A DNA stretch of 64,000 nucleotides from Naegleria gruberi (GCA_000004985.1 GG738869.1); one strand, 5' to 3'; shown: positions 1 to 64,000, counted from the first letter of the stretch. Notes: generated from the sequence alone by a model not told the origin. A program made the numbers and translations.

Positions 1-657
1 ACATTTTTTTAAAGTCAAAGTTTTAAAAATTTCATTTAAATTTCTTCCTAAAAAAATTGATTGTTTAAATGGTTTAAATTTACTTGATAAAATTTTAGAT
101 AAAAATTTACAATGTGAAATTCCAGCAGACAATTCAAAATTTAATTTATCTTTAATACTATTCCTAATATAGAGTGTTAAATAATTTGTAAAATATAATT
201 TCCACATGTAATCATTTAATTTTCTATTTTTTAATAATAATTCCCAATTAATTAAATTACCATTAACATCTAAACATGTATCTAAATTTTTATTTAAATA
301 ATTTATATTACTAAATATATTATTAATTAATTCAAAATTAAATTTTTTAATATTTGAAATAAATTTAATTAAATTATTAATAGATTTAGTAACATCAATA
401 TAAATTTCATCAATTGATGATTTTTCAATAATAAAATTCCAATATTTATAATAATTATCCATTTCCAAATTTAAATGTTTTAAAATTAAATTAAAAAATT
501 CAAAAATAATTAAATTTTTAATTTCAGAAATAAAAATTTGATAAGAAAATTCTCTATAAAATTTATAAGTAACTTTAGTTGTATTTGGAAACATTGGAAC
601 ATGAATTAATTTTAAATTTGGACATTTTTGTATTGCTATATTTGGTTTATCATGTTT
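1..657 (-). CDS. Y-family DNA polymerase (Pol eta / Rad30-like), internal fragment, partial at both ends. 219 codons read open on the minus strand from 657 down to 1, with no start or stop inside the window.
   Basis: I translated the reverse complement by hand. The frame is stop-free across all 657 nt. It reads ...KHDKPNIAIQKCPNLKLIHVPMF...SSIDEIYIDVTKS...FELSAGISHCKFLSKILSSKFKPFKQSIFLGRN.... SIDE(I)Y(I)D at nt 417-397 matches the Y-family catalytic Asp/Glu motif (SIDEAYVDLT in human Pol eta). SAGISH-K-L-K...KP..Q at nt 129-61 matches the conserved Pol eta motif CSAGISHNKVLAKL...NKPN.Q. KCPNL aligns to KLCPDL of Pol eta. Codons are almost all AAT, AAA, ATT, TTA and TTT. This ORF is not in the supplied ORF track, presumably because it has no start or stop in the window. 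Confidence 0.8.
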
Positions 658-707
658 NNNNNNNNNNNNNNNNNNNNNNNNNNNNNNNNNNNNNNNNNNN
701 NNNNNNN
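658..707. other. Assembly gap of 50 N, probably an unknown-size scaffold join.
   Basis: A run of exactly 50 n. Base composition changes from about 15% GC on its left to about 38% GC on its right. Confidence 0.95.
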
Positions 708-1620
708 TCCCCTTACATTCACAATGAAATTACGCTATTTACGAACAAGATTCAATATGTTCTTTAAACTATGTACGAATAGAGTGTTTGTTGTGGAATT
801 TTGTTATTCCATTATTATATTTAGTTTTACAATTGGATGTTTACAAAACGAGATTTTATTTTTGACTTATGTAAAACGTAAATTAAAAACTATTCGAATC
901 GAGACTACCTTTCTCATTAAGAATCCAAAAACGTGATTTTAAATTTATCAAAACAAAATGCTAGAACACATCGCCAGGTATTTGGTGGCTTTCTTTGTGG
1001 GCTTGCAATACTGTGCACTCACGTAGTCCAATTCAAAGAAGCGGTTTCCAATATTGAAAGTATTGAATTGGCCCAATCTGAAGTTTCTATTGGTGAACAG
1101 GTTTCAAGTATTGTTGTTTCAAGTGAGCTGTCTCATAATAACGAATTAGTTTTGGTTTCGTCTCAGGAATTATCCGACATGTTTGGCAAAAAGATGAATT
1201 GTCATTGGATTAAGCAACATTTTATTTTGGATATTGTGGGGAGTTGGTAGAGATTTGGTGGAAAGATATTGGCGTTTCAAATCTTCATCCGAAAATGAAA
1301 ATTCGAAACTTCCCAATAAGGAAGGCTCAATAGAATTCGAGTTCCAATAATTGTTACTCAAAATTATGGATCTGGATGTTATGATATTCAAACATTACTC
1401 AATGAACTCAACTCTAAATGCACAAAATACAGTTTCGAATTGGTGGCCGAATCTGAGACTAATCCTCCCTACCTAATTCGATGATTCCACTCTCTACATT
1501 GTTAATGCAAAATTTTCTGAAAGTATTAACAGACCGAAAATGTACATTTGTGCTCATACTAAAAATATGCTAGAATTGAAAAGTTTACAACCATTGGAAC
1601 AATATCTTTAATCACAATTT
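708..1620. other. Segment of different composition (about 35-48% GC, many CpG). It has no ATG-initiated conserved ORF. It may be a degenerate mobile element, UTR or noncoding RNA, or an unrecognised gene; I cannot say which.
   Basis: GC in 961-1020 is about 48%, against 13-15% in the flanks. CpGs are frequent (acgctatttacgaac, ttcgaatcgag, catcgcc, cacgtag, agcggtt, ggcgttt, tccgaaaatg, ttcgagttcc, ggccgaatc, accgaaaatg). The longest open frame on the plus strand (921-1250) has no ATG until near its end. Its residues (acidic, Ser/Val-rich) resemble nothing I recognise. Codon usage (CTG, GCG, CGC, GGC) differs from both neighbouring genes. Confidence 0.3.
724..954 (+). CDS. Hypothetical 76-aa ORF, MKLRYLRTRFNMFFKLCTNRVFVVEFCYSIIIFSFTIGCLQNEILFLTYVKRKLKTIRIETTFLIKNPKT. 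It contains one hydrophobic, transmembrane-like stretch. It is very possibly a chance ORF.
   Basis: ATG at 724 and TGA at 952-954. I see no conservation. Evidence is its length only. Confidence 0.1.
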
Positions 1621-1754
1621 ATTCACAATAGATTATAATATAATCAATATTGTAAAAAATTAATAAAAAAATAATTGGATTTTTATAAATTTCCTTTTTA
1701 GTCAATTTGTTCTATTTTAAAAAACTTTGAAAAATCAAAAAATTTCAAAAAAAA
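1621..1754 (+). promoter_or_regulatory. Extremely AT-rich (about 13% GC) 5' flank of the Zn2Cys6 gene with an A-rich translation-initiation context (aaaaaaaaATG). Probably promoter and 5'UTR.
   Basis: ttcaaaaaaaaATGcaa at 1743-1760. The sharp drop in GC just upstream of the ATG is typical of intergenic DNA in AT-rich eukaryotes. I have not identified a specific TATA or initiator element. Confidence 0.3.
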
Positions 1755-2291
1755 ATGCAATCATTTCAATCTTCACCACCATCCGAACCTCTTCCCTCCT
1801 GCTCTTCAACCACTTGCCAATCCTGCAGAAAACTCCACAGAAAATGTGATAAACTTCTTCCGTCCTGTTCCTACTGCACAAAAAGAGGCTACGTTTGTTG
1901 TTATGAAAAAACCAGAGATGAACAATCGGTTGTAATCCGAAAAAAGAATGAAAACCCTTCGTTAAATTATCATCTCCATCATGACAATGATACAACTCTT
2001 GTAAATAATAGTAATCATCATAATAATAATAATAATTTAGTATCATCTGGATTTGATAGTAGTAGTAATAATATGATGATGGTGATGAATAATAGTAATA
2101 ATAATTTTAATGTAAATAATAATAAGCAAAATAGGTATAGATCGGTTCCTTATCAATCGACTGCTGGTTCTTCGTTGATATTTTCCTCTCAAAGAAATGA
2201 AAACAATTCTATGAATTATTCAATGATGATGAATGATTATCAACAGCAGCAGCAATCAGCAGCTTTTGTAAATATTGCAAATATGTTTAAT
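1755..2291 (+). CDS. N-terminal part of a fungal-type Zn(II)2Cys6 (GAL4-like) binuclear-cluster transcription factor. It runs into the N gap.
   Basis: ATG at 1755. Residues 21-48 (nt 1815-1898) read CQSCRKLHRKCDKLLPSCSYCTKRGYVC. This is C-X2-C-X6-C-X6-C-X2-C-X6-C, exactly the Zn2Cys6 spacing. After it comes Asn/Ser/His/Met-rich low complexity (NNSNHHNNNNN, SSSNNMMMVMNNSNNNFNVNNNKQN, QQQQQ) encoded by AAT, AGT and ATG trinucleotide runs. Confidence 0.85.
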
Positions 2292-3457
2292 NNNNNNNNN
2301 NNNNNNNNNNNNNNNNNNNNNNNNNNNNNNNNNNNNNNNNNNNNNNNNNNNNNNNNNNNNNNNNNNNNNNNNNNNNNNNNNNNNNNNNNNNNNNNNNNNN
2401 NNNNNNNNNNNNNNNNNNNNNNNNNNNNNNNNNNNNNNNNNNNNNNNNNNNNNNNNNNNNNNNNNNNNNNNNNNNNNNNNNNNNNNNNNNNNNNNNNNNN
2501 NNNNNNNNNNNNNNNNNNNNNNNNNNNNNNNNNNNNNNNNNNNNNNNNNNNNNNNNNNNNNNNNNNNNNNNNNNNNNNNNNNNNNNNNNNNNNNNNNNNN
2601 NNNNNNNNNNNNNNNNNNNNNNNNNNNNNNNNNNNNNNNNNNNNNNNNNNNNNNNNNNNNNNNNNNNNNNNNNNNNNNNNNNNNNNNNNNNNNNNNNNNN
2701 NNNNNNNNNNNNNNNNNNNNNNNNNNNNNNNNNNNNNNNNNNNNNNNNNNNNNNNNNNNNNNNNNNNNNNNNNNNNNNNNNNNNNNNNNNNNNNNNNNNN
2801 NNNNNNNNNNNNNNNNNNNNNNNNNNNNNNNNNNNNNNNNNNNNNNNNNNNNNNNNNNNNNNNNNNNNNNNNNNNNNNNNNNNNNNNNNNNNNNNNNNNN
2901 NNNNNNNNNNNNNNNNNNNNNNNNNNNNNNNNNNNNNNNNNNNNNNNNNNNNNNNNNNNNNNNNNNNNNNNNNNNNNNNNNNNNNNNNNNNNNNNNNNNN
3001 NNNNNNNNNNNNNNNNNNNNNNNNNNNNNNNNNNNNNNNNNNNNNNNNNNNNNNNNNNNNNNNNNNNNNNNNNNNNNNNNNNNNNNNNNNNNNNNNNNNN
3101 NNNNNNNNNNNNNNNNNNNNNNNNNNNNNNNNNNNNNNNNNNNNNNNNNNNNNNNNNNNNNNNNNNNNNNNNNNNNNNNNNNNNNNNNNNNNNNNNNNNN
3201 NNNNNNNNNNNNNNNNNNNNNNNNNNNNNNNNNNNNNNNNNNNNNNNNNNNNNNNNNNNNNNNNNNNNNNNNNNNNNNNNNNNNNNNNNNNNNNNNNNNN
3301 NNNNNNNNNNNNNNNNNNNNNNNNNNNNNNNNNNNNNNNNNNNNNNNNNNNNNNNNNNNNNNNNNNNNNNNNNNNNNNNNNNNNNNNNNNNNNNNNNNNN
3401 NNNNNNNNNNNNNNNNNNNNNNNNNNNNNNNNNNNNNNNNNNNNNNNNNNNNNNNNN
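2292..3457. other. Assembly gap of 1,166 N, presumably a sized gap. It lies inside the transcription-factor gene.
   Basis: A continuous n run. The same reading frame is open on both sides if the gap length is taken literally. Confidence 0.95.
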
Positions 3458-3458
3458 G

Positions 3459-3854
3459 ATCTATTTACAGCAGAGAAATAGTGCATCGGGAATAGAGTCA
3501 TTATTTGATTTTGGAGAGGATATCTTTTCCATAGAGTCTCTTTCCAATTCATCACCAAGCTCATCAAATTGCTCGAAAGAAAATCTAACACCACAAACCA
3601 TTTTCGATACCTATCAGTCAGATTACGCCCCACTTTTCCGAGACTTTGGTATAGATATGGAAATAGTTGATGTATTCATTGAGAATATGAGTGAACAAGA
3701 AAAATTATTTCATAATGACAAGACGAAACTAGCAGAAAAGAGAATGGAACTTGTAGAATCTTTCAAGGCAATATCTGGAAAGAAGAAGGATGTATTTGGC
3801 ATTGTAGCTTGTGAATTTTTAAAGAAACAACTTCTTTTTAATGAAAATAACTAG
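3459..3854 (+). CDS. C-terminal 131 codons of a protein-coding gene, most likely the same Zn2Cys6 factor. It ends at TAG 3852-3854.
   Basis: The frame is open for 131 codons from the gap edge to the stop: IYLQQRNSASGIESLFDFGEDIFSIESLSNSSPSSSNCSKENLTPQTIFDTYQSDYAPLFRDFGIDMEIVDVFIENMSEQEKLFHNDKTKLAEKRMELVESFKAISGKKKDVFGIVACEFLKKQLLFNENN*. It is in phase with the 1755 ATG if the gap is exactly 1,166 nt. Assigning it to the same gene is inference. The expected fungal middle-homology region would lie in the gap. Confidence 0.55.
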   Translation: MYLQQRNSASGIESLFDFGEDIFSIESLSNSSPSSSNCSKENLTPQTIFDTYQSDYAPLFRDFGIDMEIVDVFIENMSEQEKLFHNDKTKLAEKRMELVESFKAISGKKKDVFGIVACEFLKKQLLFNENN

Positions 3855-3947
3855 TTAATTACCTATATAATTTATTTTTCTAGTTCAACAAGTTGACATT
3901 TGTGAAACAATCTGAACATGTGAAAAAGATGAAATAGTTATTAATTT

Positions 3948-3966
3948 AAGGAATTAAGGAATTAAG
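3948..3966. repeat. Short tandem repeat (AAGGAATT) x 2.4 in the shared 3' intergenic region.
   Basis: aaggaatt aaggaatt aag is read directly at 3948-3966. Confidence 0.6.
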
Positions 3967-3993
3967 AAAAGGTAGCTTTTTTAAATTTTAATT

Positions 3994-3999
3994 TTTATT
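3994..3999 (-). terminator. Candidate AATAAA polyadenylation signal for the alpha-tubulin transcript, about 70 nt downstream of its stop codon.
   Basis: The minus strand reads aataataaaaatt (plus tttatt at 3994-3999). AATAAA arises easily by chance in DNA this AT-rich, hence the low confidence. A TATATA element at about 3866-3871 lies 12 nt after the transcription-factor stop and could serve the plus-strand gene. Confidence 0.2.
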
Positions 4000-4064
4000 A
4001 TTTCAATGCTTGATTGTTCAATTATTACATTAACAATATTGCACTGAAAGTGAGATTAATGGAT

Positions 4065-4694
<630 letters not shown>

Positions 4695-7600
4695 NNNNNN
4701 NNNNNNNNNNNNNNNNNNNNNNNNNNNNNNNNNNNNNNNNNNNNNNNNNNNNNNNNNNNNNNNNNNNNNNNNNNNNNNNNNNNNNNNNNNNNNNNNNNNN
4801 NNNNNNNNNNNNNNNNNNNNNNNNNNNNNNNNNNNNNNNNNNNNNNNNNNNNNNNNNNNNNNNNNNNNNNNNNNNNNNNNNNNNNNNNNNNNNNNNNNNN
4901 NNNNNNNNNNNNNNNNNNNNNNNNNNNNNNNNNNNNNNNNNNNNNNNNNNNNNNNNNNNNNNNNNNNNNNNNNNNNNNNNNNNNNNNNNNNNNNNNNNNN
5001 NNNNNNNNNNNNNNNNNNNNNNNNNNNNNNNNNNNNNNNNNNNNNNNNNNNNNNNNNNNNNNNNNNNNNNNNNNNNNNNNNNNNNNNNNNNNNNNNNNNN
5101 NNNNNNNNNNNNNNNNNNNNNNNNNNNNNNNNNNNNNNNNNNNNNNNNNNNNNNNNNNNNNNNNNNNNNNNNNNNNNNNNNNNNNNNNNNNNNNNNNNNN
5201 NNNNNNNNNNNNNNNNNNNNNNNNNNNNNNNNNNNNNNNNNNNNNNNNNNNNNNNNNNNNNNNNNNNNNNNNNNNNNNNNNNNNNNNNNNNNNNNNNNNN
5301 NNNNNNNNNNNNNNNNNNNNNNNNNNNNNNNNNNNNNNNNNNNNNNNNNNNNNNNNNNNNNNNNNNNNNNNNNNNNNNNNNNNNNNNNNNNNNNNNNNNN
5401 NNNNNNNNNNNNNNNNNNNNNNNNNNNNNNNNNNNNNNNNNNNNNNNNNNNNNNNNNNNNNNNNNNNNNNNNNNNNNNNNNNNNNNNNNNNNNNNNNNNN
5501 NNNNNNNNNNNNNNNNNNNNNNNNNNNNNNNNNNNNNNNNNNNNNNNNNNNNNNNNNNNNNNNNNNNNNNNNNNNNNNNNNNNNNNNNNNNNNNNNNNNN
5601 NNNNNNNNNNNNNNNNNNNNNNNNNNNNNNNNNNNNNNNNNNNNNNNNNNNNNNNNNNNNNNNNNNNNNNNNNNNNNNNNNNNNNNNNNNNNNNNNNNNN
5701 NNNNNNNNNNNNNNNNNNNNNNNNNNNNNNNNNNNNNNNNNNNNNNNNNNNNNNNNNNNNNNNNNNNNNNNNNNNNNNNNNNNNNNNNNNNNNNNNNNNN
5801 NNNNNNNNNNNNNNNNNNNNNNNNNNNNNNNNNNNNNNNNNNNNNNNNNNNNNNNNNNNNNNNNNNNNNNNNNNNNNNNNNNNNNNNNNNNNNNNNNNNN
5901 NNNNNNNNNNNNNNNNNNNNNNNNNNNNNNNNNNNNNNNNNNNNNNNNNNNNNNNNNNNNNNNNNNNNNNNNNNNNNNNNNNNNNNNNNNNNNNNNNNNN
6001 NNNNNNNNNNNNNNNNNNNNNNNNNNNNNNNNNNNNNNNNNNNNNNNNNNNNNNNNNNNNNNNNNNNNNNNNNNNNNNNNNNNNNNNNNNNNNNNNNNNN
6101 NNNNNNNNNNNNNNNNNNNNNNNNNNNNNNNNNNNNNNNNNNNNNNNNNNNNNNNNNNNNNNNNNNNNNNNNNNNNNNNNNNNNNNNNNNNNNNNNNNNN
6201 NNNNNNNNNNNNNNNNNNNNNNNNNNNNNNNNNNNNNNNNNNNNNNNNNNNNNNNNNNNNNNNNNNNNNNNNNNNNNNNNNNNNNNNNNNNNNNNNNNNN
6301 NNNNNNNNNNNNNNNNNNNNNNNNNNNNNNNNNNNNNNNNNNNNNNNNNNNNNNNNNNNNNNNNNNNNNNNNNNNNNNNNNNNNNNNNNNNNNNNNNNNN
6401 NNNNNNNNNNNNNNNNNNNNNNNNNNNNNNNNNNNNNNNNNNNNNNNNNNNNNNNNNNNNNNNNNNNNNNNNNNNNNNNNNNNNNNNNNNNNNNNNNNNN
6501 NNNNNNNNNNNNNNNNNNNNNNNNNNNNNNNNNNNNNNNNNNNNNNNNNNNNNNNNNNNNNNNNNNNNNNNNNNNNNNNNNNNNNNNNNNNNNNNNNNNN
6601 NNNNNNNNNNNNNNNNNNNNNNNNNNNNNNNNNNNNNNNNNNNNNNNNNNNNNNNNNNNNNNNNNNNNNNNNNNNNNNNNNNNNNNNNNNNNNNNNNNNN
6701 NNNNNNNNNNNNNNNNNNNNNNNNNNNNNNNNNNNNNNNNNNNNNNNNNNNNNNNNNNNNNNNNNNNNNNNNNNNNNNNNNNNNNNNNNNNNNNNNNNNN
6801 NNNNNNNNNNNNNNNNNNNNNNNNNNNNNNNNNNNNNNNNNNNNNNNNNNNNNNNNNNNNNNNNNNNNNNNNNNNNNNNNNNNNNNNNNNNNNNNNNNNN
6901 NNNNNNNNNNNNNNNNNNNNNNNNNNNNNNNNNNNNNNNNNNNNNNNNNNNNNNNNNNNNNNNNNNNNNNNNNNNNNNNNNNNNNNNNNNNNNNNNNNNN
7001 NNNNNNNNNNNNNNNNNNNNNNNNNNNNNNNNNNNNNNNNNNNNNNNNNNNNNNNNNNNNNNNNNNNNNNNNNNNNNNNNNNNNNNNNNNNNNNNNNNNN
7101 NNNNNNNNNNNNNNNNNNNNNNNNNNNNNNNNNNNNNNNNNNNNNNNNNNNNNNNNNNNNNNNNNNNNNNNNNNNNNNNNNNNNNNNNNNNNNNNNNNNN
7201 NNNNNNNNNNNNNNNNNNNNNNNNNNNNNNNNNNNNNNNNNNNNNNNNNNNNNNNNNNNNNNNNNNNNNNNNNNNNNNNNNNNNNNNNNNNNNNNNNNNN
7301 NNNNNNNNNNNNNNNNNNNNNNNNNNNNNNNNNNNNNNNNNNNNNNNNNNNNNNNNNNNNNNNNNNNNNNNNNNNNNNNNNNNNNNNNNNNNNNNNNNNN
7401 NNNNNNNNNNNNNNNNNNNNNNNNNNNNNNNNNNNNNNNNNNNNNNNNNNNNNNNNNNNNNNNNNNNNNNNNNNNNNNNNNNNNNNNNNNNNNNNNNNNN
7501 NNNNNNNNNNNNNNNNNNNNNNNNNNNNNNNNNNNNNNNNNNNNNNNNNNNNNNNNNNNNNNNNNNNNNNNNNNNNNNNNNNNNNNNNNNNNNNNNNNNN

Positions 7601-10600
7601 NNNNNNNNNNNNNNNNNNNNNNNNNNNNNNNNNNNNNNNNNNNNNNNNNNNNNNNNNNNNNNNNNNNNNNNNNNNNNNNNNNNNNNNNNNNNNNNNNNNN
7701 NNNNNNNNNNNNNNNNNNNNNNNNNNNNNNNNNNNNNNNNNNNNNNNNNNNNNNNNNNNNNNNNNNNNNNNNNNNNNNNNNNNNNNNNNNNNNNNNNNNN
7801 NNNNNNNNNNNNNNNNNNNNNNNNNNNNNNNNNNNNNNNNNNNNNNNNNNNNNNNNNNNNNNNNNNNNNNNNNNNNNNNNNNNNNNNNNNNNNNNNNNNN
7901 NNNNNNNNNNNNNNNNNNNNNNNNNNNNNNNNNNNNNNNNNNNNNNNNNNNNNNNNNNNNNNNNNNNNNNNNNNNNNNNNNNNNNNNNNNNNNNNNNNNN
8001 NNNNNNNNNNNNNNNNNNNNNNNNNNNNNNNNNNNNNNNNNNNNNNNNNNNNNNNNNNNNNNNNNNNNNNNNNNNNNNNNNNNNNNNNNNNNNNNNNNNN
8101 NNNNNNNNNNNNNNNNNNNNNNNNNNNNNNNNNNNNNNNNNNNNNNNNNNNNNNNNNNNNNNNNNNNNNNNNNNNNNNNNNNNNNNNNNNNNNNNNNNNN
8201 NNNNNNNNNNNNNNNNNNNNNNNNNNNNNNNNNNNNNNNNNNNNNNNNNNNNNNNNNNNNNNNNNNNNNNNNNNNNNNNNNNNNNNNNNNNNNNNNNNNN
8301 NNNNNNNNNNNNNNNNNNNNNNNNNNNNNNNNNNNNNNNNNNNNNNNNNNNNNNNNNNNNNNNNNNNNNNNNNNNNNNNNNNNNNNNNNNNNNNNNNNNN
8401 NNNNNNNNNNNNNNNNNNNNNNNNNNNNNNNNNNNNNNNNNNNNNNNNNNNNNNNNNNNNNNNNNNNNNNNNNNNNNNNNNNNNNNNNNNNNNNNNNNNN
8501 NNNNNNNNNNNNNNNNNNNNNNNNNNNNNNNNNNNNNNNNNNNNNNNNNNNNNNNNNNNNNNNNNNNNNNNNNNNNNNNNNNNNNNNNNNNNNNNNNNNN
8601 NNNNNNNNNNNNNNNNNNNNNNNNNNNNNNNNNNNNNNNNNNNNNNNNNNNNNNNNNNNNNNNNNNNNNNNNNNNNNNNNNNNNNNNNNNNNNNNNNNNN
8701 NNNNNNNNNNNNNNNNNNNNNNNNNNNNNNNNNNNNNNNNNNNNNNNNNNNNNNNNNNNNNNNNNNNNNNNNNNNNNNNNNNNNNNNNNNNNNNNNNNNN
8801 NNNNNNNNNNNNNNNNNNNNNNNNNNNNNNNNNNNNNNNNNNNNNNNNNNNNNNNNNNNNNNNNNNNNNNNNNNNNNNNNNNNNNNNNNNNNNNNNNNNN
8901 NNNNNNNNNNNNNNNNNNNNNNNNNNNNNNNNNNNNNNNNNNNNNNNNNNNNNNNNNNNNNNNNNNNNNNNNNNNNNNNNNNNNNNNNNNNNNNNNNNNN
9001 NNNNNNNNNNNNNNNNNNNNNNNNNNNNNNNNNNNNNNNNNNNNNNNNNNNNNNNNNNNNNNNNNNNNNNNNNNNNNNNNNNNNNNNNNNNNNNNNNNNN
9101 NNNNNNNNNNNNNNNNNNNNNNNNNNNNNNNNNNNNNNNNNNNNNNNNNNNNNNNNNNNNNNNNNNNNNNNNNNNNNNNNNNNNNNNNNNNNNNNNNNNN
9201 NNNNNNNNNNNNNNNNNNNNNNNNNNNNNNNNNNNNNNNNNNNNNNNNNNNNNNNNNNNNNNNNNNNNNNNNNNNNNNNNNNNNNNNNNNNNNNNNNNNN
9301 NNNNNNNNNNNNNNNNNNNNNNNNNNNNNNNNNNNNNNNNNNNNNNNNNNNNNNNNNNNNNNNNNNNNNNNNNNNNNNNNNNNNNNNNNNNNNNNNNNNN
9401 NNNNNNNNNNNNNNNNNNNNNNNNNNNNNNNNNNNNNNNNNNNNNNNNNNNNNNNNNNNNNNNNNNNNNNNNNNNNNNNNNNNNNNNNNNNNNNNNNNNN
9501 NNNNNNNNNNNNNNNNNNNNNNNNNNNNNNNNNNNNNNNNNNNNNNNNNNNNNNNNNNNNNNNNNNNNNNNNNNNNNNNNNNNNNNNNNNNNNNNNNNNN
9601 NNNNNNNNNNNNNNNNNNNNNNNNNNNNNNNNNNNNNNNNNNNNNNNNNNNNNNNNNNNNNNNNNNNNNNNNNNNNNNNNNNNNNNNNNNNNNNNNNNNN
9701 NNNNNNNNNNNNNNNNNNNNNNNNNNNNNNNNNNNNNNNNNNNNNNNNNNNNNNNNNNNNNNNNNNNNNNNNNNNNNNNNNNNNNNNNNNNNNNNNNNNN
9801 NNNNNNNNNNNNNNNNNNNNNNNNNNNNNNNNNNNNNNNNNNNNNNNNNNNNNNNNNNNNNNNNNNNNNNNNNNNNNNNNNNNNNNNNNNNNNNNNNNNN
9901 NNNNNNNNNNNNNNNNNNNNNNNNNNNNNNNNNNNNNNNNNNNNNNNNNNNNNNNNNNNNNNNNNNNNNNNNNNNNNNNNNNNNNNNNNNNNNNNNNNNN
10001 NNNNNNNNNNNNNNNNNNNNNNNNNNNNNNNNNNNNNNNNNNNNNNNNNNNNNNNNNNNNNNNNNNNNNNNNNNNNNNNNNNNNNNNNNNNNNNNNNNNN
10101 NNNNNNNNNNNNNNNNNNNNNNNNNNNNNNNNNNNNNNNNNNNNNNNNNNNNNNNNNNNNNNNNNNNNNNNNNNNNNNNNNNNNNNNNNNNNNNNNNNNN
10201 NNNNNNNNNNNNNNNNNNNNNNNNNNNNNNNNNNNNNNNNNNNNNNNNNNNNNNNNNNNNNNNNNNNNNNNNNNNNNNNNNNNNNNNNNNNNNNNNNNNN
10301 NNNNNNNNNNNNNNNNNNNNNNNNNNNNNNNNNNNNNNNNNNNNNNNNNNNNNNNNNNNNNNNNNNNNNNNNNNNNNNNNNNNNNNNNNNNNNNNNNNNN
10401 NNNNNNNNNNNNNNNNNNNNNNNNNNNNNNNNNNNNNNNNNNNNNNNNNNNNNNNNNNNNNNNNNNNNNNNNNNNNNNNNNNNNNNNNNNNNNNNNNNNN
10501 NNNNNNNNNNNNNNNNNNNNNNNNNNNNNNNNNNNNNNNNNNNNNNNNNNNNNNNNNNNNNNNNNNNNNNNNNNNNNNNNNNNNNNNNNNNNNNNNNNNN

Positions 10601-13600
10601 NNNNNNNNNNNNNNNNNNNNNNNNNNNNNNNNNNNNNNNNNNNNNNNNNNNNNNNNNNNNNNNNNNNNNNNNNNNNNNNNNNNNNNNNNNNNNNNNNNNN
10701 NNNNNNNNNNNNNNNNNNNNNNNNNNNNNNNNNNNNNNNNNNNNNNNNNNNNNNNNNNNNNNNNNNNNNNNNNNNNNNNNNNNNNNNNNNNNNNNNNNNN
10801 NNNNNNNNNNNNNNNNNNNNNNNNNNNNNNNNNNNNNNNNNNNNNNNNNNNNNNNNNNNNNNNNNNNNNNNNNNNNNNNNNNNNNNNNNNNNNNNNNNNN
10901 NNNNNNNNNNNNNNNNNNNNNNNNNNNNNNNNNNNNNNNNNNNNNNNNNNNNNNNNNNNNNNNNNNNNNNNNNNNNNNNNNNNNNNNNNNNNNNNNNNNN
11001 NNNNNNNNNNNNNNNNNNNNNNNNNNNNNNNNNNNNNNNNNNNNNNNNNNNNNNNNNNNNNNNNNNNNNNNNNNNNNNNNNNNNNNNNNNNNNNNNNNNN
11101 NNNNNNNNNNNNNNNNNNNNNNNNNNNNNNNNNNNNNNNNNNNNNNNNNNNNNNNNNNNNNNNNNNNNNNNNNNNNNNNNNNNNNNNNNNNNNNNNNNNN
11201 NNNNNNNNNNNNNNNNNNNNNNNNNNNNNNNNNNNNNNNNNNNNNNNNNNNNNNNNNNNNNNNNNNNNNNNNNNNNNNNNNNNNNNNNNNNNNNNNNNNN
11301 NNNNNNNNNNNNNNNNNNNNNNNNNNNNNNNNNNNNNNNNNNNNNNNNNNNNNNNNNNNNNNNNNNNNNNNNNNNNNNNNNNNNNNNNNNNNNNNNNNNN
11401 NNNNNNNNNNNNNNNNNNNNNNNNNNNNNNNNNNNNNNNNNNNNNNNNNNNNNNNNNNNNNNNNNNNNNNNNNNNNNNNNNNNNNNNNNNNNNNNNNNNN
11501 NNNNNNNNNNNNNNNNNNNNNNNNNNNNNNNNNNNNNNNNNNNNNNNNNNNNNNNNNNNNNNNNNNNNNNNNNNNNNNNNNNNNNNNNNNNNNNNNNNNN
11601 NNNNNNNNNNNNNNNNNNNNNNNNNNNNNNNNNNNNNNNNNNNNNNNNNNNNNNNNNNNNNNNNNNNNNNNNNNNNNNNNNNNNNNNNNNNNNNNNNNNN
11701 NNNNNNNNNNNNNNNNNNNNNNNNNNNNNNNNNNNNNNNNNNNNNNNNNNNNNNNNNNNNNNNNNNNNNNNNNNNNNNNNNNNNNNNNNNNNNNNNNNNN
11801 NNNNNNNNNNNNNNNNNNNNNNNNNNNNNNNNNNNNNNNNNNNNNNNNNNNNNNNNNNNNNNNNNNNNNNNNNNNNNNNNNNNNNNNNNNNNNNNNNNNN
11901 NNNNNNNNNNNNNNNNNNNNNNNNNNNNNNNNNNNNNNNNNNNNNNNNNNNNNNNNNNNNNNNNNNNNNNNNNNNNNNNNNNNNNNNNNNNNNNNNNNNN
12001 NNNNNNNNNNNNNNNNNNNNNNNNNNNNNNNNNNNNNNNNNNNNNNNNNNNNNNNNNNNNNNNNNNNNNNNNNNNNNNNNNNNNNNNNNNNNNNNNNNNN
12101 NNNNNNNNNNNNNNNNNNNNNNNNNNNNNNNNNNNNNNNNNNNNNNNNNNNNNNNNNNNNNNNNNNNNNNNNNNNNNNNNNNNNNNNNNNNNNNNNNNNN
12201 NNNNNNNNNNNNNNNNNNNNNNNNNNNNNNNNNNNNNNNNNNNNNNNNNNNNNNNNNNNNNNNNNNNNNNNNNNNNNNNNNNNNNNNNNNNNNNNNNNNN
12301 NNNNNNNNNNNNNNNNNNNNNNNNNNNNNNNNNNNNNNNNNNNNNNNNNNNNNNNNNNNNNNNNNNNNNNNNNNNNNNNNNNNNNNNNNNNNNNNNNNNN
12401 NNNNNNNNNNNNNNNNNNNNNNNNNNNNNNNNNNNNNNNNNNNNNNNNNNNNNNNNNNNNNNNNNNNNNNNNNNNNNNNNNNNNNNNNNNNNNNNNNNNN
12501 NNNNNNNNNNNNNNNNNNNNNNNNNNNNNNNNNNNNNNNNNNNNNNNNNNNNNNNNNNNNNNNNNNNNNNNNNNNNNNNNNNNNNNNNNNNNNNNNNNNN
12601 NNNNNNNNNNNNNNNNNNNNNNNNNNNNNNNNNNNNNNNNNNNNNNNNNNNNNNNNNNNNNNNNNNNNNNNNNNNNNNNNNNNNNNNNNNNNNNNNNNNN
12701 NNNNNNNNNNNNNNNNNNNNNNNNNNNNNNNNNNNNNNNNNNNNNNNNNNNNNNNNNNNNNNNNNNNNNNNNNNNNNNNNNNNNNNNNNNNNNNNNNNNN
12801 NNNNNNNNNNNNNNNNNNNNNNNNNNNNNNNNNNNNNNNNNNNNNNNNNNNNNNNNNNNNNNNNNNNNNNNNNNNNNNNNNNNNNNNNNNNNNNNNNNNN
12901 NNNNNNNNNNNNNNNNNNNNNNNNNNNNNNNNNNNNNNNNNNNNNNNNNNNNNNNNNNNNNNNNNNNNNNNNNNNNNNNNNNNNNNNNNNNNNNNNNNNN
13001 NNNNNNNNNNNNNNNNNNNNNNNNNNNNNNNNNNNNNNNNNNNNNNNNNNNNNNNNNNNNNNNNNNNNNNNNNNNNNNNNNNNNNNNNNNNNNNNNNNNN
13101 NNNNNNNNNNNNNNNNNNNNNNNNNNNNNNNNNNNNNNNNNNNNNNNNNNNNNNNNNNNNNNNNNNNNNNNNNNNNNNNNNNNNNNNNNNNNNNNNNNNN
13201 NNNNNNNNNNNNNNNNNNNNNNNNNNNNNNNNNNNNNNNNNNNNNNNNNNNNNNNNNNNNNNNNNNNNNNNNNNNNNNNNNNNNNNNNNNNNNNNNNNNN
13301 NNNNNNNNNNNNNNNNNNNNNNNNNNNNNNNNNNNNNNNNNNNNNNNNNNNNNNNNNNNNNNNNNNNNNNNNNNNNNNNNNNNNNNNNNNNNNNNNNNNN
13401 NNNNNNNNNNNNNNNNNNNNNNNNNNNNNNNNNNNNNNNNNNNNNNNNNNNNNNNNNNNNNNNNNNNNNNNNNNNNNNNNNNNNNNNNNNNNNNNNNNNN
13501 NNNNNNNNNNNNNNNNNNNNNNNNNNNNNNNNNNNNNNNNNNNNNNNNNNNNNNNNNNNNNNNNNNNNNNNNNNNNNNNNNNNNNNNNNNNNNNNNNNNN

Positions 13601-16600
13601 NNNNNNNNNNNNNNNNNNNNNNNNNNNNNNNNNNNNNNNNNNNNNNNNNNNNNNNNNNNNNNNNNNNNNNNNNNNNNNNNNNNNNNNNNNNNNNNNNNNN
13701 NNNNNNNNNNNNNNNNNNNNNNNNNNNNNNNNNNNNNNNNNNNNNNNNNNNNNNNNNNNNNNNNNNNNNNNNNNNNNNNNNNNNNNNNNNNNNNNNNNNN
13801 NNNNNNNNNNNNNNNNNNNNNNNNNNNNNNNNNNNNNNNNNNNNNNNNNNNNNNNNNNNNNNNNNNNNNNNNNNNNNNNNNNNNNNNNNNNNNNNNNNNN
13901 NNNNNNNNNNNNNNNNNNNNNNNNNNNNNNNNNNNNNNNNNNNNNNNNNNNNNNNNNNNNNNNNNNNNNNNNNNNNNNNNNNNNNNNNNNNNNNNNNNNN
14001 NNNNNNNNNNNNNNNNNNNNNNNNNNNNNNNNNNNNNNNNNNNNNNNNNNNNNNNNNNNNNNNNNNNNNNNNNNNNNNNNNNNNNNNNNNNNNNNNNNNN
14101 NNNNNNNNNNNNNNNNNNNNNNNNNNNNNNNNNNNNNNNNNNNNNNNNNNNNNNNNNNNNNNNNNNNNNNNNNNNNNNNNNNNNNNNNNNNNNNNNNNNN
14201 NNNNNNNNNNNNNNNNNNNNNNNNNNNNNNNNNNNNNNNNNNNNNNNNNNNNNNNNNNNNNNNNNNNNNNNNNNNNNNNNNNNNNNNNNNNNNNNNNNNN
14301 NNNNNNNNNNNNNNNNNNNNNNNNNNNNNNNNNNNNNNNNNNNNNNNNNNNNNNNNNNNNNNNNNNNNNNNNNNNNNNNNNNNNNNNNNNNNNNNNNNNN
14401 NNNNNNNNNNNNNNNNNNNNNNNNNNNNNNNNNNNNNNNNNNNNNNNNNNNNNNNNNNNNNNNNNNNNNNNNNNNNNNNNNNNNNNNNNNNNNNNNNNNN
14501 NNNNNNNNNNNNNNNNNNNNNNNNNNNNNNNNNNNNNNNNNNNNNNNNNNNNNNNNNNNNNNNNNNNNNNNNNNNNNNNNNNNNNNNNNNNNNNNNNNNN
14601 NNNNNNNNNNNNNNNNNNNNNNNNNNNNNNNNNNNNNNNNNNNNNNNNNNNNNNNNNNNNNNNNNNNNNNNNNNNNNNNNNNNNNNNNNNNNNNNNNNNN
14701 NNNNNNNNNNNNNNNNNNNNNNNNNNNNNNNNNNNNNNNNNNNNNNNNNNNNNNNNNNNNNNNNNNNNNNNNNNNNNNNNNNNNNNNNNNNNNNNNNNNN
14801 NNNNNNNNNNNNNNNNNNNNNNNNNNNNNNNNNNNNNNNNNNNNNNNNNNNNNNNNNNNNNNNNNNNNNNNNNNNNNNNNNNNNNNNNNNNNNNNNNNNN
14901 NNNNNNNNNNNNNNNNNNNNNNNNNNNNNNNNNNNNNNNNNNNNNNNNNNNNNNNNNNNNNNNNNNNNNNNNNNNNNNNNNNNNNNNNNNNNNNNNNNNN
15001 NNNNNNNNNNNNNNNNNNNNNNNNNNNNNNNNNNNNNNNNNNNNNNNNNNNNNNNNNNNNNNNNNNNNNNNNNNNNNNNNNNNNNNNNNNNNNNNNNNNN
15101 NNNNNNNNNNNNNNNNNNNNNNNNNNNNNNNNNNNNNNNNNNNNNNNNNNNNNNNNNNNNNNNNNNNNNNNNNNNNNNNNNNNNNNNNNNNNNNNNNNNN
15201 NNNNNNNNNNNNNNNNNNNNNNNNNNNNNNNNNNNNNNNNNNNNNNNNNNNNNNNNNNNNNNNNNNNNNNNNNNNNNNNNNNNNNNNNNNNNNNNNNNNN
15301 NNNNNNNNNNNNNNNNNNNNNNNNNNNNNNNNNNNNNNNNNNNNNNNNNNNNNNNNNNNNNNNNNNNNNNNNNNNNNNNNNNNNNNNNNNNNNNNNNNNN
15401 NNNNNNNNNNNNNNNNNNNNNNNNNNNNNNNNNNNNNNNNNNNNNNNNNNNNNNNNNNNNNNNNNNNNNNNNNNNNNNNNNNNNNNNNNNNNNNNNNNNN
15501 NNNNNNNNNNNNNNNNNNNNNNNNNNNNNNNNNNNNNNNNNNNNNNNNNNNNNNNNNNNNNNNNNNNNNNNNNNNNNNNNNNNNNNNNNNNNNNNNNNNN
15601 NNNNNNNNNNNNNNNNNNNNNNNNNNNNNNNNNNNNNNNNNNNNNNNNNNNNNNNNNNNNNNNNNNNNNNNNNNNNNNNNNNNNNNNNNNNNNNNNNNNN
15701 NNNNNNNNNNNNNNNNNNNNNNNNNNNNNNNNNNNNNNNNNNNNNNNNNNNNNNNNNNNNNNNNNNNNNNNNNNNNNNNNNNNNNNNNNNNNNNNNNNNN
15801 NNNNNNNNNNNNNNNNNNNNNNNNNNNNNNNNNNNNNNNNNNNNNNNNNNNNNNNNNNNNNNNNNNNNNNNNNNNNNNNNNNNNNNNNNNNNNNNNNNNN
15901 NNNNNNNNNNNNNNNNNNNNNNNNNNNNNNNNNNNNNNNNNNNNNNNNNNNNNNNNNNNNNNNNNNNNNNNNNNNNNNNNNNNNNNNNNNNNNNNNNNNN
16001 NNNNNNNNNNNNNNNNNNNNNNNNNNNNNNNNNNNNNNNNNNNNNNNNNNNNNNNNNNNNNNNNNNNNNNNNNNNNNNNNNNNNNNNNNNNNNNNNNNNN
16101 NNNNNNNNNNNNNNNNNNNNNNNNNNNNNNNNNNNNNNNNNNNNNNNNNNNNNNNNNNNNNNNNNNNNNNNNNNNNNNNNNNNNNNNNNNNNNNNNNNNN
16201 NNNNNNNNNNNNNNNNNNNNNNNNNNNNNNNNNNNNNNNNNNNNNNNNNNNNNNNNNNNNNNNNNNNNNNNNNNNNNNNNNNNNNNNNNNNNNNNNNNNN
16301 NNNNNNNNNNNNNNNNNNNNNNNNNNNNNNNNNNNNNNNNNNNNNNNNNNNNNNNNNNNNNNNNNNNNNNNNNNNNNNNNNNNNNNNNNNNNNNNNNNNN
16401 NNNNNNNNNNNNNNNNNNNNNNNNNNNNNNNNNNNNNNNNNNNNNNNNNNNNNNNNNNNNNNNNNNNNNNNNNNNNNNNNNNNNNNNNNNNNNNNNNNNN
16501 NNNNNNNNNNNNNNNNNNNNNNNNNNNNNNNNNNNNNNNNNNNNNNNNNNNNNNNNNNNNNNNNNNNNNNNNNNNNNNNNNNNNNNNNNNNNNNNNNNNN

Positions 16601-19600
16601 NNNNNNNNNNNNNNNNNNNNNNNNNNNNNNNNNNNNNNNNNNNNNNNNNNNNNNNNNNNNNNNNNNNNNNNNNNNNNNNNNNNNNNNNNNNNNNNNNNNN
16701 NNNNNNNNNNNNNNNNNNNNNNNNNNNNNNNNNNNNNNNNNNNNNNNNNNNNNNNNNNNNNNNNNNNNNNNNNNNNNNNNNNNNNNNNNNNNNNNNNNNN
16801 NNNNNNNNNNNNNNNNNNNNNNNNNNNNNNNNNNNNNNNNNNNNNNNNNNNNNNNNNNNNNNNNNNNNNNNNNNNNNNNNNNNNNNNNNNNNNNNNNNNN
16901 NNNNNNNNNNNNNNNNNNNNNNNNNNNNNNNNNNNNNNNNNNNNNNNNNNNNNNNNNNNNNNNNNNNNNNNNNNNNNNNNNNNNNNNNNNNNNNNNNNNN
17001 NNNNNNNNNNNNNNNNNNNNNNNNNNNNNNNNNNNNNNNNNNNNNNNNNNNNNNNNNNNNNNNNNNNNNNNNNNNNNNNNNNNNNNNNNNNNNNNNNNNN
17101 NNNNNNNNNNNNNNNNNNNNNNNNNNNNNNNNNNNNNNNNNNNNNNNNNNNNNNNNNNNNNNNNNNNNNNNNNNNNNNNNNNNNNNNNNNNNNNNNNNNN
17201 NNNNNNNNNNNNNNNNNNNNNNNNNNNNNNNNNNNNNNNNNNNNNNNNNNNNNNNNNNNNNNNNNNNNNNNNNNNNNNNNNNNNNNNNNNNNNNNNNNNN
17301 NNNNNNNNNNNNNNNNNNNNNNNNNNNNNNNNNNNNNNNNNNNNNNNNNNNNNNNNNNNNNNNNNNNNNNNNNNNNNNNNNNNNNNNNNNNNNNNNNNNN
17401 NNNNNNNNNNNNNNNNNNNNNNNNNNNNNNNNNNNNNNNNNNNNNNNNNNNNNNNNNNNNNNNNNNNNNNNNNNNNNNNNNNNNNNNNNNNNNNNNNNNN
17501 NNNNNNNNNNNNNNNNNNNNNNNNNNNNNNNNNNNNNNNNNNNNNNNNNNNNNNNNNNNNNNNNNNNNNNNNNNNNNNNNNNNNNNNNNNNNNNNNNNNN
17601 NNNNNNNNNNNNNNNNNNNNNNNNNNNNNNNNNNNNNNNNNNNNNNNNNNNNNNNNNNNNNNNNNNNNNNNNNNNNNNNNNNNNNNNNNNNNNNNNNNNN
17701 NNNNNNNNNNNNNNNNNNNNNNNNNNNNNNNNNNNNNNNNNNNNNNNNNNNNNNNNNNNNNNNNNNNNNNNNNNNNNNNNNNNNNNNNNNNNNNNNNNNN
17801 NNNNNNNNNNNNNNNNNNNNNNNNNNNNNNNNNNNNNNNNNNNNNNNNNNNNNNNNNNNNNNNNNNNNNNNNNNNNNNNNNNNNNNNNNNNNNNNNNNNN
17901 NNNNNNNNNNNNNNNNNNNNNNNNNNNNNNNNNNNNNNNNNNNNNNNNNNNNNNNNNNNNNNNNNNNNNNNNNNNNNNNNNNNNNNNNNNNNNNNNNNNN
18001 NNNNNNNNNNNNNNNNNNNNNNNNNNNNNNNNNNNNNNNNNNNNNNNNNNNNNNNNNNNNNNNNNNNNNNNNNNNNNNNNNNNNNNNNNNNNNNNNNNNN
18101 NNNNNNNNNNNNNNNNNNNNNNNNNNNNNNNNNNNNNNNNNNNNNNNNNNNNNNNNNNNNNNNNNNNNNNNNNNNNNNNNNNNNNNNNNNNNNNNNNNNN
18201 NNNNNNNNNNNNNNNNNNNNNNNNNNNNNNNNNNNNNNNNNNNNNNNNNNNNNNNNNNNNNNNNNNNNNNNNNNNNNNNNNNNNNNNNNNNNNNNNNNNN
18301 NNNNNNNNNNNNNNNNNNNNNNNNNNNNNNNNNNNNNNNNNNNNNNNNNNNNNNNNNNNNNNNNNNNNNNNNNNNNNNNNNNNNNNNNNNNNNNNNNNNN
18401 NNNNNNNNNNNNNNNNNNNNNNNNNNNNNNNNNNNNNNNNNNNNNNNNNNNNNNNNNNNNNNNNNNNNNNNNNNNNNNNNNNNNNNNNNNNNNNNNNNNN
18501 NNNNNNNNNNNNNNNNNNNNNNNNNNNNNNNNNNNNNNNNNNNNNNNNNNNNNNNNNNNNNNNNNNNNNNNNNNNNNNNNNNNNNNNNNNNNNNNNNNNN
18601 NNNNNNNNNNNNNNNNNNNNNNNNNNNNNNNNNNNNNNNNNNNNNNNNNNNNNNNNNNNNNNNNNNNNNNNNNNNNNNNNNNNNNNNNNNNNNNNNNNNN
18701 NNNNNNNNNNNNNNNNNNNNNNNNNNNNNNNNNNNNNNNNNNNNNNNNNNNNNNNNNNNNNNNNNNNNNNNNNNNNNNNNNNNNNNNNNNNNNNNNNNNN
18801 NNNNNNNNNNNNNNNNNNNNNNNNNNNNNNNNNNNNNNNNNNNNNNNNNNNNNNNNNNNNNNNNNNNNNNNNNNNNNNNNNNNNNNNNNNNNNNNNNNNN
18901 NNNNNNNNNNNNNNNNNNNNNNNNNNNNNNNNNNNNNNNNNNNNNNNNNNNNNNNNNNNNNNNNNNNNNNNNNNNNNNNNNNNNNNNNNNNNNNNNNNNN
19001 NNNNNNNNNNNNNNNNNNNNNNNNNNNNNNNNNNNNNNNNNNNNNNNNNNNNNNNNNNNNNNNNNNNNNNNNNNNNNNNNNNNNNNNNNNNNNNNNNNNN
19101 NNNNNNNNNNNNNNNNNNNNNNNNNNNNNNNNNNNNNNNNNNNNNNNNNNNNNNNNNNNNNNNNNNNNNNNNNNNNNNNNNNNNNNNNNNNNNNNNNNNN
19201 NNNNNNNNNNNNNNNNNNNNNNNNNNNNNNNNNNNNNNNNNNNNNNNNNNNNNNNNNNNNNNNNNNNNNNNNNNNNNNNNNNNNNNNNNNNNNNNNNNNN
19301 NNNNNNNNNNNNNNNNNNNNNNNNNNNNNNNNNNNNNNNNNNNNNNNNNNNNNNNNNNNNNNNNNNNNNNNNNNNNNNNNNNNNNNNNNNNNNNNNNNNN
19401 NNNNNNNNNNNNNNNNNNNNNNNNNNNNNNNNNNNNNNNNNNNNNNNNNNNNNNNNNNNNNNNNNNNNNNNNNNNNNNNNNNNNNNNNNNNNNNNNNNNN
19501 NNNNNNNNNNNNNNNNNNNNNNNNNNNNNNNNNNNNNNNNNNNNNNNNNNNNNNNNNNNNNNNNNNNNNNNNNNNNNNNNNNNNNNNNNNNNNNNNNNNN

Positions 19601-22600
19601 NNNNNNNNNNNNNNNNNNNNNNNNNNNNNNNNNNNNNNNNNNNNNNNNNNNNNNNNNNNNNNNNNNNNNNNNNNNNNNNNNNNNNNNNNNNNNNNNNNNN
19701 NNNNNNNNNNNNNNNNNNNNNNNNNNNNNNNNNNNNNNNNNNNNNNNNNNNNNNNNNNNNNNNNNNNNNNNNNNNNNNNNNNNNNNNNNNNNNNNNNNNN
19801 NNNNNNNNNNNNNNNNNNNNNNNNNNNNNNNNNNNNNNNNNNNNNNNNNNNNNNNNNNNNNNNNNNNNNNNNNNNNNNNNNNNNNNNNNNNNNNNNNNNN
19901 NNNNNNNNNNNNNNNNNNNNNNNNNNNNNNNNNNNNNNNNNNNNNNNNNNNNNNNNNNNNNNNNNNNNNNNNNNNNNNNNNNNNNNNNNNNNNNNNNNNN
20001 NNNNNNNNNNNNNNNNNNNNNNNNNNNNNNNNNNNNNNNNNNNNNNNNNNNNNNNNNNNNNNNNNNNNNNNNNNNNNNNNNNNNNNNNNNNNNNNNNNNN
20101 NNNNNNNNNNNNNNNNNNNNNNNNNNNNNNNNNNNNNNNNNNNNNNNNNNNNNNNNNNNNNNNNNNNNNNNNNNNNNNNNNNNNNNNNNNNNNNNNNNNN
20201 NNNNNNNNNNNNNNNNNNNNNNNNNNNNNNNNNNNNNNNNNNNNNNNNNNNNNNNNNNNNNNNNNNNNNNNNNNNNNNNNNNNNNNNNNNNNNNNNNNNN
20301 NNNNNNNNNNNNNNNNNNNNNNNNNNNNNNNNNNNNNNNNNNNNNNNNNNNNNNNNNNNNNNNNNNNNNNNNNNNNNNNNNNNNNNNNNNNNNNNNNNNN
20401 NNNNNNNNNNNNNNNNNNNNNNNNNNNNNNNNNNNNNNNNNNNNNNNNNNNNNNNNNNNNNNNNNNNNNNNNNNNNNNNNNNNNNNNNNNNNNNNNNNNN
20501 NNNNNNNNNNNNNNNNNNNNNNNNNNNNNNNNNNNNNNNNNNNNNNNNNNNNNNNNNNNNNNNNNNNNNNNNNNNNNNNNNNNNNNNNNNNNNNNNNNNN
20601 NNNNNNNNNNNNNNNNNNNNNNNNNNNNNNNNNNNNNNNNNNNNNNNNNNNNNNNNNNNNNNNNNNNNNNNNNNNNNNNNNNNNNNNNNNNNNNNNNNNN
20701 NNNNNNNNNNNNNNNNNNNNNNNNNNNNNNNNNNNNNNNNNNNNNNNNNNNNNNNNNNNNNNNNNNNNNNNNNNNNNNNNNNNNNNNNNNNNNNNNNNNN
20801 NNNNNNNNNNNNNNNNNNNNNNNNNNNNNNNNNNNNNNNNNNNNNNNNNNNNNNNNNNNNNNNNNNNNNNNNNNNNNNNNNNNNNNNNNNNNNNNNNNNN
20901 NNNNNNNNNNNNNNNNNNNNNNNNNNNNNNNNNNNNNNNNNNNNNNNNNNNNNNNNNNNNNNNNNNNNNNNNNNNNNNNNNNNNNNNNNNNNNNNNNNNN
21001 NNNNNNNNNNNNNNNNNNNNNNNNNNNNNNNNNNNNNNNNNNNNNNNNNNNNNNNNNNNNNNNNNNNNNNNNNNNNNNNNNNNNNNNNNNNNNNNNNNNN
21101 NNNNNNNNNNNNNNNNNNNNNNNNNNNNNNNNNNNNNNNNNNNNNNNNNNNNNNNNNNNNNNNNNNNNNNNNNNNNNNNNNNNNNNNNNNNNNNNNNNNN
21201 NNNNNNNNNNNNNNNNNNNNNNNNNNNNNNNNNNNNNNNNNNNNNNNNNNNNNNNNNNNNNNNNNNNNNNNNNNNNNNNNNNNNNNNNNNNNNNNNNNNN
21301 NNNNNNNNNNNNNNNNNNNNNNNNNNNNNNNNNNNNNNNNNNNNNNNNNNNNNNNNNNNNNNNNNNNNNNNNNNNNNNNNNNNNNNNNNNNNNNNNNNNN
21401 NNNNNNNNNNNNNNNNNNNNNNNNNNNNNNNNNNNNNNNNNNNNNNNNNNNNNNNNNNNNNNNNNNNNNNNNNNNNNNNNNNNNNNNNNNNNNNNNNNNN
21501 NNNNNNNNNNNNNNNNNNNNNNNNNNNNNNNNNNNNNNNNNNNNNNNNNNNNNNNNNNNNNNNNNNNNNNNNNNNNNNNNNNNNNNNNNNNNNNNNNNNN
21601 NNNNNNNNNNNNNNNNNNNNNNNNNNNNNNNNNNNNNNNNNNNNNNNNNNNNNNNNNNNNNNNNNNNNNNNNNNNNNNNNNNNNNNNNNNNNNNNNNNNN
21701 NNNNNNNNNNNNNNNNNNNNNNNNNNNNNNNNNNNNNNNNNNNNNNNNNNNNNNNNNNNNNNNNNNNNNNNNNNNNNNNNNNNNNNNNNNNNNNNNNNNN
21801 NNNNNNNNNNNNNNNNNNNNNNNNNNNNNNNNNNNNNNNNNNNNNNNNNNNNNNNNNNNNNNNNNNNNNNNNNNNNNNNNNNNNNNNNNNNNNNNNNNNN
21901 NNNNNNNNNNNNNNNNNNNNNNNNNNNNNNNNNNNNNNNNNNNNNNNNNNNNNNNNNNNNNNNNNNNNNNNNNNNNNNNNNNNNNNNNNNNNNNNNNNNN
22001 NNNNNNNNNNNNNNNNNNNNNNNNNNNNNNNNNNNNNNNNNNNNNNNNNNNNNNNNNNNNNNNNNNNNNNNNNNNNNNNNNNNNNNNNNNNNNNNNNNNN
22101 NNNNNNNNNNNNNNNNNNNNNNNNNNNNNNNNNNNNNNNNNNNNNNNNNNNNNNNNNNNNNNNNNNNNNNNNNNNNNNNNNNNNNNNNNNNNNNNNNNNN
22201 NNNNNNNNNNNNNNNNNNNNNNNNNNNNNNNNNNNNNNNNNNNNNNNNNNNNNNNNNNNNNNNNNNNNNNNNNNNNNNNNNNNNNNNNNNNNNNNNNNNN
22301 NNNNNNNNNNNNNNNNNNNNNNNNNNNNNNNNNNNNNNNNNNNNNNNNNNNNNNNNNNNNNNNNNNNNNNNNNNNNNNNNNNNNNNNNNNNNNNNNNNNN
22401 NNNNNNNNNNNNNNNNNNNNNNNNNNNNNNNNNNNNNNNNNNNNNNNNNNNNNNNNNNNNNNNNNNNNNNNNNNNNNNNNNNNNNNNNNNNNNNNNNNNN
22501 NNNNNNNNNNNNNNNNNNNNNNNNNNNNNNNNNNNNNNNNNNNNNNNNNNNNNNNNNNNNNNNNNNNNNNNNNNNNNNNNNNNNNNNNNNNNNNNNNNNN

Positions 22601-25600
22601 NNNNNNNNNNNNNNNNNNNNNNNNNNNNNNNNNNNNNNNNNNNNNNNNNNNNNNNNNNNNNNNNNNNNNNNNNNNNNNNNNNNNNNNNNNNNNNNNNNNN
22701 NNNNNNNNNNNNNNNNNNNNNNNNNNNNNNNNNNNNNNNNNNNNNNNNNNNNNNNNNNNNNNNNNNNNNNNNNNNNNNNNNNNNNNNNNNNNNNNNNNNN
22801 NNNNNNNNNNNNNNNNNNNNNNNNNNNNNNNNNNNNNNNNNNNNNNNNNNNNNNNNNNNNNNNNNNNNNNNNNNNNNNNNNNNNNNNNNNNNNNNNNNNN
22901 NNNNNNNNNNNNNNNNNNNNNNNNNNNNNNNNNNNNNNNNNNNNNNNNNNNNNNNNNNNNNNNNNNNNNNNNNNNNNNNNNNNNNNNNNNNNNNNNNNNN
23001 NNNNNNNNNNNNNNNNNNNNNNNNNNNNNNNNNNNNNNNNNNNNNNNNNNNNNNNNNNNNNNNNNNNNNNNNNNNNNNNNNNNNNNNNNNNNNNNNNNNN
23101 NNNNNNNNNNNNNNNNNNNNNNNNNNNNNNNNNNNNNNNNNNNNNNNNNNNNNNNNNNNNNNNNNNNNNNNNNNNNNNNNNNNNNNNNNNNNNNNNNNNN
23201 NNNNNNNNNNNNNNNNNNNNNNNNNNNNNNNNNNNNNNNNNNNNNNNNNNNNNNNNNNNNNNNNNNNNNNNNNNNNNNNNNNNNNNNNNNNNNNNNNNNN
23301 NNNNNNNNNNNNNNNNNNNNNNNNNNNNNNNNNNNNNNNNNNNNNNNNNNNNNNNNNNNNNNNNNNNNNNNNNNNNNNNNNNNNNNNNNNNNNNNNNNNN
23401 NNNNNNNNNNNNNNNNNNNNNNNNNNNNNNNNNNNNNNNNNNNNNNNNNNNNNNNNNNNNNNNNNNNNNNNNNNNNNNNNNNNNNNNNNNNNNNNNNNNN
23501 NNNNNNNNNNNNNNNNNNNNNNNNNNNNNNNNNNNNNNNNNNNNNNNNNNNNNNNNNNNNNNNNNNNNNNNNNNNNNNNNNNNNNNNNNNNNNNNNNNNN
23601 NNNNNNNNNNNNNNNNNNNNNNNNNNNNNNNNNNNNNNNNNNNNNNNNNNNNNNNNNNNNNNNNNNNNNNNNNNNNNNNNNNNNNNNNNNNNNNNNNNNN
23701 NNNNNNNNNNNNNNNNNNNNNNNNNNNNNNNNNNNNNNNNNNNNNNNNNNNNNNNNNNNNNNNNNNNNNNNNNNNNNNNNNNNNNNNNNNNNNNNNNNNN
23801 NNNNNNNNNNNNNNNNNNNNNNNNNNNNNNNNNNNNNNNNNNNNNNNNNNNNNNNNNNNNNNNNNNNNNNNNNNNNNNNNNNNNNNNNNNNNNNNNNNNN
23901 NNNNNNNNNNNNNNNNNNNNNNNNNNNNNNNNNNNNNNNNNNNNNNNNNNNNNNNNNNNNNNNNNNNNNNNNNNNNNNNNNNNNNNNNNNNNNNNNNNNN
24001 NNNNNNNNNNNNNNNNNNNNNNNNNNNNNNNNNNNNNNNNNNNNNNNNNNNNNNNNNNNNNNNNNNNNNNNNNNNNNNNNNNNNNNNNNNNNNNNNNNNN
24101 NNNNNNNNNNNNNNNNNNNNNNNNNNNNNNNNNNNNNNNNNNNNNNNNNNNNNNNNNNNNNNNNNNNNNNNNNNNNNNNNNNNNNNNNNNNNNNNNNNNN
24201 NNNNNNNNNNNNNNNNNNNNNNNNNNNNNNNNNNNNNNNNNNNNNNNNNNNNNNNNNNNNNNNNNNNNNNNNNNNNNNNNNNNNNNNNNNNNNNNNNNNN
24301 NNNNNNNNNNNNNNNNNNNNNNNNNNNNNNNNNNNNNNNNNNNNNNNNNNNNNNNNNNNNNNNNNNNNNNNNNNNNNNNNNNNNNNNNNNNNNNNNNNNN
24401 NNNNNNNNNNNNNNNNNNNNNNNNNNNNNNNNNNNNNNNNNNNNNNNNNNNNNNNNNNNNNNNNNNNNNNNNNNNNNNNNNNNNNNNNNNNNNNNNNNNN
24501 NNNNNNNNNNNNNNNNNNNNNNNNNNNNNNNNNNNNNNNNNNNNNNNNNNNNNNNNNNNNNNNNNNNNNNNNNNNNNNNNNNNNNNNNNNNNNNNNNNNN
24601 NNNNNNNNNNNNNNNNNNNNNNNNNNNNNNNNNNNNNNNNNNNNNNNNNNNNNNNNNNNNNNNNNNNNNNNNNNNNNNNNNNNNNNNNNNNNNNNNNNNN
24701 NNNNNNNNNNNNNNNNNNNNNNNNNNNNNNNNNNNNNNNNNNNNNNNNNNNNNNNNNNNNNNNNNNNNNNNNNNNNNNNNNNNNNNNNNNNNNNNNNNNN
24801 NNNNNNNNNNNNNNNNNNNNNNNNNNNNNNNNNNNNNNNNNNNNNNNNNNNNNNNNNNNNNNNNNNNNNNNNNNNNNNNNNNNNNNNNNNNNNNNNNNNN
24901 NNNNNNNNNNNNNNNNNNNNNNNNNNNNNNNNNNNNNNNNNNNNNNNNNNNNNNNNNNNNNNNNNNNNNNNNNNNNNNNNNNNNNNNNNNNNNNNNNNNN
25001 NNNNNNNNNNNNNNNNNNNNNNNNNNNNNNNNNNNNNNNNNNNNNNNNNNNNNNNNNNNNNNNNNNNNNNNNNNNNNNNNNNNNNNNNNNNNNNNNNNNN
25101 NNNNNNNNNNNNNNNNNNNNNNNNNNNNNNNNNNNNNNNNNNNNNNNNNNNNNNNNNNNNNNNNNNNNNNNNNNNNNNNNNNNNNNNNNNNNNNNNNNNN
25201 NNNNNNNNNNNNNNNNNNNNNNNNNNNNNNNNNNNNNNNNNNNNNNNNNNNNNNNNNNNNNNNNNNNNNNNNNNNNNNNNNNNNNNNNNNNNNNNNNNNN
25301 NNNNNNNNNNNNNNNNNNNNNNNNNNNNNNNNNNNNNNNNNNNNNNNNNNNNNNNNNNNNNNNNNNNNNNNNNNNNNNNNNNNNNNNNNNNNNNNNNNNN
25401 NNNNNNNNNNNNNNNNNNNNNNNNNNNNNNNNNNNNNNNNNNNNNNNNNNNNNNNNNNNNNNNNNNNNNNNNNNNNNNNNNNNNNNNNNNNNNNNNNNNN
25501 NNNNNNNNNNNNNNNNNNNNNNNNNNNNNNNNNNNNNNNNNNNNNNNNNNNNNNNNNNNNNNNNNNNNNNNNNNNNNNNNNNNNNNNNNNNNNNNNNNNN

Positions 25601-28600
25601 NNNNNNNNNNNNNNNNNNNNNNNNNNNNNNNNNNNNNNNNNNNNNNNNNNNNNNNNNNNNNNNNNNNNNNNNNNNNNNNNNNNNNNNNNNNNNNNNNNNN
25701 NNNNNNNNNNNNNNNNNNNNNNNNNNNNNNNNNNNNNNNNNNNNNNNNNNNNNNNNNNNNNNNNNNNNNNNNNNNNNNNNNNNNNNNNNNNNNNNNNNNN
25801 NNNNNNNNNNNNNNNNNNNNNNNNNNNNNNNNNNNNNNNNNNNNNNNNNNNNNNNNNNNNNNNNNNNNNNNNNNNNNNNNNNNNNNNNNNNNNNNNNNNN
25901 NNNNNNNNNNNNNNNNNNNNNNNNNNNNNNNNNNNNNNNNNNNNNNNNNNNNNNNNNNNNNNNNNNNNNNNNNNNNNNNNNNNNNNNNNNNNNNNNNNNN
26001 NNNNNNNNNNNNNNNNNNNNNNNNNNNNNNNNNNNNNNNNNNNNNNNNNNNNNNNNNNNNNNNNNNNNNNNNNNNNNNNNNNNNNNNNNNNNNNNNNNNN
26101 NNNNNNNNNNNNNNNNNNNNNNNNNNNNNNNNNNNNNNNNNNNNNNNNNNNNNNNNNNNNNNNNNNNNNNNNNNNNNNNNNNNNNNNNNNNNNNNNNNNN
26201 NNNNNNNNNNNNNNNNNNNNNNNNNNNNNNNNNNNNNNNNNNNNNNNNNNNNNNNNNNNNNNNNNNNNNNNNNNNNNNNNNNNNNNNNNNNNNNNNNNNN
26301 NNNNNNNNNNNNNNNNNNNNNNNNNNNNNNNNNNNNNNNNNNNNNNNNNNNNNNNNNNNNNNNNNNNNNNNNNNNNNNNNNNNNNNNNNNNNNNNNNNNN
26401 NNNNNNNNNNNNNNNNNNNNNNNNNNNNNNNNNNNNNNNNNNNNNNNNNNNNNNNNNNNNNNNNNNNNNNNNNNNNNNNNNNNNNNNNNNNNNNNNNNNN
26501 NNNNNNNNNNNNNNNNNNNNNNNNNNNNNNNNNNNNNNNNNNNNNNNNNNNNNNNNNNNNNNNNNNNNNNNNNNNNNNNNNNNNNNNNNNNNNNNNNNNN
26601 NNNNNNNNNNNNNNNNNNNNNNNNNNNNNNNNNNNNNNNNNNNNNNNNNNNNNNNNNNNNNNNNNNNNNNNNNNNNNNNNNNNNNNNNNNNNNNNNNNNN
26701 NNNNNNNNNNNNNNNNNNNNNNNNNNNNNNNNNNNNNNNNNNNNNNNNNNNNNNNNNNNNNNNNNNNNNNNNNNNNNNNNNNNNNNNNNNNNNNNNNNNN
26801 NNNNNNNNNNNNNNNNNNNNNNNNNNNNNNNNNNNNNNNNNNNNNNNNNNNNNNNNNNNNNNNNNNNNNNNNNNNNNNNNNNNNNNNNNNNNNNNNNNNN
26901 NNNNNNNNNNNNNNNNNNNNNNNNNNNNNNNNNNNNNNNNNNNNNNNNNNNNNNNNNNNNNNNNNNNNNNNNNNNNNNNNNNNNNNNNNNNNNNNNNNNN
27001 NNNNNNNNNNNNNNNNNNNNNNNNNNNNNNNNNNNNNNNNNNNNNNNNNNNNNNNNNNNNNNNNNNNNNNNNNNNNNNNNNNNNNNNNNNNNNNNNNNNN
27101 NNNNNNNNNNNNNNNNNNNNNNNNNNNNNNNNNNNNNNNNNNNNNNNNNNNNNNNNNNNNNNNNNNNNNNNNNNNNNNNNNNNNNNNNNNNNNNNNNNNN
27201 NNNNNNNNNNNNNNNNNNNNNNNNNNNNNNNNNNNNNNNNNNNNNNNNNNNNNNNNNNNNNNNNNNNNNNNNNNNNNNNNNNNNNNNNNNNNNNNNNNNN
27301 NNNNNNNNNNNNNNNNNNNNNNNNNNNNNNNNNNNNNNNNNNNNNNNNNNNNNNNNNNNNNNNNNNNNNNNNNNNNNNNNNNNNNNNNNNNNNNNNNNNN
27401 NNNNNNNNNNNNNNNNNNNNNNNNNNNNNNNNNNNNNNNNNNNNNNNNNNNNNNNNNNNNNNNNNNNNNNNNNNNNNNNNNNNNNNNNNNNNNNNNNNNN
27501 NNNNNNNNNNNNNNNNNNNNNNNNNNNNNNNNNNNNNNNNNNNNNNNNNNNNNNNNNNNNNNNNNNNNNNNNNNNNNNNNNNNNNNNNNNNNNNNNNNNN
27601 NNNNNNNNNNNNNNNNNNNNNNNNNNNNNNNNNNNNNNNNNNNNNNNNNNNNNNNNNNNNNNNNNNNNNNNNNNNNNNNNNNNNNNNNNNNNNNNNNNNN
27701 NNNNNNNNNNNNNNNNNNNNNNNNNNNNNNNNNNNNNNNNNNNNNNNNNNNNNNNNNNNNNNNNNNNNNNNNNNNNNNNNNNNNNNNNNNNNNNNNNNNN
27801 NNNNNNNNNNNNNNNNNNNNNNNNNNNNNNNNNNNNNNNNNNNNNNNNNNNNNNNNNNNNNNNNNNNNNNNNNNNNNNNNNNNNNNNNNNNNNNNNNNNN
27901 NNNNNNNNNNNNNNNNNNNNNNNNNNNNNNNNNNNNNNNNNNNNNNNNNNNNNNNNNNNNNNNNNNNNNNNNNNNNNNNNNNNNNNNNNNNNNNNNNNNN
28001 NNNNNNNNNNNNNNNNNNNNNNNNNNNNNNNNNNNNNNNNNNNNNNNNNNNNNNNNNNNNNNNNNNNNNNNNNNNNNNNNNNNNNNNNNNNNNNNNNNNN
28101 NNNNNNNNNNNNNNNNNNNNNNNNNNNNNNNNNNNNNNNNNNNNNNNNNNNNNNNNNNNNNNNNNNNNNNNNNNNNNNNNNNNNNNNNNNNNNNNNNNNN
28201 NNNNNNNNNNNNNNNNNNNNNNNNNNNNNNNNNNNNNNNNNNNNNNNNNNNNNNNNNNNNNNNNNNNNNNNNNNNNNNNNNNNNNNNNNNNNNNNNNNNN
28301 NNNNNNNNNNNNNNNNNNNNNNNNNNNNNNNNNNNNNNNNNNNNNNNNNNNNNNNNNNNNNNNNNNNNNNNNNNNNNNNNNNNNNNNNNNNNNNNNNNNN
28401 NNNNNNNNNNNNNNNNNNNNNNNNNNNNNNNNNNNNNNNNNNNNNNNNNNNNNNNNNNNNNNNNNNNNNNNNNNNNNNNNNNNNNNNNNNNNNNNNNNNN
28501 NNNNNNNNNNNNNNNNNNNNNNNNNNNNNNNNNNNNNNNNNNNNNNNNNNNNNNNNNNNNNNNNNNNNNNNNNNNNNNNNNNNNNNNNNNNNNNNNNNNN

Positions 28601-31600
28601 NNNNNNNNNNNNNNNNNNNNNNNNNNNNNNNNNNNNNNNNNNNNNNNNNNNNNNNNNNNNNNNNNNNNNNNNNNNNNNNNNNNNNNNNNNNNNNNNNNNN
28701 NNNNNNNNNNNNNNNNNNNNNNNNNNNNNNNNNNNNNNNNNNNNNNNNNNNNNNNNNNNNNNNNNNNNNNNNNNNNNNNNNNNNNNNNNNNNNNNNNNNN
28801 NNNNNNNNNNNNNNNNNNNNNNNNNNNNNNNNNNNNNNNNNNNNNNNNNNNNNNNNNNNNNNNNNNNNNNNNNNNNNNNNNNNNNNNNNNNNNNNNNNNN
28901 NNNNNNNNNNNNNNNNNNNNNNNNNNNNNNNNNNNNNNNNNNNNNNNNNNNNNNNNNNNNNNNNNNNNNNNNNNNNNNNNNNNNNNNNNNNNNNNNNNNN
29001 NNNNNNNNNNNNNNNNNNNNNNNNNNNNNNNNNNNNNNNNNNNNNNNNNNNNNNNNNNNNNNNNNNNNNNNNNNNNNNNNNNNNNNNNNNNNNNNNNNNN
29101 NNNNNNNNNNNNNNNNNNNNNNNNNNNNNNNNNNNNNNNNNNNNNNNNNNNNNNNNNNNNNNNNNNNNNNNNNNNNNNNNNNNNNNNNNNNNNNNNNNNN
29201 NNNNNNNNNNNNNNNNNNNNNNNNNNNNNNNNNNNNNNNNNNNNNNNNNNNNNNNNNNNNNNNNNNNNNNNNNNNNNNNNNNNNNNNNNNNNNNNNNNNN
29301 NNNNNNNNNNNNNNNNNNNNNNNNNNNNNNNNNNNNNNNNNNNNNNNNNNNNNNNNNNNNNNNNNNNNNNNNNNNNNNNNNNNNNNNNNNNNNNNNNNNN
29401 NNNNNNNNNNNNNNNNNNNNNNNNNNNNNNNNNNNNNNNNNNNNNNNNNNNNNNNNNNNNNNNNNNNNNNNNNNNNNNNNNNNNNNNNNNNNNNNNNNNN
29501 NNNNNNNNNNNNNNNNNNNNNNNNNNNNNNNNNNNNNNNNNNNNNNNNNNNNNNNNNNNNNNNNNNNNNNNNNNNNNNNNNNNNNNNNNNNNNNNNNNNN
29601 NNNNNNNNNNNNNNNNNNNNNNNNNNNNNNNNNNNNNNNNNNNNNNNNNNNNNNNNNNNNNNNNNNNNNNNNNNNNNNNNNNNNNNNNNNNNNNNNNNNN
29701 NNNNNNNNNNNNNNNNNNNNNNNNNNNNNNNNNNNNNNNNNNNNNNNNNNNNNNNNNNNNNNNNNNNNNNNNNNNNNNNNNNNNNNNNNNNNNNNNNNNN
29801 NNNNNNNNNNNNNNNNNNNNNNNNNNNNNNNNNNNNNNNNNNNNNNNNNNNNNNNNNNNNNNNNNNNNNNNNNNNNNNNNNNNNNNNNNNNNNNNNNNNN
29901 NNNNNNNNNNNNNNNNNNNNNNNNNNNNNNNNNNNNNNNNNNNNNNNNNNNNNNNNNNNNNNNNNNNNNNNNNNNNNNNNNNNNNNNNNNNNNNNNNNNN
30001 NNNNNNNNNNNNNNNNNNNNNNNNNNNNNNNNNNNNNNNNNNNNNNNNNNNNNNNNNNNNNNNNNNNNNNNNNNNNNNNNNNNNNNNNNNNNNNNNNNNN
30101 NNNNNNNNNNNNNNNNNNNNNNNNNNNNNNNNNNNNNNNNNNNNNNNNNNNNNNNNNNNNNNNNNNNNNNNNNNNNNNNNNNNNNNNNNNNNNNNNNNNN
30201 NNNNNNNNNNNNNNNNNNNNNNNNNNNNNNNNNNNNNNNNNNNNNNNNNNNNNNNNNNNNNNNNNNNNNNNNNNNNNNNNNNNNNNNNNNNNNNNNNNNN
30301 NNNNNNNNNNNNNNNNNNNNNNNNNNNNNNNNNNNNNNNNNNNNNNNNNNNNNNNNNNNNNNNNNNNNNNNNNNNNNNNNNNNNNNNNNNNNNNNNNNNN
30401 NNNNNNNNNNNNNNNNNNNNNNNNNNNNNNNNNNNNNNNNNNNNNNNNNNNNNNNNNNNNNNNNNNNNNNNNNNNNNNNNNNNNNNNNNNNNNNNNNNNN
30501 NNNNNNNNNNNNNNNNNNNNNNNNNNNNNNNNNNNNNNNNNNNNNNNNNNNNNNNNNNNNNNNNNNNNNNNNNNNNNNNNNNNNNNNNNNNNNNNNNNNN
30601 NNNNNNNNNNNNNNNNNNNNNNNNNNNNNNNNNNNNNNNNNNNNNNNNNNNNNNNNNNNNNNNNNNNNNNNNNNNNNNNNNNNNNNNNNNNNNNNNNNNN
30701 NNNNNNNNNNNNNNNNNNNNNNNNNNNNNNNNNNNNNNNNNNNNNNNNNNNNNNNNNNNNNNNNNNNNNNNNNNNNNNNNNNNNNNNNNNNNNNNNNNNN
30801 NNNNNNNNNNNNNNNNNNNNNNNNNNNNNNNNNNNNNNNNNNNNNNNNNNNNNNNNNNNNNNNNNNNNNNNNNNNNNNNNNNNNNNNNNNNNNNNNNNNN
30901 NNNNNNNNNNNNNNNNNNNNNNNNNNNNNNNNNNNNNNNNNNNNNNNNNNNNNNNNNNNNNNNNNNNNNNNNNNNNNNNNNNNNNNNNNNNNNNNNNNNN
31001 NNNNNNNNNNNNNNNNNNNNNNNNNNNNNNNNNNNNNNNNNNNNNNNNNNNNNNNNNNNNNNNNNNNNNNNNNNNNNNNNNNNNNNNNNNNNNNNNNNNN
31101 NNNNNNNNNNNNNNNNNNNNNNNNNNNNNNNNNNNNNNNNNNNNNNNNNNNNNNNNNNNNNNNNNNNNNNNNNNNNNNNNNNNNNNNNNNNNNNNNNNNN
31201 NNNNNNNNNNNNNNNNNNNNNNNNNNNNNNNNNNNNNNNNNNNNNNNNNNNNNNNNNNNNNNNNNNNNNNNNNNNNNNNNNNNNNNNNNNNNNNNNNNNN
31301 NNNNNNNNNNNNNNNNNNNNNNNNNNNNNNNNNNNNNNNNNNNNNNNNNNNNNNNNNNNNNNNNNNNNNNNNNNNNNNNNNNNNNNNNNNNNNNNNNNNN
31401 NNNNNNNNNNNNNNNNNNNNNNNNNNNNNNNNNNNNNNNNNNNNNNNNNNNNNNNNNNNNNNNNNNNNNNNNNNNNNNNNNNNNNNNNNNNNNNNNNNNN
31501 NNNNNNNNNNNNNNNNNNNNNNNNNNNNNNNNNNNNNNNNNNNNNNNNNNNNNNNNNNNNNNNNNNNNNNNNNNNNNNNNNNNNNNNNNNNNNNNNNNNN

Positions 31601-34600
31601 NNNNNNNNNNNNNNNNNNNNNNNNNNNNNNNNNNNNNNNNNNNNNNNNNNNNNNNNNNNNNNNNNNNNNNNNNNNNNNNNNNNNNNNNNNNNNNNNNNNN
31701 NNNNNNNNNNNNNNNNNNNNNNNNNNNNNNNNNNNNNNNNNNNNNNNNNNNNNNNNNNNNNNNNNNNNNNNNNNNNNNNNNNNNNNNNNNNNNNNNNNNN
31801 NNNNNNNNNNNNNNNNNNNNNNNNNNNNNNNNNNNNNNNNNNNNNNNNNNNNNNNNNNNNNNNNNNNNNNNNNNNNNNNNNNNNNNNNNNNNNNNNNNNN
31901 NNNNNNNNNNNNNNNNNNNNNNNNNNNNNNNNNNNNNNNNNNNNNNNNNNNNNNNNNNNNNNNNNNNNNNNNNNNNNNNNNNNNNNNNNNNNNNNNNNNN
32001 NNNNNNNNNNNNNNNNNNNNNNNNNNNNNNNNNNNNNNNNNNNNNNNNNNNNNNNNNNNNNNNNNNNNNNNNNNNNNNNNNNNNNNNNNNNNNNNNNNNN
32101 NNNNNNNNNNNNNNNNNNNNNNNNNNNNNNNNNNNNNNNNNNNNNNNNNNNNNNNNNNNNNNNNNNNNNNNNNNNNNNNNNNNNNNNNNNNNNNNNNNNN
32201 NNNNNNNNNNNNNNNNNNNNNNNNNNNNNNNNNNNNNNNNNNNNNNNNNNNNNNNNNNNNNNNNNNNNNNNNNNNNNNNNNNNNNNNNNNNNNNNNNNNN
32301 NNNNNNNNNNNNNNNNNNNNNNNNNNNNNNNNNNNNNNNNNNNNNNNNNNNNNNNNNNNNNNNNNNNNNNNNNNNNNNNNNNNNNNNNNNNNNNNNNNNN
32401 NNNNNNNNNNNNNNNNNNNNNNNNNNNNNNNNNNNNNNNNNNNNNNNNNNNNNNNNNNNNNNNNNNNNNNNNNNNNNNNNNNNNNNNNNNNNNNNNNNNN
32501 NNNNNNNNNNNNNNNNNNNNNNNNNNNNNNNNNNNNNNNNNNNNNNNNNNNNNNNNNNNNNNNNNNNNNNNNNNNNNNNNNNNNNNNNNNNNNNNNNNNN
32601 NNNNNNNNNNNNNNNNNNNNNNNNNNNNNNNNNNNNNNNNNNNNNNNNNNNNNNNNNNNNNNNNNNNNNNNNNNNNNNNNNNNNNNNNNNNNNNNNNNNN
32701 NNNNNNNNNNNNNNNNNNNNNNNNNNNNNNNNNNNNNNNNNNNNNNNNNNNNNNNNNNNNNNNNNNNNNNNNNNNNNNNNNNNNNNNNNNNNNNNNNNNN
32801 NNNNNNNNNNNNNNNNNNNNNNNNNNNNNNNNNNNNNNNNNNNNNNNNNNNNNNNNNNNNNNNNNNNNNNNNNNNNNNNNNNNNNNNNNNNNNNNNNNNN
32901 NNNNNNNNNNNNNNNNNNNNNNNNNNNNNNNNNNNNNNNNNNNNNNNNNNNNNNNNNNNNNNNNNNNNNNNNNNNNNNNNNNNNNNNNNNNNNNNNNNNN
33001 NNNNNNNNNNNNNNNNNNNNNNNNNNNNNNNNNNNNNNNNNNNNNNNNNNNNNNNNNNNNNNNNNNNNNNNNNNNNNNNNNNNNNNNNNNNNNNNNNNNN
33101 NNNNNNNNNNNNNNNNNNNNNNNNNNNNNNNNNNNNNNNNNNNNNNNNNNNNNNNNNNNNNNNNNNNNNNNNNNNNNNNNNNNNNNNNNNNNNNNNNNNN
33201 NNNNNNNNNNNNNNNNNNNNNNNNNNNNNNNNNNNNNNNNNNNNNNNNNNNNNNNNNNNNNNNNNNNNNNNNNNNNNNNNNNNNNNNNNNNNNNNNNNNN
33301 NNNNNNNNNNNNNNNNNNNNNNNNNNNNNNNNNNNNNNNNNNNNNNNNNNNNNNNNNNNNNNNNNNNNNNNNNNNNNNNNNNNNNNNNNNNNNNNNNNNN
33401 NNNNNNNNNNNNNNNNNNNNNNNNNNNNNNNNNNNNNNNNNNNNNNNNNNNNNNNNNNNNNNNNNNNNNNNNNNNNNNNNNNNNNNNNNNNNNNNNNNNN
33501 NNNNNNNNNNNNNNNNNNNNNNNNNNNNNNNNNNNNNNNNNNNNNNNNNNNNNNNNNNNNNNNNNNNNNNNNNNNNNNNNNNNNNNNNNNNNNNNNNNNN
33601 NNNNNNNNNNNNNNNNNNNNNNNNNNNNNNNNNNNNNNNNNNNNNNNNNNNNNNNNNNNNNNNNNNNNNNNNNNNNNNNNNNNNNNNNNNNNNNNNNNNN
33701 NNNNNNNNNNNNNNNNNNNNNNNNNNNNNNNNNNNNNNNNNNNNNNNNNNNNNNNNNNNNNNNNNNNNNNNNNNNNNNNNNNNNNNNNNNNNNNNNNNNN
33801 NNNNNNNNNNNNNNNNNNNNNNNNNNNNNNNNNNNNNNNNNNNNNNNNNNNNNNNNNNNNNNNNNNNNNNNNNNNNNNNNNNNNNNNNNNNNNNNNNNNN
33901 NNNNNNNNNNNNNNNNNNNNNNNNNNNNNNNNNNNNNNNNNNNNNNNNNNNNNNNNNNNNNNNNNNNNNNNNNNNNNNNNNNNNNNNNNNNNNNNNNNNN
34001 NNNNNNNNNNNNNNNNNNNNNNNNNNNNNNNNNNNNNNNNNNNNNNNNNNNNNNNNNNNNNNNNNNNNNNNNNNNNNNNNNNNNNNNNNNNNNNNNNNNN
34101 NNNNNNNNNNNNNNNNNNNNNNNNNNNNNNNNNNNNNNNNNNNNNNNNNNNNNNNNNNNNNNNNNNNNNNNNNNNNNNNNNNNNNNNNNNNNNNNNNNNN
34201 NNNNNNNNNNNNNNNNNNNNNNNNNNNNNNNNNNNNNNNNNNNNNNNNNNNNNNNNNNNNNNNNNNNNNNNNNNNNNNNNNNNNNNNNNNNNNNNNNNNN
34301 NNNNNNNNNNNNNNNNNNNNNNNNNNNNNNNNNNNNNNNNNNNNNNNNNNNNNNNNNNNNNNNNNNNNNNNNNNNNNNNNNNNNNNNNNNNNNNNNNNNN
34401 NNNNNNNNNNNNNNNNNNNNNNNNNNNNNNNNNNNNNNNNNNNNNNNNNNNNNNNNNNNNNNNNNNNNNNNNNNNNNNNNNNNNNNNNNNNNNNNNNNNN
34501 NNNNNNNNNNNNNNNNNNNNNNNNNNNNNNNNNNNNNNNNNNNNNNNNNNNNNNNNNNNNNNNNNNNNNNNNNNNNNNNNNNNNNNNNNNNNNNNNNNNN

Positions 34601-37600
34601 NNNNNNNNNNNNNNNNNNNNNNNNNNNNNNNNNNNNNNNNNNNNNNNNNNNNNNNNNNNNNNNNNNNNNNNNNNNNNNNNNNNNNNNNNNNNNNNNNNNN
34701 NNNNNNNNNNNNNNNNNNNNNNNNNNNNNNNNNNNNNNNNNNNNNNNNNNNNNNNNNNNNNNNNNNNNNNNNNNNNNNNNNNNNNNNNNNNNNNNNNNNN
34801 NNNNNNNNNNNNNNNNNNNNNNNNNNNNNNNNNNNNNNNNNNNNNNNNNNNNNNNNNNNNNNNNNNNNNNNNNNNNNNNNNNNNNNNNNNNNNNNNNNNN
34901 NNNNNNNNNNNNNNNNNNNNNNNNNNNNNNNNNNNNNNNNNNNNNNNNNNNNNNNNNNNNNNNNNNNNNNNNNNNNNNNNNNNNNNNNNNNNNNNNNNNN
35001 NNNNNNNNNNNNNNNNNNNNNNNNNNNNNNNNNNNNNNNNNNNNNNNNNNNNNNNNNNNNNNNNNNNNNNNNNNNNNNNNNNNNNNNNNNNNNNNNNNNN
35101 NNNNNNNNNNNNNNNNNNNNNNNNNNNNNNNNNNNNNNNNNNNNNNNNNNNNNNNNNNNNNNNNNNNNNNNNNNNNNNNNNNNNNNNNNNNNNNNNNNNN
35201 NNNNNNNNNNNNNNNNNNNNNNNNNNNNNNNNNNNNNNNNNNNNNNNNNNNNNNNNNNNNNNNNNNNNNNNNNNNNNNNNNNNNNNNNNNNNNNNNNNNN
35301 NNNNNNNNNNNNNNNNNNNNNNNNNNNNNNNNNNNNNNNNNNNNNNNNNNNNNNNNNNNNNNNNNNNNNNNNNNNNNNNNNNNNNNNNNNNNNNNNNNNN
35401 NNNNNNNNNNNNNNNNNNNNNNNNNNNNNNNNNNNNNNNNNNNNNNNNNNNNNNNNNNNNNNNNNNNNNNNNNNNNNNNNNNNNNNNNNNNNNNNNNNNN
35501 NNNNNNNNNNNNNNNNNNNNNNNNNNNNNNNNNNNNNNNNNNNNNNNNNNNNNNNNNNNNNNNNNNNNNNNNNNNNNNNNNNNNNNNNNNNNNNNNNNNN
35601 NNNNNNNNNNNNNNNNNNNNNNNNNNNNNNNNNNNNNNNNNNNNNNNNNNNNNNNNNNNNNNNNNNNNNNNNNNNNNNNNNNNNNNNNNNNNNNNNNNNN
35701 NNNNNNNNNNNNNNNNNNNNNNNNNNNNNNNNNNNNNNNNNNNNNNNNNNNNNNNNNNNNNNNNNNNNNNNNNNNNNNNNNNNNNNNNNNNNNNNNNNNN
35801 NNNNNNNNNNNNNNNNNNNNNNNNNNNNNNNNNNNNNNNNNNNNNNNNNNNNNNNNNNNNNNNNNNNNNNNNNNNNNNNNNNNNNNNNNNNNNNNNNNNN
35901 NNNNNNNNNNNNNNNNNNNNNNNNNNNNNNNNNNNNNNNNNNNNNNNNNNNNNNNNNNNNNNNNNNNNNNNNNNNNNNNNNNNNNNNNNNNNNNNNNNNN
36001 NNNNNNNNNNNNNNNNNNNNNNNNNNNNNNNNNNNNNNNNNNNNNNNNNNNNNNNNNNNNNNNNNNNNNNNNNNNNNNNNNNNNNNNNNNNNNNNNNNNN
36101 NNNNNNNNNNNNNNNNNNNNNNNNNNNNNNNNNNNNNNNNNNNNNNNNNNNNNNNNNNNNNNNNNNNNNNNNNNNNNNNNNNNNNNNNNNNNNNNNNNNN
36201 NNNNNNNNNNNNNNNNNNNNNNNNNNNNNNNNNNNNNNNNNNNNNNNNNNNNNNNNNNNNNNNNNNNNNNNNNNNNNNNNNNNNNNNNNNNNNNNNNNNN
36301 NNNNNNNNNNNNNNNNNNNNNNNNNNNNNNNNNNNNNNNNNNNNNNNNNNNNNNNNNNNNNNNNNNNNNNNNNNNNNNNNNNNNNNNNNNNNNNNNNNNN
36401 NNNNNNNNNNNNNNNNNNNNNNNNNNNNNNNNNNNNNNNNNNNNNNNNNNNNNNNNNNNNNNNNNNNNNNNNNNNNNNNNNNNNNNNNNNNNNNNNNNNN
36501 NNNNNNNNNNNNNNNNNNNNNNNNNNNNNNNNNNNNNNNNNNNNNNNNNNNNNNNNNNNNNNNNNNNNNNNNNNNNNNNNNNNNNNNNNNNNNNNNNNNN
36601 NNNNNNNNNNNNNNNNNNNNNNNNNNNNNNNNNNNNNNNNNNNNNNNNNNNNNNNNNNNNNNNNNNNNNNNNNNNNNNNNNNNNNNNNNNNNNNNNNNNN
36701 NNNNNNNNNNNNNNNNNNNNNNNNNNNNNNNNNNNNNNNNNNNNNNNNNNNNNNNNNNNNNNNNNNNNNNNNNNNNNNNNNNNNNNNNNNNNNNNNNNNN
36801 NNNNNNNNNNNNNNNNNNNNNNNNNNNNNNNNNNNNNNNNNNNNNNNNNNNNNNNNNNNNNNNNNNNNNNNNNNNNNNNNNNNNNNNNNNNNNNNNNNNN
36901 NNNNNNNNNNNNNNNNNNNNNNNNNNNNNNNNNNNNNNNNNNNNNNNNNNNNNNNNNNNNNNNNNNNNNNNNNNNNNNNNNNNNNNNNNNNNNNNNNNNN
37001 NNNNNNNNNNNNNNNNNNNNNNNNNNNNNNNNNNNNNNNNNNNNNNNNNNNNNNNNNNNNNNNNNNNNNNNNNNNNNNNNNNNNNNNNNNNNNNNNNNNN
37101 NNNNNNNNNNNNNNNNNNNNNNNNNNNNNNNNNNNNNNNNNNNNNNNNNNNNNNNNNNNNNNNNNNNNNNNNNNNNNNNNNNNNNNNNNNNNNNNNNNNN
37201 NNNNNNNNNNNNNNNNNNNNNNNNNNNNNNNNNNNNNNNNNNNNNNNNNNNNNNNNNNNNNNNNNNNNNNNNNNNNNNNNNNNNNNNNNNNNNNNNNNNN
37301 NNNNNNNNNNNNNNNNNNNNNNNNNNNNNNNNNNNNNNNNNNNNNNNNNNNNNNNNNNNNNNNNNNNNNNNNNNNNNNNNNNNNNNNNNNNNNNNNNNNN
37401 NNNNNNNNNNNNNNNNNNNNNNNNNNNNNNNNNNNNNNNNNNNNNNNNNNNNNNNNNNNNNNNNNNNNNNNNNNNNNNNNNNNNNNNNNNNNNNNNNNNN
37501 NNNNNNNNNNNNNNNNNNNNNNNNNNNNNNNNNNNNNNNNNNNNNNNNNNNNNNNNNNNNNNNNNNNNNNNNNNNNNNNNNNNNNNNNNNNNNNNNNNNN

Positions 37601-40600
37601 NNNNNNNNNNNNNNNNNNNNNNNNNNNNNNNNNNNNNNNNNNNNNNNNNNNNNNNNNNNNNNNNNNNNNNNNNNNNNNNNNNNNNNNNNNNNNNNNNNNN
37701 NNNNNNNNNNNNNNNNNNNNNNNNNNNNNNNNNNNNNNNNNNNNNNNNNNNNNNNNNNNNNNNNNNNNNNNNNNNNNNNNNNNNNNNNNNNNNNNNNNNN
37801 NNNNNNNNNNNNNNNNNNNNNNNNNNNNNNNNNNNNNNNNNNNNNNNNNNNNNNNNNNNNNNNNNNNNNNNNNNNNNNNNNNNNNNNNNNNNNNNNNNNN
37901 NNNNNNNNNNNNNNNNNNNNNNNNNNNNNNNNNNNNNNNNNNNNNNNNNNNNNNNNNNNNNNNNNNNNNNNNNNNNNNNNNNNNNNNNNNNNNNNNNNNN
38001 NNNNNNNNNNNNNNNNNNNNNNNNNNNNNNNNNNNNNNNNNNNNNNNNNNNNNNNNNNNNNNNNNNNNNNNNNNNNNNNNNNNNNNNNNNNNNNNNNNNN
38101 NNNNNNNNNNNNNNNNNNNNNNNNNNNNNNNNNNNNNNNNNNNNNNNNNNNNNNNNNNNNNNNNNNNNNNNNNNNNNNNNNNNNNNNNNNNNNNNNNNNN
38201 NNNNNNNNNNNNNNNNNNNNNNNNNNNNNNNNNNNNNNNNNNNNNNNNNNNNNNNNNNNNNNNNNNNNNNNNNNNNNNNNNNNNNNNNNNNNNNNNNNNN
38301 NNNNNNNNNNNNNNNNNNNNNNNNNNNNNNNNNNNNNNNNNNNNNNNNNNNNNNNNNNNNNNNNNNNNNNNNNNNNNNNNNNNNNNNNNNNNNNNNNNNN
38401 NNNNNNNNNNNNNNNNNNNNNNNNNNNNNNNNNNNNNNNNNNNNNNNNNNNNNNNNNNNNNNNNNNNNNNNNNNNNNNNNNNNNNNNNNNNNNNNNNNNN
38501 NNNNNNNNNNNNNNNNNNNNNNNNNNNNNNNNNNNNNNNNNNNNNNNNNNNNNNNNNNNNNNNNNNNNNNNNNNNNNNNNNNNNNNNNNNNNNNNNNNNN
38601 NNNNNNNNNNNNNNNNNNNNNNNNNNNNNNNNNNNNNNNNNNNNNNNNNNNNNNNNNNNNNNNNNNNNNNNNNNNNNNNNNNNNNNNNNNNNNNNNNNNN
38701 NNNNNNNNNNNNNNNNNNNNNNNNNNNNNNNNNNNNNNNNNNNNNNNNNNNNNNNNNNNNNNNNNNNNNNNNNNNNNNNNNNNNNNNNNNNNNNNNNNNN
38801 NNNNNNNNNNNNNNNNNNNNNNNNNNNNNNNNNNNNNNNNNNNNNNNNNNNNNNNNNNNNNNNNNNNNNNNNNNNNNNNNNNNNNNNNNNNNNNNNNNNN
38901 NNNNNNNNNNNNNNNNNNNNNNNNNNNNNNNNNNNNNNNNNNNNNNNNNNNNNNNNNNNNNNNNNNNNNNNNNNNNNNNNNNNNNNNNNNNNNNNNNNNN
39001 NNNNNNNNNNNNNNNNNNNNNNNNNNNNNNNNNNNNNNNNNNNNNNNNNNNNNNNNNNNNNNNNNNNNNNNNNNNNNNNNNNNNNNNNNNNNNNNNNNNN
39101 NNNNNNNNNNNNNNNNNNNNNNNNNNNNNNNNNNNNNNNNNNNNNNNNNNNNNNNNNNNNNNNNNNNNNNNNNNNNNNNNNNNNNNNNNNNNNNNNNNNN
39201 NNNNNNNNNNNNNNNNNNNNNNNNNNNNNNNNNNNNNNNNNNNNNNNNNNNNNNNNNNNNNNNNNNNNNNNNNNNNNNNNNNNNNNNNNNNNNNNNNNNN
39301 NNNNNNNNNNNNNNNNNNNNNNNNNNNNNNNNNNNNNNNNNNNNNNNNNNNNNNNNNNNNNNNNNNNNNNNNNNNNNNNNNNNNNNNNNNNNNNNNNNNN
39401 NNNNNNNNNNNNNNNNNNNNNNNNNNNNNNNNNNNNNNNNNNNNNNNNNNNNNNNNNNNNNNNNNNNNNNNNNNNNNNNNNNNNNNNNNNNNNNNNNNNN
39501 NNNNNNNNNNNNNNNNNNNNNNNNNNNNNNNNNNNNNNNNNNNNNNNNNNNNNNNNNNNNNNNNNNNNNNNNNNNNNNNNNNNNNNNNNNNNNNNNNNNN
39601 NNNNNNNNNNNNNNNNNNNNNNNNNNNNNNNNNNNNNNNNNNNNNNNNNNNNNNNNNNNNNNNNNNNNNNNNNNNNNNNNNNNNNNNNNNNNNNNNNNNN
39701 NNNNNNNNNNNNNNNNNNNNNNNNNNNNNNNNNNNNNNNNNNNNNNNNNNNNNNNNNNNNNNNNNNNNNNNNNNNNNNNNNNNNNNNNNNNNNNNNNNNN
39801 NNNNNNNNNNNNNNNNNNNNNNNNNNNNNNNNNNNNNNNNNNNNNNNNNNNNNNNNNNNNNNNNNNNNNNNNNNNNNNNNNNNNNNNNNNNNNNNNNNNN
39901 NNNNNNNNNNNNNNNNNNNNNNNNNNNNNNNNNNNNNNNNNNNNNNNNNNNNNNNNNNNNNNNNNNNNNNNNNNNNNNNNNNNNNNNNNNNNNNNNNNNN
40001 NNNNNNNNNNNNNNNNNNNNNNNNNNNNNNNNNNNNNNNNNNNNNNNNNNNNNNNNNNNNNNNNNNNNNNNNNNNNNNNNNNNNNNNNNNNNNNNNNNNN
40101 NNNNNNNNNNNNNNNNNNNNNNNNNNNNNNNNNNNNNNNNNNNNNNNNNNNNNNNNNNNNNNNNNNNNNNNNNNNNNNNNNNNNNNNNNNNNNNNNNNNN
40201 NNNNNNNNNNNNNNNNNNNNNNNNNNNNNNNNNNNNNNNNNNNNNNNNNNNNNNNNNNNNNNNNNNNNNNNNNNNNNNNNNNNNNNNNNNNNNNNNNNNN
40301 NNNNNNNNNNNNNNNNNNNNNNNNNNNNNNNNNNNNNNNNNNNNNNNNNNNNNNNNNNNNNNNNNNNNNNNNNNNNNNNNNNNNNNNNNNNNNNNNNNNN
40401 NNNNNNNNNNNNNNNNNNNNNNNNNNNNNNNNNNNNNNNNNNNNNNNNNNNNNNNNNNNNNNNNNNNNNNNNNNNNNNNNNNNNNNNNNNNNNNNNNNNN
40501 NNNNNNNNNNNNNNNNNNNNNNNNNNNNNNNNNNNNNNNNNNNNNNNNNNNNNNNNNNNNNNNNNNNNNNNNNNNNNNNNNNNNNNNNNNNNNNNNNNNN

Positions 40601-43600
40601 NNNNNNNNNNNNNNNNNNNNNNNNNNNNNNNNNNNNNNNNNNNNNNNNNNNNNNNNNNNNNNNNNNNNNNNNNNNNNNNNNNNNNNNNNNNNNNNNNNNN
40701 NNNNNNNNNNNNNNNNNNNNNNNNNNNNNNNNNNNNNNNNNNNNNNNNNNNNNNNNNNNNNNNNNNNNNNNNNNNNNNNNNNNNNNNNNNNNNNNNNNNN
40801 NNNNNNNNNNNNNNNNNNNNNNNNNNNNNNNNNNNNNNNNNNNNNNNNNNNNNNNNNNNNNNNNNNNNNNNNNNNNNNNNNNNNNNNNNNNNNNNNNNNN
40901 NNNNNNNNNNNNNNNNNNNNNNNNNNNNNNNNNNNNNNNNNNNNNNNNNNNNNNNNNNNNNNNNNNNNNNNNNNNNNNNNNNNNNNNNNNNNNNNNNNNN
41001 NNNNNNNNNNNNNNNNNNNNNNNNNNNNNNNNNNNNNNNNNNNNNNNNNNNNNNNNNNNNNNNNNNNNNNNNNNNNNNNNNNNNNNNNNNNNNNNNNNNN
41101 NNNNNNNNNNNNNNNNNNNNNNNNNNNNNNNNNNNNNNNNNNNNNNNNNNNNNNNNNNNNNNNNNNNNNNNNNNNNNNNNNNNNNNNNNNNNNNNNNNNN
41201 NNNNNNNNNNNNNNNNNNNNNNNNNNNNNNNNNNNNNNNNNNNNNNNNNNNNNNNNNNNNNNNNNNNNNNNNNNNNNNNNNNNNNNNNNNNNNNNNNNNN
41301 NNNNNNNNNNNNNNNNNNNNNNNNNNNNNNNNNNNNNNNNNNNNNNNNNNNNNNNNNNNNNNNNNNNNNNNNNNNNNNNNNNNNNNNNNNNNNNNNNNNN
41401 NNNNNNNNNNNNNNNNNNNNNNNNNNNNNNNNNNNNNNNNNNNNNNNNNNNNNNNNNNNNNNNNNNNNNNNNNNNNNNNNNNNNNNNNNNNNNNNNNNNN
41501 NNNNNNNNNNNNNNNNNNNNNNNNNNNNNNNNNNNNNNNNNNNNNNNNNNNNNNNNNNNNNNNNNNNNNNNNNNNNNNNNNNNNNNNNNNNNNNNNNNNN
41601 NNNNNNNNNNNNNNNNNNNNNNNNNNNNNNNNNNNNNNNNNNNNNNNNNNNNNNNNNNNNNNNNNNNNNNNNNNNNNNNNNNNNNNNNNNNNNNNNNNNN
41701 NNNNNNNNNNNNNNNNNNNNNNNNNNNNNNNNNNNNNNNNNNNNNNNNNNNNNNNNNNNNNNNNNNNNNNNNNNNNNNNNNNNNNNNNNNNNNNNNNNNN
41801 NNNNNNNNNNNNNNNNNNNNNNNNNNNNNNNNNNNNNNNNNNNNNNNNNNNNNNNNNNNNNNNNNNNNNNNNNNNNNNNNNNNNNNNNNNNNNNNNNNNN
41901 NNNNNNNNNNNNNNNNNNNNNNNNNNNNNNNNNNNNNNNNNNNNNNNNNNNNNNNNNNNNNNNNNNNNNNNNNNNNNNNNNNNNNNNNNNNNNNNNNNNN
42001 NNNNNNNNNNNNNNNNNNNNNNNNNNNNNNNNNNNNNNNNNNNNNNNNNNNNNNNNNNNNNNNNNNNNNNNNNNNNNNNNNNNNNNNNNNNNNNNNNNNN
42101 NNNNNNNNNNNNNNNNNNNNNNNNNNNNNNNNNNNNNNNNNNNNNNNNNNNNNNNNNNNNNNNNNNNNNNNNNNNNNNNNNNNNNNNNNNNNNNNNNNNN
42201 NNNNNNNNNNNNNNNNNNNNNNNNNNNNNNNNNNNNNNNNNNNNNNNNNNNNNNNNNNNNNNNNNNNNNNNNNNNNNNNNNNNNNNNNNNNNNNNNNNNN
42301 NNNNNNNNNNNNNNNNNNNNNNNNNNNNNNNNNNNNNNNNNNNNNNNNNNNNNNNNNNNNNNNNNNNNNNNNNNNNNNNNNNNNNNNNNNNNNNNNNNNN
42401 NNNNNNNNNNNNNNNNNNNNNNNNNNNNNNNNNNNNNNNNNNNNNNNNNNNNNNNNNNNNNNNNNNNNNNNNNNNNNNNNNNNNNNNNNNNNNNNNNNNN
42501 NNNNNNNNNNNNNNNNNNNNNNNNNNNNNNNNNNNNNNNNNNNNNNNNNNNNNNNNNNNNNNNNNNNNNNNNNNNNNNNNNNNNNNNNNNNNNNNNNNNN
42601 NNNNNNNNNNNNNNNNNNNNNNNNNNNNNNNNNNNNNNNNNNNNNNNNNNNNNNNNNNNNNNNNNNNNNNNNNNNNNNNNNNNNNNNNNNNNNNNNNNNN
42701 NNNNNNNNNNNNNNNNNNNNNNNNNNNNNNNNNNNNNNNNNNNNNNNNNNNNNNNNNNNNNNNNNNNNNNNNNNNNNNNNNNNNNNNNNNNNNNNNNNNN
42801 NNNNNNNNNNNNNNNNNNNNNNNNNNNNNNNNNNNNNNNNNNNNNNNNNNNNNNNNNNNNNNNNNNNNNNNNNNNNNNNNNNNNNNNNNNNNNNNNNNNN
42901 NNNNNNNNNNNNNNNNNNNNNNNNNNNNNNNNNNNNNNNNNNNNNNNNNNNNNNNNNNNNNNNNNNNNNNNNNNNNNNNNNNNNNNNNNNNNNNNNNNNN
43001 NNNNNNNNNNNNNNNNNNNNNNNNNNNNNNNNNNNNNNNNNNNNNNNNNNNNNNNNNNNNNNNNNNNNNNNNNNNNNNNNNNNNNNNNNNNNNNNNNNNN
43101 NNNNNNNNNNNNNNNNNNNNNNNNNNNNNNNNNNNNNNNNNNNNNNNNNNNNNNNNNNNNNNNNNNNNNNNNNNNNNNNNNNNNNNNNNNNNNNNNNNNN
43201 NNNNNNNNNNNNNNNNNNNNNNNNNNNNNNNNNNNNNNNNNNNNNNNNNNNNNNNNNNNNNNNNNNNNNNNNNNNNNNNNNNNNNNNNNNNNNNNNNNNN
43301 NNNNNNNNNNNNNNNNNNNNNNNNNNNNNNNNNNNNNNNNNNNNNNNNNNNNNNNNNNNNNNNNNNNNNNNNNNNNNNNNNNNNNNNNNNNNNNNNNNNN
43401 NNNNNNNNNNNNNNNNNNNNNNNNNNNNNNNNNNNNNNNNNNNNNNNNNNNNNNNNNNNNNNNNNNNNNNNNNNNNNNNNNNNNNNNNNNNNNNNNNNNN
43501 NNNNNNNNNNNNNNNNNNNNNNNNNNNNNNNNNNNNNNNNNNNNNNNNNNNNNNNNNNNNNNNNNNNNNNNNNNNNNNNNNNNNNNNNNNNNNNNNNNNN

Positions 43601-46600
43601 NNNNNNNNNNNNNNNNNNNNNNNNNNNNNNNNNNNNNNNNNNNNNNNNNNNNNNNNNNNNNNNNNNNNNNNNNNNNNNNNNNNNNNNNNNNNNNNNNNNN
43701 NNNNNNNNNNNNNNNNNNNNNNNNNNNNNNNNNNNNNNNNNNNNNNNNNNNNNNNNNNNNNNNNNNNNNNNNNNNNNNNNNNNNNNNNNNNNNNNNNNNN
43801 NNNNNNNNNNNNNNNNNNNNNNNNNNNNNNNNNNNNNNNNNNNNNNNNNNNNNNNNNNNNNNNNNNNNNNNNNNNNNNNNNNNNNNNNNNNNNNNNNNNN
43901 NNNNNNNNNNNNNNNNNNNNNNNNNNNNNNNNNNNNNNNNNNNNNNNNNNNNNNNNNNNNNNNNNNNNNNNNNNNNNNNNNNNNNNNNNNNNNNNNNNNN
44001 NNNNNNNNNNNNNNNNNNNNNNNNNNNNNNNNNNNNNNNNNNNNNNNNNNNNNNNNNNNNNNNNNNNNNNNNNNNNNNNNNNNNNNNNNNNNNNNNNNNN
44101 NNNNNNNNNNNNNNNNNNNNNNNNNNNNNNNNNNNNNNNNNNNNNNNNNNNNNNNNNNNNNNNNNNNNNNNNNNNNNNNNNNNNNNNNNNNNNNNNNNNN
44201 NNNNNNNNNNNNNNNNNNNNNNNNNNNNNNNNNNNNNNNNNNNNNNNNNNNNNNNNNNNNNNNNNNNNNNNNNNNNNNNNNNNNNNNNNNNNNNNNNNNN
44301 NNNNNNNNNNNNNNNNNNNNNNNNNNNNNNNNNNNNNNNNNNNNNNNNNNNNNNNNNNNNNNNNNNNNNNNNNNNNNNNNNNNNNNNNNNNNNNNNNNNN
44401 NNNNNNNNNNNNNNNNNNNNNNNNNNNNNNNNNNNNNNNNNNNNNNNNNNNNNNNNNNNNNNNNNNNNNNNNNNNNNNNNNNNNNNNNNNNNNNNNNNNN
44501 NNNNNNNNNNNNNNNNNNNNNNNNNNNNNNNNNNNNNNNNNNNNNNNNNNNNNNNNNNNNNNNNNNNNNNNNNNNNNNNNNNNNNNNNNNNNNNNNNNNN
44601 NNNNNNNNNNNNNNNNNNNNNNNNNNNNNNNNNNNNNNNNNNNNNNNNNNNNNNNNNNNNNNNNNNNNNNNNNNNNNNNNNNNNNNNNNNNNNNNNNNNN
44701 NNNNNNNNNNNNNNNNNNNNNNNNNNNNNNNNNNNNNNNNNNNNNNNNNNNNNNNNNNNNNNNNNNNNNNNNNNNNNNNNNNNNNNNNNNNNNNNNNNNN
44801 NNNNNNNNNNNNNNNNNNNNNNNNNNNNNNNNNNNNNNNNNNNNNNNNNNNNNNNNNNNNNNNNNNNNNNNNNNNNNNNNNNNNNNNNNNNNNNNNNNNN
44901 NNNNNNNNNNNNNNNNNNNNNNNNNNNNNNNNNNNNNNNNNNNNNNNNNNNNNNNNNNNNNNNNNNNNNNNNNNNNNNNNNNNNNNNNNNNNNNNNNNNN
45001 NNNNNNNNNNNNNNNNNNNNNNNNNNNNNNNNNNNNNNNNNNNNNNNNNNNNNNNNNNNNNNNNNNNNNNNNNNNNNNNNNNNNNNNNNNNNNNNNNNNN
45101 NNNNNNNNNNNNNNNNNNNNNNNNNNNNNNNNNNNNNNNNNNNNNNNNNNNNNNNNNNNNNNNNNNNNNNNNNNNNNNNNNNNNNNNNNNNNNNNNNNNN
45201 NNNNNNNNNNNNNNNNNNNNNNNNNNNNNNNNNNNNNNNNNNNNNNNNNNNNNNNNNNNNNNNNNNNNNNNNNNNNNNNNNNNNNNNNNNNNNNNNNNNN
45301 NNNNNNNNNNNNNNNNNNNNNNNNNNNNNNNNNNNNNNNNNNNNNNNNNNNNNNNNNNNNNNNNNNNNNNNNNNNNNNNNNNNNNNNNNNNNNNNNNNNN
45401 NNNNNNNNNNNNNNNNNNNNNNNNNNNNNNNNNNNNNNNNNNNNNNNNNNNNNNNNNNNNNNNNNNNNNNNNNNNNNNNNNNNNNNNNNNNNNNNNNNNN
45501 NNNNNNNNNNNNNNNNNNNNNNNNNNNNNNNNNNNNNNNNNNNNNNNNNNNNNNNNNNNNNNNNNNNNNNNNNNNNNNNNNNNNNNNNNNNNNNNNNNNN
45601 NNNNNNNNNNNNNNNNNNNNNNNNNNNNNNNNNNNNNNNNNNNNNNNNNNNNNNNNNNNNNNNNNNNNNNNNNNNNNNNNNNNNNNNNNNNNNNNNNNNN
45701 NNNNNNNNNNNNNNNNNNNNNNNNNNNNNNNNNNNNNNNNNNNNNNNNNNNNNNNNNNNNNNNNNNNNNNNNNNNNNNNNNNNNNNNNNNNNNNNNNNNN
45801 NNNNNNNNNNNNNNNNNNNNNNNNNNNNNNNNNNNNNNNNNNNNNNNNNNNNNNNNNNNNNNNNNNNNNNNNNNNNNNNNNNNNNNNNNNNNNNNNNNNN
45901 NNNNNNNNNNNNNNNNNNNNNNNNNNNNNNNNNNNNNNNNNNNNNNNNNNNNNNNNNNNNNNNNNNNNNNNNNNNNNNNNNNNNNNNNNNNNNNNNNNNN
46001 NNNNNNNNNNNNNNNNNNNNNNNNNNNNNNNNNNNNNNNNNNNNNNNNNNNNNNNNNNNNNNNNNNNNNNNNNNNNNNNNNNNNNNNNNNNNNNNNNNNN
46101 NNNNNNNNNNNNNNNNNNNNNNNNNNNNNNNNNNNNNNNNNNNNNNNNNNNNNNNNNNNNNNNNNNNNNNNNNNNNNNNNNNNNNNNNNNNNNNNNNNNN
46201 NNNNNNNNNNNNNNNNNNNNNNNNNNNNNNNNNNNNNNNNNNNNNNNNNNNNNNNNNNNNNNNNNNNNNNNNNNNNNNNNNNNNNNNNNNNNNNNNNNNN
46301 NNNNNNNNNNNNNNNNNNNNNNNNNNNNNNNNNNNNNNNNNNNNNNNNNNNNNNNNNNNNNNNNNNNNNNNNNNNNNNNNNNNNNNNNNNNNNNNNNNNN
46401 NNNNNNNNNNNNNNNNNNNNNNNNNNNNNNNNNNNNNNNNNNNNNNNNNNNNNNNNNNNNNNNNNNNNNNNNNNNNNNNNNNNNNNNNNNNNNNNNNNNN
46501 NNNNNNNNNNNNNNNNNNNNNNNNNNNNNNNNNNNNNNNNNNNNNNNNNNNNNNNNNNNNNNNNNNNNNNNNNNNNNNNNNNNNNNNNNNNNNNNNNNNN

Positions 46601-49600
46601 NNNNNNNNNNNNNNNNNNNNNNNNNNNNNNNNNNNNNNNNNNNNNNNNNNNNNNNNNNNNNNNNNNNNNNNNNNNNNNNNNNNNNNNNNNNNNNNNNNNN
46701 NNNNNNNNNNNNNNNNNNNNNNNNNNNNNNNNNNNNNNNNNNNNNNNNNNNNNNNNNNNNNNNNNNNNNNNNNNNNNNNNNNNNNNNNNNNNNNNNNNNN
46801 NNNNNNNNNNNNNNNNNNNNNNNNNNNNNNNNNNNNNNNNNNNNNNNNNNNNNNNNNNNNNNNNNNNNNNNNNNNNNNNNNNNNNNNNNNNNNNNNNNNN
46901 NNNNNNNNNNNNNNNNNNNNNNNNNNNNNNNNNNNNNNNNNNNNNNNNNNNNNNNNNNNNNNNNNNNNNNNNNNNNNNNNNNNNNNNNNNNNNNNNNNNN
47001 NNNNNNNNNNNNNNNNNNNNNNNNNNNNNNNNNNNNNNNNNNNNNNNNNNNNNNNNNNNNNNNNNNNNNNNNNNNNNNNNNNNNNNNNNNNNNNNNNNNN
47101 NNNNNNNNNNNNNNNNNNNNNNNNNNNNNNNNNNNNNNNNNNNNNNNNNNNNNNNNNNNNNNNNNNNNNNNNNNNNNNNNNNNNNNNNNNNNNNNNNNNN
47201 NNNNNNNNNNNNNNNNNNNNNNNNNNNNNNNNNNNNNNNNNNNNNNNNNNNNNNNNNNNNNNNNNNNNNNNNNNNNNNNNNNNNNNNNNNNNNNNNNNNN
47301 NNNNNNNNNNNNNNNNNNNNNNNNNNNNNNNNNNNNNNNNNNNNNNNNNNNNNNNNNNNNNNNNNNNNNNNNNNNNNNNNNNNNNNNNNNNNNNNNNNNN
47401 NNNNNNNNNNNNNNNNNNNNNNNNNNNNNNNNNNNNNNNNNNNNNNNNNNNNNNNNNNNNNNNNNNNNNNNNNNNNNNNNNNNNNNNNNNNNNNNNNNNN
47501 NNNNNNNNNNNNNNNNNNNNNNNNNNNNNNNNNNNNNNNNNNNNNNNNNNNNNNNNNNNNNNNNNNNNNNNNNNNNNNNNNNNNNNNNNNNNNNNNNNNN
47601 NNNNNNNNNNNNNNNNNNNNNNNNNNNNNNNNNNNNNNNNNNNNNNNNNNNNNNNNNNNNNNNNNNNNNNNNNNNNNNNNNNNNNNNNNNNNNNNNNNNN
47701 NNNNNNNNNNNNNNNNNNNNNNNNNNNNNNNNNNNNNNNNNNNNNNNNNNNNNNNNNNNNNNNNNNNNNNNNNNNNNNNNNNNNNNNNNNNNNNNNNNNN
47801 NNNNNNNNNNNNNNNNNNNNNNNNNNNNNNNNNNNNNNNNNNNNNNNNNNNNNNNNNNNNNNNNNNNNNNNNNNNNNNNNNNNNNNNNNNNNNNNNNNNN
47901 NNNNNNNNNNNNNNNNNNNNNNNNNNNNNNNNNNNNNNNNNNNNNNNNNNNNNNNNNNNNNNNNNNNNNNNNNNNNNNNNNNNNNNNNNNNNNNNNNNNN
48001 NNNNNNNNNNNNNNNNNNNNNNNNNNNNNNNNNNNNNNNNNNNNNNNNNNNNNNNNNNNNNNNNNNNNNNNNNNNNNNNNNNNNNNNNNNNNNNNNNNNN
48101 NNNNNNNNNNNNNNNNNNNNNNNNNNNNNNNNNNNNNNNNNNNNNNNNNNNNNNNNNNNNNNNNNNNNNNNNNNNNNNNNNNNNNNNNNNNNNNNNNNNN
48201 NNNNNNNNNNNNNNNNNNNNNNNNNNNNNNNNNNNNNNNNNNNNNNNNNNNNNNNNNNNNNNNNNNNNNNNNNNNNNNNNNNNNNNNNNNNNNNNNNNNN
48301 NNNNNNNNNNNNNNNNNNNNNNNNNNNNNNNNNNNNNNNNNNNNNNNNNNNNNNNNNNNNNNNNNNNNNNNNNNNNNNNNNNNNNNNNNNNNNNNNNNNN
48401 NNNNNNNNNNNNNNNNNNNNNNNNNNNNNNNNNNNNNNNNNNNNNNNNNNNNNNNNNNNNNNNNNNNNNNNNNNNNNNNNNNNNNNNNNNNNNNNNNNNN
48501 NNNNNNNNNNNNNNNNNNNNNNNNNNNNNNNNNNNNNNNNNNNNNNNNNNNNNNNNNNNNNNNNNNNNNNNNNNNNNNNNNNNNNNNNNNNNNNNNNNNN
48601 NNNNNNNNNNNNNNNNNNNNNNNNNNNNNNNNNNNNNNNNNNNNNNNNNNNNNNNNNNNNNNNNNNNNNNNNNNNNNNNNNNNNNNNNNNNNNNNNNNNN
48701 NNNNNNNNNNNNNNNNNNNNNNNNNNNNNNNNNNNNNNNNNNNNNNNNNNNNNNNNNNNNNNNNNNNNNNNNNNNNNNNNNNNNNNNNNNNNNNNNNNNN
48801 NNNNNNNNNNNNNNNNNNNNNNNNNNNNNNNNNNNNNNNNNNNNNNNNNNNNNNNNNNNNNNNNNNNNNNNNNNNNNNNNNNNNNNNNNNNNNNNNNNNN
48901 NNNNNNNNNNNNNNNNNNNNNNNNNNNNNNNNNNNNNNNNNNNNNNNNNNNNNNNNNNNNNNNNNNNNNNNNNNNNNNNNNNNNNNNNNNNNNNNNNNNN
49001 NNNNNNNNNNNNNNNNNNNNNNNNNNNNNNNNNNNNNNNNNNNNNNNNNNNNNNNNNNNNNNNNNNNNNNNNNNNNNNNNNNNNNNNNNNNNNNNNNNNN
49101 NNNNNNNNNNNNNNNNNNNNNNNNNNNNNNNNNNNNNNNNNNNNNNNNNNNNNNNNNNNNNNNNNNNNNNNNNNNNNNNNNNNNNNNNNNNNNNNNNNNN
49201 NNNNNNNNNNNNNNNNNNNNNNNNNNNNNNNNNNNNNNNNNNNNNNNNNNNNNNNNNNNNNNNNNNNNNNNNNNNNNNNNNNNNNNNNNNNNNNNNNNNN
49301 NNNNNNNNNNNNNNNNNNNNNNNNNNNNNNNNNNNNNNNNNNNNNNNNNNNNNNNNNNNNNNNNNNNNNNNNNNNNNNNNNNNNNNNNNNNNNNNNNNNN
49401 NNNNNNNNNNNNNNNNNNNNNNNNNNNNNNNNNNNNNNNNNNNNNNNNNNNNNNNNNNNNNNNNNNNNNNNNNNNNNNNNNNNNNNNNNNNNNNNNNNNN
49501 NNNNNNNNNNNNNNNNNNNNNNNNNNNNNNNNNNNNNNNNNNNNNNNNNNNNNNNNNNNNNNNNNNNNNNNNNNNNNNNNNNNNNNNNNNNNNNNNNNNN

Positions 49601-52600
49601 NNNNNNNNNNNNNNNNNNNNNNNNNNNNNNNNNNNNNNNNNNNNNNNNNNNNNNNNNNNNNNNNNNNNNNNNNNNNNNNNNNNNNNNNNNNNNNNNNNNN
49701 NNNNNNNNNNNNNNNNNNNNNNNNNNNNNNNNNNNNNNNNNNNNNNNNNNNNNNNNNNNNNNNNNNNNNNNNNNNNNNNNNNNNNNNNNNNNNNNNNNNN
49801 NNNNNNNNNNNNNNNNNNNNNNNNNNNNNNNNNNNNNNNNNNNNNNNNNNNNNNNNNNNNNNNNNNNNNNNNNNNNNNNNNNNNNNNNNNNNNNNNNNNN
49901 NNNNNNNNNNNNNNNNNNNNNNNNNNNNNNNNNNNNNNNNNNNNNNNNNNNNNNNNNNNNNNNNNNNNNNNNNNNNNNNNNNNNNNNNNNNNNNNNNNNN
50001 NNNNNNNNNNNNNNNNNNNNNNNNNNNNNNNNNNNNNNNNNNNNNNNNNNNNNNNNNNNNNNNNNNNNNNNNNNNNNNNNNNNNNNNNNNNNNNNNNNNN
50101 NNNNNNNNNNNNNNNNNNNNNNNNNNNNNNNNNNNNNNNNNNNNNNNNNNNNNNNNNNNNNNNNNNNNNNNNNNNNNNNNNNNNNNNNNNNNNNNNNNNN
50201 NNNNNNNNNNNNNNNNNNNNNNNNNNNNNNNNNNNNNNNNNNNNNNNNNNNNNNNNNNNNNNNNNNNNNNNNNNNNNNNNNNNNNNNNNNNNNNNNNNNN
50301 NNNNNNNNNNNNNNNNNNNNNNNNNNNNNNNNNNNNNNNNNNNNNNNNNNNNNNNNNNNNNNNNNNNNNNNNNNNNNNNNNNNNNNNNNNNNNNNNNNNN
50401 NNNNNNNNNNNNNNNNNNNNNNNNNNNNNNNNNNNNNNNNNNNNNNNNNNNNNNNNNNNNNNNNNNNNNNNNNNNNNNNNNNNNNNNNNNNNNNNNNNNN
50501 NNNNNNNNNNNNNNNNNNNNNNNNNNNNNNNNNNNNNNNNNNNNNNNNNNNNNNNNNNNNNNNNNNNNNNNNNNNNNNNNNNNNNNNNNNNNNNNNNNNN
50601 NNNNNNNNNNNNNNNNNNNNNNNNNNNNNNNNNNNNNNNNNNNNNNNNNNNNNNNNNNNNNNNNNNNNNNNNNNNNNNNNNNNNNNNNNNNNNNNNNNNN
50701 NNNNNNNNNNNNNNNNNNNNNNNNNNNNNNNNNNNNNNNNNNNNNNNNNNNNNNNNNNNNNNNNNNNNNNNNNNNNNNNNNNNNNNNNNNNNNNNNNNNN
50801 NNNNNNNNNNNNNNNNNNNNNNNNNNNNNNNNNNNNNNNNNNNNNNNNNNNNNNNNNNNNNNNNNNNNNNNNNNNNNNNNNNNNNNNNNNNNNNNNNNNN
50901 NNNNNNNNNNNNNNNNNNNNNNNNNNNNNNNNNNNNNNNNNNNNNNNNNNNNNNNNNNNNNNNNNNNNNNNNNNNNNNNNNNNNNNNNNNNNNNNNNNNN
51001 NNNNNNNNNNNNNNNNNNNNNNNNNNNNNNNNNNNNNNNNNNNNNNNNNNNNNNNNNNNNNNNNNNNNNNNNNNNNNNNNNNNNNNNNNNNNNNNNNNNN
51101 NNNNNNNNNNNNNNNNNNNNNNNNNNNNNNNNNNNNNNNNNNNNNNNNNNNNNNNNNNNNNNNNNNNNNNNNNNNNNNNNNNNNNNNNNNNNNNNNNNNN
51201 NNNNNNNNNNNNNNNNNNNNNNNNNNNNNNNNNNNNNNNNNNNNNNNNNNNNNNNNNNNNNNNNNNNNNNNNNNNNNNNNNNNNNNNNNNNNNNNNNNNN
51301 NNNNNNNNNNNNNNNNNNNNNNNNNNNNNNNNNNNNNNNNNNNNNNNNNNNNNNNNNNNNNNNNNNNNNNNNNNNNNNNNNNNNNNNNNNNNNNNNNNNN
51401 NNNNNNNNNNNNNNNNNNNNNNNNNNNNNNNNNNNNNNNNNNNNNNNNNNNNNNNNNNNNNNNNNNNNNNNNNNNNNNNNNNNNNNNNNNNNNNNNNNNN
51501 NNNNNNNNNNNNNNNNNNNNNNNNNNNNNNNNNNNNNNNNNNNNNNNNNNNNNNNNNNNNNNNNNNNNNNNNNNNNNNNNNNNNNNNNNNNNNNNNNNNN
51601 NNNNNNNNNNNNNNNNNNNNNNNNNNNNNNNNNNNNNNNNNNNNNNNNNNNNNNNNNNNNNNNNNNNNNNNNNNNNNNNNNNNNNNNNNNNNNNNNNNNN
51701 NNNNNNNNNNNNNNNNNNNNNNNNNNNNNNNNNNNNNNNNNNNNNNNNNNNNNNNNNNNNNNNNNNNNNNNNNNNNNNNNNNNNNNNNNNNNNNNNNNNN
51801 NNNNNNNNNNNNNNNNNNNNNNNNNNNNNNNNNNNNNNNNNNNNNNNNNNNNNNNNNNNNNNNNNNNNNNNNNNNNNNNNNNNNNNNNNNNNNNNNNNNN
51901 NNNNNNNNNNNNNNNNNNNNNNNNNNNNNNNNNNNNNNNNNNNNNNNNNNNNNNNNNNNNNNNNNNNNNNNNNNNNNNNNNNNNNNNNNNNNNNNNNNNN
52001 NNNNNNNNNNNNNNNNNNNNNNNNNNNNNNNNNNNNNNNNNNNNNNNNNNNNNNNNNNNNNNNNNNNNNNNNNNNNNNNNNNNNNNNNNNNNNNNNNNNN
52101 NNNNNNNNNNNNNNNNNNNNNNNNNNNNNNNNNNNNNNNNNNNNNNNNNNNNNNNNNNNNNNNNNNNNNNNNNNNNNNNNNNNNNNNNNNNNNNNNNNNN
52201 NNNNNNNNNNNNNNNNNNNNNNNNNNNNNNNNNNNNNNNNNNNNNNNNNNNNNNNNNNNNNNNNNNNNNNNNNNNNNNNNNNNNNNNNNNNNNNNNNNNN
52301 NNNNNNNNNNNNNNNNNNNNNNNNNNNNNNNNNNNNNNNNNNNNNNNNNNNNNNNNNNNNNNNNNNNNNNNNNNNNNNNNNNNNNNNNNNNNNNNNNNNN
52401 NNNNNNNNNNNNNNNNNNNNNNNNNNNNNNNNNNNNNNNNNNNNNNNNNNNNNNNNNNNNNNNNNNNNNNNNNNNNNNNNNNNNNNNNNNNNNNNNNNNN
52501 NNNNNNNNNNNNNNNNNNNNNNNNNNNNNNNNNNNNNNNNNNNNNNNNNNNNNNNNNNNNNNNNNNNNNNNNNNNNNNNNNNNNNNNNNNNNNNNNNNNN

Positions 52601-55600
52601 NNNNNNNNNNNNNNNNNNNNNNNNNNNNNNNNNNNNNNNNNNNNNNNNNNNNNNNNNNNNNNNNNNNNNNNNNNNNNNNNNNNNNNNNNNNNNNNNNNNN
52701 NNNNNNNNNNNNNNNNNNNNNNNNNNNNNNNNNNNNNNNNNNNNNNNNNNNNNNNNNNNNNNNNNNNNNNNNNNNNNNNNNNNNNNNNNNNNNNNNNNNN
52801 NNNNNNNNNNNNNNNNNNNNNNNNNNNNNNNNNNNNNNNNNNNNNNNNNNNNNNNNNNNNNNNNNNNNNNNNNNNNNNNNNNNNNNNNNNNNNNNNNNNN
52901 NNNNNNNNNNNNNNNNNNNNNNNNNNNNNNNNNNNNNNNNNNNNNNNNNNNNNNNNNNNNNNNNNNNNNNNNNNNNNNNNNNNNNNNNNNNNNNNNNNNN
53001 NNNNNNNNNNNNNNNNNNNNNNNNNNNNNNNNNNNNNNNNNNNNNNNNNNNNNNNNNNNNNNNNNNNNNNNNNNNNNNNNNNNNNNNNNNNNNNNNNNNN
53101 NNNNNNNNNNNNNNNNNNNNNNNNNNNNNNNNNNNNNNNNNNNNNNNNNNNNNNNNNNNNNNNNNNNNNNNNNNNNNNNNNNNNNNNNNNNNNNNNNNNN
53201 NNNNNNNNNNNNNNNNNNNNNNNNNNNNNNNNNNNNNNNNNNNNNNNNNNNNNNNNNNNNNNNNNNNNNNNNNNNNNNNNNNNNNNNNNNNNNNNNNNNN
53301 NNNNNNNNNNNNNNNNNNNNNNNNNNNNNNNNNNNNNNNNNNNNNNNNNNNNNNNNNNNNNNNNNNNNNNNNNNNNNNNNNNNNNNNNNNNNNNNNNNNN
53401 NNNNNNNNNNNNNNNNNNNNNNNNNNNNNNNNNNNNNNNNNNNNNNNNNNNNNNNNNNNNNNNNNNNNNNNNNNNNNNNNNNNNNNNNNNNNNNNNNNNN
53501 NNNNNNNNNNNNNNNNNNNNNNNNNNNNNNNNNNNNNNNNNNNNNNNNNNNNNNNNNNNNNNNNNNNNNNNNNNNNNNNNNNNNNNNNNNNNNNNNNNNN
53601 NNNNNNNNNNNNNNNNNNNNNNNNNNNNNNNNNNNNNNNNNNNNNNNNNNNNNNNNNNNNNNNNNNNNNNNNNNNNNNNNNNNNNNNNNNNNNNNNNNNN
53701 NNNNNNNNNNNNNNNNNNNNNNNNNNNNNNNNNNNNNNNNNNNNNNNNNNNNNNNNNNNNNNNNNNNNNNNNNNNNNNNNNNNNNNNNNNNNNNNNNNNN
53801 NNNNNNNNNNNNNNNNNNNNNNNNNNNNNNNNNNNNNNNNNNNNNNNNNNNNNNNNNNNNNNNNNNNNNNNNNNNNNNNNNNNNNNNNNNNNNNNNNNNN
53901 NNNNNNNNNNNNNNNNNNNNNNNNNNNNNNNNNNNNNNNNNNNNNNNNNNNNNNNNNNNNNNNNNNNNNNNNNNNNNNNNNNNNNNNNNNNNNNNNNNNN
54001 NNNNNNNNNNNNNNNNNNNNNNNNNNNNNNNNNNNNNNNNNNNNNNNNNNNNNNNNNNNNNNNNNNNNNNNNNNNNNNNNNNNNNNNNNNNNNNNNNNNN
54101 NNNNNNNNNNNNNNNNNNNNNNNNNNNNNNNNNNNNNNNNNNNNNNNNNNNNNNNNNNNNNNNNNNNNNNNNNNNNNNNNNNNNNNNNNNNNNNNNNNNN
54201 NNNNNNNNNNNNNNNNNNNNNNNNNNNNNNNNNNNNNNNNNNNNNNNNNNNNNNNNNNNNNNNNNNNNNNNNNNNNNNNNNNNNNNNNNNNNNNNNNNNN
54301 NNNNNNNNNNNNNNNNNNNNNNNNNNNNNNNNNNNNNNNNNNNNNNNNNNNNNNNNNNNNNNNNNNNNNNNNNNNNNNNNNNNNNNNNNNNNNNNNNNNN
54401 NNNNNNNNNNNNNNNNNNNNNNNNNNNNNNNNNNNNNNNNNNNNNNNNNNNNNNNNNNNNNNNNNNNNNNNNNNNNNNNNNNNNNNNNNNNNNNNNNNNN
54501 NNNNNNNNNNNNNNNNNNNNNNNNNNNNNNNNNNNNNNNNNNNNNNNNNNNNNNNNNNNNNNNNNNNNNNNNNNNNNNNNNNNNNNNNNNNNNNNNNNNN
54601 NNNNNNNNNNNNNNNNNNNNNNNNNNNNNNNNNNNNNNNNNNNNNNNNNNNNNNNNNNNNNNNNNNNNNNNNNNNNNNNNNNNNNNNNNNNNNNNNNNNN
54701 NNNNNNNNNNNNNNNNNNNNNNNNNNNNNNNNNNNNNNNNNNNNNNNNNNNNNNNNNNNNNNNNNNNNNNNNNNNNNNNNNNNNNNNNNNNNNNNNNNNN
54801 NNNNNNNNNNNNNNNNNNNNNNNNNNNNNNNNNNNNNNNNNNNNNNNNNNNNNNNNNNNNNNNNNNNNNNNNNNNNNNNNNNNNNNNNNNNNNNNNNNNN
54901 NNNNNNNNNNNNNNNNNNNNNNNNNNNNNNNNNNNNNNNNNNNNNNNNNNNNNNNNNNNNNNNNNNNNNNNNNNNNNNNNNNNNNNNNNNNNNNNNNNNN
55001 NNNNNNNNNNNNNNNNNNNNNNNNNNNNNNNNNNNNNNNNNNNNNNNNNNNNNNNNNNNNNNNNNNNNNNNNNNNNNNNNNNNNNNNNNNNNNNNNNNNN
55101 NNNNNNNNNNNNNNNNNNNNNNNNNNNNNNNNNNNNNNNNNNNNNNNNNNNNNNNNNNNNNNNNNNNNNNNNNNNNNNNNNNNNNNNNNNNNNNNNNNNN
55201 NNNNNNNNNNNNNNNNNNNNNNNNNNNNNNNNNNNNNNNNNNNNNNNNNNNNNNNNNNNNNNNNNNNNNNNNNNNNNNNNNNNNNNNNNNNNNNNNNNNN
55301 NNNNNNNNNNNNNNNNNNNNNNNNNNNNNNNNNNNNNNNNNNNNNNNNNNNNNNNNNNNNNNNNNNNNNNNNNNNNNNNNNNNNNNNNNNNNNNNNNNNN
55401 NNNNNNNNNNNNNNNNNNNNNNNNNNNNNNNNNNNNNNNNNNNNNNNNNNNNNNNNNNNNNNNNNNNNNNNNNNNNNNNNNNNNNNNNNNNNNNNNNNNN
55501 NNNNNNNNNNNNNNNNNNNNNNNNNNNNNNNNNNNNNNNNNNNNNNNNNNNNNNNNNNNNNNNNNNNNNNNNNNNNNNNNNNNNNNNNNNNNNNNNNNNN

Positions 55601-58600
55601 NNNNNNNNNNNNNNNNNNNNNNNNNNNNNNNNNNNNNNNNNNNNNNNNNNNNNNNNNNNNNNNNNNNNNNNNNNNNNNNNNNNNNNNNNNNNNNNNNNNN
55701 NNNNNNNNNNNNNNNNNNNNNNNNNNNNNNNNNNNNNNNNNNNNNNNNNNNNNNNNNNNNNNNNNNNNNNNNNNNNNNNNNNNNNNNNNNNNNNNNNNNN
55801 NNNNNNNNNNNNNNNNNNNNNNNNNNNNNNNNNNNNNNNNNNNNNNNNNNNNNNNNNNNNNNNNNNNNNNNNNNNNNNNNNNNNNNNNNNNNNNNNNNNN
55901 NNNNNNNNNNNNNNNNNNNNNNNNNNNNNNNNNNNNNNNNNNNNNNNNNNNNNNNNNNNNNNNNNNNNNNNNNNNNNNNNNNNNNNNNNNNNNNNNNNNN
56001 NNNNNNNNNNNNNNNNNNNNNNNNNNNNNNNNNNNNNNNNNNNNNNNNNNNNNNNNNNNNNNNNNNNNNNNNNNNNNNNNNNNNNNNNNNNNNNNNNNNN
56101 NNNNNNNNNNNNNNNNNNNNNNNNNNNNNNNNNNNNNNNNNNNNNNNNNNNNNNNNNNNNNNNNNNNNNNNNNNNNNNNNNNNNNNNNNNNNNNNNNNNN
56201 NNNNNNNNNNNNNNNNNNNNNNNNNNNNNNNNNNNNNNNNNNNNNNNNNNNNNNNNNNNNNNNNNNNNNNNNNNNNNNNNNNNNNNNNNNNNNNNNNNNN
56301 NNNNNNNNNNNNNNNNNNNNNNNNNNNNNNNNNNNNNNNNNNNNNNNNNNNNNNNNNNNNNNNNNNNNNNNNNNNNNNNNNNNNNNNNNNNNNNNNNNNN
56401 NNNNNNNNNNNNNNNNNNNNNNNNNNNNNNNNNNNNNNNNNNNNNNNNNNNNNNNNNNNNNNNNNNNNNNNNNNNNNNNNNNNNNNNNNNNNNNNNNNNN
56501 NNNNNNNNNNNNNNNNNNNNNNNNNNNNNNNNNNNNNNNNNNNNNNNNNNNNNNNNNNNNNNNNNNNNNNNNNNNNNNNNNNNNNNNNNNNNNNNNNNNN
56601 NNNNNNNNNNNNNNNNNNNNNNNNNNNNNNNNNNNNNNNNNNNNNNNNNNNNNNNNNNNNNNNNNNNNNNNNNNNNNNNNNNNNNNNNNNNNNNNNNNNN
56701 NNNNNNNNNNNNNNNNNNNNNNNNNNNNNNNNNNNNNNNNNNNNNNNNNNNNNNNNNNNNNNNNNNNNNNNNNNNNNNNNNNNNNNNNNNNNNNNNNNNN
56801 NNNNNNNNNNNNNNNNNNNNNNNNNNNNNNNNNNNNNNNNNNNNNNNNNNNNNNNNNNNNNNNNNNNNNNNNNNNNNNNNNNNNNNNNNNNNNNNNNNNN
56901 NNNNNNNNNNNNNNNNNNNNNNNNNNNNNNNNNNNNNNNNNNNNNNNNNNNNNNNNNNNNNNNNNNNNNNNNNNNNNNNNNNNNNNNNNNNNNNNNNNNN
57001 NNNNNNNNNNNNNNNNNNNNNNNNNNNNNNNNNNNNNNNNNNNNNNNNNNNNNNNNNNNNNNNNNNNNNNNNNNNNNNNNNNNNNNNNNNNNNNNNNNNN
57101 NNNNNNNNNNNNNNNNNNNNNNNNNNNNNNNNNNNNNNNNNNNNNNNNNNNNNNNNNNNNNNNNNNNNNNNNNNNNNNNNNNNNNNNNNNNNNNNNNNNN
57201 NNNNNNNNNNNNNNNNNNNNNNNNNNNNNNNNNNNNNNNNNNNNNNNNNNNNNNNNNNNNNNNNNNNNNNNNNNNNNNNNNNNNNNNNNNNNNNNNNNNN
57301 NNNNNNNNNNNNNNNNNNNNNNNNNNNNNNNNNNNNNNNNNNNNNNNNNNNNNNNNNNNNNNNNNNNNNNNNNNNNNNNNNNNNNNNNNNNNNNNNNNNN
57401 NNNNNNNNNNNNNNNNNNNNNNNNNNNNNNNNNNNNNNNNNNNNNNNNNNNNNNNNNNNNNNNNNNNNNNNNNNNNNNNNNNNNNNNNNNNNNNNNNNNN
57501 NNNNNNNNNNNNNNNNNNNNNNNNNNNNNNNNNNNNNNNNNNNNNNNNNNNNNNNNNNNNNNNNNNNNNNNNNNNNNNNNNNNNNNNNNNNNNNNNNNNN
57601 NNNNNNNNNNNNNNNNNNNNNNNNNNNNNNNNNNNNNNNNNNNNNNNNNNNNNNNNNNNNNNNNNNNNNNNNNNNNNNNNNNNNNNNNNNNNNNNNNNNN
57701 NNNNNNNNNNNNNNNNNNNNNNNNNNNNNNNNNNNNNNNNNNNNNNNNNNNNNNNNNNNNNNNNNNNNNNNNNNNNNNNNNNNNNNNNNNNNNNNNNNNN
57801 NNNNNNNNNNNNNNNNNNNNNNNNNNNNNNNNNNNNNNNNNNNNNNNNNNNNNNNNNNNNNNNNNNNNNNNNNNNNNNNNNNNNNNNNNNNNNNNNNNNN
57901 NNNNNNNNNNNNNNNNNNNNNNNNNNNNNNNNNNNNNNNNNNNNNNNNNNNNNNNNNNNNNNNNNNNNNNNNNNNNNNNNNNNNNNNNNNNNNNNNNNNN
58001 NNNNNNNNNNNNNNNNNNNNNNNNNNNNNNNNNNNNNNNNNNNNNNNNNNNNNNNNNNNNNNNNNNNNNNNNNNNNNNNNNNNNNNNNNNNNNNNNNNNN
58101 NNNNNNNNNNNNNNNNNNNNNNNNNNNNNNNNNNNNNNNNNNNNNNNNNNNNNNNNNNNNNNNNNNNNNNNNNNNNNNNNNNNNNNNNNNNNNNNNNNNN
58201 NNNNNNNNNNNNNNNNNNNNNNNNNNNNNNNNNNNNNNNNNNNNNNNNNNNNNNNNNNNNNNNNNNNNNNNNNNNNNNNNNNNNNNNNNNNNNNNNNNNN
58301 NNNNNNNNNNNNNNNNNNNNNNNNNNNNNNNNNNNNNNNNNNNNNNNNNNNNNNNNNNNNNNNNNNNNNNNNNNNNNNNNNNNNNNNNNNNNNNNNNNNN
58401 NNNNNNNNNNNNNNNNNNNNNNNNNNNNNNNNNNNNNNNNNNNNNNNNNNNNNNNNNNNNNNNNNNNNNNNNNNNNNNNNNNNNNNNNNNNNNNNNNNNN
58501 NNNNNNNNNNNNNNNNNNNNNNNNNNNNNNNNNNNNNNNNNNNNNNNNNNNNNNNNNNNNNNNNNNNNNNNNNNNNNNNNNNNNNNNNNNNNNNNNNNNN

Positions 58601-61600
58601 NNNNNNNNNNNNNNNNNNNNNNNNNNNNNNNNNNNNNNNNNNNNNNNNNNNNNNNNNNNNNNNNNNNNNNNNNNNNNNNNNNNNNNNNNNNNNNNNNNNN
58701 NNNNNNNNNNNNNNNNNNNNNNNNNNNNNNNNNNNNNNNNNNNNNNNNNNNNNNNNNNNNNNNNNNNNNNNNNNNNNNNNNNNNNNNNNNNNNNNNNNNN
58801 NNNNNNNNNNNNNNNNNNNNNNNNNNNNNNNNNNNNNNNNNNNNNNNNNNNNNNNNNNNNNNNNNNNNNNNNNNNNNNNNNNNNNNNNNNNNNNNNNNNN
58901 NNNNNNNNNNNNNNNNNNNNNNNNNNNNNNNNNNNNNNNNNNNNNNNNNNNNNNNNNNNNNNNNNNNNNNNNNNNNNNNNNNNNNNNNNNNNNNNNNNNN
59001 NNNNNNNNNNNNNNNNNNNNNNNNNNNNNNNNNNNNNNNNNNNNNNNNNNNNNNNNNNNNNNNNNNNNNNNNNNNNNNNNNNNNNNNNNNNNNNNNNNNN
59101 NNNNNNNNNNNNNNNNNNNNNNNNNNNNNNNNNNNNNNNNNNNNNNNNNNNNNNNNNNNNNNNNNNNNNNNNNNNNNNNNNNNNNNNNNNNNNNNNNNNN
59201 NNNNNNNNNNNNNNNNNNNNNNNNNNNNNNNNNNNNNNNNNNNNNNNNNNNNNNNNNNNNNNNNNNNNNNNNNNNNNNNNNNNNNNNNNNNNNNNNNNNN
59301 NNNNNNNNNNNNNNNNNNNNNNNNNNNNNNNNNNNNNNNNNNNNNNNNNNNNNNNNNNNNNNNNNNNNNNNNNNNNNNNNNNNNNNNNNNNNNNNNNNNN
59401 NNNNNNNNNNNNNNNNNNNNNNNNNNNNNNNNNNNNNNNNNNNNNNNNNNNNNNNNNNNNNNNNNNNNNNNNNNNNNNNNNNNNNNNNNNNNNNNNNNNN
59501 NNNNNNNNNNNNNNNNNNNNNNNNNNNNNNNNNNNNNNNNNNNNNNNNNNNNNNNNNNNNNNNNNNNNNNNNNNNNNNNNNNNNNNNNNNNNNNNNNNNN
59601 NNNNNNNNNNNNNNNNNNNNNNNNNNNNNNNNNNNNNNNNNNNNNNNNNNNNNNNNNNNNNNNNNNNNNNNNNNNNNNNNNNNNNNNNNNNNNNNNNNNN
59701 NNNNNNNNNNNNNNNNNNNNNNNNNNNNNNNNNNNNNNNNNNNNNNNNNNNNNNNNNNNNNNNNNNNNNNNNNNNNNNNNNNNNNNNNNNNNNNNNNNNN
59801 NNNNNNNNNNNNNNNNNNNNNNNNNNNNNNNNNNNNNNNNNNNNNNNNNNNNNNNNNNNNNNNNNNNNNNNNNNNNNNNNNNNNNNNNNNNNNNNNNNNN
59901 NNNNNNNNNNNNNNNNNNNNNNNNNNNNNNNNNNNNNNNNNNNNNNNNNNNNNNNNNNNNNNNNNNNNNNNNNNNNNNNNNNNNNNNNNNNNNNNNNNNN
60001 NNNNNNNNNNNNNNNNNNNNNNNNNNNNNNNNNNNNNNNNNNNNNNNNNNNNNNNNNNNNNNNNNNNNNNNNNNNNNNNNNNNNNNNNNNNNNNNNNNNN
60101 NNNNNNNNNNNNNNNNNNNNNNNNNNNNNNNNNNNNNNNNNNNNNNNNNNNNNNNNNNNNNNNNNNNNNNNNNNNNNNNNNNNNNNNNNNNNNNNNNNNN
60201 NNNNNNNNNNNNNNNNNNNNNNNNNNNNNNNNNNNNNNNNNNNNNNNNNNNNNNNNNNNNNNNNNNNNNNNNNNNNNNNNNNNNNNNNNNNNNNNNNNNN
60301 NNNNNNNNNNNNNNNNNNNNNNNNNNNNNNNNNNNNNNNNNNNNNNNNNNNNNNNNNNNNNNNNNNNNNNNNNNNNNNNNNNNNNNNNNNNNNNNNNNNN
60401 NNNNNNNNNNNNNNNNNNNNNNNNNNNNNNNNNNNNNNNNNNNNNNNNNNNNNNNNNNNNNNNNNNNNNNNNNNNNNNNNNNNNNNNNNNNNNNNNNNNN
60501 NNNNNNNNNNNNNNNNNNNNNNNNNNNNNNNNNNNNNNNNNNNNNNNNNNNNNNNNNNNNNNNNNNNNNNNNNNNNNNNNNNNNNNNNNNNNNNNNNNNN
60601 NNNNNNNNNNNNNNNNNNNNNNNNNNNNNNNNNNNNNNNNNNNNNNNNNNNNNNNNNNNNNNNNNNNNNNNNNNNNNNNNNNNNNNNNNNNNNNNNNNNN
60701 NNNNNNNNNNNNNNNNNNNNNNNNNNNNNNNNNNNNNNNNNNNNNNNNNNNNNNNNNNNNNNNNNNNNNNNNNNNNNNNNNNNNNNNNNNNNNNNNNNNN
60801 NNNNNNNNNNNNNNNNNNNNNNNNNNNNNNNNNNNNNNNNNNNNNNNNNNNNNNNNNNNNNNNNNNNNNNNNNNNNNNNNNNNNNNNNNNNNNNNNNNNN
60901 NNNNNNNNNNNNNNNNNNNNNNNNNNNNNNNNNNNNNNNNNNNNNNNNNNNNNNNNNNNNNNNNNNNNNNNNNNNNNNNNNNNNNNNNNNNNNNNNNNNN
61001 NNNNNNNNNNNNNNNNNNNNNNNNNNNNNNNNNNNNNNNNNNNNNNNNNNNNNNNNNNNNNNNNNNNNNNNNNNNNNNNNNNNNNNNNNNNNNNNNNNNN
61101 NNNNNNNNNNNNNNNNNNNNNNNNNNNNNNNNNNNNNNNNNNNNNNNNNNNNNNNNNNNNNNNNNNNNNNNNNNNNNNNNNNNNNNNNNNNNNNNNNNNN
61201 NNNNNNNNNNNNNNNNNNNNNNNNNNNNNNNNNNNNNNNNNNNNNNNNNNNNNNNNNNNNNNNNNNNNNNNNNNNNNNNNNNNNNNNNNNNNNNNNNNNN
61301 NNNNNNNNNNNNNNNNNNNNNNNNNNNNNNNNNNNNNNNNNNNNNNNNNNNNNNNNNNNNNNNNNNNNNNNNNNNNNNNNNNNNNNNNNNNNNNNNNNNN
61401 NNNNNNNNNNNNNNNNNNNNNNNNNNNNNNNNNNNNNNNNNNNNNNNNNNNNNNNNNNNNNNNNNNNNNNNNNNNNNNNNNNNNNNNNNNNNNNNNNNNN
61501 NNNNNNNNNNNNNNNNNNNNNNNNNNNNNNNNNNNNNNNNNNNNNNNNNNNNNNNNNNNNNNNNNNNNNNNNNNNNNNNNNNNNNNNNNNNNNNNNNNNN

Positions 61601-64000
61601 NNNNNNNNNNNNNNNNNNNNNNNNNNNNNNNNNNNNNNNNNNNNNNNNNNNNNNNNNNNNNNNNNNNNNNNNNNNNNNNNNNNNNNNNNNNNNNNNNNNN
61701 NNNNNNNNNNNNNNNNNNNNNNNNNNNNNNNNNNNNNNNNNNNNNNNNNNNNNNNNNNNNNNNNNNNNNNNNNNNNNNNNNNNNNNNNNNNNNNNNNNNN
61801 NNNNNNNNNNNNNNNNNNNNNNNNNNNNNNNNNNNNNNNNNNNNNNNNNNNNNNNNNNNNNNNNNNNNNNNNNNNNNNNNNNNNNNNNNNNNNNNNNNNN
61901 NNNNNNNNNNNNNNNNNNNNNNNNNNNNNNNNNNNNNNNNNNNNNNNNNNNNNNNNNNNNNNNNNNNNNNNNNNNNNNNNNNNNNNNNNNNNNNNNNNNN
62001 NNNNNNNNNNNNNNNNNNNNNNNNNNNNNNNNNNNNNNNNNNNNNNNNNNNNNNNNNNNNNNNNNNNNNNNNNNNNNNNNNNNNNNNNNNNNNNNNNNNN
62101 NNNNNNNNNNNNNNNNNNNNNNNNNNNNNNNNNNNNNNNNNNNNNNNNNNNNNNNNNNNNNNNNNNNNNNNNNNNNNNNNNNNNNNNNNNNNNNNNNNNN
62201 NNNNNNNNNNNNNNNNNNNNNNNNNNNNNNNNNNNNNNNNNNNNNNNNNNNNNNNNNNNNNNNNNNNNNNNNNNNNNNNNNNNNNNNNNNNNNNNNNNNN
62301 NNNNNNNNNNNNNNNNNNNNNNNNNNNNNNNNNNNNNNNNNNNNNNNNNNNNNNNNNNNNNNNNNNNNNNNNNNNNNNNNNNNNNNNNNNNNNNNNNNNN
62401 NNNNNNNNNNNNNNNNNNNNNNNNNNNNNNNNNNNNNNNNNNNNNNNNNNNNNNNNNNNNNNNNNNNNNNNNNNNNNNNNNNNNNNNNNNNNNNNNNNNN
62501 NNNNNNNNNNNNNNNNNNNNNNNNNNNNNNNNNNNNNNNNNNNNNNNNNNNNNNNNNNNNNNNNNNNNNNNNNNNNNNNNNNNNNNNNNNNNNNNNNNNN
62601 NNNNNNNNNNNNNNNNNNNNNNNNNNNNNNNNNNNNNNNNNNNNNNNNNNNNNNNNNNNNNNNNNNNNNNNNNNNNNNNNNNNNNNNNNNNNNNNNNNNN
62701 NNNNNNNNNNNNNNNNNNNNNNNNNNNNNNNNNNNNNNNNNNNNNNNNNNNNNNNNNNNNNNNNNNNNNNNNNNNNNNNNNNNNNNNNNNNNNNNNNNNN
62801 NNNNNNNNNNNNNNNNNNNNNNNNNNNNNNNNNNNNNNNNNNNNNNNNNNNNNNNNNNNNNNNNNNNNNNNNNNNNNNNNNNNNNNNNNNNNNNNNNNNN
62901 NNNNNNNNNNNNNNNNNNNNNNNNNNNNNNNNNNNNNNNNNNNNNNNNNNNNNNNNNNNNNNNNNNNNNNNNNNNNNNNNNNNNNNNNNNNNNNNNNNNN
63001 NNNNNNNNNNNNNNNNNNNNNNNNNNNNNNNNNNNNNNNNNNNNNNNNNNNNNNNNNNNNNNNNNNNNNNNNNNNNNNNNNNNNNNNNNNNNNNNNNNNN
63101 NNNNNNNNNNNNNNNNNNNNNNNNNNNNNNNNNNNNNNNNNNNNNNNNNNNNNNNNNNNNNNNNNNNNNNNNNNNNNNNNNNNNNNNNNNNNNNNNNNNN
63201 NNNNNNNNNNNNNNNNNNNNNNNNNNNNNNNNNNNNNNNNNNNNNNNNNNNNNNNNNNNNNNNNNNNNNNNNNNNNNNNNNNNNNNNNNNNNNNNNNNNN
63301 NNNNNNNNNNNNNNNNNNNNNNNNNNNNNNNNNNNNNNNNNNNNNNNNNNNNNNNNNNNNNNNNNNNNNNNNNNNNNNNNNNNNNNNNNNNNNNNNNNNN
63401 NNNNNNNNNNNNNNNNNNNNNNNNNNNNNNNNNNNNNNNNNNNNNNNNNNNNNNNNNNNNNNNNNNNNNNNNNNNNNNNNNNNNNNNNNNNNNNNNNNNN
63501 NNNNNNNNNNNNNNNNNNNNNNNNNNNNNNNNNNNNNNNNNNNNNNNNNNNNNNNNNNNNNNNNNNNNNNNNNNNNNNNNNNNNNNNNNNNNNNNNNNNN
63601 NNNNNNNNNNNNNNNNNNNNNNNNNNNNNNNNNNNNNNNNNNNNNNNNNNNNNNNNNNNNNNNNNNNNNNNNNNNNNNNNNNNNNNNNNNNNNNNNNNNN
63701 NNNNNNNNNNNNNNNNNNNNNNNNNNNNNNNNNNNNNNNNNNNNNNNNNNNNNNNNNNNNNNNNNNNNNNNNNNNNNNNNNNNNNNNNNNNNNNNNNNNN
63801 NNNNNNNNNNNNNNNNNNNNNNNNNNNNNNNNNNNNNNNNNNNNNNNNNNNNNNNNNNNNNNNNNNNNNNNNNNNNNNNNNNNNNNNNNNNNNNNNNNNN
63901 NNNNNNNNNNNNNNNNNNNNNNNNNNNNNNNNNNNNNNNNNNNNNNNNNNNNNNNNNNNNNNNNNNNNNNNNNNNNNNNNNNNNNNNNNNNNNNNNNNNN
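4695..64000. other. N run of 59,306 nt, either a sized scaffold gap or masked region. It holds no information.
   Basis: Uninterrupted n from 4695 to the end of the window. Confidence 0.99.

Follow-up and report, generated by a model that had tools for sequence, protein, structure and literature searches.

Bacterial endosymbionts with AT-rich genomes, such as Carsonella and Zinderia, have functional enzymes encoded at about 13–17% GC and make near-complete use of minimal-GC codons. In those bacteria the whole reduced genome is affected, whereas the case described here concerns one nuclear gene of a free-living eukaryote that lies beside genes of 32–44% GC. For Plasmodium, Dictyostelium and anaerobic fungi, mean GC contents of 21–27% have been reported for coding sequences (CDS) and of about 14% for non-CDS, the lowest mean CDS value listed being 21.2%, and it has been stated that in AT-rich genomes the GC content of non-coding DNA 'always' falls short of that of coding DNA (PMC5857377). 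Among the Heterolobosea, Naegleria genomes have 33–37% GC (PMC12482156), and the genome of Willaertia magna, sister of Naegleria, has 24.7–25% GC and was first assembled into 4,505 short scaffolds (PMC6892926, PMC11702301).

The window analysed here, a stretch of 64,000 nucleotides, begins with 657 nucleotides that, as judged from homology and a predicted structure, encode part of the Y-family DNA polymerase eta (Pol eta). With 14.6% GC this fragment falls about 7 points below the lowest mean CDS GC of the AT-rich eukaryotes surveyed and is at the level of their non-CDS (PMC5857377). What the locus has in common with Plasmodium, Dictyostelium and anaerobic fungi are A/T-ending codons, an enrichment in Asn, Lys, Ile, Phe and Tyr, and C-ending codons in highly expressed genes (PMC5857377). 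The fragment probably belongs to a functional, fast-evolving and weakly codon-selected nuclear Pol eta gene of an AT-rich heterolobosean genome, brought to its AT limit through mutation bias. It most probably is an extreme case of a known pattern of AT drift with a conventional mechanism and not a new kind of system.

Readable sequence and gene layout

Real sequence makes up 3,478 of the 64,000 bases (1–657, 708–2291 and 3458–4694), and all local comparisons made below are limited to these three blocks, which have GC contents of 14.6%, 30.6% and 36.5%, respectively. The other 94.6% of the window consists of N, with 50 N at 658–707, 1166 N at 2292–3457 and N throughout 4695–64000. The features assigned within the readable blocks are collected in Table 1, together with those parts of Pol eta that are expected to lie beyond them.

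Table 1. Features of the window, with parts of Pol eta expected outside the readable sequence
Feature	Position	Strand	Remarks
Coding fragment of Pol eta, a Y-family polymerase of Rad30/POLH type	1–657	−	219 codons; ends set by window start and N gap
Thumb/palm motif SAGISHCKFLSKILSSKFKPFKQ	61–129	−	human SAGISHNKVLAKLACGLNKPNRQ; S177, G179, K184, K188, K195, P196, Q199 conserved
Variable insert, palm motif to SAGIS motif	130–387	−	N/K/I/L/F-rich; includes the 5–7% GC blocks
Catalytic palm motif SIDEIYIDVT	388–417	−	D83 and E84 invariant in 30 Pol eta-like sequences
Block CPNLKLIHVPMFPNTTKVTYKFYRE	550–624	−	ends in Pol eta-typical K-x-T-x-YRE; first 21 residues are CPNLKLIHVPMFPNTTKVTYK
Little-finger/PAD domain			encoded past residue 219, beyond the left edge of the window
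Pol eta-specific finger residues (human Q38, R61; S-Y-E-A-R motif)			region outside readable sequence
UBZ zinc finger and PIP box			outside window
Scaffold gap	658–707		50 N
Region without convincing ORF or Pfam/Rfam match	708–1620		913 nt, 32.5% GC
AT-rich spacer	1621–1754		12.7% GC; immediately 5' of the transcription-factor ORF
Zn(2)-Cys(6) transcription-factor gene, 5' part	1755–2291	+	divergent from Pol eta; GC3 26%
Zn(2)-Cys(6) transcription-factor gene, 3' part	3459–3854	+	same open frame beyond the 1166-N gap, with stop codon
Alpha-tubulin gene, C-terminal half	4065–4694	−	43.7% GC; strongly biased codons

The region at 708–1620 gave no Rfam, tRNA or Pfam match and no tblastx match to relatives. 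Its longest ORF has 109 codons and is marginal (p = 0.019), its CpG observed/expected ratio is 0.91, and its GC content lies 18 points above that of the adjoining Pol eta coding DNA. In position it matches two small ORFs in a related heterolobosean locus (L001), to which its similarity is marginal (E = 0.04).

A coding fragment of DNA polymerase eta

The minus-strand frame that begins at base 657 is open over 219 of 219 codons, and the five other frames are rich in stops. Given the base composition, 219 stop-free codons would be expected by chance with a probability of about 1e-11, and the longest open frame in 5000 shuffles reached at most 123 codons; the open coding frame that had been proposed in an earlier inspection of the DNA without database searches (the sequence-only reading) is thereby borne out. 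The Pol eta identity proposed there also proved sound. The Pfam IMS domain (PF00817) is recognised with 39.2 bits, well above the gathering threshold of 23.2 (E = 8.4e-10; alignment of residues 76–191 with profile positions 90–147), and a sequence search of the PDB returned human and yeast Pol eta as the best matches (E = 1e-4), ahead of Pol IV (3e-3) and Pol iota (0.035). An AlphaFold2 model built on a 30-sequence alignment has a pLDDT of 88.7 and a pTM of 0.84. When this model was compared with the PDB by Foldseek, the top 24 matches were all human Pol eta (E = 6.6e-7), and structures of both Pol eta and Pol iota were matched with a probability of 1.00 and query-normalised TM scores of 0.50–0.56. 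All six positions that are invariant in the 30 Pol eta-like sequences are kept in the fragment (D83, E84, R165, G179, K188 and P196), as are 12 of the 12 near-invariant positions of the same alignment that fall within it, which amounts to 18 of 18 conserved positions. On the strength of homology and the predicted fold, bases 1–657 of the minus strand are thus assigned as a Y-family Pol eta coding fragment. A tandem-repeat artefact was considered as well and rejected, as the ORF contains only weak AT-rich pseudo-repeats.

With human and yeast Pol eta (3MR2/4O3S and 1JIH) the fragment shares the IMS domain, the motifs SIDE(A/I)Y, K-x-T-x-YRE and SAGISHxK...KP..Q, and the predicted palm/fingers/thumb fold. 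It differs from both in carrying Naegleria-type inserts after YRE and between SIDE and SAGIS, in its content of Phe, Tyr, Met, Ile, Asn and Lys (FYMINK) residues, which reaches 54%, and in its 14.6% GC, and its identity to human Pol eta is about 19–23%. The insert between SIDE and SAGIS is predicted with high confidence to be helical, and its layout is common to the orthologue of Naegleria lovaniensis. The fragment corresponds approximately to residues 65–285 of full-length orthologues. The N-terminal catalytic Asp (D-x-D-C-F-F motif), which should be encoded within the N gap or on its far side, was not found in 708–1754. The motif VSYEAR is present in the relatives P0001, P0132 and P0184, and the orthologues P0125 and P0126 show by eye a UBZ-like finger of the form C-x2-C...H-x3-H together with a PIP-like box, LFNYF.

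Heterolobosean orthologues

In an exhaustive HMMER search of 1.84 billion representatives, the best match was N. lovaniensis XP_044551679 (E = 8.5e-29), followed by P0126 from a metagenomic heterolobosean, which JGI names 'DNA polymerase eta' (E = 3e-22), by P0001, and by animal Pol eta sequences and Rozella; the matches that carry a name are Pol eta. Only this exhaustive search revealed the Naegleria orthologue, since a word-index search had returned P0001 as the sole homologue; this protein from the unannotated assembly GCA_016850925.1 is 30% identical to the fragment over the full alignment.

The window gene is the orthologue of XP_044551679 (KAG2387687, 'hypothetical protein C9374_001281'), to which it is 47% identical and with which it shares the positions of two lineage-specific inserts. 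The 21-residue block CPNLKLIHVPMFPNTTKVTYK is identical in the two proteins, and this block and a second one, KHDKPN, are common to the window, N. lovaniensis and P0001. The differences between the two genes lie in composition and surroundings. The orthologous region of N. lovaniensis has 27.4% GC (GC1/2/3 of 33/27/22%) in contrast to 14.6% and a GC3 of 5.5% in the window, the N. lovaniensis protein carries long poly-N/T/S runs that the window fragment does not have, and its gene, which sits on a 716-kb nuclear contig, has neighbours other than those in the window. Scans of metagenomes, viral contigs and GTDB contigs brought up no further DNA of the same or close organisms. A giant-virus origin was rejected, considering that the scan of viral contigs found no relatives and that the gene is orthologous to a nuclear Naegleria gene.

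The RefSeq model XP_044551679, named 'hypothetical protein', represents a Pol eta that lacks its N-terminal part. On PYSW02000012 of N. lovaniensis, exons encoding D-x-D-x-FF and QQHDD lie 5' of the annotated start (L003:9621–9692 and 9917–10000, where L003 denotes the N. lovaniensis locus) with an intron of about 225 nt between them. In this species ISHSIR stands in place of the usual VSYEAR.

AT saturation of codons and protein

A recount gave 96 G+C among the 657 bases of the fragment, that is, the 14.6% stated in the sequence-only reading, with GC1, GC2 and GC3 of 18.3, 20.1 and 5.5%. Two 60-nt blocks have 5.0% (301–360) and 6.7% GC (481–540), in agreement with the blocks of about 5% that had been pointed out there. 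No encoding of the same protein could have less than 13.5% GC. The lowest-GC synonym is used in 97% of the degenerate codons (AAA 28/28, AAT 28/28, TTT 19/19, GAA 10/10 and GAT 8/8), and the amino-acid sequence dictates all but 7 of the 96 G+C bases.

The protein itself is shifted as well. The 54% of FYMINK residues compare with 32% in P0001, and where the window and N. lovaniensis have different residues, only the window has one of the FYMINK type at 47 sites and only the relative at 10. Codon GC in the window and in N. lovaniensis is 10.7% and 30.0% at differing sites, as compared to 18.9% and 24.1% at identical sites. Over half of the GC deficit relative to N. lovaniensis is found at codon positions 1 and 2; therefore, weak codon selection alone is insufficient as an explanation, and relaxed constraint on residues is equally involved. 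The suggestion of the sequence-only reading, extremely weak codon selection on a low-expression gene under strong AT mutational pressure, accordingly needs to be amended: it agrees with the 97% of minimal-GC codons and with the local GC minima seen at Pol eta in two relatives, but it left out the share contributed by amino-acid replacement.

That a coding region here is as AT-rich as intergenic DNA, the point which had drawn attention to the locus, holds locally. In total GC there is no significant difference between the fragment and the two intergenic pieces (14.6% vs 18.3%, p = 0.15), which individually have 12.7% (1621–1754) and 21.9% GC (3855–4064). The synonymous sites are even more AT-rich: at degenerate third positions Pol eta has 6 G+C among 213 (2.8%), below the 63 of 344 (18%) in the two intergenic pieces taken together (p = 9e-9) and also below 1621–1754 alone (p = 6e-4). 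The further values that had been set against the fragment were close to those obtained here, with 42.2% for the transcription-factor gene over its first 180 nt and 43.7% for the tubulin ORF. A mutation pressure acting uniformly towards AT cannot account for the Zn2Cys6 gene, which lies about 1 kb away and has 72 G+C among 297 degenerate third positions (24%; p = 9e-13 vs Pol eta); the tubulin has 57 of 176. Intergenic DNA has 13–22% GC in the window and 27–45% at the N. lovaniensis locus. Taken with the GC contents of the Naegleria and W. magna genomes, this makes a Willaertia-like amoeba the probable source of the window.

A tendency of Pol eta towards low GC is also seen in two of the relatives. 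At the N. lovaniensis locus L003 (34.5% GC) it is the lowest-GC gene of 9 (30.8%), and at the metagenomic heterolobosean locus L004 (35.2% GC) the lowest-GC gene of 16 (32.2%); at both, the lowest-GC stretches of 657 nt within ±10 kb fall in Pol eta, and its GC3 is the second-lowest. No GC dip at Pol eta was found in other relatives (L001, L005–L008), and the tendency is therefore not universal.

The Zn2Cys6 neighbour and the join across the gap

The Pol eta gene of L001 stands head-to-head with a Zn_clus gene (PF00172, 40 bits) at a distance of about 830 bp, an arrangement like that in the window, and in the transcription factors of both loci an S/P-rich leader precedes the N-terminal zinc cluster. 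This synteny of Pol eta and Zn2Cys6, which rests on one relative (L001), supports the scaffold join, and a foreign compartment or a chimeric scaffold is unlikely; we infer that 1–657 is linked to 708 onwards across the gap. The missing N-terminal codons of Pol eta, about 65 in number, were looked for on the right-hand side of the gap without success, and the true length of the gap must therefore exceed 50 nt. A 12-residue likeness between the DNA on that side and the upstream exon of N. lovaniensis is interrupted by a stop codon and no better than expected by chance (E = 0.6).

The divergent pairs, L001:2–343 (−) with L001:1176–1919 (+) and 1–657 (−) with 1755–2291 (+) in the window, are conserved between two heteroloboseans. 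At L004 a Zn_clus gene is located 2.5 kb upstream of Pol eta. 'Fungal-type' Zn2Cys6 factors appear to be established in Heterolobosea. The Zn2Cys6 ORF of the window remains in frame across the 1166-N run, for which the chance probability is 1 in 3. Composition changes steeply along this gene, from 42% GC in the first 180 nt, which encode the zinc cluster, to 27% in the later N/M/Q-rich low-complexity part, and AAT runs are found at 2004–2036 and 2088–2125. A homologue search with the C-terminal part of the transcription factor found none.

Explanations for the composition of Pol eta

If the fragment is part of a functional gene at its AT limit, purifying selection would still act on the catalytic core of Pol eta, while AT-biased mutation would carry everything dispensable to the compositional floor. 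Synonymous sites would move to the lowest-GC codon almost without exception, and weakly constrained residues to amino acids with AT codons (Ile, Asn, Lys, Leu-TTA, Phe and Tyr). Pol eta is presumably expressed at a low level, and mutation bias would be the driver of the change, whereas tubulin, as a highly expressed gene, would be held at C/T-ending optimal codons. Pol eta would be hit harder than its neighbours because it evolves rapidly and is not under the tubulin-like selection for C-ending 'optimal' codons. Several points go against this explanation. A single genome-wide mutational equilibrium combined with low expression does not obviously predict a GC3 below that of intergenic DNA and of the Zn2Cys6 gene, because high expression would not be expected of a transcription factor either. 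Moreover, the 913 nt beside the gap have 32.5% GC and no clear coding capacity, and L001 and L005–L008 show no dip.

The indistinguishable GC of the fragment and its flanking intergenic DNA, together with the drop by 15 points in GC1 and by 7 points in GC2 relative to the N. lovaniensis region, could also be read as relaxed selection on an incipient pseudogene, with Pol eta being lost and the frame still open since the relaxation is recent; that the closest relative is only 47% identical and that an alpha-tubulin copy with two frameshifts lies on the same short scaffold would fit as well. This is very unlikely, however, given that a single substitution could turn 98 of the 219 codons into a stop and that none of the 143 single-base changes with this effect has occurred, in a frame whose openness by chance has a probability of about 1e-11. 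All 18 conserved positions are kept, D83 and E84 included, a Pol eta fold is confidently predicted, and GC3 is below, not equal to, the GC of intergenic DNA. As far as sequence and model go, the stop-free frame, the kept residues and the confident fold speak against a pseudogene and for purifying selection that still continues, although a very recent relaxation is conceivable. A similarly improbable origin of the contrast would be the assembly: bases 1–657 might stem from another locus, from a co-cultured heterolobosean or from an AT-rich extrachromosomal or organellar element, which would account for the switch from 15% to 30% GC exactly at the 50-N gap, for the sharp difference in codon usage between its two sides and for the absence of the Pol eta 5' end on the right, and would be in keeping with sequence errors at contig ends of the draft. 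Against mis-scaffolding stands the recurrence of the head-to-head pair at L001, with the S/P-rich leader in both factors. Against another compartment, the N. lovaniensis orthologue is located on a large nuclear contig, no relatives were found in viral contigs, and the spacer at 1621–1754 as well as the N-rich part of the transcription factor show that the right block, too, comes from an AT-rich genome. The derivation of the left block from a different genomic compartment or contig, which the sequence-only reading had put forward as its alternative, is thus disfavoured.

A force particular to the gene or its immediate surroundings could consist in an AT micro-domain, without GC-biased gene conversion or in another replication or chromatin context, or in selection for non-optimal codons that limit a mutagenic polymerase. 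The synonymous GC of 2.8%, significantly below both intergenic DNA and the neighbour gene, would be explained in this way, and the local GC minimum and second-lowest GC3 of Pol eta in two relatives of about 35% GC point to a conserved tendency. Such a force is nevertheless unlikely, as the intergenic DNA used for comparison amounts to only 344 nt and probably includes promoter and UTR signals that keep its GC up, the amino-acid shift is not explained by selection at the codon level, and four other relatives show no dip. A stronger version, to which we give little credence, holds that the genome is a mosaic at the kilobase scale and that the AT codons of Pol eta are selected or locally enforced below the neutral AT equilibrium, which would keep an error-prone polymerase scarce, with a weaker form of the same in the Naegleria relatives; the figures behind it are the GC3 of 2.8% in Pol eta and the 13–22% GC of the adjoining non-coding DNA.

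Returning to the explanation by mutation bias in a functional gene, it would mean that in a free-living eukaryote the nuclear gene of a conserved enzyme can be driven by AT-biased mutation to about 1 GC point above its own floor. More than half of the residues come from six AT-coded amino acids, yet the catalytic residues are kept and a Pol eta fold is confidently predicted, so the gene could serve as a natural test case for the robustness of proteins under compositional drift. It also holds a warning for gene finding, in that such genes resemble intergenic DNA and are easily missed; the Pol eta gene of the window has no model in the databases searched.

The alpha-tubulin gene

The alpha-tubulin is of the type found in plants, SAR and excavates, being 94–99% identical to proteins of those groups and 88% to those of vertebrates, with 99% identity to a Lotharella transcript, a match that is not diagnostic of the species; the exact ORF has no record in the collections searched. 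Such a tubulin fits a heterolobosean. Together with the Naegleria orthology it rules out an anaerobic fungus or a dictyostelid as the source, both of which the Zn2Cys6 domain, the poly-N runs and the AT-richness could have suggested. The end of the tubulin (4065–4130) reads ...GEDGGDQ and is without the usual C-terminal Tyr/Phe, a tail shared by 0 of 6 close matches. At the other end of the readable part, less than 70 nt from the N run (4626–4694, minus strand), the frame shifts twice, the last segment being HFMLCSYAP. Each of the frameshifts corresponds to the loss of one base from a homopolymer of two (TT and CC), and they reflect either poor sequence at the contig end or a tubulin pseudogene copy.
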